Source of the DNA: Halomicronema hongdechloris C2206
GTDB lineage: Bacteria > Cyanobacteriota > Cyanobacteriia > Phormidesmidales > Phormidesmidaceae
NCBI RefSeq assembly: GCF_002075285.3
Contig: NZ_CP021983.2
Location: 870,001-902,000 of the forward strand
DNA: 32,000 nt
Direction of reading: 5' to 3'
Part shown: one piece after another, positions 1 to 32,000 of the stretch
Layout of the letters: every line of letters begins with the position of its first letter
How positions within the stretch are numbered: position 1 is the stretch's first letter
Notes under the pieces: model-generated
Told to the model about the DNA's origin: nothing
The model's input: only the letters and a program-made list of their open reading frames with translations
Databases searched by the model: none
Translations under genes and position numbers: made by a program

Positions 1-94
1 CTGAAATCAGATGCACAACTGAAAACTAAAAGCAACCTGCGGAATATAGGTCAGAACACTCTCAGGAATTAGTGCAAAAGCTCTATGCGTAGCT

Positions 95-181
95 AGCTAA
101 CGATTGAGATGAGCCGCCGCAGATAACCCAAAGCACCCGACACATAACCTTTCGGCGGTCGGCTCCATCGATTTGTTAGCC
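95..181 (-). other. integron attC recombination site (attC_B), closing the DUF433 / PIN-like / 4-TM cassette
   Basis: Read on the minus strand: R'' GGCTAAC (181-175) and R' GTTAGCT (101-95). GC-rich arms 113-120 and 153-163 pair as 8 bp, with T159 extrahelical on the plus (bottom) strand. Length is 87 nt. Size and architecture match the attC at 5355-5434/7375-7380. Confidence 0.6.
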
Positions 182-235
182 CTCGCAACTACCCTCTAAC
201 GATCGCTCACTCCCTGATTCTTGATTTTTCCTTTC

Positions 236-787
236 TTACCTGCCCTTCGCCAGGTCCGCGTAGATCACAATCTCAATCCCCAGAAATATCAGAAACACCA
301 GTTCTGCCCAGCACAACACTTGAATTCCCCAATGAACTTGGGACACTAGCAGCCAAAAGGCAACGATCGCAGCGATACCCGAAACAACAAACGTCAACTC
401 ATCCACAACCAGTTGTTGCAGTTTGCGGCGATGGCGACGGTTATCGCTGCGGTGAGCAATTTCCCAGCCAAAAATTGAATCAATCTCACCCTGTCCCGCT
501 TCTTCTTTAACCTTTTCAACCAGCGTGTAGCGAATGTAGCGACCTAGTGCCGTAATTTTTTCATCGTTAACCAGATATGTCCATCCTAAAATAAGACAAA
601 TCCAGGGAATAATCAAAAAGGCATAGTAATTGTTGTTTGCCAGAGAAAAGGAAAGAATACCGCCGAATAGACCAAGGGTGACATACAGCAAGTTATCTCG
701 AAAACCGATGCGGGCTTTTTGCTCGTCTTTGAGCCGCTGATATTCTTGCAAATAAACTTCTAGCAGTGGAGATTTATTGTCAGCCAT
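236..787 (-). CDS. 4-TM integral membrane protein of unknown function (cassette-encoded)
   Basis: ORF 236..856 trimmed to the ATG at 787 (MADNKSPLLEVY...), 10 nt after the stop of the upstream gene. Four hydrophobic helices: LLYVTLGLFGGILSFSL, YYAFLIIPWICLILGWTYL, LTFVVSGIAAIVAFWLLV, VLCWAELVFLIFLGIEIVIY. No family recognised. Confidence 0.65.
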   Translation of the reverse strand: MADNKSPLLEVYLQEYQRLKDEQKARIGFRDNLLYVTLGLFGGILSFSLANNNYYAFLIIPWICLILGWTYLVNDEKITALGRYIRYTLVEKVKEEAGQGEIDSIFGWEIAHRSDNRRHRRKLQQLVVDELTFVVSGIAAIVAFWLLVSQVHWGIQVLCWAELVFLIFLGIEIVIYADLAKGR

Positions 788-797
788 TGCGTTTACC

Positions 798-1145
798 TTA
801 CAACGGAAGATATTGAATCTGGTTGAAATAATCTTCTGGTTCGGCGACTTTTGCAATCAGGTCCAAGTCTCGAACACAATCACCTACCGATACTGCTGTT
901 TGGCGAGCATAGATCACTCCGGCAAAGTCAATTCCTTCTGCTTGACGACGTGATGCTTCAATGGGGAAATCCTCATCTTGCGAAAATAGGACTCGCCCTA
1001 ACTCCAGTGCCCGATCAAGTAAAGCCGGATCAGGATAACCCCTGCGATCATCTTCTTGAACCGTAAGGATATCAACTCCTCGACGACGTAATCCTTCCGT
1101 GATTGCCAGCGGCACATGCTCATCCATATAGAGCGCGATCGTCAC
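798..1145 (-). CDS. DUF5615 / Mut7-C-type PIN-like nuclease domain protein (putative toxin)
   Basis: 3' part of ORF 798..1217. The GTG at 1145 overlaps the TGA of the upstream DUF433 ORF (GTGA, 1142-1145); an alternative ATG is at 1127. VTIALYMDEHVPLAITEGLRRRGVDILTVQED... resembles DUF5615 proteins, which normally pair with DUF433. Confidence 0.6.
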   Translation of the reverse strand: MTIALYMDEHVPLAITEGLRRRGVDILTVQEDDRRGYPDPALLDRALELGRVLFSQDEDFPIEASRRQAEGIDFAGVIYARQTAVSVGDCVRDLDLIAKVAEPEDYFNQIQYLPL

Positions 1146-1456
1146 AGCAATCCTTGCTCCCGTAGTTTCCGAGCGACTGCTGATTCTCCTACCTGTTGAC
1201 GGGCATGGGCTGCCCACTGGTCGATCTGCTCAATTTCAGCATCCATATCTGCTTTGTGATCCCAGTAATACGCCAGGGCAGAATGAATCTGGCTCATAGA
1301 AAGATGGGGATAGTTGGCGTGAAGTTCGTCGGGATTCCAGCCATAGGCTTTGACAGAGGTAATCAACTCGATCACCTTCATCGTAGTATCGGCGATAACC
1401 GGAATTCCATTTTCATTAATTTGAATATATTTGTAGTCTGTAGTAGTGAGAGTCAT
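1142..1456 (-). CDS. DUF433 domain protein (putative antitoxin / DNA-binding partner)
   Basis: 104 aa. YIQINENGIPVIADTTMKVIELI...GWNPDELHANYPHLSMSQIHSALAYYWDH matches the DUF433 pattern. It is translationally coupled to the downstream PIN-like ORF. Confidence 0.7.
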   Translation of the reverse strand: MTLTTTDYKYIQINENGIPVIADTTMKVIELITSVKAYGWNPDELHANYPHLSMSQIHSALAYYWDHKADMDAEIEQIDQWAAHARQQVGESAVARKLREQGLL

Positions 1457-1501
1457 GATAACTAGCGGGAGTAGAGGTGGACTAATCAGAATTCTTGAAT
1501 C

Positions 1502-1864
1502 TCAGGAGTTACCTGCTTCCTCCTCCGATACATCAAACATCAATAGATGCTTGATGAACCCTGCTGCCGCTGCTGCTGCGTAAAGTTGCCAGGGCTTGTC
1601 TTTAGTGCCGTCTTTAGTATCGTCCGCATAGTCACACAAGGCACGGACAATAAGACATCGTATCCGTTGATCCCATGCCGCTTTGCTGACACCATATCCT
1701 TCCATTTCAATTGCCCGAATTCTTCGGCTATAGGCAGCAATCCTATCTCGCACGTCGGGATCGGCAATGACGTTGTCTCCGGAAGCAATAACACCAATCT
1801 CGACTCCAGGGTAAGTTCCAGTATCATTAGGTCGCTCAGCAAGAATGGGAAACTTTCTTTTAGG
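1502..1864 (-). pseudogene. C-terminal part of a nucleoside phosphorylase superfamily (PNP_UDP_1-like) gene, separated from its upstream part by IS66 insertion
   Basis: KRKFPILAERP...GVEIGVIASGDNVIADPDVRDRIAAYSRRIRAIEMEGYGVSKAAWDQRIRCLIVRALCDYAD carries the C-terminal MTA/SAH-nucleosidase-like motifs (xEMEG, R..CDYAD). The first four codons of ORF 1502..1876 (GTGACCAGTTAC) are IS terminal sequence. Confidence 0.75.
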
Positions 1865-3443
1865 GTAACTGGTCACCGCAATAGTAGAGGCTTAATGAGA
1901 AAGCCTCTGACGACCCAGACTTATCCTGGTAACAGAACAGGAGGCGAGCACCCTGATGAGGCGAGGAGCTCAAAGAGCTGGTCTACCGCGTTTTCACCCT
2001 GACGGCGCATCGATTCGAGGAAGCTGACCATCATCGCCACGAGCTGAGCCCCCCACTCACTGCGGGCACCGCCACTGACGTTGCGATGAATCACCACCGG
2101 CCGTAGGCCTCGCTCCGCATCATTGTTGTCCGGGTTAACCTCAGGCTGAGAGAGAAAGGTAAACCAGTCTGAGCAATAGCGACGAAACCGGTTGCTCAAG
2201 GCTTGAGAATCAGCGGTCCAACGCCCGTTGGGGGGGTGCTCAAGCACATGGGCTAATTCTGCCTCGACAATCGGCCGCAGCGCTTGGAGTTCGCCGAGAC
2301 TGAATTGACCCCAATGATAGTCCCGGTGGGCCTGCCGAGCGGTCTGAATAATCGGCAAGATGCGCTGGGCGAACTCTCGATTTTCCGGGAAGCGAGAGAT
2401 TGTCAATGCCTTTAAGTCCCGCTCAATGTGGGCCCAGCATTTCTGCTTGGCGGCGGCCGATTGCGGCCCGTAGGCGGACCAGCAGTCGCTGCTGAGGACG
2501 CCCGCAAACTCGCCTCCCAAAAGCGCGTTGACTTCTGCCGAACTGCGGGTAGGGGCAAAGAACAGCACACAGCACTCGGGGGCGGTGGCAATCCACAGCC
2601 AATGATTCACCCCGTTCAAGCGATAACTGGTCTCATCGACACAGCGCACCCCCGGCTGTTGAATCCAGCTCCACCAGTGCTCATAGGCCGGTTGTAAGGC
2701 CTCGCAAAACCACTGATGCAGCTTCGCCAAACTCCCCTGAGACATCGGAATCCCGAAGATACTCTCGACCACATAGCGCTGTTTTGACCACGATAAGTTG
2801 CCGCCATACCCCAGCCAACCCACCACACTACTCAAGCGGCCGCCATAGCTAAACCCCTCCCGGCATCCCAGCGGCAAGTCCTGATAGCCTTGCCACTCGC
2901 AGGCGGGACACCGATACAACGGTCGCTCGTACTCCCAAATCTCGACGAGCTCTGGCACTAATTCGGCCACTTGCTGTCGCTTTGTCCCTTGGGGTTGGCG
3001 CTCCACTGCACCGCCGCAGATCGGGCAACTCTGCATGTCGAGTAACACGCTGTGGTCAATCCAACCAAAGCCATGGCGGGTCGTGCCAGGGTGGTTGTAT
3101 TTGGGGCCTCGTTTTCGCTGGGACTTTTGCTGATCCCGCTTCGGTTTCTTGGGGCCATCAGAGGATGGCGGCTGTGAGCTGGTTTCACTGGTCCGCCGGG
3201 TTAGCTTCCTGAGCTTCTCGCTCAGGGTCTCGAACTGCTCCTCGAGCTCTTTCACCCGTTGCGTCAGGCGCTCTGTCTCCGCTCGTTGCTCGCAATAGCG
3301 CTCGTACCCGTACCTCGCCCCTTGCTCTTCAGGGTCGATCTCGGAGAGGGTTGGCTCTGGCTGCGGTGGCTTTTTCATGTCCTCTACTCTACCGACTTTT
3401 GCCTGTTTCGCAATAGGTGGGTCTTGTTGCGGTGACTAATTAC
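1865..3443 (-). mobile_element. IS66-family insertion sequence, single-ORF type, apparently intact
   Basis: Terminal inverted repeats GTAACTGGTCACCGCAA (1865-1881) and, reverse-complemented, GTAATTAGTCACCGCAA (3443-3427) match at 15/17 and start with GTAA. A perfect 8-bp direct repeat CTTTTAGG flanks the element (1857-1864 and 3444-3451). Length is 1579 bp. Confidence 0.85.
1921..3378 (-). CDS. IS66-family transposase (TnpC-like, DDE)
   Basis: 485 aa uninterrupted. It has an N-terminal coiled-coil/leucine-zipper region, zinc-finger-like CPICG...CPACE, and DETSY...SDCWSAY...CWAHIERD...NPDNNDAERGLRP motifs typical of IS66 transposases. Confidence 0.9.
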   Translation of the reverse strand: MKKPPQPEPTLSEIDPEEQGARYGYERYCEQRAETERLTQRVKELEEQFETLSEKLRKLTRRTSETSSQPPSSDGPKKPKRDQQKSQRKRGPKYNHPGTTRHGFGWIDHSVLLDMQSCPICGGAVERQPQGTKRQQVAELVPELVEIWEYERPLYRCPACEWQGYQDLPLGCREGFSYGGRLSSVVGWLGYGGNLSWSKQRYVVESIFGIPMSQGSLAKLHQWFCEALQPAYEHWWSWIQQPGVRCVDETSYRLNGVNHWLWIATAPECCVLFFAPTRSSAEVNALLGGEFAGVLSSDCWSAYGPQSAAAKQKCWAHIERDLKALTISRFPENREFAQRILPIIQTARQAHRDYHWGQFSLGELQALRPIVEAELAHVLEHPPNGRWTADSQALSNRFRRYCSDWFTFLSQPEVNPDNNDAERGLRPVVIHRNVSGGARSEWGAQLVAMMVSFLESMRRQGENAVDQLFELLASSGCSPPVLLPG

Positions 3444-3721
3444 CTTTTAGGAACCGCTTTTGCCAGGTTCAAAAGCCATTCATCAGCAGGAATTTGCTCA
3501 GGTTCTTCGAGTTTGCCTTTAGGGGTCAATTTACCGAGTTCAAAGTAATAAACGCTCTCTCCAATGACTAAATCACCGAGAATTTGCAGGTGGAAAGGGT
3601 AAGGGATTACGGCGCAGATCCAAAATTTTGAGTTGGGGTAACTCTTCGAGTCAATCAGGGCAAGTTTCAATTTGGGTAAACGTTCACGTGAGGCGTAAAG
3701 GAATGTGAAATCCGGCCATGG
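3444..3721 (-). pseudogene. upstream part of the same phosphorylase-like gene (central domain segment); N-terminal third missing
   Basis: ORF 3440..3670 ends ...LAKAVPKR and then a TAA supplied by the IS end. Deleting 1865-3443 plus one CTTTTAGG copy joins ...AVPKR to KFPILAERP... in frame. ILGDLVIGESVYYFELGK resembles the central GD-containing strand of the fold. The frame stays open upstream to 3721, inside the next IS end. Confidence 0.7.
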
Positions 3722-5341
3722 TCATCCTCTGGTAATTTAAGGAACTATGGATGAGCAATATCTCAATCAGCCAGAGGGAATTCCTTTAGAAGACTGGGAG
3801 CGCACTCCAGTCAGCGTCAAGCAACTGGTTGGCCAGTTGAGTCAGCGCCTGGTGCAGTTAGAGCATCAATACCAGGACATGCAAGCGCAGATGCAGTTGC
3901 TGCAAGAGCAACTCAACCGGAACTCAACCAACTCATCGCAACCCCCGTCATCCGACCCGCCGCAGGTCGAGCCCCGTCGTCGTCGCCGCAACCGAGGTCG
4001 AGGCCGAGGCGGTCACCCCGGCCATCCCGGCCACCATCGCCGGTTGTTTGCGCCTGAGGCGTGTGAGACTATCAGCGATCATTATCCCGAGACCTGCGCC
4101 AACTGTGGTGCGGCCTTGAGCGGAGAAGACCCGAATCCCTATCGGCATCAAACCGTGGAGATGCCACCGGTCGTCCCTCAAGTGAAGGAATATCGCTTGC
4201 ACCAACGGGTCTGTCCCCAGTGTGGTCATCGGACTCGTGCCAAATTGCCAACCGGTGTTTCTAGTCACGTTTATGGGCCTCGAGTCGTCGCTACGGTCGG
4301 TGTGCTCAGTAGTCTGTATCGCCCTCACAGCGCCTGGTGCAACAGGCCATGGCCGATTTATTCGGCCTCCCAATAGCCCTGGGCAGTGTCAATAATCTGC
4401 GCCAACAAGCCAGCGAGGCGGTGGCTGAACCGGTCGAGGTCGCCAAGACCTATGCTCGCCAACAACCGATTGTGGGCTCAGATGAAACCAGTTTTTCCCA
4501 AGGCAATGTGGATGGTCACAATCCTGAGGGACGTCAAGGTTGGCTCTGGGTGGTGGTGACGCCCTGGGTGAGCGTCTTTGAGGTGTTTCTCCATCACTCC
4601 CAACAGTCCGCCCAGGCCCTCTTAGGCGCAACGTTCGATGGCATTTTGATTTCAGATCGCCACAGCGCCTACACCTGGGTGGCCTTGGAGCGTCGGCAGC
4701 TCTGTTGGGCGCACTTGAAACGAGACTTCACCAAAATTGCCGAGCGCACAGGGGTGTCTCAAGGTTTAGGTGAGGCGCTGCTCGAGCAAGAACAGGCGTT
4801 ATTTAAGCTCTGGTATCAGGTTCGAGATGGCACCTTAGCGCGTCCACAGTTTATCGAGGCGGTGAAGCCGATTCGCGAGCAGGTGAAGGCCCTGCTCACC
4901 GAAGGCGCTAGCTATGCCATCGGCCCTAAAGAGAAGACGCCGTTGGCGAAAACGGTGCGCACCTGTCAACGCTTATTAACGGTGGAACCGGCCCTCTGGC
5001 TCTTTATCACAGTGGAGGGGGTGGAACCGACTAATAATGATTCTGAGCGAGCGTTGCGACCAGCGGTCATCTGGAGAGGCATTAGTTTTGGCTCCCAGAC
5101 GAAGGCCGGCAGTACCTTTGTGGCTCGAATGCTGACGGTGATAGCAACACTACGTTCTCAAAATCGCAGTATCCTCGAGTACATGACTGAGGCCTGTCGG
5201 GCAGCCCGTGAGGGGAAACCGGCTCCTTCATTATTGCCGCAAACTCCTAATACACAAGAGCGGGACTCACTTGCGGCTTAATACCCACTGGTCGATTACG
5301 GTTTCAAAGACTCGACCAACAATCTTTCACTACGCCTGCAC
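3676..5341 (+). mobile_element. second, different IS66-family element (boundaries approximate)
   Basis: Subterminal inverted match GTGAGGCGTA..GTGAAA (3688-3710) against reverse-complemented GTGCAGGCGTA.GTGAAA (5341-5322). A GTAA-type start is possible at 3676. I could not find a clean 8-bp target duplication. Confidence 0.55.
3747..5281 (+). pseudogene. IS66-family transposase interrupted by a single frameshift
   Basis: ORFs 3747..4376 and 4337..5281 are the N- and C-terminal parts of one IS66 transposase (CANCG...CPQCG zinc finger, DETSF, SDRHSAY, CWAHLKRD, PTNNDSERALRP). The frame changes at about 4320-4325: ...SSLYR then SQRLVQQAMADLFG. One base appears to be missing in tatcgccctcacag. 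Confidence 0.85.
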
Positions 5342-5354
5342 AAATCACTCAGAG

Positions 5355-5434
5355 GGCTAACGGTGAAAGCCAGCGGCGGTAGGTGACCTATGCGGCTTGG
5401 CCAGAGCTTTTAGACCGTCCGCTGCGCTGAGGTG
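5355..5434 (-). other. integron attC site (attC_A), major part: R' box, both L arms and the first base of R''
   Basis: Minus-strand R' is GTTAGCC (5361-5355). Arms 5369-5379 (GCCAGCGGCGG) and 5415-5427 (CCGTCCGCTGCGC) pair as 11 bp, with T5418 and C5425 extrahelical on the plus (bottom) strand. G5434 plus 7375-7380 restores GTTAGAC, the complement of R'' GTCTAAC. Total length is 86 nt once the intron is removed. Confidence 0.7.
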
Positions 5435-5932
5435 GTACGCCCGGCACGGGCGTGAACTAATGGGGTGAAAGTCCCCTGTCGGAGAACCAGTGTCCAAATG
5501 CTCGAAAGCTAATTGGAGCCGAGAGACACCAACGACTAGCTTAAGGCAAGGGCGTTTCCGCGAGGGAGGGTCTGGAGGAAGCCAGCGGCAAAGCTGCGAG
5601 CCGACGGACAGAAACATCATAGAAGGCCGAGATTCCTGGGGCGAGTCTGCCACACAAGACAAAGCCCTCTGGTTCAGGGAACACGGTAAATGGCGCGGTT
5701 GTGCAGGGACAGTTCACGGTCTTATCCGGGGAGGTCTGCCCAGGTGCAGCCAGGGGCGCTAGGGAAGTCGGACTGAGGGCCATCCCGAAAGGGCTGGACA
5801 ACCCACCGAATCCTACGGCAACTCAGGCAGCGCGGCTAACGGCAACGTGAGGCGAACTGGGCAGAAGTCAGCCGAGGTCATAGTAGCTGCGTTGGCAGCG
5901 AAGGACCGAACAGTGTCAAATAAGGAGGAGCC

Positions 5933-7270
5933 ATGACGGACTCAGACGTATCAATGAACCTGGATAGGGGAGACACGGTCTGGCGCACGGTCATGCAGCC
6001 AGCCTTAGACATCAACCTGATGGCGAAGGTGGTAGCGAAAGCCAATCTGCAGAAGGCATGGCAACGAGTGAAGTCAAACCAGGGAGCACCCGGCAGTGAC
6101 GGGATGTCTCTGGAAGCCTTTCCAGGCTATGCCCGCGAGCATTGGCCCACCATTCGTCAGTCCTTGTGGAATGGAACTTACCACCCTCAACCCGTGCGGC
6201 GGGTGGTAATACCCAAACCAGGGGGTCGAGGGGAAAGATTGCTCGGTGTGCCCTGTGTGGTCGACCGCGTGATTCAACAAGCCATTCTGCAAGTGCTCAC
6301 GCCAATCTTTGACCCCGGCTTTTCCGAGTCAAGTTTTGGCAGTCGCCCCCAACGCTCGGCTCATGGAGCCATTGCCCAGATAAAGGGCTATCTGAAGGAG
6401 GGCTATCGCGTCGCGGTGGATTTGGACTTAGAGAAATTCTTCGATACCGTTCATCATGATGTGCTGATGTCCCGCGTTTCACGCAAGGTGCACGACAAAG
6501 TGCTTCTGAAACTGATAGGCCGCTATCTACGAGCTGGCGTCATGGTGGACGGCATCATCCAGGCAACGGCATGGGGAACCCCGCAAGGGTCGCCCTTGTC
6601 GCCGCTGCTCGCCAACATTTTGTTGGCTGAACTAGATCAGGAACTGGAGCAGCGAGGCCACCGCTTTGTGCGCTACATGGATGACTTGGTCATTCTGGTC
6701 AGAAGTGAGCGGGCAGGCAAGCGGGTCATGGCTTCTGTGAGTCGATATCTGACCCAAAAGCTGAAGCTGAAGGTGAATCGGCAAAAGTCCCAGGTAGTGA
6801 ATGTCCATGACTTGGAATACCTCGGATTTCAATTTCGAGGGATCCGAGTCTATTGGTCGGACCAAGCCTTTGCAGACTTTAAACACCGACTGAAAGGGCT
6901 AACGGCCCGCAGTTGGCGCGTCTCAATGGCCCATCGCCTGGAGCGATTGAACCAGTACTTGAGAGGCTGGATGGGTTACTTTGGCATCTCGCAGTATTAT
7001 CACTCGATACCGGATCTCGATGGATGGCTGAGGCGTCGCCTTCGGATGTGTTACTGGAAACAGTGGCGTCGACCGCGCACGCGCATTCAGAAGCTCCTGG
7101 AATTGGGGACGGATAAGCGTCATGCGATTCGGACAGGCATTAGCCGTAAGGGCTATTGGCACCTGTCGCGAACGCTGGCAACGCAAACGGGGATGACCAA
7201 TGAGTGGTTAGCAAAGCAAGGATTGTTGTCGATACGTGACCTTTGGATGAAAGCCCAGGGTTACATTTAA
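5933..7270 (+). CDS. group II intron reverse transcriptase/maturase (no endonuclease domain)
   Basis: 445 aa. RT motifs are present, including YMDDLVILV (YxDD), plus a maturase/X domain (RLNQYLRGWMGYFGISQ). The protein ends shortly after the X domain with no HNH/En extension. Confidence 0.95.
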   Translation: MTDSDVSMNLDRGDTVWRTVMQPALDINLMAKVVAKANLQKAWQRVKSNQGAPGSDGMSLEAFPGYAREHWPTIRQSLWNGTYHPQPVRRVVIPKPGGRGERLLGVPCVVDRVIQQAILQVLTPIFDPGFSESSFGSRPQRSAHGAIAQIKGYLKEGYRVAVDLDLEKFFDTVHHDVLMSRVSRKVHDKVLLKLIGRYLRAGVMVDGIIQATAWGTPQGSPLSPLLANILLAELDQELEQRGHRFVRYMDDLVILVRSERAGKRVMASVSRYLTQKLKLKVNRQKSQVVNVHDLEYLGFQFRGIRVYWSDQAFADFKHRLKGLTARSWRVSMAHRLERLNQYLRGWMGYFGISQYYHSIPDLDGWLRRRLRMCYWKQWRRPRTRIQKLLELGTDKRHAIRTGISRKGYWHLSRTLATQTGMTNEWLAKQGLLSIRDLWMKAQGYI

Positions 7271-7301
7271 CAACCCAGGTTAGTGTTTGCTCCTTGATGC
7301 T

Positions 7302-7374
7302 GAACCGCCCTGTGCGGACCCGCTTGCAGGGTGGTGTGGGAGGGGGGATTCGTGAGGATTCTCCCTATCCCGAT
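7302..7374 (+). ncRNA. group II intron domains V and VI
   Basis: DV (~7304-7335): ACCGCCCUGU pairs with GCAGGGUGGU (10 bp), with a UU bulge on the 3' strand, a 3-bp distal helix GCG/CGC and a 4-nt loop. This 32-nt form is short, as expected for class C. DVI (7338-7370): a 14-bp helix with a GUGA tetraloop and a bulged A7367 lying 7 nt from the 3' end. Confidence 0.75.
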
Positions 7375-7380
7375 TTAGAC
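7375..7380 (-). other. remaining 6 nt of the R'' box of attC_A (3' exon side of the intron)
   Basis: TTAGAC lies immediately 3' of the intron. With G5434 it forms GTTAGAC on the plus strand, which is GTCTAAC (RYYYAAC) in cassette orientation, starting 3 nt after the stop of the protease gene. Confidence 0.7.
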
Positions 7381-7383
7381 CGT

Positions 7384-7791
7384 TTACGGCGACTTGGGCT
7401 TAACCTCGAATTCCATCTTAGAGCGATAAAAACATATGTCGAACTCCACAAAAAAGTTCGTCTGACCTAGAATCAATGGTGCATTGGGGCCTTTAGTCCA
7501 AGCAAAGGCTAATTGAACTGGAGCGATATCTCCAACTTGAACCATCGCGGAGAATGGTGTAGCTGGTTGGTTGCCCAAATTTCCTGCCAGTTGAATGATT
7601 GCTCTGCTGTCGTCCCAGGTGGCCCCAAGCTGTAGACCCAGTTCATAAGGCATAACGTTGACGGTTGCGCCACTGTCAACCAGGCCGAGGGCTTCAACTG
7701 TACGCCCCTCGCGACGAAGAATGAGCGGCACCCGTGGAAGACTATCGAACTCGTTCTGGGAGGTATCGGTGGTGGAATAGCGGAAACGCAT
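7384..7791 (-). CDS. retropepsin-like (clan AA) aspartic protease
   Basis: 135 aa with the active-site motif LVDSGAT, followed by a flap-like region and ILGQTNFF. The size is typical of single-domain bacterial retropepsin-like proteins. Confidence 0.75.
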   Translation of the reverse strand: MRFRYSTTDTSQNEFDSLPRVPLILRREGRTVEALGLVDSGATVNVMPYELGLQLGATWDDSRAIIQLAGNLGNQPATPFSAMVQVGDIAPVQLAFAWTKGPNAPLILGQTNFFVEFDICFYRSKMEFEVKPKSP

Positions 7792-7796
7792 GACAA

Positions 7797-8006
7797 TTAA
7801 GCCTGATCCGCTGACTTTAAAGCTTGCATTAACGTAGCGCCCGCCCCAAAGCTGTTGTAGGGGGTCGGCAAATCATAGGTTTTGAAGGGTTCCAAGGGCG
7901 AGACATCCTCTGCTGCTTCTAGATCCTCTGCCAAAATCCGAATCAGCTTAAGTTTTTCTGTGATAGAGAGTTGTCGAATGGCGGGAAGAACATCAATAAG
8001 AGTCAT
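7797..8006 (-). CDS. small antitoxin-like protein ('addiction module component'-like N-terminus)
   Basis: 69 aa. MTLIDVLPAIRQLSITEKLKLIRILAEDLE resembles the helical N-terminus of putative addiction-module antitoxin components. Its stop lies 5 nt before the protease start. Confidence 0.55.
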   Translation of the reverse strand: MTLIDVLPAIRQLSITEKLKLIRILAEDLEAAEDVSPLEPFKTYDLPTPYNSFGAGATLMQALKSADQA

Positions 8007-8172
8007 TTTTCAATGTCTAGGATAAAAAACTGTTAGCTCTTCAAGTCTAGCCAATTTTGTGCTGGCTCGGTCGGACACCGAGCAACCTTCAGCGATTTTT
8101 CAATACTACAGAGAAATATCTAGTTCCTCCTCCTTACACAGGTTTTGGCTTTCACGGTCTAACTCTATGTTT

Positions 8173-8382
8173 TCAACGCCGATTTCTATTACGTTCCGTC
8201 ACCCTAAAATAGGTCTCTATCATTGACGAAAGAAAAGCGACAATTATGAAGATACCTCCACAAATTACGCCAAACCATAAATTTGACTGAGATGTTAAGC
8301 CTCCATGAAAAATTATTGCCCCCGCAAGAAGCACAAACTGTGGTTCGAGTTCTTTTCTCATCATCAATTTCCCAAAGAACAA
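8173..8382 (-). CDS. hypothetical small membrane peptide (weak call; TTG start, alternative ATG at 8364)
   Basis: This is the only minus-strand ORF between two GTTAGACCG boxes (8418-8410 and 8163-8155). It has two hydrophobic stretches, lies in AT-rich sequence and matches no recognisable family. Confidence 0.3.
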   Translation of the reverse strand: MFFGKLMMRKELEPQFVLLAGAIIFHGGLTSQSNLWFGVICGGIFIIVAFLSSMIETYFRVTERNRNRR

Positions 8383-8409
8383 AAAACAATCGCTGAGAAT
8401 CTGAATCGT

Positions 8410-8588
8410 CGGTCTAACTTGTAATTGATCAGCATTACCTCCCTCGAAGCGGTCTAATCCACCTCTGCGGAGGTATTATCTACCATTCGTGCTAGATAAT
8501 ACTCCTCAGGGAAGATATAGCCAGCAGAAAACCGGTCTAATCACCCGATTGAGGGGGGTATCCATCATCTATGCAATCTAATCACCCT
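8410..8588 (-). repeat. direct-repeat array of the integrase-box-like motif CGGTCTAA(C/T)
   Basis: Plus-strand copies: CGGTCTAAC at 8410-8418, CGGTCTAATC at 8450-8459 and at 8533-8542, and ATCTAATC at 8576-8583. TCTAATCACCC is repeated at 8537-8547 and 8578-8588. The same 8-mer also occurs at 8155-8162 and, inverted, at 5410-5417 and 7375-7382. Confidence 0.7.
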
Positions 8589-8743
8589 AAATCCAGGGAT
8601 TAGGCGGCTAGAAAGCTCGATAAGATCCCAATCAGGGGTGTTATCCAGCACTTGACGCAGATAATAGCCTTGAAACGGTGAGTTATCCGGCTAACTTCAG
8701 CAAAACTTTATTTAGAGTATGGATATATTCCAGTGTGATATTT

Positions 8744-8757
8744 AGTACACTAGTCCT
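8744..8757 (+). promoter_or_regulatory. candidate cyanobacterial LexA-type operator overlapping the putative intI promoter
   Basis: AGTACACTAGTCCT differs at one position from my recollection of the cyanobacterial LexA box RGTACNNNDGTWCB. It lies just downstream of an extended -10-like TGTGATATT (8734-8742) and 24 nt upstream of the intI ATG. Confidence 0.25.
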
Positions 8758-8780
8758 ACTCATGTGTCTGCTACTCACCC

Positions 8781-9746
8781 ATGGAACCCCGACCTAGGAA
8801 GCTGCTCGACCAGGTTCGAGATGCTATTCGGCTGAAACATTATTCCTATAAAACTGAGCAGACCTACGTAGGTTGGATTCGTCGCTATATCCTTTTCCAC
8901 AACAAGCAGCATCCCAAGGAAATGGGTAGTGCTGAGATTGAGGCATTCTTGACTCATCTCGCTGTTGAACAGCAGGTGTCAGCCTCGACTCAAAATCAGG
9001 CATTCAGTGCTCTGCTGTTTTTATACCGTCAGGTCTTGAACCAAGACTTAGGTAGCTCTATCAATGCTGTCCGGGCTAGGCCATCCCGGTATTTGCCAAC
9101 GGTGCTCACCAAGGCTGAGGTGAGATCAATACTCAGCCGGGTGACTAAGAGTCCCGGCCTCGTGATTCAGATACTCTACGGTAGTGGCTTACGGCTCAAT
9201 GAAGGATTGCGGCTACGCGTCAAAGATTTGGATTTTGCCCAGCGTCAAATTATCGTCCGTGATGCCAAAGGCCACGAAAGTCGAGTCACAATGCTCCCAA
9301 GCAGTTTGATTGACCCTCTACGGCAGCATCTACAGCATGTGAGGCGGCTTCATCAGCATGATTTAGACCGGGGGTATGGTTCGGTTTATCTTCCCTTTGC
9401 ATTAGAACGCAAATATCCCTATGCCGATCGCGCCTGGATTTGGCAATTTGTATTTCCGTCTCTATCAAGATCCAAAGATCCGCGCAGTGGGCTGGTTAGA
9501 CGACACCATCTACATGAAAGTAGCGTGCAGCGAACGCTCAAACAGGCAGTTCGGGAGGCCGGTATCCCAAAACGAGTCAGTTGTCATACGTTTCGACACA
9601 GTTTTGCCACCCACCTGCTTGAAGATGGCTACGACATTCGCACTGTGCAGGAACTGCTAGGGCACAAGGATGTAAAGACGACTATGATTTATACCCACGT
9701 GCTGAATCGAGGTGGGTGTGGGGTACGTAGTCCGCTGGATGGGTAG
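8781..9746 (+). CDS. intI: integron integrase (IntI-type tyrosine recombinase)
   Basis: 321 aa. It is collinear with IntI1 as I recall it: [50 protein letters not shown], the IntI-specific insertion [21 protein letters not shown]...[15 protein letters not shown], then [52 protein letters not shown]. Catalytic R, HxxR and Y residues are all present. Confidence 0.93.
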
Positions 9747-9846
9747 CTGTGCTAGTTAGCCTGTAATTGTTGAGTCGGTGGGACCAACATACAATAGAAC
9801 CACACCTCAATAGGTTGCCTGTTGCCTGCTGGAACAGAGCCGTCCC

Positions 9847-10046
9847 ATGGTCCACTTTCAGCCCTATCTCCTGACTGCCCGTGACTTTATTTATCGCTAC
9901 TTTATTTATCGCTATGGCGATGCCTCTCAGTACGAACTAATTGATGGGGAGTGCATTGGCTTGGAACTGACTGGAATCCATGAGCAGGTCGCGGGCTTTA
10001 TCGGGCGAAAGTTGAACGTTGCCATTGATCAGCAAGATCACCCCTA
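9847..10046 (+). pseudogene. Uma2-family (DUF820) endonuclease-like fragment, run into by an IS630 element
   Basis: SQYELIDGECIGLE...TGIHEQVAGFIGRKL resembles the N-terminal third of Uma2-family proteins. Even with the IS removed, the frame stops after about 70 codons. Confidence 0.4.
9886..9915 (+). repeat. 15-bp tandem duplication
   Basis: tttatttatcgctac followed by tttatttatcgctat (14/15 identical), encoding FIYRY-FIYRY inside the Uma2-like fragment. Confidence 0.9.
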
Positions 10047-11205
10047 TAGCAATCCCATTTAATTCATGAAAAGCTTCCGTACATGTGGAGTTTGGGGAAA
10101 TCCAAAGATATCTAGTCTAAAGAACTGCTCAAATAGCGCTTTGAGGGCTGAAAAACAGGGCTTTAAGCCCGACATCCGTCGTAACCAGATCTTCGCCTGC
10201 AACCAGGCATCTTCAATTGGGTTTTGACTGGGATCATTGGGCGCAAACTGGACACAGTGGAGCTTCCAGTCCTCCGGGGCCAATCCCGCATTTACCTCCG
10301 CCAGAAAGGCTCGTAAGTCGTGGGAACGATGGTAACTCGCTCCATCCCAAAGAATCAGCAAGCGCTGACCAGGAAATTGGGGTTGCAAACACTGGAGATA
10401 GGCAATGGTTTCGGTGGTGTCCCCTTTGGCATGGGCCTGAATCACCAGGCGTTTTCTGAGCAGATCCAGTGACCCGTAGTAGGTTTGACGGTCCCGTTCA
10501 TTCACGATGGGCATCTCAATCCGCTCATCGGTGCGGCCCCAGACATATCCTTGCAAGTCGCCACTGAGCCAATGAGACTCATCGACCAACAGAACTCTCA
10601 GGCGTCCGGCTTCAATCTCCTCCCGGTAGCGCGCCAACAACCGTCGGATTTCGACTTTTTTGCGGCCACCGCCTTGGCATCGGCTTTGGGATTGACTTTA
10701 CTGGTCTTTTTTCAACTGATGCCAGCCGCCTTAAACAAGTCGTAGTAGCTTTGCTTGGACTCATACACGACATCGTAATGTTCAGCCAGATGCGACTCTA
10801 ATTCGCTTAACTCCCAGATCTTCTTCGTTCGTAACCATTGCAGGACGGCTTCCTTGGCCTCTGGGGTTAGATAACTCTGACGTCCTTTATGTTGGGGCCG
10901 AAAGCCAGCGAGACCTTCCCGTTCATAGACCTGTTTCCATTTGCTTAGGGCCCCAACGAGACATCCAAAATCGCGATGATGGCTTCGTAAGTGTAATCCT
11001 GATAAATCAGTTTGACGGCGAGCACTTTTTTCACTTGACGACCATCCCGCTCAGTGCGGATGAAGGTTTTGAGCTCTTCTATCGCAGTCGTTTTTTTTGG
11101 CCGATTCGGACAGAGCAACAGGCATCGGGAAAGACCTCAGTAGCCTAGTTTAGGTAGCTTCCGTAATTATACTGAGATGTCTTCACAAATCATTCCGGAT
11201 TGCTA
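10047..11205 (-). mobile_element. IS630-family insertion sequence (decayed)
   Basis: Terminal inverted repeats TAGCAATCC (10047-10055) and GGATTGCTA (11197-11205), flanked by TA on each side (10045-46 and 11206-07), which is the IS630 target duplication. Length is 1159 bp. Confidence 0.8.
10059..11125 (-). pseudogene. IS630-family transposase with multiple frameshifts
   Basis: The DDE_3-type C-terminal part is intact in ORF 10059..10640 (LLVDESH...ILWDGASYHRS...FAPNDPSQNPIEDAW). The N-terminal HTH part (MPVALSESAKK / TTAIEELKTFIRTERDGRQVKK / LSKWKQVYEREGLAGFRPQHKGRQSYLTPE... / KTSKVNPKADAKAVAAKK) is spread over three frames. The shifts occur at homopolymer runs, for example T8 at 11091-11098 and T6 at 10655-10660. 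Confidence 0.8.
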
Positions 11206-11274
11206 TATTACAACCACTAAATCACTGAATTGACCATCTCTATTGCTAGAGTTTTACGTTATGGGTATCGCGGC

Positions 11275-12636
11275 TTACAGGGACCGCGCCCCACAGGTGT
11301 GAACAAACCGAGTCACCATCTCAGGACAGCCGCCCCAGTGCAGATGCACATAGGAAGCTTGCAAATGGCCCCGATGCCAGCCCTCATTCCCCAGGCTGGT
11401 CGTGGCATCGTAGCGGCGCAAACGATACAAGGGCGCCTCCGGGGATTGCAACAGCTGGGAGCGATGGAATTCATGGCCCCACACCTGGACTCCCTGGGGT
11501 AACAGCAGGCTATCTTGCAAGGCCGTCGCCTGGCGATAGCCCAGGGTCAATCGTGTGCCCATCTGTACGGTGGTGGGCAAGACCCCCACCATGGGCCAAC
11601 GGCGACCGTCAAAGTCAATGATGCGATCGCACAGATACATCAGCCCACCACACTCCCCATAGGTCGGCAGCCCTCTGGCTACGGCCTCCTGTACCTGCTG
11701 CCGCAGCCTGCAATTATGGGATAGCTCTTCAGCAAATACCTCCGGAAAGCCGCCGCCGAAGTACAGTCCCTGGATATCATCCGGCAGGGTCTGATCCTGC
11801 AGTGGGCTCCAATACACCACCTCGGCCCCGGCTTGCTGCAGTAAAGCCAGATTATCAGGATAGTAAAAGCTAAAGGCCCGATCCCAGGCCACCGCGATCC
11901 GCGCCGATGCTAACGGCTGGGGCAGGTTATCTAAGGGAGCTTCAGGAATCTCCCTCGGCGGCTGACGCCACCACGGTTCCAACTGCTGCCAAGCAAAACA
12001 TTGCTGACCCAGAACCGCCAAGCGTTGCAAGATCTGCCGCAGCTGGGGGAGTTCATCGGTCGGCACCAACCCCAGATGGCGATCGGGAATGGTGATATCG
12101 TCCTGACGCCGCAACACTCCCAAGATGGGCATTGAGATTCGATCTAGAGCCGCCCTCAGCAGGGCCAGATGCCGCTCACTCCCCACCCGATTCAGCACCA
12201 CCCCAGCCATCTTGAGACCAGGGTCTAAACTGCGGTAACCATGGGCCAAGGCCGCCACCGACCCAGCCAGACGACTAGCATCCAGCACCAGCAGCACCGG
12301 CAATTCCAACAGGCGAGCAATGTGGGCCGTACTGGCCCAATCGGTGACGCCAGTAGCGCCATCAAAGAGCCCCATGACTCCCTCGATCAGGGCATAGGGC
12401 CTATCCCTAGTGTGTTCCCCATATACCCACCGTACATAGGCTTCTGAAGTCAAGACCGGATCCAAGTTATAGCAGGGGCGATTCGTCACCTGGCGGTGAA
12501 ACATAGGATCGATATAGTCCGGCCCCACCTTAAACGACTGCACCCGCCGCCCCTGTTCCCTCAGAGCCGCCAGCAATGCCAGCGTCACGGTGGTCTTGCC
12601 CACTCCACTGCGTTCCCCCGCGATGACCAATCCCAT
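11275..12636 (-). CDS. cbiA: cobyrinate a,c-diamide synthase
   Basis: 453 aa. It has an N-terminal P-loop (GERSGVGKTT) and a C-terminal glutamine amidotransferase-like domain (YGECGGLMYL), the CbiA/CobB architecture. Confidence 0.9.
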   Translation of the reverse strand: MGLVIAGERSGVGKTTVTLALLAALREQGRRVQSFKVGPDYIDPMFHRQVTNRPCYNLDPVLTSEAYVRWVYGEHTRDRPYALIEGVMGLFDGATGVTDWASTAHIARLLELPVLLVLDASRLAGSVAALAHGYRSLDPGLKMAGVVLNRVGSERHLALLRAALDRISMPILGVLRRQDDITIPDRHLGLVPTDELPQLRQILQRLAVLGQQCFAWQQLEPWWRQPPREIPEAPLDNLPQPLASARIAVAWDRAFSFYYPDNLALLQQAGAEVVYWSPLQDQTLPDDIQGLYFGGGFPEVFAEELSHNCRLRQQVQEAVARGLPTYGECGGLMYLCDRIIDFDGRRWPMVGVLPTTVQMGTRLTLGYRQATALQDSLLLPQGVQVWGHEFHRSQLLQSPEAPLYRLRRYDATTSLGNEGWHRGHLQASYVHLHWGGCPEMVTRFVHTCGARSL

Positions 12637-12639
12637 AGG

Positions 12640-12918
12640 CTATGCCATTAATCGGCGGATCATGGTGAAAAAGATGGGATCCGGCAACACCTTTCGCAAC
12701 CCCAGCAACAATCCGGCATTGCCCCCAGCGGTGTAGCGTAACCACCAAGAACCGTCGGTGGCAGCCCGATAAATGGCCTCAGCCGTTATCTCTGGAGACG
12801 ACCCCTCACTCTCCATCTGCATGGCTGCGGCCACTCGCCAACCCCGTTGCTGAAAGATTCCAGCCGTTGCCTGACCAATGCCCGAAGGGGCCCCTGTAAT
12901 CAAAACAGTTTTGTCCAC
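12640..12918 (-). pseudogene. short-chain dehydrogenase/reductase remnant lacking the catalytic core
   Basis: From the GTG at 12918: VDKTVLITGAPSGIGQATAGIFQQRGWRVAAAM (Rossmann TGxxxGIG). This joins directly to a C-terminal SDR-like tail (PEITAEAIYRAATDG...), and the roughly 150 aa containing YxxxK are absent. Confidence 0.5.
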
Positions 12919-13229
12919 TGATGATATTTCCCAAACGGGATGTCTGTATGGCAGTGATGTACAGGCGACACGATACCTCAGCCCCCACGGCGGCGTAGTT
13001 AGCCTCTTCGAGAGCAGCCCCTCCAAACCTAAAAGCATCCCCTGAGCAGAGTTCAAGGGGACGCTTGCTTGGCGCTATTGCCGACGGTGCCGGGCATCTA
13101 CTCCAAAACCGCTATTATTCTAAGCCATGCCGTACCTCATCAACGGTAAGGTGACCCGTGAGCCCCAGGAGGGCAACGAGGATTAGCGGGTGGCATAATC
13201 AAGCCACAGTGATTTATTCTCTAATCCTC

Positions 13230-13931
13230 ATGGAGGCCAGTGACCAAACAGCCCTACTCGATTATTTAGAACAGTTTCTGACCCCAGCTCGTCGGGCCAA
13301 GATCGATGCCGTGTTGGCTCAACGCACTCGCCATGTAGCCGTGGTCTTAGAAGATATCAACAGTCCCCACAATGCCAGCGCCGTCCTGCGTACCTGTGAT
13401 GCCATGGGGGTACAAGACATTCATATCATCGAGACCCACAACCGCTTCAAGGTTAATCAGGGGGTCACCATGGGCAGCAATAAGTGGTTAACGTTGCATC
13501 GGTACAATCGAGACGCCGCCAACAATACCCAGATCTGCTTTCAGCACCTGCGGCAACAGGGTTATCGCATCGCCGCCACCACGCCCCATCACCAAGCCTA
13601 TGTTCCCGAAGACATTCCCCTAGATCAAAAGCTTGCCGTAGTACTGGGCAGTGAAGTGAAGGGACTGTCTGACGATGCCCTGACCGAGGCCGACCTAACC
13701 TTGCAAATCCCGATGGTGGGCTTCAGTGAAAGCTTTAATATTTCTGTCAGTGCGGCCCTGTGTCTATATCCCATCACCCGGCGGTTGCGGGCTACTTCCT
13801 TAGCGTGGCAGCTAACACCAGCGCAGCAAGAGGCCATTCGTCTGGAATGGTATCGGGCCTCGCGGCGCTCCATTGATGAGTTGGAAAAACGCTTTTGGCA
13901 GCAACGACGGCAGGCAGCCGGGCCTTCTTAA
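13230..13931 (+). CDS. trmH: SpoU/TrmH-family RNA 2'-O-methyltransferase
   Basis: ORF 13158..13931 trimmed to the ATG at 13230. VAVVLEDINSPHNASAVLRTCDAMGVQDIHII, VLGSEVKGLS and IPMVGFSESFNISVSAAL are the three SPOUT motifs. Confidence 0.8.
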   Translation: MEASDQTALLDYLEQFLTPARRAKIDAVLAQRTRHVAVVLEDINSPHNASAVLRTCDAMGVQDIHIIETHNRFKVNQGVTMGSNKWLTLHRYNRDAANNTQICFQHLRQQGYRIAATTPHHQAYVPEDIPLDQKLAVVLGSEVKGLSDDALTEADLTLQIPMVGFSESFNISVSAALCLYPITRRLRATSLAWQLTPAQQEAIRLEWYRASRRSIDELEKRFWQQRRQAAGPS

Positions 13932-14096
13932 AGACATTGAACAACTCAGCTGAGAGCCCTGAAAGGCAGGCGTTCTATACCGGTGTTGGGAGAGCGCACT
14001 ACAGACCACTGGAGCCTGCGCGGCAAGACTGAATTGATCAGGACTCCCCCACTCCCCTACTCAGCCAGACGGTGCACAAATTCACGCCGTCCTGTA

Positions 14097-16058
14097 CTAG
14101 GGGGTGTATTCAATCTCAGCCTCGAAGCCAGCTTCCCTCAGCCGGGTGGCTTGTTCCTCGGCTGAGGCTCGATCGGGGTAAGCCCCAACCTGCATCATCA
14201 GGTGGCCATCGAATTGCACCCGAAAGGCGTCAGGCACCTGAGCTTGTACTTGGGCTGGGGTAATTTCCTGCCCTAGGGGAACAAGCACCCGGTAGTGCAA
14301 CCCCAGAGCAGACGCGCGCGAGGGCGGTGGCGGCGGGCTTTCAGGGCTGTTGGCGGGGGTCTGGCTTAGTGTCAGGGTAGGTAGAGTACCGTCTTGGCCC
14401 ATGGGAATGCGGGCACCGGGAACCTCGAGTGGGGCCGATTCCCTGGCTTGAGGGGGTAACTCGGGCAGAGACGGCTCTTGCTGGGAAGACTGGGAGCTGG
14501 GTAGAGATTGCTGGGCCGGCTCAGCCGGGCTGTCCCTGGCAACCGTTGTCTCAGACACTGTTGGCGTCACCGGGGGAGGAATGACGGTCAACGCAACGCT
14601 CTCGGAACTATTGATGCCCTCGGGGCTATGAGGAGTGGTAGTCTGACCGGCGGCTAGGTGTTCTCGTAGGCGGTCCAGGGTTAAAGCCGGTTGCTGTTGC
14701 TGCTCCCATCTAGCAGCAGAGGCAGCGGCAATGGCTGGAGGCTGGTTACCAGATGCGATCGCATCTCCATCTCCATCTCCATCTCCATCTCCATCTCCAG
14801 CCTCAGCCCCACTCAGGTTCTCAGTCCTTGCCTCAGCCACCGTATTCCCAGAACTATCTCCACTGTCTGCCAGCGACTCGGCATCGCCCACCGTAGGGGC
14901 AGCAGCCGGATCTTCTGGGACATCATCATCGCTGCTGGACTGTTCTGCGGCTGGGGCCGTTGACTGGCCTTGAGCCAACTCCCGCAGGCGGGCCCTGAGG
15001 GCAGATAAATCGGAAGAGCTCGAGGCAGCCGCTGCGGCTGGGTTAGGCAGTGTCACGGTGTCGTTGCCGGGCAGATGGCCCAGGGCTGCCGTAGTCTCAG
15101 CCTCATCGCTGCCAGACGCGCTCTGATCCGTGCCTCTGGTGGCTGCGGCAGCTGTCTCGGCAGCATGCCCAACCGCCGTCTCAGGGAAGGCTGGCTGGCT
15201 GGGGGCAAACTCCACCACACCATTGCGCCGGTTTTGGCTAATTTGGTTCTGCTGCAGCAGGGGTTGGGCATTGGCCTGAATCACTAAGCCATCTTGGTTA
15301 TGGCTGATCTGGTTATTGGCCAGCCGTGGCGTTGCCCCTGGCAACACGACAATCCCAGTACCGGTGGCTTCGAACACGTTCCCTACCACTTCTGCCTGAG
15401 AAGGGCCGCCAATGATCAACCCCGCTACCTCATTCTGGGTAAAGTAATTGCGCCGAATCTGAGGGGCCCCATTGCCGACGATGTAAACCCCAGACCGTCC
15501 GTTGCCGATAAAGGCATTGTCCTGCAGTACCGGGCTGCCCGACTCAATCCACACCCCATGGCCACCATGGGGGTTAGAGACGATCACATTGCCAAGGCCA
15601 GCCCGATCCACCGCCAAAATCGCCACCGTCTGGAGCCCCTCTGCCGGGCTCAGATATCGATCGCCGCCACGAATCACCACCCGTCCCCCTGGGCTGCCTT
15701 GCACCGTCACCCCAGGTCGCAGCCGTAGGGGAAATGTCTCCCCAGTGGCAGCGCTATACTCCCCGGGCGCCAACAAAATCACTGTATTGGGCTGGGCCTG
15801 GCTGAGGGCCTGGGTAATTGTCTGCAGGGGCCACATCTGACTACCATCCCCGATGCGATCGCTACCCGCTTCCGCATTGACATGAATTAACTGATAGCCA
15901 CGGGCCAGCTGCCCATCCTGGCGGGACGGACGGGAGGCTCCTGCTGGAGACGTCTCTGCTGCCATCGCGATAGCCGCATCAGCTAGGCCATATAGTAGGG
16001 TGCCACTGACGGCAGCCAGGGCCAGGAAGGGAAAACGGAGTATCACCATAGGACACAC
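14097..16058 (-). CDS. secreted right-handed beta-helix (DUF1565-like) protein with a long low-complexity linker and a C-terminal SPOR domain
   Basis: An N-terminal signal peptide is followed by parallel beta-helix repeats (NVFEATGTGIVV, NQISHNQDGLVIQ, NQISQNRRNGVVEF). A ~300-aa A/S/P/E-rich linker includes (GD)6. The C-terminus YRVLVP...MMQVGAYPDRASAEEQATRLREAGFEAEIEY is SPOR-like. Confidence 0.8.
   Translation of the reverse strand: MCPMVILRFPFLALAAVSGTLLYGLADAAIAMAAETSPAGASRPSRQDGQLARGYQLIHVNAEAGSDRIGDGSQMWPLQTITQALSQAQPNTVILLAPGEYSAATGETFPLRLRPGVTVQGSPGGRVVIRGGDRYLSPAEGLQTVAILAVDRAGLGNVIVSNPHGGHGVWIESGSPVLQDNAFIGNGRSGVYIVGNGAPQIRRNYFTQNEVAGLIIGGPSQAEVVGNVFEATGTGIVVLPGATPRLANNQISHNQDGLVIQANAQPLLQQNQISQNRRNGVVEFAPSQPAFPETAVGHAAETAAAATRGTDQSASGSDEAETTAALGHLPGNDTVTLPNPAAAAASSSSDLSALRARLRELAQGQSTAPAAEQSSSDDDVPEDPAAAPTVGDAESLADSGDSSGNTVAEARTENLSGAEAGDGDGDGDGDGDAIASGNQPPAIAAASAARWEQQQQPALTLDRLREHLAAGQTTTPHSPEGINSSESVALTVIPPPVTPTVSETTVARDSPAEPAQQSLPSSQSSQQEPSLPELPPQARESAPLEVPGARIPMGQDGTLPTLTLSQTPANSPESPPPPPSRASALGLHYRVLVPLGQEITPAQVQAQVPDAFRVQFDGHLMMQVGAYPDRASAEEQATRLREAGFEAEIEYTP
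14763..14798 (-). repeat. hexanucleotide microsatellite (ATCTCC)x6 encoding (GD)6
   Basis: Six perfect tandem copies of atctcc on the plus strand, inside the linker of the beta-helix/SPOR protein. Confidence 0.95.
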
Positions 16059-16262
16059 TCATACAGCATCGATATCGCCAAACTATTAGCTCAGATGCGC
16101 AGAGTCGCTGAATCTGCTTTACAGAAGTTTGCAAATGCTCTCCTCCCCGGCATGGGCGTCATGCCCCTGGGGCCCTGGCCAGGTCTGTCACAGCTGCTAG
16201 CATGTTAAGTGCCCTGGCTGAGACAAACGAGGCCAGGAAACCTATTCTTTGCCTAGGGAGCT

Positions 16263-17342
16263 ATGGCCGATATGCCTGGGACATTTCCCCACCTAGCGAC
16301 TACGACTGCCGATGTCGCAGTCTATCGTATCCTCGACGCCAATTTGGATCGGGCCCGGGAAGGTCTACGCGTGTTAGAAGACTGGTGCCGCTTTGGCTTA
16401 AATCAGGAAGACCTGACGGAAAACCTCAAGCACCTGCGGCAATCCCTGGCTCACTGGCATACCCCTGACCTCAGAGCCGCCCGGGATACGCCGGGAGACA
16501 GGGGCACTCAACTCAGCCATCCCGATGAAGAGCAGCGCCACAGCCTCAGCGATGTGCTGCAGGTCAATTTCTGCCGCGTGCAAGAAGCCCTGCGGGTCCT
16601 AGAGGAATACGGCAAGCTCTATCAGCCAGCCATGGCAACCGCGTGCAAACACCTGCGCTACCAGATTTACAGCCTAGAGAGTGATCTGCTAGGGCACCAG
16701 CGCCAACATCAACTGCGTCAAGCCCATACCTATTTAGTGACTGCCCCCCAAGACAATCTACTGACCGTGGTGGAAGCCGCTCTCCAGGGAGGACTCCCCT
16801 TGGTGCAGTATCGGGACAAACACACCGATGATGGTTTGCGGCTGCAACGGGCTCAGGTCTTAAAGGATCTATGTCACCGTTACGGAGCCTTATTTCTGGT
16901 CAATGATCGCGTTGATCTGGCCCTGGCGGTAGATGCTGACGGGGTTCATCTAGGGCAGCAAGACCTGCCCCTGGCCACAGCCCGTCAGTTGCTGGGCAGC
17001 CATCGGATTATTGGCTGCTCCACCACTAATCCTGAGGAAATGCAACGGGCCATCCAAGCGGGGGCCGACTACATCGGCGTCGGGCCAGTCTTTGCCACTC
17101 CCACCAAGCCCGATAAGGCGGCGGCCGGACTAGACTATGTGCGCTACGCTGCAGAGCACGCTACAGTCCCCTGGTTTGCCATCGGCGGTATCGATGCAGA
17201 CAATCTCGACCAGGTGATTCAGGCTGGAGCCCGGCGGGTAGCCGTGGTGCGGGCCATCATGCAGGCTGAAGCTCCGGCCCTCAGCAGCCAATTTTTTGAG
17301 ACGACTCTGACTCGCCAGTCCCTCCTGTCTGTTTCTGCTTAA
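16263..17342 (+). CDS. thiE: thiamine-phosphate synthase with the cyanobacterial-type N-terminal extension
   Basis: 359 aa. The C-terminal ~215 aa carry ThiE motifs (VQYRDK, FLVNDRVDLALAVDADGVHLGQQD, IIGCSTTN, ADYIGVGPVFATPTK, PWFAIGGI). Confidence 0.88.
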   Translation: MADMPGTFPHLATTTADVAVYRILDANLDRAREGLRVLEDWCRFGLNQEDLTENLKHLRQSLAHWHTPDLRAARDTPGDRGTQLSHPDEEQRHSLSDVLQVNFCRVQEALRVLEEYGKLYQPAMATACKHLRYQIYSLESDLLGHQRQHQLRQAHTYLVTAPQDNLLTVVEAALQGGLPLVQYRDKHTDDGLRLQRAQVLKDLCHRYGALFLVNDRVDLALAVDADGVHLGQQDLPLATARQLLGSHRIIGCSTTNPEEMQRAIQAGADYIGVGPVFATPTKPDKAAAGLDYVRYAAEHATVPWFAIGGIDADNLDQVIQAGARRVAVVRAIMQAEAPALSSQFFETTLTRQSLLSVSA

Positions 17343-17346
17343 TGCC

Positions 17347-17568
17347 ATGACGTCATCTGCATCCACCGTGCAAATCCAAGTCAATGGAGAGCCCCATACT
17401 TGCTCGGCTCCGATCACGCTGCCGCAATTGTTAGAGCAGCTGGGGTTCAACCCACGTCTGGTGGCCGTGGAATACAACGGTGAAATCTTGCATCGACAAT
17501 TCTGGCCTCAGACCCATATTCAAGGGGGAGATCGCCTGGAGGTGGTCACCATCGTCGGCGGCGGCTAA
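17347..17568 (+). CDS. thiS: sulfur-carrier protein ThiS
   Basis: 73 aa with a ubiquitin-like fold pattern and a C-terminal ...VVTIVGGG. It starts 5 nt after the thiE stop. Confidence 0.88.
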   Translation: MTSSASTVQIQVNGEPHTCSAPITLPQLLEQLGFNPRLVAVEYNGEILHRQFWPQTHIQGGDRLEVVTIVGGG

Positions 17569-17767
17569 TGAACGCTCTTGCGGAAATCCGCCCCTGGTTA
17601 GCCCCCCCTGGTTCGGTGCTTCCCTGAAGGGGAAACGGTAGAGTAGAAATAAACCGTGTTCTAGTTCAGCCTTGGTGATTGTCTGGCCAGGAAAACCAGT
17701 GCTCCTTACCTGGACTTGGTACACAGTTTATTGACGATGTGACTCTCTATCGAGTTCTTAATCAACC

Positions 17768-18700
17768 ATGGTTCGACAATTGTTGCGGTGCTTCCAGCCC
17801 CTGTTCAAGTCCTTGATGGTGATCGGTCTGATTCTGACCTTGGTGTTGACTCAGGCTGACAGTGCTCTAGCGGCCCGGGGCGGGGGCCGCATCGGTGGCG
17901 GTGGGTTTCGCATGCCTAGCCGTCCCTATGCCCCGCCATCTCGCTCCTACCGGGGACCGTCTGGGGGAGGGTATGGCGGTGGCTTTGGCTTTCCCTTCAT
18001 TTTTCCCTTCTTCGGTATTGGTGGCGGCTTTGGTGGCCTCTTTTCGCTGCTGATTTTCATTGCGATCGCAAATTTCCTGGTCCGCAGCTTTCGTAGCTTC
18101 CGTAATGAGGACAGCTTCGGTGGCAGCGATAATCCACCTGTAGCCGTTGCCAAGCTCCAGGTAGGCTTACTGGCCAAGGCTCGCAGCCTGCAGGACGATC
18201 TCAACCGCATGGCAGCAACGGCCAACACCGGCAGCGCCGTCGGTCTCACCCAAGTGCTGCAAGAAGCGTCCCTAGCGCTGTTACGCCACCCAGATTACTG
18301 GGCCTATGCAGCGGTCGAGTCGACTCAAACCCCGCTGCTAAAGGCCGAAGCCGAGTTTAACCGGCTCACCCTGGCCGAGCGTAGCAAAGTCTCCGAAGAA
18401 ACCCTCTCTAACGTCAATAGCCAATTCAAGCAGGCTACAGCCCCTACAGCCACCGCTGACGGCGCCAACTACGCCCCCGGAGAATATATCGTGGCTACCC
18501 TGCTGGTAGCAGCCCAGGGGCGCCTGAGTCTGCCGACGGTGCGCAATGCCGAGGATTTGCGCCAAGCCCTGAGCCAGATCGGGGCCATTTCCAGCGACCG
18601 GCTGCTGGCCGTGGAAGTGCTGTGGACCCCTCAACAAACGGGGGAAACCTTGACGGGCGATGAAGTCTTAGCCGCATATCCCAATCTCACCCTGGTCTAG
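17768..18700 (+). CDS. DUF1517 domain membrane protein
   Basis: Signal/TM segment, then the glycine-rich RGGGRIGGGGFRMPS...GGGYGGGFGFPFIFPFFGIGGGFGG block, a TM helix and a conserved C-terminal domain ending EVLWTPQ. This is typical of cyanobacterial/plastid DUF1517 proteins. Confidence 0.8.
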   Translation: MVRQLLRCFQPLFKSLMVIGLILTLVLTQADSALAARGGGRIGGGGFRMPSRPYAPPSRSYRGPSGGGYGGGFGFPFIFPFFGIGGGFGGLFSLLIFIAIANFLVRSFRSFRNEDSFGGSDNPPVAVAKLQVGLLAKARSLQDDLNRMAATANTGSAVGLTQVLQEASLALLRHPDYWAYAAVESTQTPLLKAEAEFNRLTLAERSKVSEETLSNVNSQFKQATAPTATADGANYAPGEYIVATLLVAAQGRLSLPTVRNAEDLRQALSQIGAISSDRLLAVEVLWTPQQTGETLTGDEVLAAYPNLTLV

Positions 18701-18754
18701 ATTGCCATCGGCCGCAACATGCCTGGCCTTGACGTCAGTTTCCCTGACCCAGCT

Positions 18755-18786
18755 ACCCGGGGCAGCACAATGCCCCGGGTTTTGTT
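18755..18786 (+). terminator. rho-independent terminator downstream of the DUF1517 gene
   Basis: ACCCGGGGC (18755-18763), an 8-nt loop, GCCCCGGGT (18772-18780), then TTTGTT. Confidence 0.8.
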
Positions 18787-19007
18787 CGGTTCAGGTAATG
18801 TTGCGCCATTGTTGCAAGAGGACCGTTGTCAGTTCCTGAGGGAGTCGACTAGGGCTGTTTAGATCTATCTCAGGTCTCGTCAGCGGCAACAACTACAACC
18901 CCAAAATGTTATCGATTCGCGACATTTGATCTATAAAAAGTAGTCTTTAATACAGAAACTGGATAGATTAAAAGGGACATGAACTGTCTTAACTACGGGA
19001 GGTATCG

Positions 19008-19397
19008 ATGACCAACGGCGTTCCAGTATGGCCCCCAGATTCTTCCCCTAACCAGCTGCTCAATATTCATCGCACTAACCTATTAGCACGCCTAGAGCAG
19101 CGGATAGCAGCGGCTCAAATCCGCCACGATGAGCAGCTACTGGCCCTACTAGAGCAGGAGCGGCAACAGCTCCAGATGGGCTGGGGTCAATCCAACGATG
19201 GCAATCGGCTGGTTCGATTTTGGCAATGGCTCGAACGCGCCCTATGGTCTCCCCCAGAGCTCCAGGTTAAGTCTCTGCAGGATAAAGCCGGGCAACTCTG
19301 GTGGTATGCCTTCGATCCCAGAACCGGCAAGACCCTCTACGCCGAATCGGAAACCGACGTCATCAAGTGGATTGAAGATAATCATCTGGGATGCTGA
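19008..19397 (+). CDS. hypothetical protein (129 aa)
   Basis: Clean ORF with a GGAGG-like RBS (gggaggtatcgATG). Coiled-coil-like N-terminal half and Trp-rich C-terminal half. No family recognised. Confidence 0.6.
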   Translation: MTNGVPVWPPDSSPNQLLNIHRTNLLARLEQRIAAAQIRHDEQLLALLEQERQQLQMGWGQSNDGNRLVRFWQWLERALWSPPELQVKSLQDKAGQLWWYAFDPRTGKTLYAESETDVIKWIEDNHLGC

Positions 19398-19539
19398 GGC
19401 TGTTGCTTCTGAGATTAGGCCCAGGTCAATAAGAAAACCGCAAAAATGGCGTAAATCTGCGTCAAATCTGCTATGCCTGTGTATCATCATTAAGGCAATC
19501 ACGGTAACCGCACCTTCGCGCGGGGATAAGACTGCTGAG

Positions 19540-20649
19540 ATGCTACTCGTTTTATTGACCCGGATCCTGGTTTGGGCAGCCGTCGGCCTCTTGATCTGGT
19601 ACGTGCTGCTCAAGTTCATTCCCCGGAACTTTCTGACTTGGTTTGGTGGGGCCATTATCCTGGCCTTGATCGTACTGTCGTTTATCGACCCTAACGATCA
19701 AACCATCGGTGCTATCTGGCAGGTGATTTCCCTGCCCCTGACGCCTTTGGGAGCGGCGGTACTGTTACTGGTGTTTTCCCTCAGCGAAGGCCTAAAAAAA
19801 GTCAAAGGCCGCCAAGTTGCGATCGCATTGTCTATCCTATTGCTGAGTAGCATCCCACTGTTGGCCCGTACCTTGGTAGCCCAGGCGGAACAGGCAGTGG
19901 AAGAAGCCTATAATGCCCAGCGGGAACTCTGCACCGACATTTGTCCAGCAGTGGGCGATGTGCCCGTGTCCCAAGTAGCGGCCATCGTCGCTGTCAGCGA
20001 GCCCATGGATGCCCCCAATATCCCCGATGACTTTCCTAGTCAGATCGATGAGGGCAACAGCTTCGCTCCAGAATTGACCTCTCGCCTCAATAGTGCTGCC
20101 TCTCTACACCGCAGTCTCCGTAACCAAGGCATCAATCCCTTGGTAATCGTCACCGCTGGTCCGGTGGCTGGCTCCGAAGAAGAGCAGCAACAGAAATCCC
20201 AGGCCCTGCGCCAACAGTTAGCCAATGGCGGTGTTCCCGCCGATCGCATCGTGGTGGAAGACACCGGCATGGATATGCATCGCGGCGCTGAAACGGTGAG
20301 AGATTTATTAGACGAACGGGGACTCCTCACCGATGACGACACCCCAGAGCGGGAGCGGACCCGGGTTGTCTTGGTGGCCCCGGCCCTGAGCATGCGCCGG
20401 GCTGCCCTGACCTATGAAGAAACTGGCTTAGAGGTGGTAGCCTGGCCCACCAACCTCTACGGCTACACCGAGCCCACCGGCGATGATACCCTAGCCCAGC
20501 TGGCTGACCTGATTCCTAGCGTGGAAGCCCTGCGACTCACTACCCGCTACTGGGAAGAACTACTCACGTCCATCTATTACTTCTTGCGAGGCTGGCTACC
20601 GCCCTTCAACGTTCGTTGGGAGACCGTAGTCGAAACCTATCAACCCTAA
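19540..20649 (+). CDS. YdcF/ElyC-like DUF218 domain membrane protein
   Basis: ORF 19198..20649 trimmed to the ATG at 19540 (MLLVLLTRILVWAAVGLLIWYVLL...), which removes the overlap with the preceding gene. Four TM helices are followed by a DUF218-like domain (LVIVTAGP...VVLVAPALSMRRAALTYE). Confidence 0.7.
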   Translation: MLLVLLTRILVWAAVGLLIWYVLLKFIPRNFLTWFGGAIILALIVLSFIDPNDQTIGAIWQVISLPLTPLGAAVLLLVFSLSEGLKKVKGRQVAIALSILLLSSIPLLARTLVAQAEQAVEEAYNAQRELCTDICPAVGDVPVSQVAAIVAVSEPMDAPNIPDDFPSQIDEGNSFAPELTSRLNSAASLHRSLRNQGINPLVIVTAGPVAGSEEEQQQKSQALRQQLANGGVPADRIVVEDTGMDMHRGAETVRDLLDERGLLTDDDTPERERTRVVLVAPALSMRRAALTYEETGLEVVAWPTNLYGYTEPTGDDTLAQLADLIPSVEALRLTTRYWEELLTSIYYFLRGWLPPFNVRWETVVETYQP

Positions 20650-20707
20650 GGCTGCCCAGCCGTCTGTCAATTTCGTCTAGGATGAGGAAACAGACACGGC
20701 AGATCCT

Positions 20708-22456
20708 ATGGCGCGATCGCATCTTCAAAAACTCGGCACCTATCTGCGCCCGCACTGGCGTCGCGCCAGCCTGGGTATGGTAGCCCTAATGGTTGTCAAC
20801 CTCCTAGGCGTCTGGATACCCTTGCTGATTCGGGATGGTATCGACCAGCTGCAGGTGACCTTTAGCTTTAGCAAAGTTACCTACTATGTTGTGCTAGTGC
20901 TAGTCCTGGCTTCCCTGATGTGGCTGATCCGCATGGCGTCTCGCATCACCATCTTCGGCGTCGGGCGGCAAGTCGAATTCAACCTCAAGCAGCAACTGTT
21001 TGAACACCTACTCACCCTAGAACCAGCCTATTTCAGTCAGAATACAGCCGGAGAACTGATCAGCCGAGCCACCAGTGACGTTGACAATATTCGGCGTCTG
21101 TTGGGCTTTGCCGTCCTCAGCTTAGTCAATATCCTGTTTGCTTACGCCTTCACCGTCCCGGTGATGCTCTCCATCAGCGTACAATTAACCCTGATTGCCC
21201 TGGCGGTATATCCCCTGATGCTGGTGCTGGTCCAGATGTTTAGTCATCGTCTCCGCAACCAACAACTCCAGGTCCAGGAAAGGCTTTCCCGCCTCAGTGA
21301 TCTGATTCAAGAAGACCTCAGCGGCATCGCCCTGATTAAAATTTATGCCCAGGAAGCCAACGAACGGCAAGCCTTTCAGGGCCTAAACCAGAATTTACTG
21401 AGGGCCAATCTCAACTTGGCCAGGACCCGCAATACTCTTTTTCCGCTGTTAGGGGGACTGGCCAGTATCAGCCTCCTTGTCATTTTGGCCACCGGTGCCA
21501 GTGCCATCGCCAATGGCGCCCTATCAGTAGGTGATTTTGTCGCCTTGATCCTTTATGTCGAACGTCTGGTCTTTCCCACCGCTCTCCTAGGCTTTACCAT
21601 CACCGCCTACCAACGGGGCGAAGTCAGCATTGACCGGGTAGAGGCCATCCTCAATGCCCAGCCTCAAATTCAAAATTCATCCCATCCCATCGCCATCGAC
21701 CCCGAGCAGATCACAGGCCATCTGTTAGTACGAGATCTGACCTACCACTATCCCAACGCCCCAACACCGGCCCTCAACCACGTGCACTTCGAGGTGTTTC
21801 CTGGCGAGACGGTTGCCATTGTGGGACCAGTTGGATCGGGCAAATCAACCCTGGCCAATGCCTTACCCCGCCTATTAGACATTGCCTCCGGTCACATTTT
21901 TCTAGATAGTTACGATGTCACCAAACTCGCTCTCCGGGATCTGCGTCGCACGATTGCCTATGTTCCCCAAGATAGTTTTCTATTCAGCGCAACCATTGGG
22001 GATAATATCCGCTATGGTGAACCCTTAGATGAGCTCGTCAATGTAGAGTACGCGGCCAAACAAGCTCAAATTCATCCAGAAATTCGCAACTTTCCGCAGC
22101 AATACCACACCATTGTCGGTGAACGGGGCATTACCCTCTCAGGAGGCCAACGTCAGCGCACTGCGCTAGCCCGAGCCCTACTGATAGACGCCCCCATTTT
22201 GATCCTGGATGATGCCCTATCCAGTGTGGACAATCAAACCGCAACCATGATCCTGAAAAATCTATCCCAGGGAGCTCAGCAAAAGACAGTGCTGTTTATC
22301 TCCCACCAGATGGGAGCTGCTGCCCTAGCCGATCGGATTTTGGTCATGGACGCCGGTCAAGTAGTGCAGTCAGGCAACCACGAACAGCTCCTCGATCAGC
22401 CTGGCCTCTATCGGTCCCTTTGGGAACAACACAAATTGGAAGAAGTGCTTTATTGA
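20708..22456 (+). CDS. ABC transporter, fused permease/ATP-binding protein (exporter type)
   Basis: 582 aa. Six-TM exporter domain, then Walker A GPVGSGKST, signature LSGGQRQR and Walker B ILILDDALS. Confidence 0.92.
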   Translation: MARSHLQKLGTYLRPHWRRASLGMVALMVVNLLGVWIPLLIRDGIDQLQVTFSFSKVTYYVVLVLVLASLMWLIRMASRITIFGVGRQVEFNLKQQLFEHLLTLEPAYFSQNTAGELISRATSDVDNIRRLLGFAVLSLVNILFAYAFTVPVMLSISVQLTLIALAVYPLMLVLVQMFSHRLRNQQLQVQERLSRLSDLIQEDLSGIALIKIYAQEANERQAFQGLNQNLLRANLNLARTRNTLFPLLGGLASISLLVILATGASAIANGALSVGDFVALILYVERLVFPTALLGFTITAYQRGEVSIDRVEAILNAQPQIQNSSHPIAIDPEQITGHLLVRDLTYHYPNAPTPALNHVHFEVFPGETVAIVGPVGSGKSTLANALPRLLDIASGHIFLDSYDVTKLALRDLRRTIAYVPQDSFLFSATIGDNIRYGEPLDELVNVEYAAKQAQIHPEIRNFPQQYHTIVGERGITLSGGQRQRTALARALLIDAPILILDDALSSVDNQTATMILKNLSQGAQQKTVLFISHQMGAAALADRILVMDAGQVVQSGNHEQLLDQPGLYRSLWEQHKLEEVLY

Positions 22457-23670
22457 ACCACTTCCATGATTCTAAACATGGGCAAGTACATCGAGATCAG
22501 AATCGACCCCACCATACCGCCCAAGAAAATAATCATCAAAGGCTCAATCACGCTGGTCAGCGCCTTGACCGCCTGTTCTACTTCATCCTCGTAGAAGTCA
22601 GCCACCTTCATCAGCATTTGATCGAGCTCTCCGGTTTCCTCACCAATGCTAATCATCTGAATTGCCATGATCGGAAAGACTTGGTGCTTCTGCAGCGCCA
22701 AACTGATCATGCCGCCCGTCTGAATTTCCTTGCGAGACTCTTCCACCGCATCTGAAATCACCTGGTTACCAGCCGTGTCTCGCACAATTTCCAAGGCGGT
22801 AAGAATCGGCACCCCGGAGCGAGATAGGGCCCCAAAGGTACGGCAAAATCGGGCTGTGGCTGTCTTCTGAATCAGATCTCCAAACAGGGGCATCTTCAAG
22901 AAGAAACGGTCCATGGTGCGACGCCCCACTGGCGTGGCATAGTAACGCCGATACAGAAAGCCTGCCGCGATGATCACAGCAGCTGCCAACACCCAATTGA
23001 GAGGCTGCCGCAGAAAATCACTGATTCCCAGCATGATCTGGGTGAATACGGGCAGATCAGCATCGAACTGTTCAAAAATCTCGGCAAATGTTGGCAGCAA
23101 GAAGACGGTCATGGCGATGAAAATCACCACCGCCAAAATTCCCACCGTGACTGGATAGGTTAGTGCTGAGCGAATCTGGTTCTGTAATCGGTTCAGGTCT
23201 TCTAGCAGCTTAGCCAGACGGTTCAGCACCTCGTCCAGCACCCCGCCGACTTCTCCCGCTTGGATCAGGCTCACGTAGAGATTATCGAAACAATGGGGAT
23301 GCTTGCGCATCGAGTCTGACAGACTGGTGCCTTGCTGAACTTCTGCGTTGACATCCTGAACCGCTTGCTTCAGCTTGGGATTGGGGCACTCTTCCGCCAG
23401 GACTCCCAAGCCTCGCACTAACCCCACCCCAGCATTCACTAGGGCGGCAAATTGTCGTGAAAAGACCGCTTTGTCCTTAACGCTAACCGTCGTTAGCGCT
23501 GTCTGCAGATCCTTTAAATCTAAATTGAACCCTCGCTCTTCGCGAAGGTCTTGAATGAACAGCCCTCGCTCTCTTAGGAGAGTACGCGCATCGTTAGGAG
23601 AGGCCGCATTGACGCGTTCTCGTCTGGATTGTCCGGTGGTATCTCGGCCAGTGGCAACATAGGTAGGCAT
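22450..23670 (-). CDS. pilC: type IV pilus assembly platform protein PilC (GspF family)
   Basis: 406 aa with two GspF-type repeats and three TM segments. It is the last gene of the pilB-pilT-pilC cluster. Confidence 0.92.
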   Translation of the reverse strand: MPTYVATGRDTTGQSRRERVNAASPNDARTLLRERGLFIQDLREERGFNLDLKDLQTALTTVSVKDKAVFSRQFAALVNAGVGLVRGLGVLAEECPNPKLKQAVQDVNAEVQQGTSLSDSMRKHPHCFDNLYVSLIQAGEVGGVLDEVLNRLAKLLEDLNRLQNQIRSALTYPVTVGILAVVIFIAMTVFLLPTFAEIFEQFDADLPVFTQIMLGISDFLRQPLNWVLAAAVIIAAGFLYRRYYATPVGRRTMDRFFLKMPLFGDLIQKTATARFCRTFGALSRSGVPILTALEIVRDTAGNQVISDAVEESRKEIQTGGMISLALQKHQVFPIMAIQMISIGEETGELDQMLMKVADFYEDEVEQAVKALTSVIEPLMIIFLGGMVGSILISMYLPMFRIMEVVQ

Positions 23671-24034
23671 AGCTGTTCAAGCCGTTAACTCATAAACTCT
23701 AGCCCTGTAAGGCTCTCGGCAAAGAGGGGGCATCCTAGTCCTTGACGCCGACATAGACGGTGCTCAGCAACTGCTCACGACTCCTGCTGGGATATCCCTA
23801 GCCTGATAAGCAAAGCAGGCCAGGACCAATTTTCTGGCTGCAAGCTGTCAGATAGCTCTCTAGGTTGGACATAGTAGAATTGTCCAATGTCCTGAGCTCC
23901 CTGACGAAGGCAATATATGCTGCAAACTTAGCATAAAAGCCTGCCAGCAGACTGGTTGGCCTGTTATCTTTTCCCTTTTTCCGACGTCTGACTACAGACC
24001 AATCCCGATCGCTGTCCTCGATGACTGTCCCTGA

Positions 24035-25168
24035 TTAACGGCGGGTGCCGGCATAGCCTCCAGGTCGACTCCCAGGGGGCTGGGCCGCAGCAGGGCCAGT
24101 GCCAATGAGACGCTGGAGTTCGTCTGGGCGAGAGGTCTTAGACATAGCGGCCTCAAAGGAGATGCTTCCCTCCTTGTAGAGCTTGGCTAGCACCATTTCT
24201 AGAGTATGCATGCCCAACTTACCACCCGTCTGAATCGCTCCATAAATCTGGGCTGTCTTACCTTCTCGAATCAGGTTGGCAATGGCTGGGGTAACCAGCA
24301 TGATTTCCTGGGCCATCACCCGGCCAAACTCACCGGGTTTCGGGTTCAGCTTGGGCATTAGTGTCTGACTCAAGACGGCCACCAAGGAGTTGGACAACTG
24401 CACCCGAATTTGCTGTTGTTGCTCTGGAGGAAATACATCCACCATGCGGTCAACGGTTTGGGCGGCTGAGCTGGTATGAAGAGTGCCAAAGACTAAGTGG
24501 CCCGTTTCAGCAGCGGTGATCGCCAGGGAGATAGTCTCTAAATCCCGCATTTCACCCACCAGGATGACATCGGGGTCTTCCCGCAGGGCTGCCCGCAGAG
24601 CGTTGGCGAAGCTCTTGGTGTCTTCACCGATCTGCCGTTGGTGTACCAAGCTCTTAATGGGCTCGTAGACAAATTCGATGGGATCTTCAATGGTGAGAAT
24701 GTGCTCTGGCCGAGACATGTTGATGTTGTTAATCATGGATGCCAGAGTGGTGGATTTCCCCGATCCGGTGGGGCCAGTCACCAAGATTAAGCCCCTGGGC
24801 TTTTCTGAGAGTTCTCGGACGATATTGGGCAGGCCTAAAACTTCCATGCTGGGAATTTTGGAGCTGAGGGCCCGTAAACAAGCTGCATAGGTGCCTCGAT
24901 CCTTGTAGACATTGACCCGAAAACGCGCTAAACCCCGTACCCCATAGGAACAGTCCAGCTCCCAATTTTGCTCTAGGTTCTTGCGCTGGGTATTGTTGAG
25001 CATGCTGAAGATAAGGCGCTGACACCCTTCTGGGGAAAGGGGTTCATGGTCGGTGGGGGTCAGCTTGCCGTTGATTCGAATGTAGGGGGGCAATCCTGCT
25101 GACAGGTGTAGGTCTGATCCGCCTCTCTCAACGACCTCTTCCATTAAGTCTTCAATCATTAAATCCAT
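24035..25168 (-). CDS. pilT: twitching-motility ATPase PilT
   Basis: 377 aa. Walker A GPTGSGKST, Asp box, Walker B ILVGEMRD, His box GHLVFGTLHT, and the PilT-specific AIANLIREGK motif. Confidence 0.95.
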   Translation of the reverse strand: MDLMIEDLMEEVVERGGSDLHLSAGLPPYIRINGKLTPTDHEPLSPEGCQRLIFSMLNNTQRKNLEQNWELDCSYGVRGLARFRVNVYKDRGTYAACLRALSSKIPSMEVLGLPNIVRELSEKPRGLILVTGPTGSGKSTTLASMINNINMSRPEHILTIEDPIEFVYEPIKSLVHQRQIGEDTKSFANALRAALREDPDVILVGEMRDLETISLAITAAETGHLVFGTLHTSSAAQTVDRMVDVFPPEQQQQIRVQLSNSLVAVLSQTLMPKLNPKPGEFGRVMAQEIMLVTPAIANLIREGKTAQIYGAIQTGGKLGMHTLEMVLAKLYKEGSISFEAAMSKTSRPDELQRLIGTGPAAAQPPGSRPGGYAGTRR

Positions 25169-25272
25169 AGGGCTACCTCGTGGTTGTGATGGGGTCCAAG
25201 TCGGTGGGCAATCTGTACCAAAGCTTAGAGGACAGGGTGCCCAAATTGGGCTGTGTCGCGATCAGCTGAGCC

Positions 25273-27285
25273 CTAATTTTGGAAACGGGAGGTGAGACAA
25301 TAGGGGCAATCTAGCCATTCGGGCTTGAGGCCAGCACCGCAATTGGAGCAGGTAAGAGAAGCCCGGCGCCGGGCCTTCAACTCAGATTCAAGCCCCGTAT
25401 CGCTGAAGGTCACTCGTTCGACTTCTTCTAGAGTGGTGTAGCCTTGCCGAACCAAGTTAAGGCTATAGGCCAACAGCGTTTGCATGCCCTCGTCAACAGC
25501 AAGTTCCTTGATTTGCTCGGTTGGGGCTCCCTCGGAGATGAGTTTTTGCAGGTTTTCGGTAATACGCATGACTTCGTAAACCCCTACCCGGCCAGAGTAA
25601 CCTCCGCCCTGGCACTGGCGGCAGAGGGTGCCATTTTGATTGGCAGCCGTGATTTGTTCGGGAGAAAGGGTATTGGCCTTGTAGAAGGTAATCTCGCTCT
25701 CACGGGAAGCAGTGAGGCCGAATCGCGCCAGATCCTCGACACTAGGGCTGTAGGCAATGCGACAATTGGTGCAAACACGGCGCATTAGTCGCTGAGCCAG
25801 TACCCCAATCAGAGCACTGGAGACCATAAACGATTCTACGCCCATCTCATCAAGACGTGCGATCGCACCGGCAGCATCATTGGTATGGAGCGTTGTCAGC
25901 ACCAAGTGCCCCGTCAGGGCAGCTTCAATGGCCGTTTTAGCCGTTTCGGGGTCACGGGTCTCACCCACCAAGATCACATCGGGGTCTTGTCGCAAAAAGG
26001 CCCGCAGGATAGAGGCAAAATCCATCCCCTTCTCCCGCAGCACCTGTACCTGCGTGATGCCCGCCAGCGTATATTCAATCGGATCTTCCGCCGTACTGAT
26101 ATTAATCGTAGGGCTATTGCGCTCGGCCAGGGCCGAATAGAGCGTCGTGGTTTTACCAGAGCCGGTGGGTCCCGTCACCAAAATCAAACCATAGGGACGA
26201 GACACCATCTCCTGCACAACCTTCAAGGTCTCTGCATCGGTAATCAGGTTATCCAACCCCAGTTGAGTGGAGGTATTGTCCAGGATTCGCAACACCACCT
26301 TTTCGCCAAAACGGCTCGGCAACGTGCTAACCCGAAAGTCTACCTTGCGATTCTGAAAGGCCCGTCGGATTCTGCCGTCTTGAGGTACCCGACGCTCCGC
26401 GATATCCAGCTCAGCAATGATCTTAAAGCGGGCCGTCACTGCTGGAATAATCTTCTTAGGCATTTTGGGCAGGGCTTCCCGCAAGACGCCATCCTTGCGG
26501 AACCGTACCCGCAGGTGATCTTCTTGAGGCTCCACATGGATGTCGGAGGCATTCTCTTGCAATGCCTTAACCAAGATTTTGTTGACTAGGGCAATGACCG
26601 GAGCCGCCCCAGCATCCTTGAGGGCTTCCCCGAGATCAGCCTCTTCCTCGGCAATGGTCCCTAACGCATCGACTTCATTGAGATCCAGTTCCTCTAAGCT
26701 GGTGGTAACATCAACCGCCTCATCCAGCTCCTTTTTGCTTTCCCGCGCCACCTTTTCATCCAGGTAGCCAGAAATCAGCCGTTGATAGTCCTCAACGGTG
26801 ATCACCATGCGTCGCAACTTTAAGTTTTGCTGACGTAAGATGCGGTTTAGATCATCCTGAGCTTCTAAATTCTCAGGATCGACCATCGCCACCAATACTG
26901 AAGGCACCTCATTATCATCATCGCGAGACAAGGGCACTAGACGATGGCGGCGACAGACGTCAACCGGAATCAGCGAATCAATCAGCTGGGTAATTTGCTG
27001 ATTGGAAATACTGTCAATTTCTGGATCAAGCGACTCTACCCCGTAGAGAATCTTCAACTCAAAGAGTTGCTGCTTCTTATACTGACGCAGGAGCTCTGGC
27101 GAAAGCTGCTGCCCCGTCATCGATTCCAGCACATCCGTGAGGCTACGACCCGATTTGCGGCTCTCAACCAGTGCCTGCTGCATCTGATCCGAGTCCACAT
27201 AACCAGCCTGGATCAGCTTATTGCCGAAGGGTGAGAAGCTCCTTTGCAGAACGAGCGCTCGCCGCGATGAAGAGGAGTTAGTCAT
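25273..27285 (-). CDS. pilB: type IV pilus extension ATPase PilB (GspE family)
   Basis: 670 aa. N-terminal MshEN/GSPII domains, Walker A GPTGSGKTT, ILVGETRD, GHLVLTTLHTND, a tetracysteine motif CxxC...CxxC, and an extra C-terminal CSNCG...CPYC finger. Confidence 0.95.
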   Translation of the reverse strand: MTNSSSSRRALVLQRSFSPFGNKLIQAGYVDSDQMQQALVESRKSGRSLTDVLESMTGQQLSPELLRQYKKQQLFELKILYGVESLDPEIDSISNQQITQLIDSLIPVDVCRRHRLVPLSRDDDNEVPSVLVAMVDPENLEAQDDLNRILRQQNLKLRRMVITVEDYQRLISGYLDEKVARESKKELDEAVDVTTSLEELDLNEVDALGTIAEEEADLGEALKDAGAAPVIALVNKILVKALQENASDIHVEPQEDHLRVRFRKDGVLREALPKMPKKIIPAVTARFKIIAELDIAERRVPQDGRIRRAFQNRKVDFRVSTLPSRFGEKVVLRILDNTSTQLGLDNLITDAETLKVVQEMVSRPYGLILVTGPTGSGKTTTLYSALAERNSPTINISTAEDPIEYTLAGITQVQVLREKGMDFASILRAFLRQDPDVILVGETRDPETAKTAIEAALTGHLVLTTLHTNDAAGAIARLDEMGVESFMVSSALIGVLAQRLMRRVCTNCRIAYSPSVEDLARFGLTASRESEITFYKANTLSPEQITAANQNGTLCRQCQGGGYSGRVGVYEVMRITENLQKLISEGAPTEQIKELAVDEGMQTLLAYSLNLVRQGYTTLEEVERVTFSDTGLESELKARRRASLTCSNCGAGLKPEWLDCPYCLTSRFQN

Positions 27286-27706
27286 AGCTGATGCAAAGAA
27301 TCCTTAACCGAGCCTGCCAAAATTCATGTCATAGCGACTTTAAGCACGGGGGCTCAGCCATCTACAGCTTACCCCTTGTCCCCCGATGATAGCTGCATAC
27401 CTCCGGACTCTACCAATGTTTTTCCTAAAGCGATACTCAGCCCATCCCGAAAATGGTGGTCTTCTTAGTCCTCTCAGCTCTGGCCTCGGATCAGGGCTAG
27501 CCTGTACGGGGCCGATTGTAGGACGGTGGGCCTCACAAGGTATTCCGAGGTAGGGTAAGACGCGCTGGGCAAAGCCGCGTAATAATATAAGTTAATCTTC
27601 AAGGGAAGTCTGCCCCGCCGTAAATGAATGGACCTTGTCGTAACAAGTTATGTCAGGGTCTCCATTCTTCCTACTAATTGTTTGTTGGCATTCAGATCCG
27701 AGCACC

Positions 27707-28483
27707 ATGATTGACAACGTGAATCGCACTGACCACCCTCAAGACAACGCACCTGAAATGGCCACCAACCCTGCCGACCATACCCGTGAGAACAATGATG
27801 TCGAAGAACTACGGGAGGAGGATGCAGCGGTCAACATTGACTTCGAGGGCAACCAGGCACCCTCAGTGGAGGCTCAATCAACGGCTGCTCCTGATGGCGC
27901 TGAGGCAATTGCTGAAGCAGTTGATCAGTCGGAATCCACAGAGGGTATTGATTACCCAGCCATCGTGGCCGATTTAGAGCGCCAGCTGGCTACTTTGAAA
28001 GCCCAGTTTGAGGATCGCAATGGCCAGTACGCTAGGATCGCGGCCGATTTCGACAACTACCGGAAACGCACTAGCAAAGAGAAAGAGGATCTCGAAGTTC
28101 AGATTAAGTGCAACACCATCAGTGAGTTGTTGCCAGTGGTCGATAACTTCGAGCGGGCGCGATCGCAAATCAAGCCCCAGACAGACCAAGAAATGACCAT
28201 CCACAAAAGTTATCAGAGCGTCTATAAACAGCTAGTTGAATGCCTCAAACGGCTCGGCGTATCAGCCATGCGGGCAGAAGGGCAAGAATTCGATCCCACC
28301 CTTCATGAAGCCGTCATGCGTGAGCCAACCGATCAATATCCAGAAGGCACCATCATGGAAGAGCTGGTGCGGGGATATCTACTGGGAGAGCGGGTTCTGC
28401 GCCATGCCATGGTCAAGGTTGCCACTGCTCCCGAACCCAACACCCCGTCGACTGAGGAGGTAGAGTCAGCCCCTGAAGATTAA
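27707..28483 (+). CDS. grpE: nucleotide exchange factor GrpE
   Basis: ORF 27650..28483 trimmed to the ATG at 27707. It has an acidic N-terminus, a coiled coil and the GrpE core ([31 protein letters not shown]...[16 protein letters not shown]). Confidence 0.88.
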
Positions 28484-28667
28484 CCTGATCACAGGTAACC
28501 TAGGGGATATGCATCCTATCGGCTAAGGTAGGAGCCGAGACTGCAACTTCTCCGGCTGTTTTTCGAGTGTGTGCCCAAGAGTGGGCCATCTGAGACAACA
28601 TGCGTTAACGTTGAGTTGCAATTTCGCATCCAAATCTCTTGTTGCGATTTGTCTAGAGCCGTGAGCT

Positions 28668-30680
28668 ATGGGAAAAGTCATTGGTATTGATTTGGGCACC
28701 ACCAATAGCTGTGTTGCTGTTCTCGAGGGAGGGCAACCCGCAGTAATCGCCAGCACCGAAGGCGGACGCACCGTCCCCAGTATGGTCGGCTTCGGTAAAA
28801 ATGGTGAACGCTTGGTTGGTCAACTCGCCAAGCGTCAGGCCGTCACCAATGCAGAAAATACGGTTTACAGCATCAAGCGGTTCATTGGTCGGCGCTGGGA
28901 TGATACGTCAGAGGAGCGGACTCGCATGCCCTACCTATGTGTGAAAGGGCGTGACAATACCGTAGATGTTCAAATTCGTGGCACGACATATACACCTCAA
29001 GAAATTTCAGCCATGATCCTGCAAAAACTAAAGCAGGATGCTGAAGCCTATCTGGGCGAAGAGGTCACTCAGGCCGTCATTACCGTGCCAGCCTATTTCA
29101 CCGATGCTCAGCGGCAAGCCACTAAGGATGCTGGCACCATCGCTGGCCTAGAAGTCCTTCGTATTATCAATGAGCCGACGGCTGCCTCCCTATCCTATGG
29201 GTTAGATAAACAAGATCAAGACCAAACGGTATTGGTCTTCGACCTAGGCGGTGGGACCTTCGACGTATCAATCCTACAGTTAGGAGATGGCGTCTTCGAA
29301 GTTAAAGCCACCTCAGGCAATAACCACTTGGGTGGGGATGACTTTGATACCTGCATCCTCAGGTGGATTGTAGATAGCTTTCGCGAGCAGGAAGGCATCG
29401 ACCTATCAACGGATCGGATGGCCCTACAGCGGATTCGAGAAGCCGCTGAAAAAGCCAAGATTGAGCTGTCGAGCATGCCAACCACATCCATCAATCTACC
29501 CTTCATCACCGCCGATGATACTGGGCCTAAGCACCTGGAGATGAGCCTGAGCCGAGCCCAATTTGAGCAGTTAGCCAAAGCGCTGATTCGAGGCACCCTC
29601 GAACCCGTGGCTCAGGCCCTTAAGGACGCCGATCTCGCTCCTGAGGAAATTGATCGAATTTTGTTAGTAGGAGGTTCCACTCGCATCCCCGCGGTCCAGG
29701 AAGCCATTACTAGCTATTTCAAGGGCAAAACTCCTGATCGTTCCGTGAATCCGGATGAAGCAGTGGCCCTGGGTGCATCCATCCAAGCTGGTGTGTTGGG
29801 GGGAGAAATGCAGGATCTGCTCCTGCTAGATGTGACGCCTCTCTCCCTCGGCATTGAAACGTTAGGAGAAGTCTTCACCAAGATCATCGAACGGAACACC
29901 ACCATTCCCACTAGCAAGACTCAAATTTTCTCAACGGCCACCGATGGTCAAACCTCTGTAGAGGTCCACGTACTCCAGGGAGAACGGGCCATGGCCAAAG
30001 ATAATAAGAGTTTAGGGAAGTTTCAGTTGACCGGGATCCCACCAGCGCCTAGAGGAGTGCCTCAAATTGAGGTGTGCTTTGAGATTGATGCTGATGGCAT
30101 CTTGCAAGTCTCTGCTCGAGATAAAGGAACTGGCCGTGAACAGGGAATCCGGATCACCAATACCGGTGGTCTGAGTACCGACGAAGTCGAGCGCATGCGG
30201 CAGGAGGCAGAGGTCTATGCCGATGAAGATGCGCGGCGTAAGAGCCTCGCCGATCTGCGTAATCGCGCCGATAGCCTGTTCTACAGCTATGAGTCCACCA
30301 TGCGCGACAACGCCGATTTGATGGACGATATTCTGAAAGAAGACGTTACCGAAAAAGCGACAGAACTTAGGGCGGCGCTAAATGACCGAGCGATTACTCC
30401 AGAAGAGTTACAGAGTAAAATCGACGGTCTTCAGCAGGCTCTCTTTGCGGTAGGTGCTACTCTCTACCAGCAAGCTGAGCAAGGTGGTGATGAAAGTGAT
30501 GCGGAGTATATGGACCCTGCTTATGATGGTGCCGATGCCGATGCTGAGGAGGGCACCTATGGCGGCGATGGTCATGACGGCGACGCCATAGACAGCGGTG
30601 ATGGTGGAGATAGTGAGGACGAATTTGGCCTAGATGACCTGGATGCCACAGTCACCGCTGATTATGAGGCCATTGACTAG
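28668..30680 (+). CDS. dnaK: Hsp70 chaperone DnaK with an acidic C-terminal tail
   Basis: 670 aa. Motifs [19 protein letters not shown] and [13 protein letters not shown], and a substrate-binding domain. The tail is rich in D/E/G. Confidence 0.97.
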
Positions 30681-30839
30681 GGCCCGGCAAAATCATGTAG
30701 CCCCCGACGACTCCATATTTAGGTCGCTAGCCAGAATACAGGATCAGTTTTTACAATATGTTAATGCTTTAAAGATAAAGCTTCAAAAGCACCATGTTAG
30801 GTAATTGATTGTCGCTGCAGTTGCTCAAATTAGCCCTCT

Positions 30840-31973
30840 ATGGCCCGCGATTACTACGAAATCCTAGGTATTACTCGTAATGCTAATCAAGAAGATGTTA
30901 AGCGAGCCTACCGTCGCCTAGCTCGTAAATATCATCCTGATGTCAATAAGGAACCTGGAGCCGAAGAGACGTTTAAGGAGATAAATCGAGCCTACGAGGT
31001 GCTCTCGGAACCAGAAATACGGGCTCGCTACGATCGCTTTGGTGAGGCTGGTGTCGGCGGTGCTGCTACTGCCGGGGCGGCAGGCTTTCAAGATTTTGCC
31101 GATATGGGCGGGTTCGCCGATATCTTTGAGAGTTTTTTTGGGGGCTTCGGAGGTGGCATGGGTACGGCTGCCCGACGTCGGGGCCCCACCCGAGGTGATG
31201 ACCTACGCCTCGATCTGAAGCTAGATTTTACCGAGGCCATCTTTGGTGGTGAGAAAGAAATCAAGATTGGCCATCTAGAAACCTGCTCAACCTGTAATGG
31301 TTCCGGGGCCAAACCAGGAACACGACCTCGTACTTGCTCCACCTGTAGCGGTTCAGGCCAGGTGCGGCGGGCCACTCGGACTCCATTTGGCAGTTTTACC
31401 CAAGTGTCTACCTGTCCTACCTGTAGTGGTACAGGGGAGATGATCGAAGACCGTTGTGAAGTCTGCGGTGGTAGCGGTCAGAAACAAGAGACGAAAAAAC
31501 TCAAAATTAATATCCCCGCTGGTGTGGATAACGGCACTCGACTGCGGGTATCAGGAGAAGGGGATGCTGGCCAGCGAGGGGGGCCACCTGGAGACCTCTA
31601 TGTCTATTTATTCGTTAACGAGCATGCGACATTTCGCCGAGATGGTATCAATATTCTCTCGAACCTCAAGGTTAGCTATCTGCAAGCTATCTTGGGCTGT
31701 AAGTTAAACGTCACCACCGTGGATGGGCAGGTGGAATTGGAAATTCCTGCCGGAACCCAACCTGGCACAGTGCTGACCTTAGAGAATCATGGCGTCCCTC
31801 GGTTGGGCAATCCGGTCAGTCGAGGTGATCATCTGATTACGGTTAATGTTGAAATTCCGACCCGATTGAAGCCAGAAGAGCGAGAATTGATTGCTAAGTT
31901 GGCTGAGATTCGTGGGGAAACTGTCAATCGAGGTGGAATTGAAGGATTTCTAGGAGGACTATTTCGCGGATGA
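30840..31973 (+). CDS. dnaJ: type I Hsp40 co-chaperone DnaJ
   Basis: 377 aa. J domain with KYHPD, a G/F-rich region, four CxxCxGxG zinc-finger repeats and a C-terminal client-binding domain. Confidence 0.96.
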
Positions 31974-32000
31974 GTCATGGCAACACGAGGGCGACTCCCT

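Follow-up and report, generated by a model that had tools for sequence, protein, structure and literature searches.

The chromosomal integron of Vibrio cholerae, which has well over a hundred attC sites, encodes a full-length integrase with an extra IntI-specific domain (VchIntIA, or IntI4; PDB 2A3V) divergently from a same-strand cassette array, whose attC sites are species- or lineage-specific, with RYYYAAC/GTTRRRY R boxes and bulges on one arm, and whose cargo includes toxin-antitoxin-like genes and genes of unknown function. The attI1 site of class 1 integrons combines a simple site with two direct repeats, DR1 and DR2, within about 70 bp. Cyanobacteria are among the integron-bearing taxa surveyed by Cury et al. 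(2016; PMC4889954), and a Cyanobacteria-specific attC covariance model has been published (Ghaly et al., 2021; PMC8352920); these surveys treat the same kind of element in the same phylum and supply counts and models, whereas we describe the anatomy of a single locus. The open-access literature yielded no description of attI, spacer palindromes or an intron-split attC for cyanobacterial integrons, and no integron described from Halomicronema. Group IIC-attC introns, such as S.ma.I2 of Serratia marcescens (Leon et al., 2010), follow a rule of insertion into the attC bottom strand, in the R'' box, at TTGT/T and in opposite orientation (PMC7923331; PMC3001079).

The locus described here occupies positions 1-9746 of a 32-kb stretch of DNA (the window, analysed as a whole) from the filamentous cyanobacterium Halomicronema hongdechloris C2206, and is very probably a chromosomal integron of classical divergent layout: intI is on the plus strand, attI lies upstream of it, and the cassettes extend leftward of attI and read on the minus strand. 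As the initial annotation had proposed, the family-supported ORFs in 236-8382, leaving aside those of the IS elements and the intron, are all on the minus strand, and the chromosomal context is cyanobacterial, with the flanking genes (cobB, trmH, thiE, a FraI-like protein, pilC, dnaK and dnaJ) and the nearest relatives of the integrase in agreement. The novelty that it implied, in a phylum taken to be little explored, was overstated, because cyanobacterial integrons and an attC model are already in print (Cury et al., 2016; Ghaly et al., 2021) and species-representative genomes hold more than 500 close IntI relatives, the nearest from Leptolyngbyaceae and Nodosilinea. The locus resembles the V. 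cholerae integron in gene layout, integrase type, attC architecture and kind of cargo, but differs in its phylum, in having a very short visible array, with two attC sites, that IS66 elements and an intron have entered, in an attC length of 86-87 nt with a conserved GCAGATAAC loop start, and in a long attI-intI spacer (363 bp) with multiple palindromes.

Both attC sites were recovered by a covariance model (R1) built on five repeats drawn from four cyanobacterial loci other than this one, with no window sequence. The intact 87-nt attC of cassette 2 (95-181) scores 58.1 bits on the plus strand (E = 5e-17), which is the bottom strand of the site, and 67.1 bits with a broader attC model (R2) run with filters off over the 32 kb, compared with 11.8-18.9 bits on the minus strand (R1: 11.8); as DNA it folds into a single bulged hairpin (-15.5 kcal/mol, z = -3.3) that 2 of 200 shuffles equal. 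The main part of the attC of cassette 1 (5355-5434, likewise plus, or bottom, strand) contains the R' box GGCTAAC, both L arms, the loop and the G of the R'' box, and scores 40.1 bits with R1 (E = 6e-11) and 51.2 bits with R2 when read at 5355-5441; the last six bases of its R'' box, TTAGAC, lie beyond the intron at 7375-7380 (plus strand), where they were placed by matching the spliced site. Once spliced, this attC has the same architecture as that at 95-181, with a folding energy unexceptional relative to shuffles (z = -0.85), and its uninterrupted homologue at a related locus of Nodosilinea sp. AN01ver1 (L083) scores 58.8 bits. R2 detected no further attC sites in the 32 kb. The model built from other cyanobacteria finds the very two palindromes that had been read as attC, and the polarity that had been assigned from the bulges on the R''-side arm agrees with the ORFs, both sites being on the plus strand and the ORFs on the minus strand.

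The window sites belong to a repeat family linked to IntI. In 80 related loci (964 kb, E < 0.01), all 59 attC matches lie upstream of intI, a portion estimated at about 31% of the DNA searched, and 58 of them are on the intI-sense strand. Over these 59 sites, 89.5% of hairpin cells pair, against 32-44% with slid partners, and double changes are seen in 241 cells, against 77 in shuffles, a pattern of covariation that supports the hairpin. The bottom-strand hairpin has a RYYYAAC/GTTRRRY R box with an invariant AAC...GTT, a GC-rich L box and two conserved bulged bases on the 3' (R''/L'') arm. Under the standard integron mechanism, IntI would bind this folded bottom strand (here the plus strand) and exchange strands at AA↓C.

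Cassette 1 (5361-8417, minus strand) lies between the attI core and the G↓TTAGCC of the split attC and measures 3057 bp, of which 1117 bp remain once the intron is subtracted. It carries a two-gene module, in which a 69-aa protein (7797-8006, minus strand; weak match to PADLOC PDC-M52A, E = 4e-4) is followed by a 135-aa retropepsin-like protein (7384-7791, minus strand; PDC-M52B, E = 8e-42; weak match to Pfam Asp_protease_2) with 2175 homologues, those named being cyanobacterial. At the Nodosilinea locus, both genes are present at about 88% nucleotide identity and are followed by the uninterrupted attC; similarity stops at the GTTAG of R', and the window differs by an insert of exactly 1940 nt, so this empty-site comparison fixes the boundary of cassette 1 and both ends of the intron.

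The insert (5435-7374, plus strand) is a class-C-like, endonuclease-less group II intron, with Rfam matches to RF02001 at 5554-5720 (123 bits), RF01998 at 5831-5906 and RF00029 at 7303-7374. Its 445-aa reverse transcriptase/maturase (5933-7270, plus strand) scores 394 bits against TIGR04416 (cut-off 300), has RVT_1 and GIIM domains and no endonuclease domain by Pfam, and is about 51% identical to the products of plasmid ltrA genes; in the two plasmid contexts checked, the Shewanella gene is in an integron array beside intI and the Citrobacter gene is without an annotated integrase. Removal of the intron, which had already been recognised as interrupting the second attC, leaves GGTG↓TTAGAC, matching both the model consensus UGUUAGgC and the empty Nodosilinea site. 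The element would have reverse-spliced into the attC bottom strand after the stem, at this junction. It shares with S.ma.I2-type introns an insertion in the R'' box, a position between the cassette gene and the rest of attC, an orientation opposite to cassette transcription and an encoded protein with reverse transcriptase and maturase but no endonuclease domains, a likeness drawn from domains, site and orientation in a different host phylum. Members of the same intron family directly 3' of attC matches in two relatives (L008 and L011) use the canonical junction, TTGT↓intron↓T, whereas the window site, GGTG↓T, departs from the TTGT↓T consensus by one base, and the putative EBS1 loop of the window intron reads CACACA instead of ACAACA. 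Because 1.9 kb of intron now divides its R box in two, the intI-proximal attC probably cannot fold, in which case cassette 1 would stay locked for as long as the intron remains in the DNA.

Cassette 2 (101-5360, minus strand), delimited by the crossover points of the two attC sites, measures 5260 bp including two IS66-family elements, and contains five ORFs or fragments and no internal attC with filters off. The IS66 element nearer attI (3680-5345, plus strand, ends approximate) has a frameshifted transposase (3747-4376 and 4337-5281) whose two ORFs match positions 2-101 and 110-385 of profile NF033517. The other (1885-3408, minus strand) encodes an intact 485-aa transposase (1921-3378; NF033517, 270 bits, cut-off 180) and is flanked by an 8-bp direct repeat, CGCAATAG, at 1877-1884 and 3409-3416; its inverted repeats are weak. 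Next to it is a pseudogene (1502-1876, minus strand), the C-terminal fragment of a PNP_UDP_1 nucleosidase-type effector that covers only positions 140-219 of the 233 in PF01048 and matches PDC-M60C (2e-16) and a PN-superfamily effector (3e-12) in PADLOC. A 76-aa ORF without a family match (3440-3670, minus strand), which falls just upstream of this fragment in a different frame when the intact IS66 is removed in silico, is possibly the middle fragment of the same pseudogene. Further left, an antitoxin-like DUF433 protein (1142-1456, minus strand; PF04255, E = 2e-9) is separated by 14 nt from its toxin-like partner, a DUF5615/PIN-like protein (798-1127, minus strand; PF18480, E = 4e-11; PIN_10, E = 2e-4) that likely starts at the ATG at 1127. 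The last gene encodes a 183-aa integral membrane protein (236-787, minus strand; XM38_008490 of H. hongdechloris C2206, 100% identity) with 1883 homologues, those named being cyanobacterial, and has a counterpart 83% identical at the DNA level in another integron remnant (L085). The suggestion that the cargo consists of conflict or defence genes holds in part, namely for the DUF433/DUF5615 pair, the PADLOC candidate pair PDC-M52A/B and the nucleosidase-effector fragment. Left of the last attC, the window holds only 94 nt.

Three mobile elements have entered the array, two IS66 elements in cassette 2 and the intron in the attC of cassette 1, and what is left is sparse and decayed: two cassettes, two IS66 elements and one nucleosidase pseudogene. 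Related loci have one attC per 0.5-2.5 kb, whereas the window has two in 8.4 kb; from this scarcity, together with the IS66 elements, the pseudogene and the split intI-proximal attC, we conclude that the array is partly immobilised. It is possible, if doubtful, that matters have gone further and the locus is a relic, still recognisable as an integron but no longer exchanging cassettes and decaying under IS and intron insertion. The frameshift in one of the IS66 elements, the fragmented nucleosidase gene, the 1.9 kb splitting one attC so that a single intact site is left in the window, the IS630 remnant immediately past intI, and an attI region in which we found no consensus sigma-70 promoter toward the cassettes would all fit such a history. 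However, intI is full length and free of frameshifts, with its catalytic positions all aligned to VchIntIA, the attC at 95-181 is a high-scoring member of its family, and close kin of both cassettes (83-88% nucleotide identity) are present elsewhere, in different genomic surroundings; for cassette 1, the resemblance to its counterpart breaks off at the core site, which suggests that cassettes have moved fairly recently in this lineage. We favour an integron that is partly immobilised and whose integrase may be active at present. The single metagenome scan for cassette turnover at the locus gave one match, by chance. Several points count against the integron interpretation: the window has no more than two attC sites over 8.4 kb, cassette 2 lacks an internal attC, the spliced attC of cassette 1 folds no better than shuffles by energy, no consensus promoter was found toward the cassettes, and the intron junction deviates by one base from its consensus.

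It is very improbable that the hairpins serve mainly as homing targets or terminators for the group II intron family and not as substrates of IntI. Class C introns do insert downstream of stem-loops, terminators among them (PMC4424553), this intron family occupies three of the attC-family sites examined, and relatives also contain ORF-less intron derivatives of about 700 nt at attC sites; yet 56 of the 59 sites in relatives are intron-free, their R boxes and bulges are of the integron type, cassette homology ends at the sites, and the use of attC bottom strands by introns is a known secondary phenomenon (PMC3001079).

The integrase gene (8781-9746, plus strand) encodes an intact protein of 321 aa with Pfam domains Phage_integrase and Phage_int_SAM_4. 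Its residues 9-320 align with residues 6-318 of VchIntIA (E = 4e-92), an alignment that takes in the R, K, HxxR, H and Y positions as well as the insertion specific to IntI, in line with the initial annotation, which had reported that insertion, a full catalytic set and an unbroken reading frame. The notion of a Xer- or phage-type integrase that merely neighbours unrelated cyanobacterial repeats or terminators is effectively refuted: palindromic repeats are common in cyanobacterial genomes and Xer models do match the C-terminal catalytic domain (141-173 bits over all Xer models, 141-146 for XerC/XerD), but each falls under its own cut-off and below the 481 bits (cut-off 265) of the 'integron integrase' model TIGR02249, the insertion aligns to 2A3V, and the palindromes, which R1 matches, form a family with an invariant R box and conserved bulges that in 80 loci is confined to one side of intI and, with one exception in 59, to one strand.

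Motif homology with relatives places the core of attI, a simple site, at 8412-8433 (minus strand), a position that adds to the initial annotation, which gave none. It reads GTCTAAC↓TTGTAATTGATCAG on the plus strand and has the R box G↓TTAGAC on the cassette (minus) strand; the predicted crossover would fall between 8418 and 8417, 363 bp upstream of the intI ATG. Relatives have a common motif, RYYYAAC↓T(A/C)TTTATTAGAC, about 270-390 bp upstream of intI; three pairs of related integrons (L007/L008, L031/L034 and L016/L019) are similar to the right of it and unrelated to the left, and the first bases of a MAG contig (L001) are exactly the AAC of the motif. Like attI1, the site has an inverted pair of IntI-box-like sequences with the crossover in the R box (GTCTAAT-N5-G↓TTAGAC in relatives) and further box-like sequences on the intI side; unlike in attI1, the candidate accessory sequences would here be three or more tandem palindromes of about 39 bp spread over 120-250 bp.

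No feature of the locus is less well explained than these tandem palindromes of the attI-intI spacer. The spacer, at 8445-8700, contains several imperfect palindromes with half-sites (GGTCTAAT, GATAA...TTATC) similar to the R box of attC. It has seven palindromic pairs where shuffles give 0.4, and 8445-8530 (z = -3.2) and 8612-8700 (z = -2.0) both form stable folds. In relatives, nearly all matches to an nhmmer model of the roughly 39-bp unit lie 50-250 bp upstream of intI. The palindromes are candidate accessory IntI sites or operators.

At the attI end of cassette 1, an orphan ORF of 69 aa (8173-8382, minus strand), which has no homologue among 5.8 billion proteins, sits in a 246-bp AT-rich segment between copies of CGGTCTAAC (8155-8163 and 8410-8418). 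This segment shows neither an attC fold nor a match to the attC model, and the copy at 8155-8163 is unexplained and counts against the preferred interpretation; two cassettes may have fused to form cassette 1. The window contains 7 copies of CGGTCTAA, compared with 0.55 expected.

The recombinase gene at 8781-9746 is a single uninterrupted ORF on the plus strand, whose 321-aa product scores 481 bits on the NCBIfam model TIGR02249 'integron integrase' (cut-off 265) and 141-173 bits on the XerC, XerD and XerA models, each time under the model's own cut-off. Its best solved-structure match is Vibrio cholerae IntI4/VchIntIA (2A3V; E = 4e-92): residues 9-320 align to residues 6-318 of VchIntIA without a large gap, the IntI-specific insertion (additional domain) lines up with ALKEKYPNAPYEFRWHYLFPS...DPESDVMRRHH of 2A3V, and the catalytic motifs GLRL, KG, HTxRHSFATH, LGH and IYTH align to their VchIntIA counterparts. 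On profile score and alignment to the sequence of a solved structure, we assign the window recombinase to the integron integrases, and to neither the Xer recombinases nor the phage integrases, which bears out the initial annotation in its description of an IntI-type enzyme with the diagnostic insertion, its catalytic residues and no frameshift. A protein scan of one genome per species recovered more than 500 IntI relatives, the closest of which (up to 82% identity) come from Nodosilinea and Leptolyngbyaceae, followed by those of other cyanobacteria and Chloroflexi.

Because a scan for RYYYAAC...GTTRRRY ends combined with folding energy returned many false positives within genes, we used covariance models in its place to detect attC sites; Rfam holds no attC family, and the models were specific to this family of sites. 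In a rough scan of those loci for which a long upstream flank was available, we found hairpins much like the palindrome at 95-181; they have in common GCTAACG, GTTAGC, a GC-rich stem and a loop that opens with GCAGATAAC (family consensus: GCTAACG...GCAGATAAC...CCGTCCGC...GTTAGC). The first model, R1, was built from five aligned sites of four other cyanobacterial loci, with no window sequence included, and these five sites fold to a single hairpin, in which base changes compensate each other and a bulged T is conserved on the 3' side. Applied to the whole window with filters off, R1 matched 95-181 (+) at 58.1 bits (E = 5e-17) and 5355-5441 (+) at 40.1 bits (E = 6e-11); its next-best match scored 17 bits, and 95-181 read on the minus strand gave 11.8 bits. 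In 80 related loci (964 kb), the same model found 59 sites at E < 0.01, every one of which lies upstream of intI, though upstream DNA makes up, by our own tally of coordinates, only about a third of what was searched; all are on the intI-sense strand except for one inverted site in locus L008. In the alignment of these 59 sites, which is fitted to the model and thus somewhat favourable, 89.5% of cells are paired, versus 32-44% when partners are slid, and changes on both sides occur in 241 cells, versus 77 in shuffles. A second model, built from the 59 sites, again picked out the two window sites, at 67 and 51 bits, with no further convincing match.

The two palindromes differ in their folding. 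The DNA fold of 95-181 is clearly better than that of shuffled sequences (z = -3.3), and the other site, once spliced (5355-5434 plus 7375-7380), takes the same shape at an unexceptional energy (z = -0.85); it is the model and homology, and not its folding energy, that identify it as the attC of cassette 1. Apart from a minor departure from consensus, in that GTTAGCC has C for the third R of GTTRRRY, both have RYYYAAC...GTTRRRY ends, L boxes and polarity-setting bulges, and both are attC sites, as the initial annotation had proposed from the sequence alone. Relatives carry one attC per 0.5-2.5 kb, as compared to two in the 8.4 kb of the window array, one of them split. Two candidates for a third window site were rejected: the segment at 8150-8250 yields no fold (z = +0.46) and no model match, and that at 8535-8605 (14 bits, E = 0.14) is one of the palindromes that are present between attI and intI in all relatives.

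The extrahelical bases of an attC, as in the VchIntIA-VCR structure, belong to the R''/L'' arm; in the recombinogenic bottom strand, this is the 3' arm. Both window sites and the family consensus bear their bulged bases on the 3' arm of the plus strand, so that, following this standard description, the plus strand is the bottom strand of attC and the cassettes read on the minus strand. This reading agrees with the orientation of every ORF that has family support, just as the initial annotation had argued from the two palindromes. With the crossover at AA↓C in the 5' box, the boundaries fall at 100/101 and 5360/5361, delimiting cassette 1 (5361-8417) and cassette 2 (101-5360), both of which contain several ORFs, co-oriented wherever they are supported, and end in an attC that lies 3-54 nt past the stop codon.

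A possible third boundary (8157-8163) is without an attC. The 9-mer CGGTCTAAC is present both at 8155-8163 and at 8410-8418; its minus-strand reading, GTTAGACCG, is exactly complementary to the R'' box of the split attC. Between the two copies is an AT-rich segment of 246 bp that contains an orphan 69-aa ORF, for which a search of 5.8 billion proteins found no homologue. The copy at 8155-8163 may represent the boundary of a fused cassette that has no attC, a reading for which neither a fold nor a model match was found in support.

The outer boundary of cassette 1 could be checked in a second genome. Among some 2200 homologues of the 135-aa protein encoded at 7384-7791, one occurs in Nodosilinea sp. 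AN01ver1 (locus L083), where this gene and its partner, which encodes a 69-aa protein in cassette 1, are both present at about 88% nucleotide identity. An uninterrupted attC (58.8 bits) comes after the two genes, on the other strand. The spliced window attC and the L083 attC align from GTCTAAC to GTTAG, and the similarity stops directly after, as would be expected of a cassette boundary. The stop of cassette-1 homology at the core site and the occurrence of cassette relatives in other contexts lend indirect support to excision and integration of these cassettes, presumably catalysed by IntI. In L083 itself, the PDC-M52-like gene pair and its intact attC (9786-10497) stand alone among ordinary chromosomal genes, and since neither an intI nor a second attC lies within 10 kb, this unit is a solitary cassette.

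The same empty site reveals what splits the cassette-1 attC of the window. Between its two parts lies a group II intron (5435-7374), with domains RF02001, RF01998 and RF00029 recognized by Rfam at 5554-5720, 5831-5906 and 7303-7374 of the plus strand, and with an intron-encoded reverse transcriptase/maturase (IEP) at 5933-7270 (+; TIGR04416, 394 bits), in which a Pfam search identified the domains RVT_1 and GIIM and none of an endonuclease. When the window sequence GAGGTG[1940 nt]TTAGACC is set against its empty-site equivalent of GAGGTGTTAGACC in L083, 5435 and 7374 are the sole boundaries that reproduce the empty site. This comparison places the intron in the bottom strand of attC, inside the R'' box and directly past the L stem; it lies between the cassette gene and the remainder of its attC, opposite to the direction of cassette transcription.

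Group IIC-attC introns, which are well described from proteobacterial integrons, likewise occupy the attC bottom strand opposite to the cassettes (PMC3001079, PMC7923331), and their target consensus is TTGT↓T (IBS1/IBS3; PMC7923331). The window copy resembles them in encoding a reverse transcriptase/maturase without an endonuclease, in its bottom-strand R'' position and in its orientation; its junction, however, is GGTG↓T, one base off TTGT↓T and outside the consensus. Two more copies of this intron family, both ORF-less and about 700 nt long, were found in two other cyanobacterial integrons, L008 (2275-2974, minus strand) and L011 (5391-~6093, plus strand), where each begins at the point at which an attC model match has its 3' end, and their junctions (TTGT↓GTACG...CCCGAT↓T) do have the TTGT↓T target. 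The putative EBS1 loop reads CACACA in the window (5645-5662) versus ACAACA in these two copies (alignment columns ~213-226), a difference that parallels their 5' exon ends (GGTG in the window versus TTGT). The change in the loop would fit a one-base shift in target, making retargeting by one base possible.

In pairwise comparisons, the IEP is 67% identical to a copy on a Methylocalor plasmid and about 51% identical to ltrA genes on enterobacterial, Aeromonas and Shewanella plasmids. On a plasmid of Shewanella xiamenensis, two such ltrA genes lie in an array beside a gene annotated as an integron integrase, and their orientation relative to it is that of the window; the copy on a Citrobacter plasmid has no annotated integrase nearby. 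Class-C-like group II introns that target attC, ORF-less ones included, are present in cyanobacterial as well as proteobacterial integrons. Their insertion may also have consequences for the array: with the halves of its R box 1.9 kb apart, the intI-proximal attC should, from what is known of the mechanism, fail to fold, which would leave 95-181 as the sole usable partner of attI within the window and would make this a case in which an intron insertion disables an attC.

Outside the IS elements and the intron, every ORF of the two cassettes that has family support lies on the minus strand. Cassette 1 carries the orphan 69-aa ORF and a pair of genes for proteins of 69 aa and 135 aa, which match the PADLOC candidate system PDC-M52A/B (E = 4e-4 and 8e-42, respectively). 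Cassette 2 holds two IS66 elements, a 76-aa fragment (3440-3670), a PNP_UDP_1 fragment, a DUF433/DUF5615 (PIN-like) pair and a 183-aa membrane protein. The first IS element (1885-3408) encodes an intact transposase (NF033517, 270 bits; cut-off 180) and is flanked by the 8-bp direct repeat CGCAATAG at 1877-1884 and 3409-3416; its terminal inverted repeats are weak, and its membership in the IS66 family is given by the IS66-type transposase together with the 8-bp target duplication. The transposase of the second (~3680-5345) is frameshifted, and no other copies of the IS66 elements, or of an IS630 element to the right of intI, were found by blastn. Only the C-terminal third of the PNP_UDP_1 nucleosidase-type effector remains and, because removal of the IS in silico restores no single frame, the gene is a pseudogene. 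These contents are of toxin-antitoxin and candidate-defence type, which is in line with the earlier impression of conflict or defence genes; a role in defence is indicated only by family matches to candidate systems.

The membrane protein of cassette 2 (236-787) has about 1900 homologues and is 100% identical to XM38_008490 of the chlorophyll-f cyanobacterium Halomicronema hongdechloris C2206. A copy of its gene with 83% DNA identity, whose product is 86% identical, occurs in locus L085 (Logan ERR9580538), which at 520-3746 contains another integron remnant, whose intI fragment is split and runs in the direction of the cassettes. There, the membrane protein is followed by a full-length 408-aa PNP_UDP_1 protein and then by an attC. 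Membrane protein and nucleosidase are neighbours in both arrays, in a different order.

The initial annotation had claimed an attI region for this integron and had not located the site, which we sought in an alignment of the 420 nt that precede intI in about 30 relatives. Common to them is a core, RYYYAAC↓T(A/C)TTTATTAGAC, situated 270-390 bp from the intI ATG. To the right of this core, pairs of related integrons (L007/L008, L031/L034 and L016/L019) are almost the same in sequence; to its left they are unrelated. One MAG contig begins exactly at AAC. Numerous metagenome-assembled contigs (those of L001, L005, L006, L010, L013, L014, L018, L023 and L034, among others) stop at the core or close to it, 200-390 bp upstream of intI, which is consistent with assembly failing where population-variable cassettes begin. 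By this comparison with relatives, the putative attI of the window is CGGTCTAAC↓TTGTAATTGATCAG at 8410-8433 (core 8412-8433), 363 bp from the ATG of intI. A single metagenome scan with a 21-mer from attI hit one contig, which had no other similarity and is a chance match.

Between the attI core and intI, relatives contain three or more imperfect palindromes of about 39-41 bp in tandem (e.g., TTTCCACCTAAGATCCC-N5-GGGATCTTAGGTGGAAA), and a profile of the ~39-bp unit finds 30 loci, with its matches placed nearly always 50-250 bp upstream of intI (for example, at 9788-9908 in L019, 1346-1465 in L026 and 143-263 in L018). Those of the window (8445-8700; e.g., 8470-8505 and 8615-8649) are more diverged than those of its relatives but present: the spacer has 7 palindromic pairs versus 0.4 in shuffles, and the folds are stable. 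The half-sites, GGTCTAAT and CCTAAG, resemble an R box; counting a fixed 11-mer half-site did not distinguish the spacer from background. We found no description of such palindromes in the literature searched, and they are the least-explained feature of the locus and the one that could prove new. One tentative reading, which we consider rather doubtful, is that these tandem palindromes (120-250 bp), whose position is conserved across cyanobacterial integrons, might form an undescribed extended attI that loads several IntI molecules, or else an operator array for a regulator of intI and cassette expression; if so, attI recombination or its control would be changed in this lineage.

A scan for cassette promoters found nothing. 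LexA control of intI was also considered: AGTACACTAGTCCT at 8744-8757, about 25 bp upstream of the intI ATG, is one mismatch from RGTACNNNDGTWCB, which we take to be the cyanobacterial LexA box. The strict box occurs only in locus L012, and forms with one mismatch are found in the window, L002 and L032, which is too weak a pattern for LexA control to be claimed.

By its integrase, catalytic residues, attC sites and putative attI, the locus is classified as an integron, and its structure had been read accurately with respect to intI, attC and polarity. The presence of integrons in Cyanobacteria has already been reported (Cury et al., 2016; PMC4889954), and a Cyanobacteria-specific attC covariance model has been published (Ghaly et al., 2021; PMC8352920). 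The searchable literature yielded surveys in the form of counts and no anatomical description of a cyanobacterial integron, and in the literature searched we found no mention of Halomicronema hongdechloris together with integrons. The window provides, as an example annotated in full, a chromosomal integron of a cyanobacterium, from which the attI core, the attC family consensus, the cassette boundaries checked in a second genome and the covariance model can be reused, the last of these finding arrays in other genomes of Leptolyngbyaceae and Nodosilinea. The concept of the integron is unchanged by it, and its value is as a reference anatomy with one open question, that of the spacer palindromes.

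To the right of intI are the remnant of an IS630 element and then genes of an ordinary chromosomal kind: cobB, trmH, thiE, a gene for a FraI-like septal protein, an ABC transporter, pilC, dnaK and dnaJ. The IS630-family transposase, immediately downstream of intI and before cobB (10059-10640 and 10945-11118, minus strand), is degenerate and matches DDE_3 in its C-terminal part only. Since cobB is found within 10 kb in just one of the 80 related loci, where it is 44% identical, the insertion locus is not conserved. Beside cobB, a 138-aa ORF (12640-13056, minus strand) matches SDR oxidoreductase models at their N- and C-terminal ends only and is probably a deleted or truncated gene.

Follow-up and report, generated by a model that had tools for sequence, protein, structure and literature searches.

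The cassette analysed here is probably composite. One of its parts would be a decayed two-gene conflict module, made up of the remains of a Cap17/DtcC-like PNP_UDP_1 nucleotide N-glycosidase effector (PNP) and an intact 183-aa membrane protein with four transmembrane helices (4-TM), which may act on or sense the product of the enzyme; the other would be a self-contained DUF433/DUF5615 toxin-antitoxin pair, placed in the short gap that normally separates co-oriented PNP and 4-TM genes. The window is the whole stretch of 32,000 nucleotides of Halomicronema hongdechloris C2206 that was studied. As judged from gene neighbourhoods in other genomes, what is conserved is the pairing of the PNP_UDP_1 and 4-TM genes, and not the full set of four genes of the cassette.

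Organization of the cassette and its integron setting

Four co-oriented minus-strand genes and two IS66-family elements are located between the site attC_B (95-181) and a GTTAGCC core at 5355-5361. The features are the following:

95-181, minus strand: attC_B, recombination site closing the cassette, an imperfect hairpin GGCTAAC...GTTAGCT with bulged bases
236-787, minus strand: 4-TM protein gene, intact, 183 aa, 100% match to XM38_008490
798-1145, minus strand: predicted DUF5615/PIN-like toxin gene (PF18480, 44 bits, cut-off 23.8; PIN_10, 22 bits)
1142-1456, minus strand: predicted DUF433 (COG2442) antitoxin gene (PF04255, 37.6 bits, cut-off 23.6)
1457-1501, no strand: spacer of 45 nt without attC
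1502-1864, minus strand: 3' piece of the PNP_UDP_1 remnant, with the natural stop codon at its end (Pfam positions 140-219 of 233)
1502-1876, minus strand: coding sequence of the PNP_UDP_1 fragment (Pfam, 32.5 bits, cut-off 25.1)
1865-3443, minus strand: IS1, IS66-family, transposase at 1921-3378 (NF033517, 270 bits)
3444-3586, minus strand: 5' piece of the PNP_UDP_1 remnant, homology beginning at LGDLVIG
3587-3675, no strand: probable breakpoint scrap of 89 nt, without similarity to PNP homologues
3676-5341, plus strand: IS2, IS66-family, frame-split transposase at 3747-4376 and 4337-5281 (Pfam DDE_Tnp_IS66, zf-IS66 and DUF6444)
5342-5354, minus strand: first cassette bases after the R' core, read directly from the sequence
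5355-5418, minus strand: probable attC_A, a GTTAGCC core plus an imperfect palindrome of about 60 nt, adjoining a group II intron

The attC_B site folds as a canonical attC hairpin and was also recovered in a hairpin scan of positions 1-9000. It should be noted that the strict RYYYAAC/GTTRRRY consensus misses even this site; the attC search rests on the hairpin scan. At the other end, the attC_A core (5361-5355) is identical to the attI core, its palindrome extends to about 5414, where the homology to other copies of the group II intron begins, and its fold is weak. This element is probably an attC site, with less certainty than attC_B. The scan of positions 1-9000 yielded no further attC-like site between the genes, and the region 1450-1530 forms no hairpin (z +0.9, no better than shuffled sequence), which led us to discard an attC at or near 1457-1501. 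Neither the 45-nt spacer nor the 10-nt one carries an attC remnant by folding or hairpin scan, and the promoter/terminator scan of the locus gave results no better than chance.

The array lies beside an integrase gene, intI (8781-9746, plus strand; 481 bits on TIGR02249), with all the cassette genes oriented away from it on the minus strand. As expected for an integron cassette, the unit has its own attC hairpin at the end and its first bases immediately follow the R' core of the preceding site, the upstream site being the less certain one; instead of the usual single promoterless ORF, it contains four genes and two IS elements with no internal attC. The layout given in the preliminary description was borne out: four co-oriented genes between attC_B and the upstream GTTAGCC core, with no attC internal or splitting the unit at 1457-1501, about 1.9 kb remaining once both IS elements are removed, the GTG start of the PIN-like gene overlapping the DUF433 stop by 4 nt (GTGA, 1142-1145), and the ATG of the 4-TM gene 10 nt after the PIN-like stop.

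IS1 presents the three hallmarks of an IS66 element, namely a DDE transposase, GTAA-type terminal inverted repeats and a clean 8-bp target duplication (CTTTTAGG, at 1857-1864 and 3444-3451), and its removal in silico rejoins the PNP reading frame. IS2 presents only the transposase domains, in a split reading frame, and the left end (GTAAACG at 3676, which aligns with the end of IS1). The right end of IS2 is near 5341, its right inverted repeat departs from the left end in the outer 12 nt, and a target duplication was looked for and not found. Since IS2 lacks this duplication and the N-terminus of the PNP gene is missing, the 5' part of the cassette has been rearranged and the present unit is not the original intact cassette. 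In another frame, the segment 3587-3675 reads as an LRR-like peptide.

The PNP_UDP_1 remnant

Once rejoined, the two PNP pieces cover Pfam positions 88-218 of 233, and nothing of the N-terminal part is left at the locus; BLAST matches to the rejoined fragment begin at residue 29-31. The PNP gene of the window is dead: it lost its 5' part, was split by IS1 and abuts IS2, and therefore no enzyme can be made from it. The complete catalytic domain of a Cap17/DtcC-like effector is not present in this copy. The C-terminal fragment gives a 100% match to a protein of H. hongdechloris C2206, and the 3' piece shares 58% identity with the second PNP domain of a PNP-PNP-STAND protein of L. boryana. The best PADLOC matches of the remnant were PDC-M60C (6e-19) and the PN-superfamily effector (2e-12), profile matches that support a domain of defence type, in agreement with the effector-like enzyme initially proposed.

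Decay of the PNP gene beside an intact 4-TM gene recurs in four of the other loci surveyed below (L061, L065, L067 and L072). This recurrence fits the loss of a costly effector, in line with the earlier suggestion of counter-selection of a toxic one, but it is not a proof of it.

The DUF433/DUF5615 pair

Two small overlapping genes, with both domains above the Pfam cut-offs, are what is expected of a DUF433 (COG2442)/PIN toxin-antitoxin pair, and the acidic residues expected of PIN-like domains are visible by eye (MDEHVP, DPALLD and SQDEDF). The DUF433 family is a predicted PIN antitoxin whose pairs are abundant as stand-alone modules in cyanobacteria (PMC2701414), and DUF433-PIN has been predicted to be a toxin-antitoxin pair (PMC2701414, PMC4963859). 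From their domains, the two genes located between the PNP and 4-TM genes are an ordinary, self-contained PIN-type toxin-antitoxin pair of predicted function.

Gene neighbourhoods of the 4-TM homologues

With a PNP profile built ad hoc from 8 sequences, a PNP-domain ORF was found at 1.2 kb or less from the 4-TM gene in 57 of 80 species loci. The two genes were divergent in 30 of them, ordered PNP then 4-TM in 17 (with a gap of 11-51 nt in 14), 4-TM then PNP in 6, and convergent in 4. A PNP gene was present only at 1.2-6 kb in 10 of the 80 loci and absent from the surveyed flanks in 13. Up to 600 bp from the 4-TM gene there were 6.5 PNP ORFs per 10 kb, against about 0.45 per 10 kb at greater distances, and all seven plasmid matches of the 4-TM family have a PNP neighbour. 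Intact pairs are present, for example, on plasmid pn6 of Nostoc sp. UHCC 0926, where PQG02_RS00490 encodes the 4-TM protein and RS00495 the PNP, and on plasmid 3 of Calothrix NIES-4105. This adjacency occurs in many cyanobacteria and some actinomycetes, in dozens of genomes outside integrons.

The remainder of the partner PNP proteins varies, and includes SAVED, STAND, SNF2 helicase, Death-like (bDLD3), TPR-PIN and Detocs-like architectures. In the Calothrix locus L001, a SMODS cyclase and a PNP-SAVED protein are encoded beside the 4-TM homologue. A 4-TM gene likewise adjoins the closest relatives of the window PNP fragment (P0123 of L006, plus those of L053 and L010), and the PNP link is retained by divergent 4-TM members (34-38% identity), one of which follows a complete, Detocs-like PDC-M60A/B/C operon (L097), while others adjoin GAF-PNP and PNP-STAND genes.

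DUF433 and/or PIN-like genes were found within 6 kb in only 4 of the 80 loci. They are directly upstream of the 4-TM gene in only two loci besides the window: L053, with the same order as the window (type-B PNP, and then DUF433, PIN-like and 4-TM, with a 27-nt gap before the last gene), and L061, which is decayed. In L011 a DUF433-PIN pair is found upstream of SNF2-PNP and 4-TM genes. The DUF433 subtype of the window differs from that of L053 and L061, which suggests separate acquisitions. Given the two further loci with the same adjacency, a functional tie between the toxin-antitoxin pair and the 4-TM gene may exist.

Thus, a conserved four-gene system, as put forward in the preliminary description, was not supported by the survey; the idea of a single module holds for the linked PNP and 4-TM genes and is not borne out for the DUF433/PIN pair, which is nearly absent from their loci. 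Among the analyses suggested there, the profile searches placed PNP_UDP_1, DUF433 and DUF5615 above the Pfam cut-offs but gave no match for the 4-TM protein; PADLOC recognized the PNP domain and otherwise no multi-gene system for the four proteins; and co-occurrence was seen for PNP and 4-TM but not for the four genes together.

The 4-TM protein family

The family comprises 1,459 clusters at 90% identity, and the window protein has no match in Pfam, NCBIfam, PADLOC or PHROGs. Its AF2 model (pLDDT 79) predicts four TM helices, Foldseek returned no match at E <= 0.001 in PDB or BFVD, and a profile search of the family against PDB sequences gave only noise. None of 47 members was significant with the SLATT profiles, the best value (E = 0.037, one member, SLATT_3) being noise. 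An assignment to SLATT or another Pfam family was rejected, there being no significant profile match and four TM helices against two.

The 4-TM proteins keep about 67% identity to one another irrespective of the type of the partner PNP, A or B. In one protein (P0131, a single cluster), a CMP-N-glycosidase/deoxyribosyltransferase-like domain, which at 24.9 bits does not reach the Pfam cut-off of 28.8, is fused to the 4-TM domain; a single-sequence AF2 model of this fusion was too poor for use (pLDDT 42). Other members neighbour NUDIX, cpYpsA and MazG genes, and one divergent member follows a NUDIX-NrtR regulator. The identity across PNP types, the N-glycosidase-like fusion and these neighbours suggest that the 4-TM protein is tied to a chemistry rather than to one protein.

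Alternative explanations

The source genome annotates the PNP fragment as a 5'-methylthioadenosine/S-adenosylhomocysteine nucleosidase, and its nearest solved structures are MTA/SAH nucleosidases. If it were a housekeeping gene of this kind, an alternative already raised in the preliminary description, the locus would be unrelated to conflict. However, the NCBIfam MtnN models scored 51 and 24 bits, far below their cut-offs of 169 and 74, and housekeeping MtnN identity was rejected on these scores. The best matches are instead the PADLOC models mentioned above, the relatives are fused to STAND, SAVED and SNF2 domains, and the gene sits in an integron cassette; all this makes a housekeeping origin extremely improbable. 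A different alternative takes the cassette as a chance fusion of two or three single cassettes (PNP, toxin-antitoxin and 4-TM) that lost their attC sites, with the adjacency of PNP and 4-TM being meaningless here. Toxin-antitoxin cassettes are common in chromosomal integrons, multi-gene cassettes are unusual, and the region has clearly been rearranged, as seen from the pair of IS elements, the loss of the 5' part and the lack of a target duplication around IS2. We nevertheless consider such a fusion very unlikely, since PNP and 4-TM genes adjoin outside integrons in dozens of genomes, the PNP subtype of the window is the one that adjoins 4-TM genes elsewhere, and the two short spacers are free of attC remnants.

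It could also be proposed that all four genes constitute one defence system, with the PNP as effector, the DUF433/PIN-like pair as regulator or second effector, and the 4-TM protein as a third component. The tight, co-oriented packing with no attC or terminator between the genes (the terminator scan being at chance level) would agree with this, as would the shared order in L053, the decayed copy in L061 and the arrangement of L011. The scarcity of DUF433 and PIN-like genes in the survey (4 of 80 loci, adjoining 4-TM in 2), the abundance of stand-alone DUF433-PIN pairs in cyanobacteria, the different DUF433 subtypes and the lack of any multi-gene PADLOC system matched by the four proteins except via the PNP domain all argue against it, and we regard this arrangement as improbable. 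A last alternative concerns the mechanism only: the 4-TM protein would be an immunity or antidote protein, or an exporter, against leaky PNP activity, and not a downstream effector. It accompanies the enzymatic domain whatever the sensor, it is often divergent from the PNP gene (30 of 57 loci), it is intact where the PNP gene has decayed (the window, L061, L065, L067 and L072), like orphan immunity genes, and the member next to the NUDIX-NrtR regulator recalls the position of salvage transporters. On the other hand, the protein is unusually conserved and does not co-vary with the PNP subtype, a fusion to an N-glycosidase-like domain would be unusual for an antidote, and one would hardly expect an inhibitor of a cytosolic enzyme to reside in the membrane. 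An antidote or exporter role seems doubtful to us, although it deserves consideration.

Proposed mechanism and significance

In the composite cassette that we favour, the intact PNP/4-TM module would work as follows: a locus-specific sensor part would switch on the PNP domain, which would then cleave the base from ATP or another nucleotide, and the 4-TM protein would act on or respond to the product, free base or ribose 5'-phosphates, via its conserved basic cytosolic loop, with the motif GWE..HR.D..R..RK. By inference we favour a product-gated membrane effector, a logic similar to that of SLATT proteins. The toxin-antitoxin pair and the orphan membrane protein are the only parts that could still function in the window. 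This explanation is weakened because, in E. coli, Cap17 and DtcC need no membrane partner in order to work (bioRxiv 10.1101/2023.01.24.525353), because 13 of the 80 loci have no PNP in the surveyed flanks and 10 have it only at 1.2-6 kb, and because the fusion P0131 is a single cluster with a sub-cut-off domain and no similarity of the 4-TM protein to SLATT, solved or viral structures was detected. More tentatively, and with a rather low probability in our opinion, the 4-TM family could be an unrecognized membrane executor or sensor triggered by the product of a PNP/Cap17-like or deoxyribosyltransferase-like nucleotide N-glycosidase effector, such as ribose 5'-triphosphate or free adenine. In that case, the immunity that multicellular bacteria derive from ATP nucleosidases would possess a second arm, directed at the membrane, and in some lineages, this cassette among them, the promoter of the DUF433/PIN pair would drive the 4-TM gene as a stress-responsive switch.

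ATP-nucleosidase (PNP) effectors are a recently recognized immune strategy common to bacteria and eukaryotes, and have been described as acting alone (bioRxiv 10.1101/2023.01.24.525353). Sequence comparison suggests that they are accompanied by a membrane protein, highly conserved and without annotation, across CBASS-like, Detocs-like, NLR-like and helicase-linked sensor architectures and two phyla. Were this protein to act downstream of the enzyme, the way in which PNP systems are understood to arrest or kill cells would have to be revised; as an antidote or exporter, it would account for the tolerance of cells to PNP enzymes. The PNP effector is already a known kind, and no description of a membrane partner for PNP/Cap17 effectors turned up in literature searches; the earlier statement that the combination is undescribed thus stands for the 4-TM partner but not for the DUF433/PIN pair (PMC2701414, PMC4963859). 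For integron biology, the locus illustrates a multi-gene cassette that contains a toxin-antitoxin pair and whose costly gene was destroyed by IS elements.

Comparison with known systems

The PNP effector of Rousset et al. is an ATP nucleosidase (bioRxiv 10.1101/2023.01.24.525353). Effectors of the Cap17/DtcC type are expected to split ATP/dATP, giving adenine and ribose 5'-triphosphate, an activity that the window copy could not have. The window PNP resembles the Cap17/DtcC-type effectors (CBASS type III, Detocs, PADLOC PDC-M60) in its matches to the PN-superfamily effector and PDC-M60C models, and its 4-TM-linked relatives include the PNP-SAVED protein beside a SMODS cyclase and the full PDC-M60A/B/C operon. 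In contrast to those effectors, the window copy is a truncated, IS-split remnant without sensor part, kinase or cyclase partner, and no membrane partner is described for the published systems, whereas the surveyed loci carry a conserved 4-TM gene. The cassette has no kinase or receiver gene as in Detocs/PDC-M60, for which the full set is found in L097, and the window has no CD-NTase/SMODS cyclase as in CBASS, such a gene being present in L001.

The NTP-dependent conflict systems (Kaur et al. 2020, 2021) share with these loci the PNPase effector domain, the cyanobacterial and actinomycete hosts, and the kind of genes that neighbour 4-TM (STAND/NACHT, TPR, WD40, CHAT, EAD8, bDLD3 and vWA-MoxR, SAV_2336); a 4-TM partner for PNPase effectors is not mentioned in the parts of those papers reached by text searches. 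The two-TM SLATT proteins (Burroughs 2015, cited in Kaur et al. 2020, PMC7159879) are noted there alongside PNPase/TIR effectors, in a setting of PNPase, TIR and SLOG in conflict systems of multicellular bacteria. Like 4-TM, they are small membrane proteins encoded beside base-releasing or nucleotide-signalling enzymes; unlike it, they have two TM helices and not four, and no sequence relationship or structural match between both was detected.

Finally, the DUF433/DUF5615 pair is similar to the COG2442/DUF433-PIN type II pairs (Makarova 2009, PMC2701414; Kopfmann 2016, PMC4963859), a family most abundant in cyanobacteria, in having the antitoxin gene first, a 4-nt overlap and both domains above the Pfam cut-offs. 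It differs from them in its toxin, which is of the DUF5615 branch of the PIN-like domains, and in its location, within a larger cassette and 10 nt ahead of the 4-TM gene.

The 4-TM family and its phosphorylase-like neighbours

The predicted four-transmembrane-helix (4-TM) protein of the cassette belongs to a family of 1,459 clusters at 90% identity (1,089 representatives at 50% clustering), with no match in Pfam, NCBIfam, PADLOC or PHROGs. Among the relatives listed, identities were 59-86% and lengths about 183 aa; the named members are from cyanobacteria, with a more divergent branch in Streptomyces, Micromonospora and Actinoplanes. The predicted structure is all-helical (mean pLDDT 79), a long N-terminal helix leading into TM1, followed by TM2, a conserved charged cytosolic segment (NDEK...GWE.HR.D..R..RK), TM3 and TM4.

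In five cyanobacterial, one Streptomyces and one Acaryochloris plasmid, a gene of phosphorylase-like PNP_UDP_1 (PNP) type, identified by its annotation as nucleoside phosphorylase or MTA/SAH nucleosidase or by Pfam PNP_UDP_1, adjoins the 4-TM gene. By a PNP profile made here from eight sequences, 57 of 80 species-representative loci, the sample being those closest in similarity to the window's 4-TM protein, had a PNP-domain ORF no more than 1.2 kb from the 4-TM gene, and ten more had one at 1.2-6 kb. Thirty of the 57 are divergent, 17 have PNP then 4-TM, six the reverse order and four are convergent; the gap, measured between stop-to-stop ORFs, is 11-51 nt in 14 of the 17. As an internal control, the density of PNP ORFs was 6.5 per 10 kb at less than 600 bp from the 4-TM gene versus about 0.45 per 10 kb elsewhere in the same flanks.

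Beyond the PNP domain the partners vary widely: PNP-SAVED (beside a SMODS cyclase), PNP-PNP-STAND, PNP-TPR-PIN(GreABC), SNF2 helicase-PNP, PNP-bDLD3 and stand-alone PNP. Where survey loci lack a PNP gene, STAND/EAD8, NACHT, TPR, WD40 or CHAT neighbours are still present. The link is kept in divergent 4-TM members (34-38% identity to the window protein). One of these lies 39 nt after a complete PDC-M60A/B/C operon of Detocs architecture (kinase, receiver, receiver-PNP; L097, 1455-5564), as a fourth gene outside the PADLOC model set; others adjoin a GAF protein and a PNP protein, or a PNP-STAND protein. The 4-TM and PNP genes travel together, and the finding is a good lead towards a widespread two-gene association.

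Possible role of the 4-TM protein

The two PNP subtypes found beside 4-TM genes, types A and B, share 29-31% identity in two direct BLAST comparisons, and 4-TM identity is about 67% with either neighbour, that is, there is no co-variation. In P0131 (319 aa; five contigs) the 4-TM domain is fused to a nucleoside deoxyribosyltransferase/CMP N-glycosidase-like domain (Pfam 24.9 bits, below the cut-off; E = 1.8e-4 to PDB 4jen), whose fold differs from that of PNP and whose chemistry is the same. Genes for NUDIX, cpYpsA (SLOG) and MazG adjoin other members. We infer that the products of nucleotide N-glycosidic cleavage, and not one protein surface, are what the 4-TM protein is tied to. In the reading we prefer, it would act as a product-gated membrane effector; for SLATT proteins with PNPase/TIR enzymes, the same logic has been proposed (PMC7159879). 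The main rival, in which the protein is an antidote or an exporter, seems to us rather unlikely. It should be noted that Cap17 and DtcC were active without a 4-TM-like partner in published work (bioRxiv 10.1101/2023.01.24.525353), so the enzyme does not require this partner.

The Actinoplanes protein P0307 (293 aa) is a separate fusion, in which the 4-TM domain is joined to a RyR domain.

Organization of the cassette and its array

The cassettes run leftward from intI on the minus strand, and the region contains the following features:

236-787, minus strand, 4-TM gene, its ATG 10 nt past the stop codon of the PIN-like gene
798-1145, minus strand, DUF5615 PIN-like gene, in the cassette 182-5354
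1142-1456, minus strand, DUF433 gene, with a GTGA overlap with the PIN-like start
1502-1876, minus strand, PNP_UDP_1 fragment, in the cassette 182-5354
1865-3443, IS1, with GTAA-type inverted repeats and a perfect 8-bp duplication CTTTTAGG
3747-5281, plus strand, IS2 transposase, split over two frames of 209 and 314 aa that overlap
about 5414-7374, plus strand (opposite to the cassettes), group II intron (Rfam RF02001, RF01998, RF00029), RT ORF 5933-7270
8781-9746, plus strand, intI integron integrase gene (TIGR02249, 481 bits)

The four minus-strand genes of the preliminary description, with the GTGA overlap and the 10-nt spacing between the PIN-like and 4-TM genes, were confirmed, and H. hongdechloris C2206 proteins match the window 4-TM protein and the PNP C-terminal fragment at 100%. 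Its claim that the cassette has no internal attC also held. By folding and a hairpin scan, the closing site attC_B (95-181) gave a textbook attC fold and 1450-1530 gave none (z +0.9); the scan of 1-9000 for AAC...GTT-closed hairpins recovered attC_B and no credible site between the genes. At the upstream boundary, the GTTAGCC core (5361-5355) of the probable site attC_A is exactly that of attI and is followed by an imperfect palindrome of about 60 nt. Homology to other group II intron copies extends from about 5414 to about 7374, hence the intron adjoins attC_A and does not replace it. The 10-mer TTTAGACCGT is present at both intron edges (5409-5418 and 7374-7383).

Elsewhere in the array, the minus-strand cassette adjoining attI (7384-8006) contains a 69-aa ORF (7797-8006; weak PDC-M52A match, E = 4e-4) and then a 135-aa aspartyl-protease-like ORF (7384-7791; PDC-M52B, E = 8e-42), a candidate second two-gene defence unit. 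Several repeats of the GATTAGACC / GTTAGACC motifs are found in the attI-proximal stretch 8400-8620 (minus strand), and a 69-aa ORF, apparently hydrophobic by eye, lies between two such motifs (8173-8382). Just past intI, a 193-aa ORF (10059-10640, minus strand) resembles by eye the C-terminal part of a DDE transposase.

Loss of the PNP gene

Cutting out IS1 rejoins the PNP frame (...AKAVPKR|KFPILAERP...), and the resulting 193-aa fragment covers just positions 88-218 of the 233-position Pfam profile. Similarity to relatives begins at LGDLVIG, near coordinate 3586. IS2 starts at 3676, where it aligns to the IS1 end; at its right inverted repeat the outermost 12 nt mismatch the left end, there is no recognisable right terminus, no target duplication was found, and the element is probably immobile. 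Since IS2 has a defective right end and no target duplication, and PNP homology exists only from about 3586, the 5' part was lost by rearrangement. The gene is therefore dead twice over, by the IS1 split and the 5' loss. A decayed PNP gene beside an intact 4-TM gene is found in the window and in L061, L065, L067 and L072.

Between the PNP remnant and IS2 there are 89 nt without PNP homology (3587-3675, minus strand), which in another frame read LEELPQLKILDLRRNPLPFPP, leucine-rich-repeat-like, and may derive from another gene, as a scrap remaining after rearrangement.

The identity of the fragment is 58% with the second PNP domain in the PNP-PNP-STAND protein of L. boryana, 56% with the L053 PNP, 53% with P0123, directly downstream of the 4-TM gene in L006, and 50% with helicase-PNP proteins that precede a 4-TM gene; judged by these identities, it is of a subtype occurring beside 4-TM genes. 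The order in the window is PNP then 4-TM, with 649 nt instead of the usual short gap, and the toxin-antitoxin pair fills this space nearly exactly.

After the nearest full-length relative, P0122 (57% identity; L007, 340-2344, and L008), come a 124-aa ORF and a PIN toxin-antitoxin pair of another kind, with a DUF2281 antitoxin and a PIN toxin; this is a further instance of a PIN-type pair immediately downstream of a PNP gene of this subtype.

The toxin-antitoxin pair

The preliminary description took all four genes as one candidate system, a reading which we consider quite improbable. A DUF433 (COG2442) gene with a PIN-family gene after it makes a predicted type II toxin-antitoxin pair that ranks among the most abundant, notably in cyanobacteria (PMC2701414, PMC4963859). 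With iterated profiles, only four survey loci had DUF433/PIN-like genes within 6 kb of the 4-TM gene. In L053, the 4-TM gene comes 27 nt after a DUF433 gene and a PIN-like gene, in that order, and a co-oriented type-B PNP gene lies 4.9 kb upstream; L061 has the same arrangement, decayed. The pair is upstream of SNF2-PNP and 4-TM genes in L011, and about 5 kb from the 4-TM gene in L038/L040. As the DUF433 subtype of L053 and L061 differs from that of the window, the arrangement arose at least twice, which is suggestive. However, with a pair so abundant among cyanobacteria and numbers this small, a functional tie cannot be told apart from a mobile toxin-antitoxin module having lodged there repeatedly.

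Comparison with known systems

What is left of the PNP/4-TM association in the window is a wreck, in which the membrane gene is an orphan and the toxin-antitoxin pair remains intact. Elements of known kinds include the integron, the intron, the IS66 elements, the PNP effector and the toxin-antitoxin pair. A conserved 4-TM partner of PNP effectors was not described in the literature searched and had no match in the domain and defence-system libraries used. Makarova et al. described COG2442 as having no conserved neighbours except PIN genes (PMC2701414); the DUF433/PIN pair of the window fits the known pattern, its sole departure being its position.

Follow-up and report, generated by a model that had tools for sequence, protein, structure and literature searches.

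The integron of Halomicronema hongdechloris C2206 raises the question of what element separates the two ends of its attC1 recombination site, and what placed that element at the base where it sits. We addressed this in a 32,000-nt stretch of DNA (hereafter the window; contig NZ_CP021983.2, positions 870,001–902,000 of the forward strand), the features of which are collected in Table 1. A first-pass annotation had proposed that a group IIC-attC intron splits the R'' box of an attC, lying in its bottom strand and antisense to the cassette ORFs; this proposal was borne out, and the structural features were found at the positions predicted for them. Positions 5435–7374 very probably represent a mobile intron of the attC-targeting sublineage of group IIC that retrohomed into the folded, single-stranded bottom strand of the attC closing the first cassette of a chromosomal integron.

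Table 1 Positions of integron and intron features, numbered from the first letter of the window.
Feature	Position	Strand	Description
attC2, uninterrupted	95–181	+ (bottom strand)	R1 70.2 bits on + vs 15.8 on −; DNA fold with T and C bulges
IS66-family transposase genes (two) in cassette 2	1921–3378; 3747–4376 and 4337–5281	−; + and + (frameshifted)	Pfam DDE_Tnp_IS66, zf-IS66, DUF6444
attC1, 5' part of bottom strand	5355–5434	+	R' box GGCTAAC 5355–5361, spacer, L'/L'' arms, variable loop; G5434 is the first R'' base
IBS1 GGUG	5431–5434	+	G5432, U5433 and G5434 pair with C5653, A5652 and C5651 of EBS1; covariation
EBS1 loop GCCACACA	5649–5656 (hairpin 5645–5660)	+	EBS1 CACA 5651–5654; RF02001 alignment, intron alignment, covariation
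RT/maturase ORF	5933–7270	+	445 aa, intact, active-site motif YMDD, no endonuclease domain; Pfam RVT_1 and GIIM only
Domain V	7304–7335	+	32 nt: 10-bp lower helix, UU bulge, 3-bp distal helix, GACC loop; RNA fold, RF00029 alignment
Domain VI	7337–7372	+	A7367 bulged, 7 nt from 3' end, putative branch point; RNA fold
R'' box 3' remainder TTAGAC	7375–7380	+	T7375 is IBS3; empty-site comparison
Cassette 1 genes	7384–8006	−	69-aa ORF 8006–7797; 135-aa retropepsin-like ORF 7791–7384, weak Pfam Asp_protease_2 match
Putative attI	8410–8590	−	GTTAGAC 8418–8412; three GGTG(A/G)TTAGA(C/T) repeats 8586–8576, 8545–8535, 8462–8452
intI, integron integrase	8781–9746	+	Divergent from cassettes; TIGR02249 481 bits (cut-off 265); Pfam Phage_integrase and SAM_4

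A complete group IIC intron of the attC lineage

On the forward strand, positions 5435–7374 (1940 nt) form a complete group IIC intron of the attC lineage, with GUACG at the 5' end and AU at the 3' end. Three Rfam models matched this region, each above its gathering threshold: RF02001 at 5554–5720 (123 bits), RF01998 at 5831–5906 (57 bits) and RF00029, which covers D5 and D6, at 7303–7374 (41.2 bits). The last match ended exactly at 7374, placing the 3' end at the base that had been proposed. Homology to about 60 related introns started at 5435, the 5' end, and the 5' region could be aligned with an S.ma.I2-like intron. The pentamer GUACG, which had been regarded as anomalous, turned out to be normal, as it is common to the S.ma.I2-like intron and most relatives. 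Group IIC ribozymes are marked by a compact D1, a short D5 with a 3-bp distal helix and a bulged A in D6, and the window intron fits this description; D5 and D6 together gave a strong fold (z = −4.6). The length of D5 and the bulge of D6, as well as the absence of an endonuclease domain from the RT, agreed with the first-pass annotation.

The intron was assigned to class C because the RTs of the GsI-IIC (449 bits) and E.r. (356 bits) IIC introns were the best PDB matches of its RT by a wide margin, and because D5 is short. The corresponding scores for structures outside class C were 143 bits for the IIA RT LtrA and 92 bits for the IIB RT TeI4h, and TIGR04416 matched with 394 bits. All RT and X-domain regions of the ORF were alignable to those of active class C RTs, and its YMDD motif is shared with L006 and L007. 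In a tree built by neighbour joining only, with 200 bootstraps, four non-attC outgroups and without a curated reference set, the window RT grouped with introns of class 1 integrons, namely L001, L002 (beside aadA1 and intI1) and L086 (beside arr-2 and intI1). This clade was recovered in 173 of the 200 bootstraps (86%) and excluded GsI-IIC, E.r., L083 and L084; terminator-inserted IIC introns lay outside it. The expected position of the RT within class C, inside the attC sublineage, was thus recovered in the neighbour-joining tree. The lineage itself had been thought rare, which does not hold, as at least 507 relatives were confirmed among GTDB species genomes.

An internal outward promoter (Pout) in D1/D2 has been proposed as a conserved feature of IIC-attC introns (PMC3001079). 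Scanning the reverse strand of 5435–5935 for a sigma-70-like outward promoter of the Pout type known from S.ma.I2 returned none, with a consensus of the E. coli type, from which cyanobacterial promoters differ. P1out of L002 reads TTGCCA-N17-TTTAAT, and direct reading of the window at the same position gave TTGCCT-N17-TCTCTC, in which the −10 element is not conserved.

The intron separates the two ends of attC1

Deleting 5435–7374 yielded an 86-nt attC, GGCTAAC...GTTAGAC, with the top strand reading GTCTAAC...GTTAGCC. The DNA fold of the restored site (−14.3 kcal/mol) comprises an R-box stem and an L-box stem with unpaired spacers; in the L-box stem, T5418 and C5425 are single-base bulges on the 3' arm. 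The forward strand serves as the bottom strand, as shown by the position of the bulges on the 3' arm and by the preference of the family covariance model (R1) for this strand (65.5 bits for attC1). attC1 has every feature by which attC sites are recognized: its R boxes fit RYYYAAC/GTTRRRY, there are L'' and L' arms and a variable loop, the bottom strand carries extrahelical bases, and the length falls within the range of about 57–141 nt. A generic attC scan, which asked for AAC...GTT, six or more of the seven R-box pairs and a constrained fold, was uninformative, as most of its 212 hits fell in coding DNA; a family HMM and the covariance model were used instead. Across 20 aligned cyanobacterial attC sites, pairing was seen in 86.5% of cells, compared with 73.5% after shuffling (none of 500 shuffles was as high), and double-sided changes numbered 58 versus 23 in shuffles; slid controls of the alignment paired at only 23–45%. 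The two bulged bases, which had been predicted to be extrahelical, were invariant across all 20 members. The same attC family forms arrays in L091, L014, L030 and L004.

Homologous cassettes with an uninterrupted attC were found in other cyanobacteria, and it is these empty sites that fix the intron boundaries. The uninterrupted sites in L088, L089 and L091 read ...GGTCTAACACC[T/A]CA..., and L091 equals the window sequence through ...GGTCTAACACCTCAGCGCAGCGG. Because the uninterrupted homologues equal the window with 5435–7374 deleted, the boundaries are exact, and the junction that restores GTTAGAC is the one originally proposed. Homology with the L088, L089 and L091 cassettes began with the ATG at 8006 and broke off at the G|TT of the R' box (5361/5360; ending at 5357–5360), and the flanks of the compared cassettes diverged from the TT onward.

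The insertion puts 1.94 kb between TTAGAC and the rest of the attC, which should keep the R-box duplex required by IntI from forming. The intron presumably locks cassettes 1 and 2 together in this way, although the composite could still move via attI × attC2. The idea that the intron freezes the upstream cassette thus stands as far as a block is presumed, but not as regards that cassette alone: attC1 bounds both cassette 1 and cassette 2, and the block would affect both neighbours.

Integron context

The locus has the arrangement of an integron, with intI beside a putative attI and an array of attCs in the same orientation (5355–7380 and 95–181). The integrase gene lies 1.4 kb from the intron, and XerC/D models scored far under their own cut-offs on it. 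The gene pair of cassette 1 is conserved across cyanobacteria together with the same attC (2175 homologues). Homology upstream of its 69-aa gene, sought for the 5' boundary of the cassette, did not rise above shuffles, and the family covariance model found no attC between 7381 and 8780. The putative attI is suggested by its GTTAGAC motifs and repeats. A second GTTAGACCG is present at 8163–8155, giving two occurrences versus 0.13 expected, and the crossover may lie at the GTTAGAC of 8418 or at that of 8163.

Cassette 2 runs from 5360 down to 95 and is closed by attC2. Its first bases, TTAGCC (5360–5355), together with the G are complementary to the R'' box of attC2 at 7 of 7 positions. In cassettes 1 and 2 alike, the six bases at the start complete an R' box that is complementary to the cassette's own R'' at 7 of 7 positions. 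No terminal repeats were found when looked for at the IS66 elements in cassette 2. Elsewhere in the window, an inverted duplication at 24–32 kb had been considered because ORFs of 670 and 377 aa each occur twice there, and was rejected, as no repeat was found. The first of these ORF pairs matched PilB- and PilT-type secretion ATPases; the second follows grpE and was taken as DnaK and DnaJ from its position alone.

Insertion point and EBS1–IBS1 pairing

The consensus junction of IIC-attC introns is TTGT/T (IBS1/IBS3), a majority trait (PMC7923331), and we checked it directly on L002 and L086. The window departs from this consensus. Its junction, GGTG/T (G|TTAGAC), lies one base upstream of the canonical site. 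Among 40 related complete copies, removal of the intron restored GT|T in 38, L056 restored no GTT, and the window alone had G|TT. Insertion at G|TT is the exact boundary in the window, as had been proposed, but not the known position of the lineage.

The EBS1 had tentatively been placed at a CACC at about 5527–5530. That motif precedes the segment with homology to the EBS1 hairpin and bears no relation to the exon; EBS1 is the CACA within the loop at 5649–5656 (Table 1), in place of the ACAA usual in the lineage. Across 45 distinct copies, IBS1 and EBS1 covaried, with 163 pairs versus 136 ± 3.7 after permutation and none of 5000 permutations as high, a count that does not give a true probability given that the sequences are related. 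In the window the EBS1–IBS1 helix is 3 bp long, with a G-A mismatch at position −4. CACA occurs in two phylogenetically separate copies, the window and L056, whose host is a purple sulfur bacterium, and GUG precedes the intron in both. The closest relative, L004, has EBS1 ACAC and is inserted at GUGU|U. The landing of the window intron at GUG|UU, one base upstream of GT|T, is explained by the C in the first position of its EBS1.

Class C introns as a whole are inserted after hairpins. In the mechanism that we propose, the intron RNP would bind the attC stem-loop, which would substitute for IBS2, while EBS1 CACA (5651–5654) would pair with the last three exon bases GUG (5432–5434) and EBS3 with the first 3' exon base, T7375. 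The RNA would be reverse spliced between G5434 and T7375 and copied by the endonuclease-less RT, with the nascent replication strand presumably serving as primer. The ligated exons predicted from the proposed splice sites are ...GCUGAGGUG|UUAGACCG. Most relatives have EBS1 ACAA or ACAC and target xxGU|U. On balance, we lean towards a one-base register change in the 8-nt EBS1 loop (GC-ACAC-CA to GC-CACA-CA) that moved the target within one R'' box, from GT|T to G|TT, and that arose independently in L056. If this is true, EBS1 pairing rather than a constant spacing from the attC stem-loop would determine where IIC-attC introns insert, and these introns would diversify their targets within cyanobacterial integron arrays.

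Alternative explanations

The G|TT junction could also have arisen from an original insertion at the canonical GT|T, followed by small indels at both junctions, or from an assembly error. A perfect canonical target, GGTGT|TAGAC, is present in the attC, the EBS1 ACAC of L004 would pair with GUGU, and L093 is such a canonical insertion (GAGGTGT|GTACG) in the same type of attC. This explanation nevertheless needs two compensating 1-nt changes, a T lost at the 5' junction and a T gained at the 3' junction, and we regard it as very unlikely given that deletion of the intron restores the sequence of the uninterrupted homologues exactly and that CACA, in the register defined by covariation, fits GUG and not GUGU. 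Moreover, L056 repeats the combination of CACA and GUG| independently, and L092 has another GAGGTG|GTACG junction. Another alternative concerns the nature of the hairpin, which might be an ordinary terminator-like or repeat palindrome hit by a generic terminator-targeting IIC intron, with the tyrosine recombinase gene nearby by chance. Insertion after hairpins is general to class C, the outgroup introns L083, L085 and L087 follow G+C-rich hairpins and then T runs, and not all copies of the gene pair with its hairpin lie in obvious integrons, one of them being beside EF-G in L088. The hairpin of the window, by contrast, lacks a T run; its boxes are of the RYYYAAC/GTTRRRY form, its spacers are 5 nt long and its two single-base bulges are invariant. 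In L091, L014 and L030, hairpins of this family are arrayed on one strand at intervals of about 1 kb, homology between cassettes stops exactly at the G|TT of R', and each cassette start is fully complementary to its own R'' box. With the recombinase identified as an integron integrase by TIGR02249 and the RT placed in the attC lineage, this alternative appears extremely improbable.

A further possibility, which we consider rather unlikely but worth keeping in view, is that the element is an immobile relic of an old insertion, no longer spliced or mobile, the sole present effect of which is the disruption of attC1. The window contains one copy, a single contig is on record for the exact RT protein, the EBS1–IBS1 pairing comprises just 3 bp, the promoter search brought up neither an outward promoter nor an obvious dedicated one, and the array has already been degraded by two IS66-family elements. 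Against this stand the intact 445-aa ORF with YMDD and with RT and X-domain regions that align to active class C RTs, every ribozyme domain scoring above its Rfam threshold, and the strong D5–D6 fold.

Comparison with known introns

The IIC-attC intron lineage has been described since 2002, and so far it has been documented mainly in proteobacterial resistance and chromosomal integrons. We found no published report of IIC-attC introns in cyanobacteria. The window intron adds to a well-documented lineage and is unusual only in its one-base offset from the usual position; it does not overturn current understanding. It extends the attC-targeting class C lineage to the chromosomal integrons of filamentous cyanobacteria, where the subclade is large, and offers a clean natural case, with empty-site controls, in which a changed EBS1 accompanies a one-base shift of insertion inside R''. 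Such a case is useful for understanding, and possibly reprogramming, the way in which IIC introns combine hairpin recognition with 3–4 bp of pairing. Together, the intron and the two IS66 elements depict an integron array that is presumably being immobilised by other mobile elements.

The introns of class 1 integrons, S.ma.I2 / E.c.I7 and Kl.pn.I1, belong to the same ribozyme class as the window intron and have the same 5' end, GUACGCCC...GGGC...GAACUAAUG.GGUGAAAGUCC. They likewise encode an endonuclease-less RT, with about 49–52% amino-acid identity to that of the window and in the same clade of the RT tree, and they too lie antisense to the cassettes within the R'' box of the attC bottom strand. 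In the window, L002 and L086 alike, intI is followed by a cassette and then by the intron. The differences concern the host, a cyanobacterial chromosomal integron as opposed to plasmid-borne resistance integrons, the junction (GGTG|TTAGAC in the window, TTGT|TAGAC or TTGT|TATGC in the class 1 introns), EBS1 (CACA vs ACAA) and the RT active site (YMDD vs YADD).

The cyanobacterial introns, including those of Leptolyngbya sp. PCC 7375 (L004), Leptolyngbyaceae SM1_4_3 (L007), Nodosilinea and others, show 73–90% RT identity and 83–85% nucleotide identity to the window intron, over the full length for L004 and L007, and have an identical D6, which is also present in L014 and other relatives. They target the same attC family with its bulged T and C, but at the canonical GT|T and with EBS1 ACAC, ACAA or ACCC, whereas the window has CACA and G|TT. 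Terminator-targeting class C introns (GsI-IIC and B.h.I1-type; L083, L085, L087) have the same ribozyme architecture and RT family, with 52% identity between the window RT and that of GsI-IIC, and all of them, like the window intron, rely on a DNA hairpin upstream together with a short IBS1 and IBS3. Unlike the window intron, they lie downstream of genes in sense orientation, behind G+C-rich terminator hairpins that have T runs, and fall outside the attC clade.

An attC hairpin divided by an intron

Joining position 5434 to 7375 gave an 86-nt sequence that, as single-stranded DNA, folded into a hairpin with an R-box stem (GGCTAAC/GTTAGAC, 6/7 pairs), 5-nt spacers that stay unpaired and an L-box stem whose 3′ arm bears two single-base bulges, T5418 and C5425. 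When related cyanobacterial loci were searched with a hidden Markov model of this site (attC1) and a few relatives, many copies were found on the same strand at intervals of about 1 kb (four in L091, four or five in L014 and L030, two or three in L004), which is the pattern of a cassette array. In an alignment of 20 sites, 86.5% of the cells were paired, compared with 73.5% in shuffles (0/500 reached this value), double-sided changes numbered 58 versus 23, slid controls paired at 23–45%, and both bulged bases were invariant. The covariance model derived from this alignment scored 70.2 bits at 95–181 on the + strand versus 15.8 bits on the − strand, and 65.5 bits at 5355–5441 (+), with no further attC in the window; since the model had been trained on both of these sites, the informative results are the difference between the strands and the lack of additional hits. 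The fold, the shuffles, the invariant bulges and the strand preference bear out the first-pass annotation, which had proposed an attC hairpin split by an intron with the + strand as its bottom strand; on this evidence the hairpin is a real attC in that orientation. The conserved intron 5′ end, GTACGCC (5435–5441), resembles the perfect complement of the attC1 R′ box (GTTAGCC) at 5/7 positions, which is why the model still scores across the interrupted site; the resemblance is probably fortuitous.

The second site, attC2 (AGCTAAC...GTTAGCC, 87 nt), belongs to the same family, with bulged T and C, and is uninterrupted; it carries the canonical intron target GATTTGT|TAGCC, and its position shows that the array reaches at least 8 kb from intI. 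TTAGCC (5360–5355), which directly follows the G of the attC1 R′ box, completes an R′ with 7/7 complementarity to the attC2 R″, and the TTAGAC with which cassette 1 begins likewise shows 7/7 complementarity to the R″ of that cassette (GTCTAAC). Cassette 1 starts with GTTAGAC-C-GTGAAAGCC (8147–8163, −) and attC1 ends with GGCTTTCAC-C-G|TTAG (5355–5371, +), so that a circular cassette 1 would have R′ between perfect 9-bp inverted repeat arms (GGCTTTCAC/GTGAAAGCC), which may have been left by an earlier recombination event or may form an alternative hairpin.

Features of the integron and its cassettes
Feature	Position	Strand	Remark
Integron integrase gene intI	8781–9746	+	TIGR02249, 481 bits vs cut-off 265
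Intergenic GTTAGAC motifs	8418–8412 and 8163–8157	−	with three GGTG(A/G)TTAGA repeats in the same region
Two small cassette 1 ORFs	8006–7797 and 7791–7384	−	
Interrupted attC1 with intron	5355–7380		
Two IS66-family transposase genes	1921–5281		inside cassette 2, opposite orientations
DUF433/DUF5615 (PIN-like) toxin-antitoxin-type pair and truncated PNP_UDP_1 phosphorylase fragment	798–1456 and 1502–1876	−	cassette 2
Second attC (attC2)	95–181	+	

Apart from the transposases, the gene content of cassette 2 is typical for chromosomal integron arrays. The second IS66 gene is split by a frameshift (3747–4376 and 4337–5281); as it ends 74 bp from attC1 and is directed toward the intron, it could provide read-through transcripts of the intron 5′ exon. 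On the intI side, GTTAGACCG occurs exactly twice (8155–8163 and 8410–8418, −; 0.13 expected) with a spacing of 255 bp, flanking a hydrophobic 69-aa ORF (8382–8173), and no attC was found between the copies. The attI crossover could lie at either copy, and the intervening DNA might represent a decayed cassette or belong to a long attI.

Intron boundaries and empty sites

The Rfam scan matched RF02001 at 5554–5720 (+, 123 bits), RF01998 at 5831–5906 (+, 57 bits) and RF00029 (domains V–VI) at 7303–7374 (+), the last ending exactly at the proposed 3′ end, and base 5435 is where homology with about 60 related introns of other genomes sets in. The group II intron proposed at 5435–7374 was thus recovered, together with its 32-nt domain V (7304–7335) with a 3-bp distal helix and the bulged A7367 of domain VI, 7 nt before the intron end. 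Pfam detected RVT_1 and maturase (GIIM) domains alone, in agreement with the predicted lack of an endonuclease domain. The 5′ GUACG had been considered unusual; it is carried by L002 (a class 1 integron intron), L083 (a terminator-inserted intron) and most relatives, and hence is, from these sequences, a lineage trait and no anomaly.

The retropepsin-like 135-aa protein of cassette 1 has >2000 cyanobacterial homologues, and the 69-aa/135-aa gene pair was also found in four loci, L088 (Nodosilinea), L089, L090 and L091. In the three compared as empty sites (L088, L089 and L091), the pair is followed by an uninterrupted attC (...GTAAACGGTCTAACACCTCAGCGCAGCGG...GGCTTTCACCG|TT...), to which the window minus 5435–7374 is identical across the junction. 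These homologues, a comparison suggested in the first-pass annotation, show the same junction and fix the intron boundaries. Cassette homology spans the ATG at 8006 to 5357–5360, where the G|TT crossover of R′ lies, and the L091 empty site is one of the four attCs of its array. Together with its attC, the gene pair makes up a highly conserved cyanobacterial module of very wide distribution (75–93% amino-acid identity), with homology beginning exactly at the ATG; some copies lie within attC arrays (L091) and others in apparently ordinary chromosomal contexts (L088, beside EF-G).

Class and lineage

In a comparison with solved structures, the RT scored 449 bits with GsI-IIC and 356 bits with the Eubacterium rectale IIC protein, compared with 143 bits for LtrA (IIA) and 92 bits for TeI4h (IIB); by these scores it matches class C RTs far better than the others. 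A tblastn search against plasmids recovered genuine integron introns (L001, L002 and L086), of which L002 lies between aadA1 and merE, beside intI1, and L086 adjoins arr-2 and intI1, as in the published Kl.pn.I1 context. Terminator-inserted class C introns (L083 from Cohnella, L085 and L087), in which a G+C-rich hairpin with a T run forms the 5′ exon, served as the contrast set. In a neighbor-joining tree of 43 RTs (200 bootstraps), the integron introns, all 57–90% relatives and the window RT formed a clade excluding GsI-IIC, the E. rectale protein, L083 and L084 in 173/200 replicates, within which the window RT joined L004, L006 and L007 in a cyanobacterial subclade with 100% support. Several proteobacterial clade members have IntI homologues within 6 kb. 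Structure matches and phylogeny therefore agree with the class and attC lineage assigned earlier; the description of this lineage as rare does not hold, with at least 507 relatives confirmed among GTDB species genomes. The original observation is real and its interpretation correct in essentials.

Predicted consequences for the cassettes

As 1.94 kb separates G5434 from TTAGAC, the R-box duplex cannot form, and attC1 is presumably dead as an IntI substrate. Since attC1 bounds both cassettes, cassettes 1 and 2 would each lose independent mobility, and the composite could be moved by attI x attC2 recombination. The intron may still be active, given its intact RT ORF (5933–7270, with YMDD as in the closest relatives) and well-conserved ribozyme domains. 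A scan of the − strand of 5435–5935 with an E. coli-type consensus, from which cyanobacterial promoters differ, yielded no outward sigma-70-like promoter such as that of S.ma.I2.

Insertion point and EBS1

The R″ consensus insertion site is TTGT/T (PMC7923331), and the L002 and L086 junctions read ...AATTGT|GTACG...CCCGAT|TAGAC and |TATGC. Of the related copies, 40 were complete and had both flanks; GTT was restored in 38 of them, with GT supplied by the 5′ exon in all of these but the window, where the 5′ exon supplies only G. The G|TT position within R″ was annotated exactly, but the norm of the lineage is GT|T: relative to the canonical GT|TAGAC, the insertion at G|TTAGAC is shifted upstream by one base, and the perfect canonical target within GAGGTGTTAGAC is unused.

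Homology with the RF02001 consensus places EBS1 in the 8-nt loop of hairpin 5645–5660. Across 45 distinct copies, loop positions 3–6 formed 163 pairs with exon positions −1 to −4, versus 136 ± 3.7 with permuted exons (0/5000 as high), and positions −3 and −4, which vary, by themselves gave 73 versus 54 ± 3.4 (0/5000). The CACC at about 5527, an earlier EBS1 candidate, is not supported, as loop homology and covariation favor CACA at 5651–5654. The usual loop of the lineage is GC-ACAA-CA with exon ...UUGU, and the closest relative, L004, has EBS1 ACAC with exon GUGU, whereas the window loop is GC-CACA-CA with exon GGUG (pairs C-G, A-U, C-G). An EBS1 of CACA would explain the one-base shift of the insertion point. 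The same EBS1 occurs in another clade in L056 (Thiorhodococcus drewsii), with an exon ending AGUG; that intron (5416–7415) lies after ...TTTAGTG| and before TATGC, with GTT not restored and no obvious attC.

The insertion register is a modest, mechanistically explicable deviation, and with this element the known IIC-attC lineage gains a new member from cyanobacteria. On contig L092 a GAGGTG|GTACG junction was found a second time, whereas the metagenomic contig L093 carries a related intron at the canonical GAGGTGT|GTACG, also in an attC of this type.
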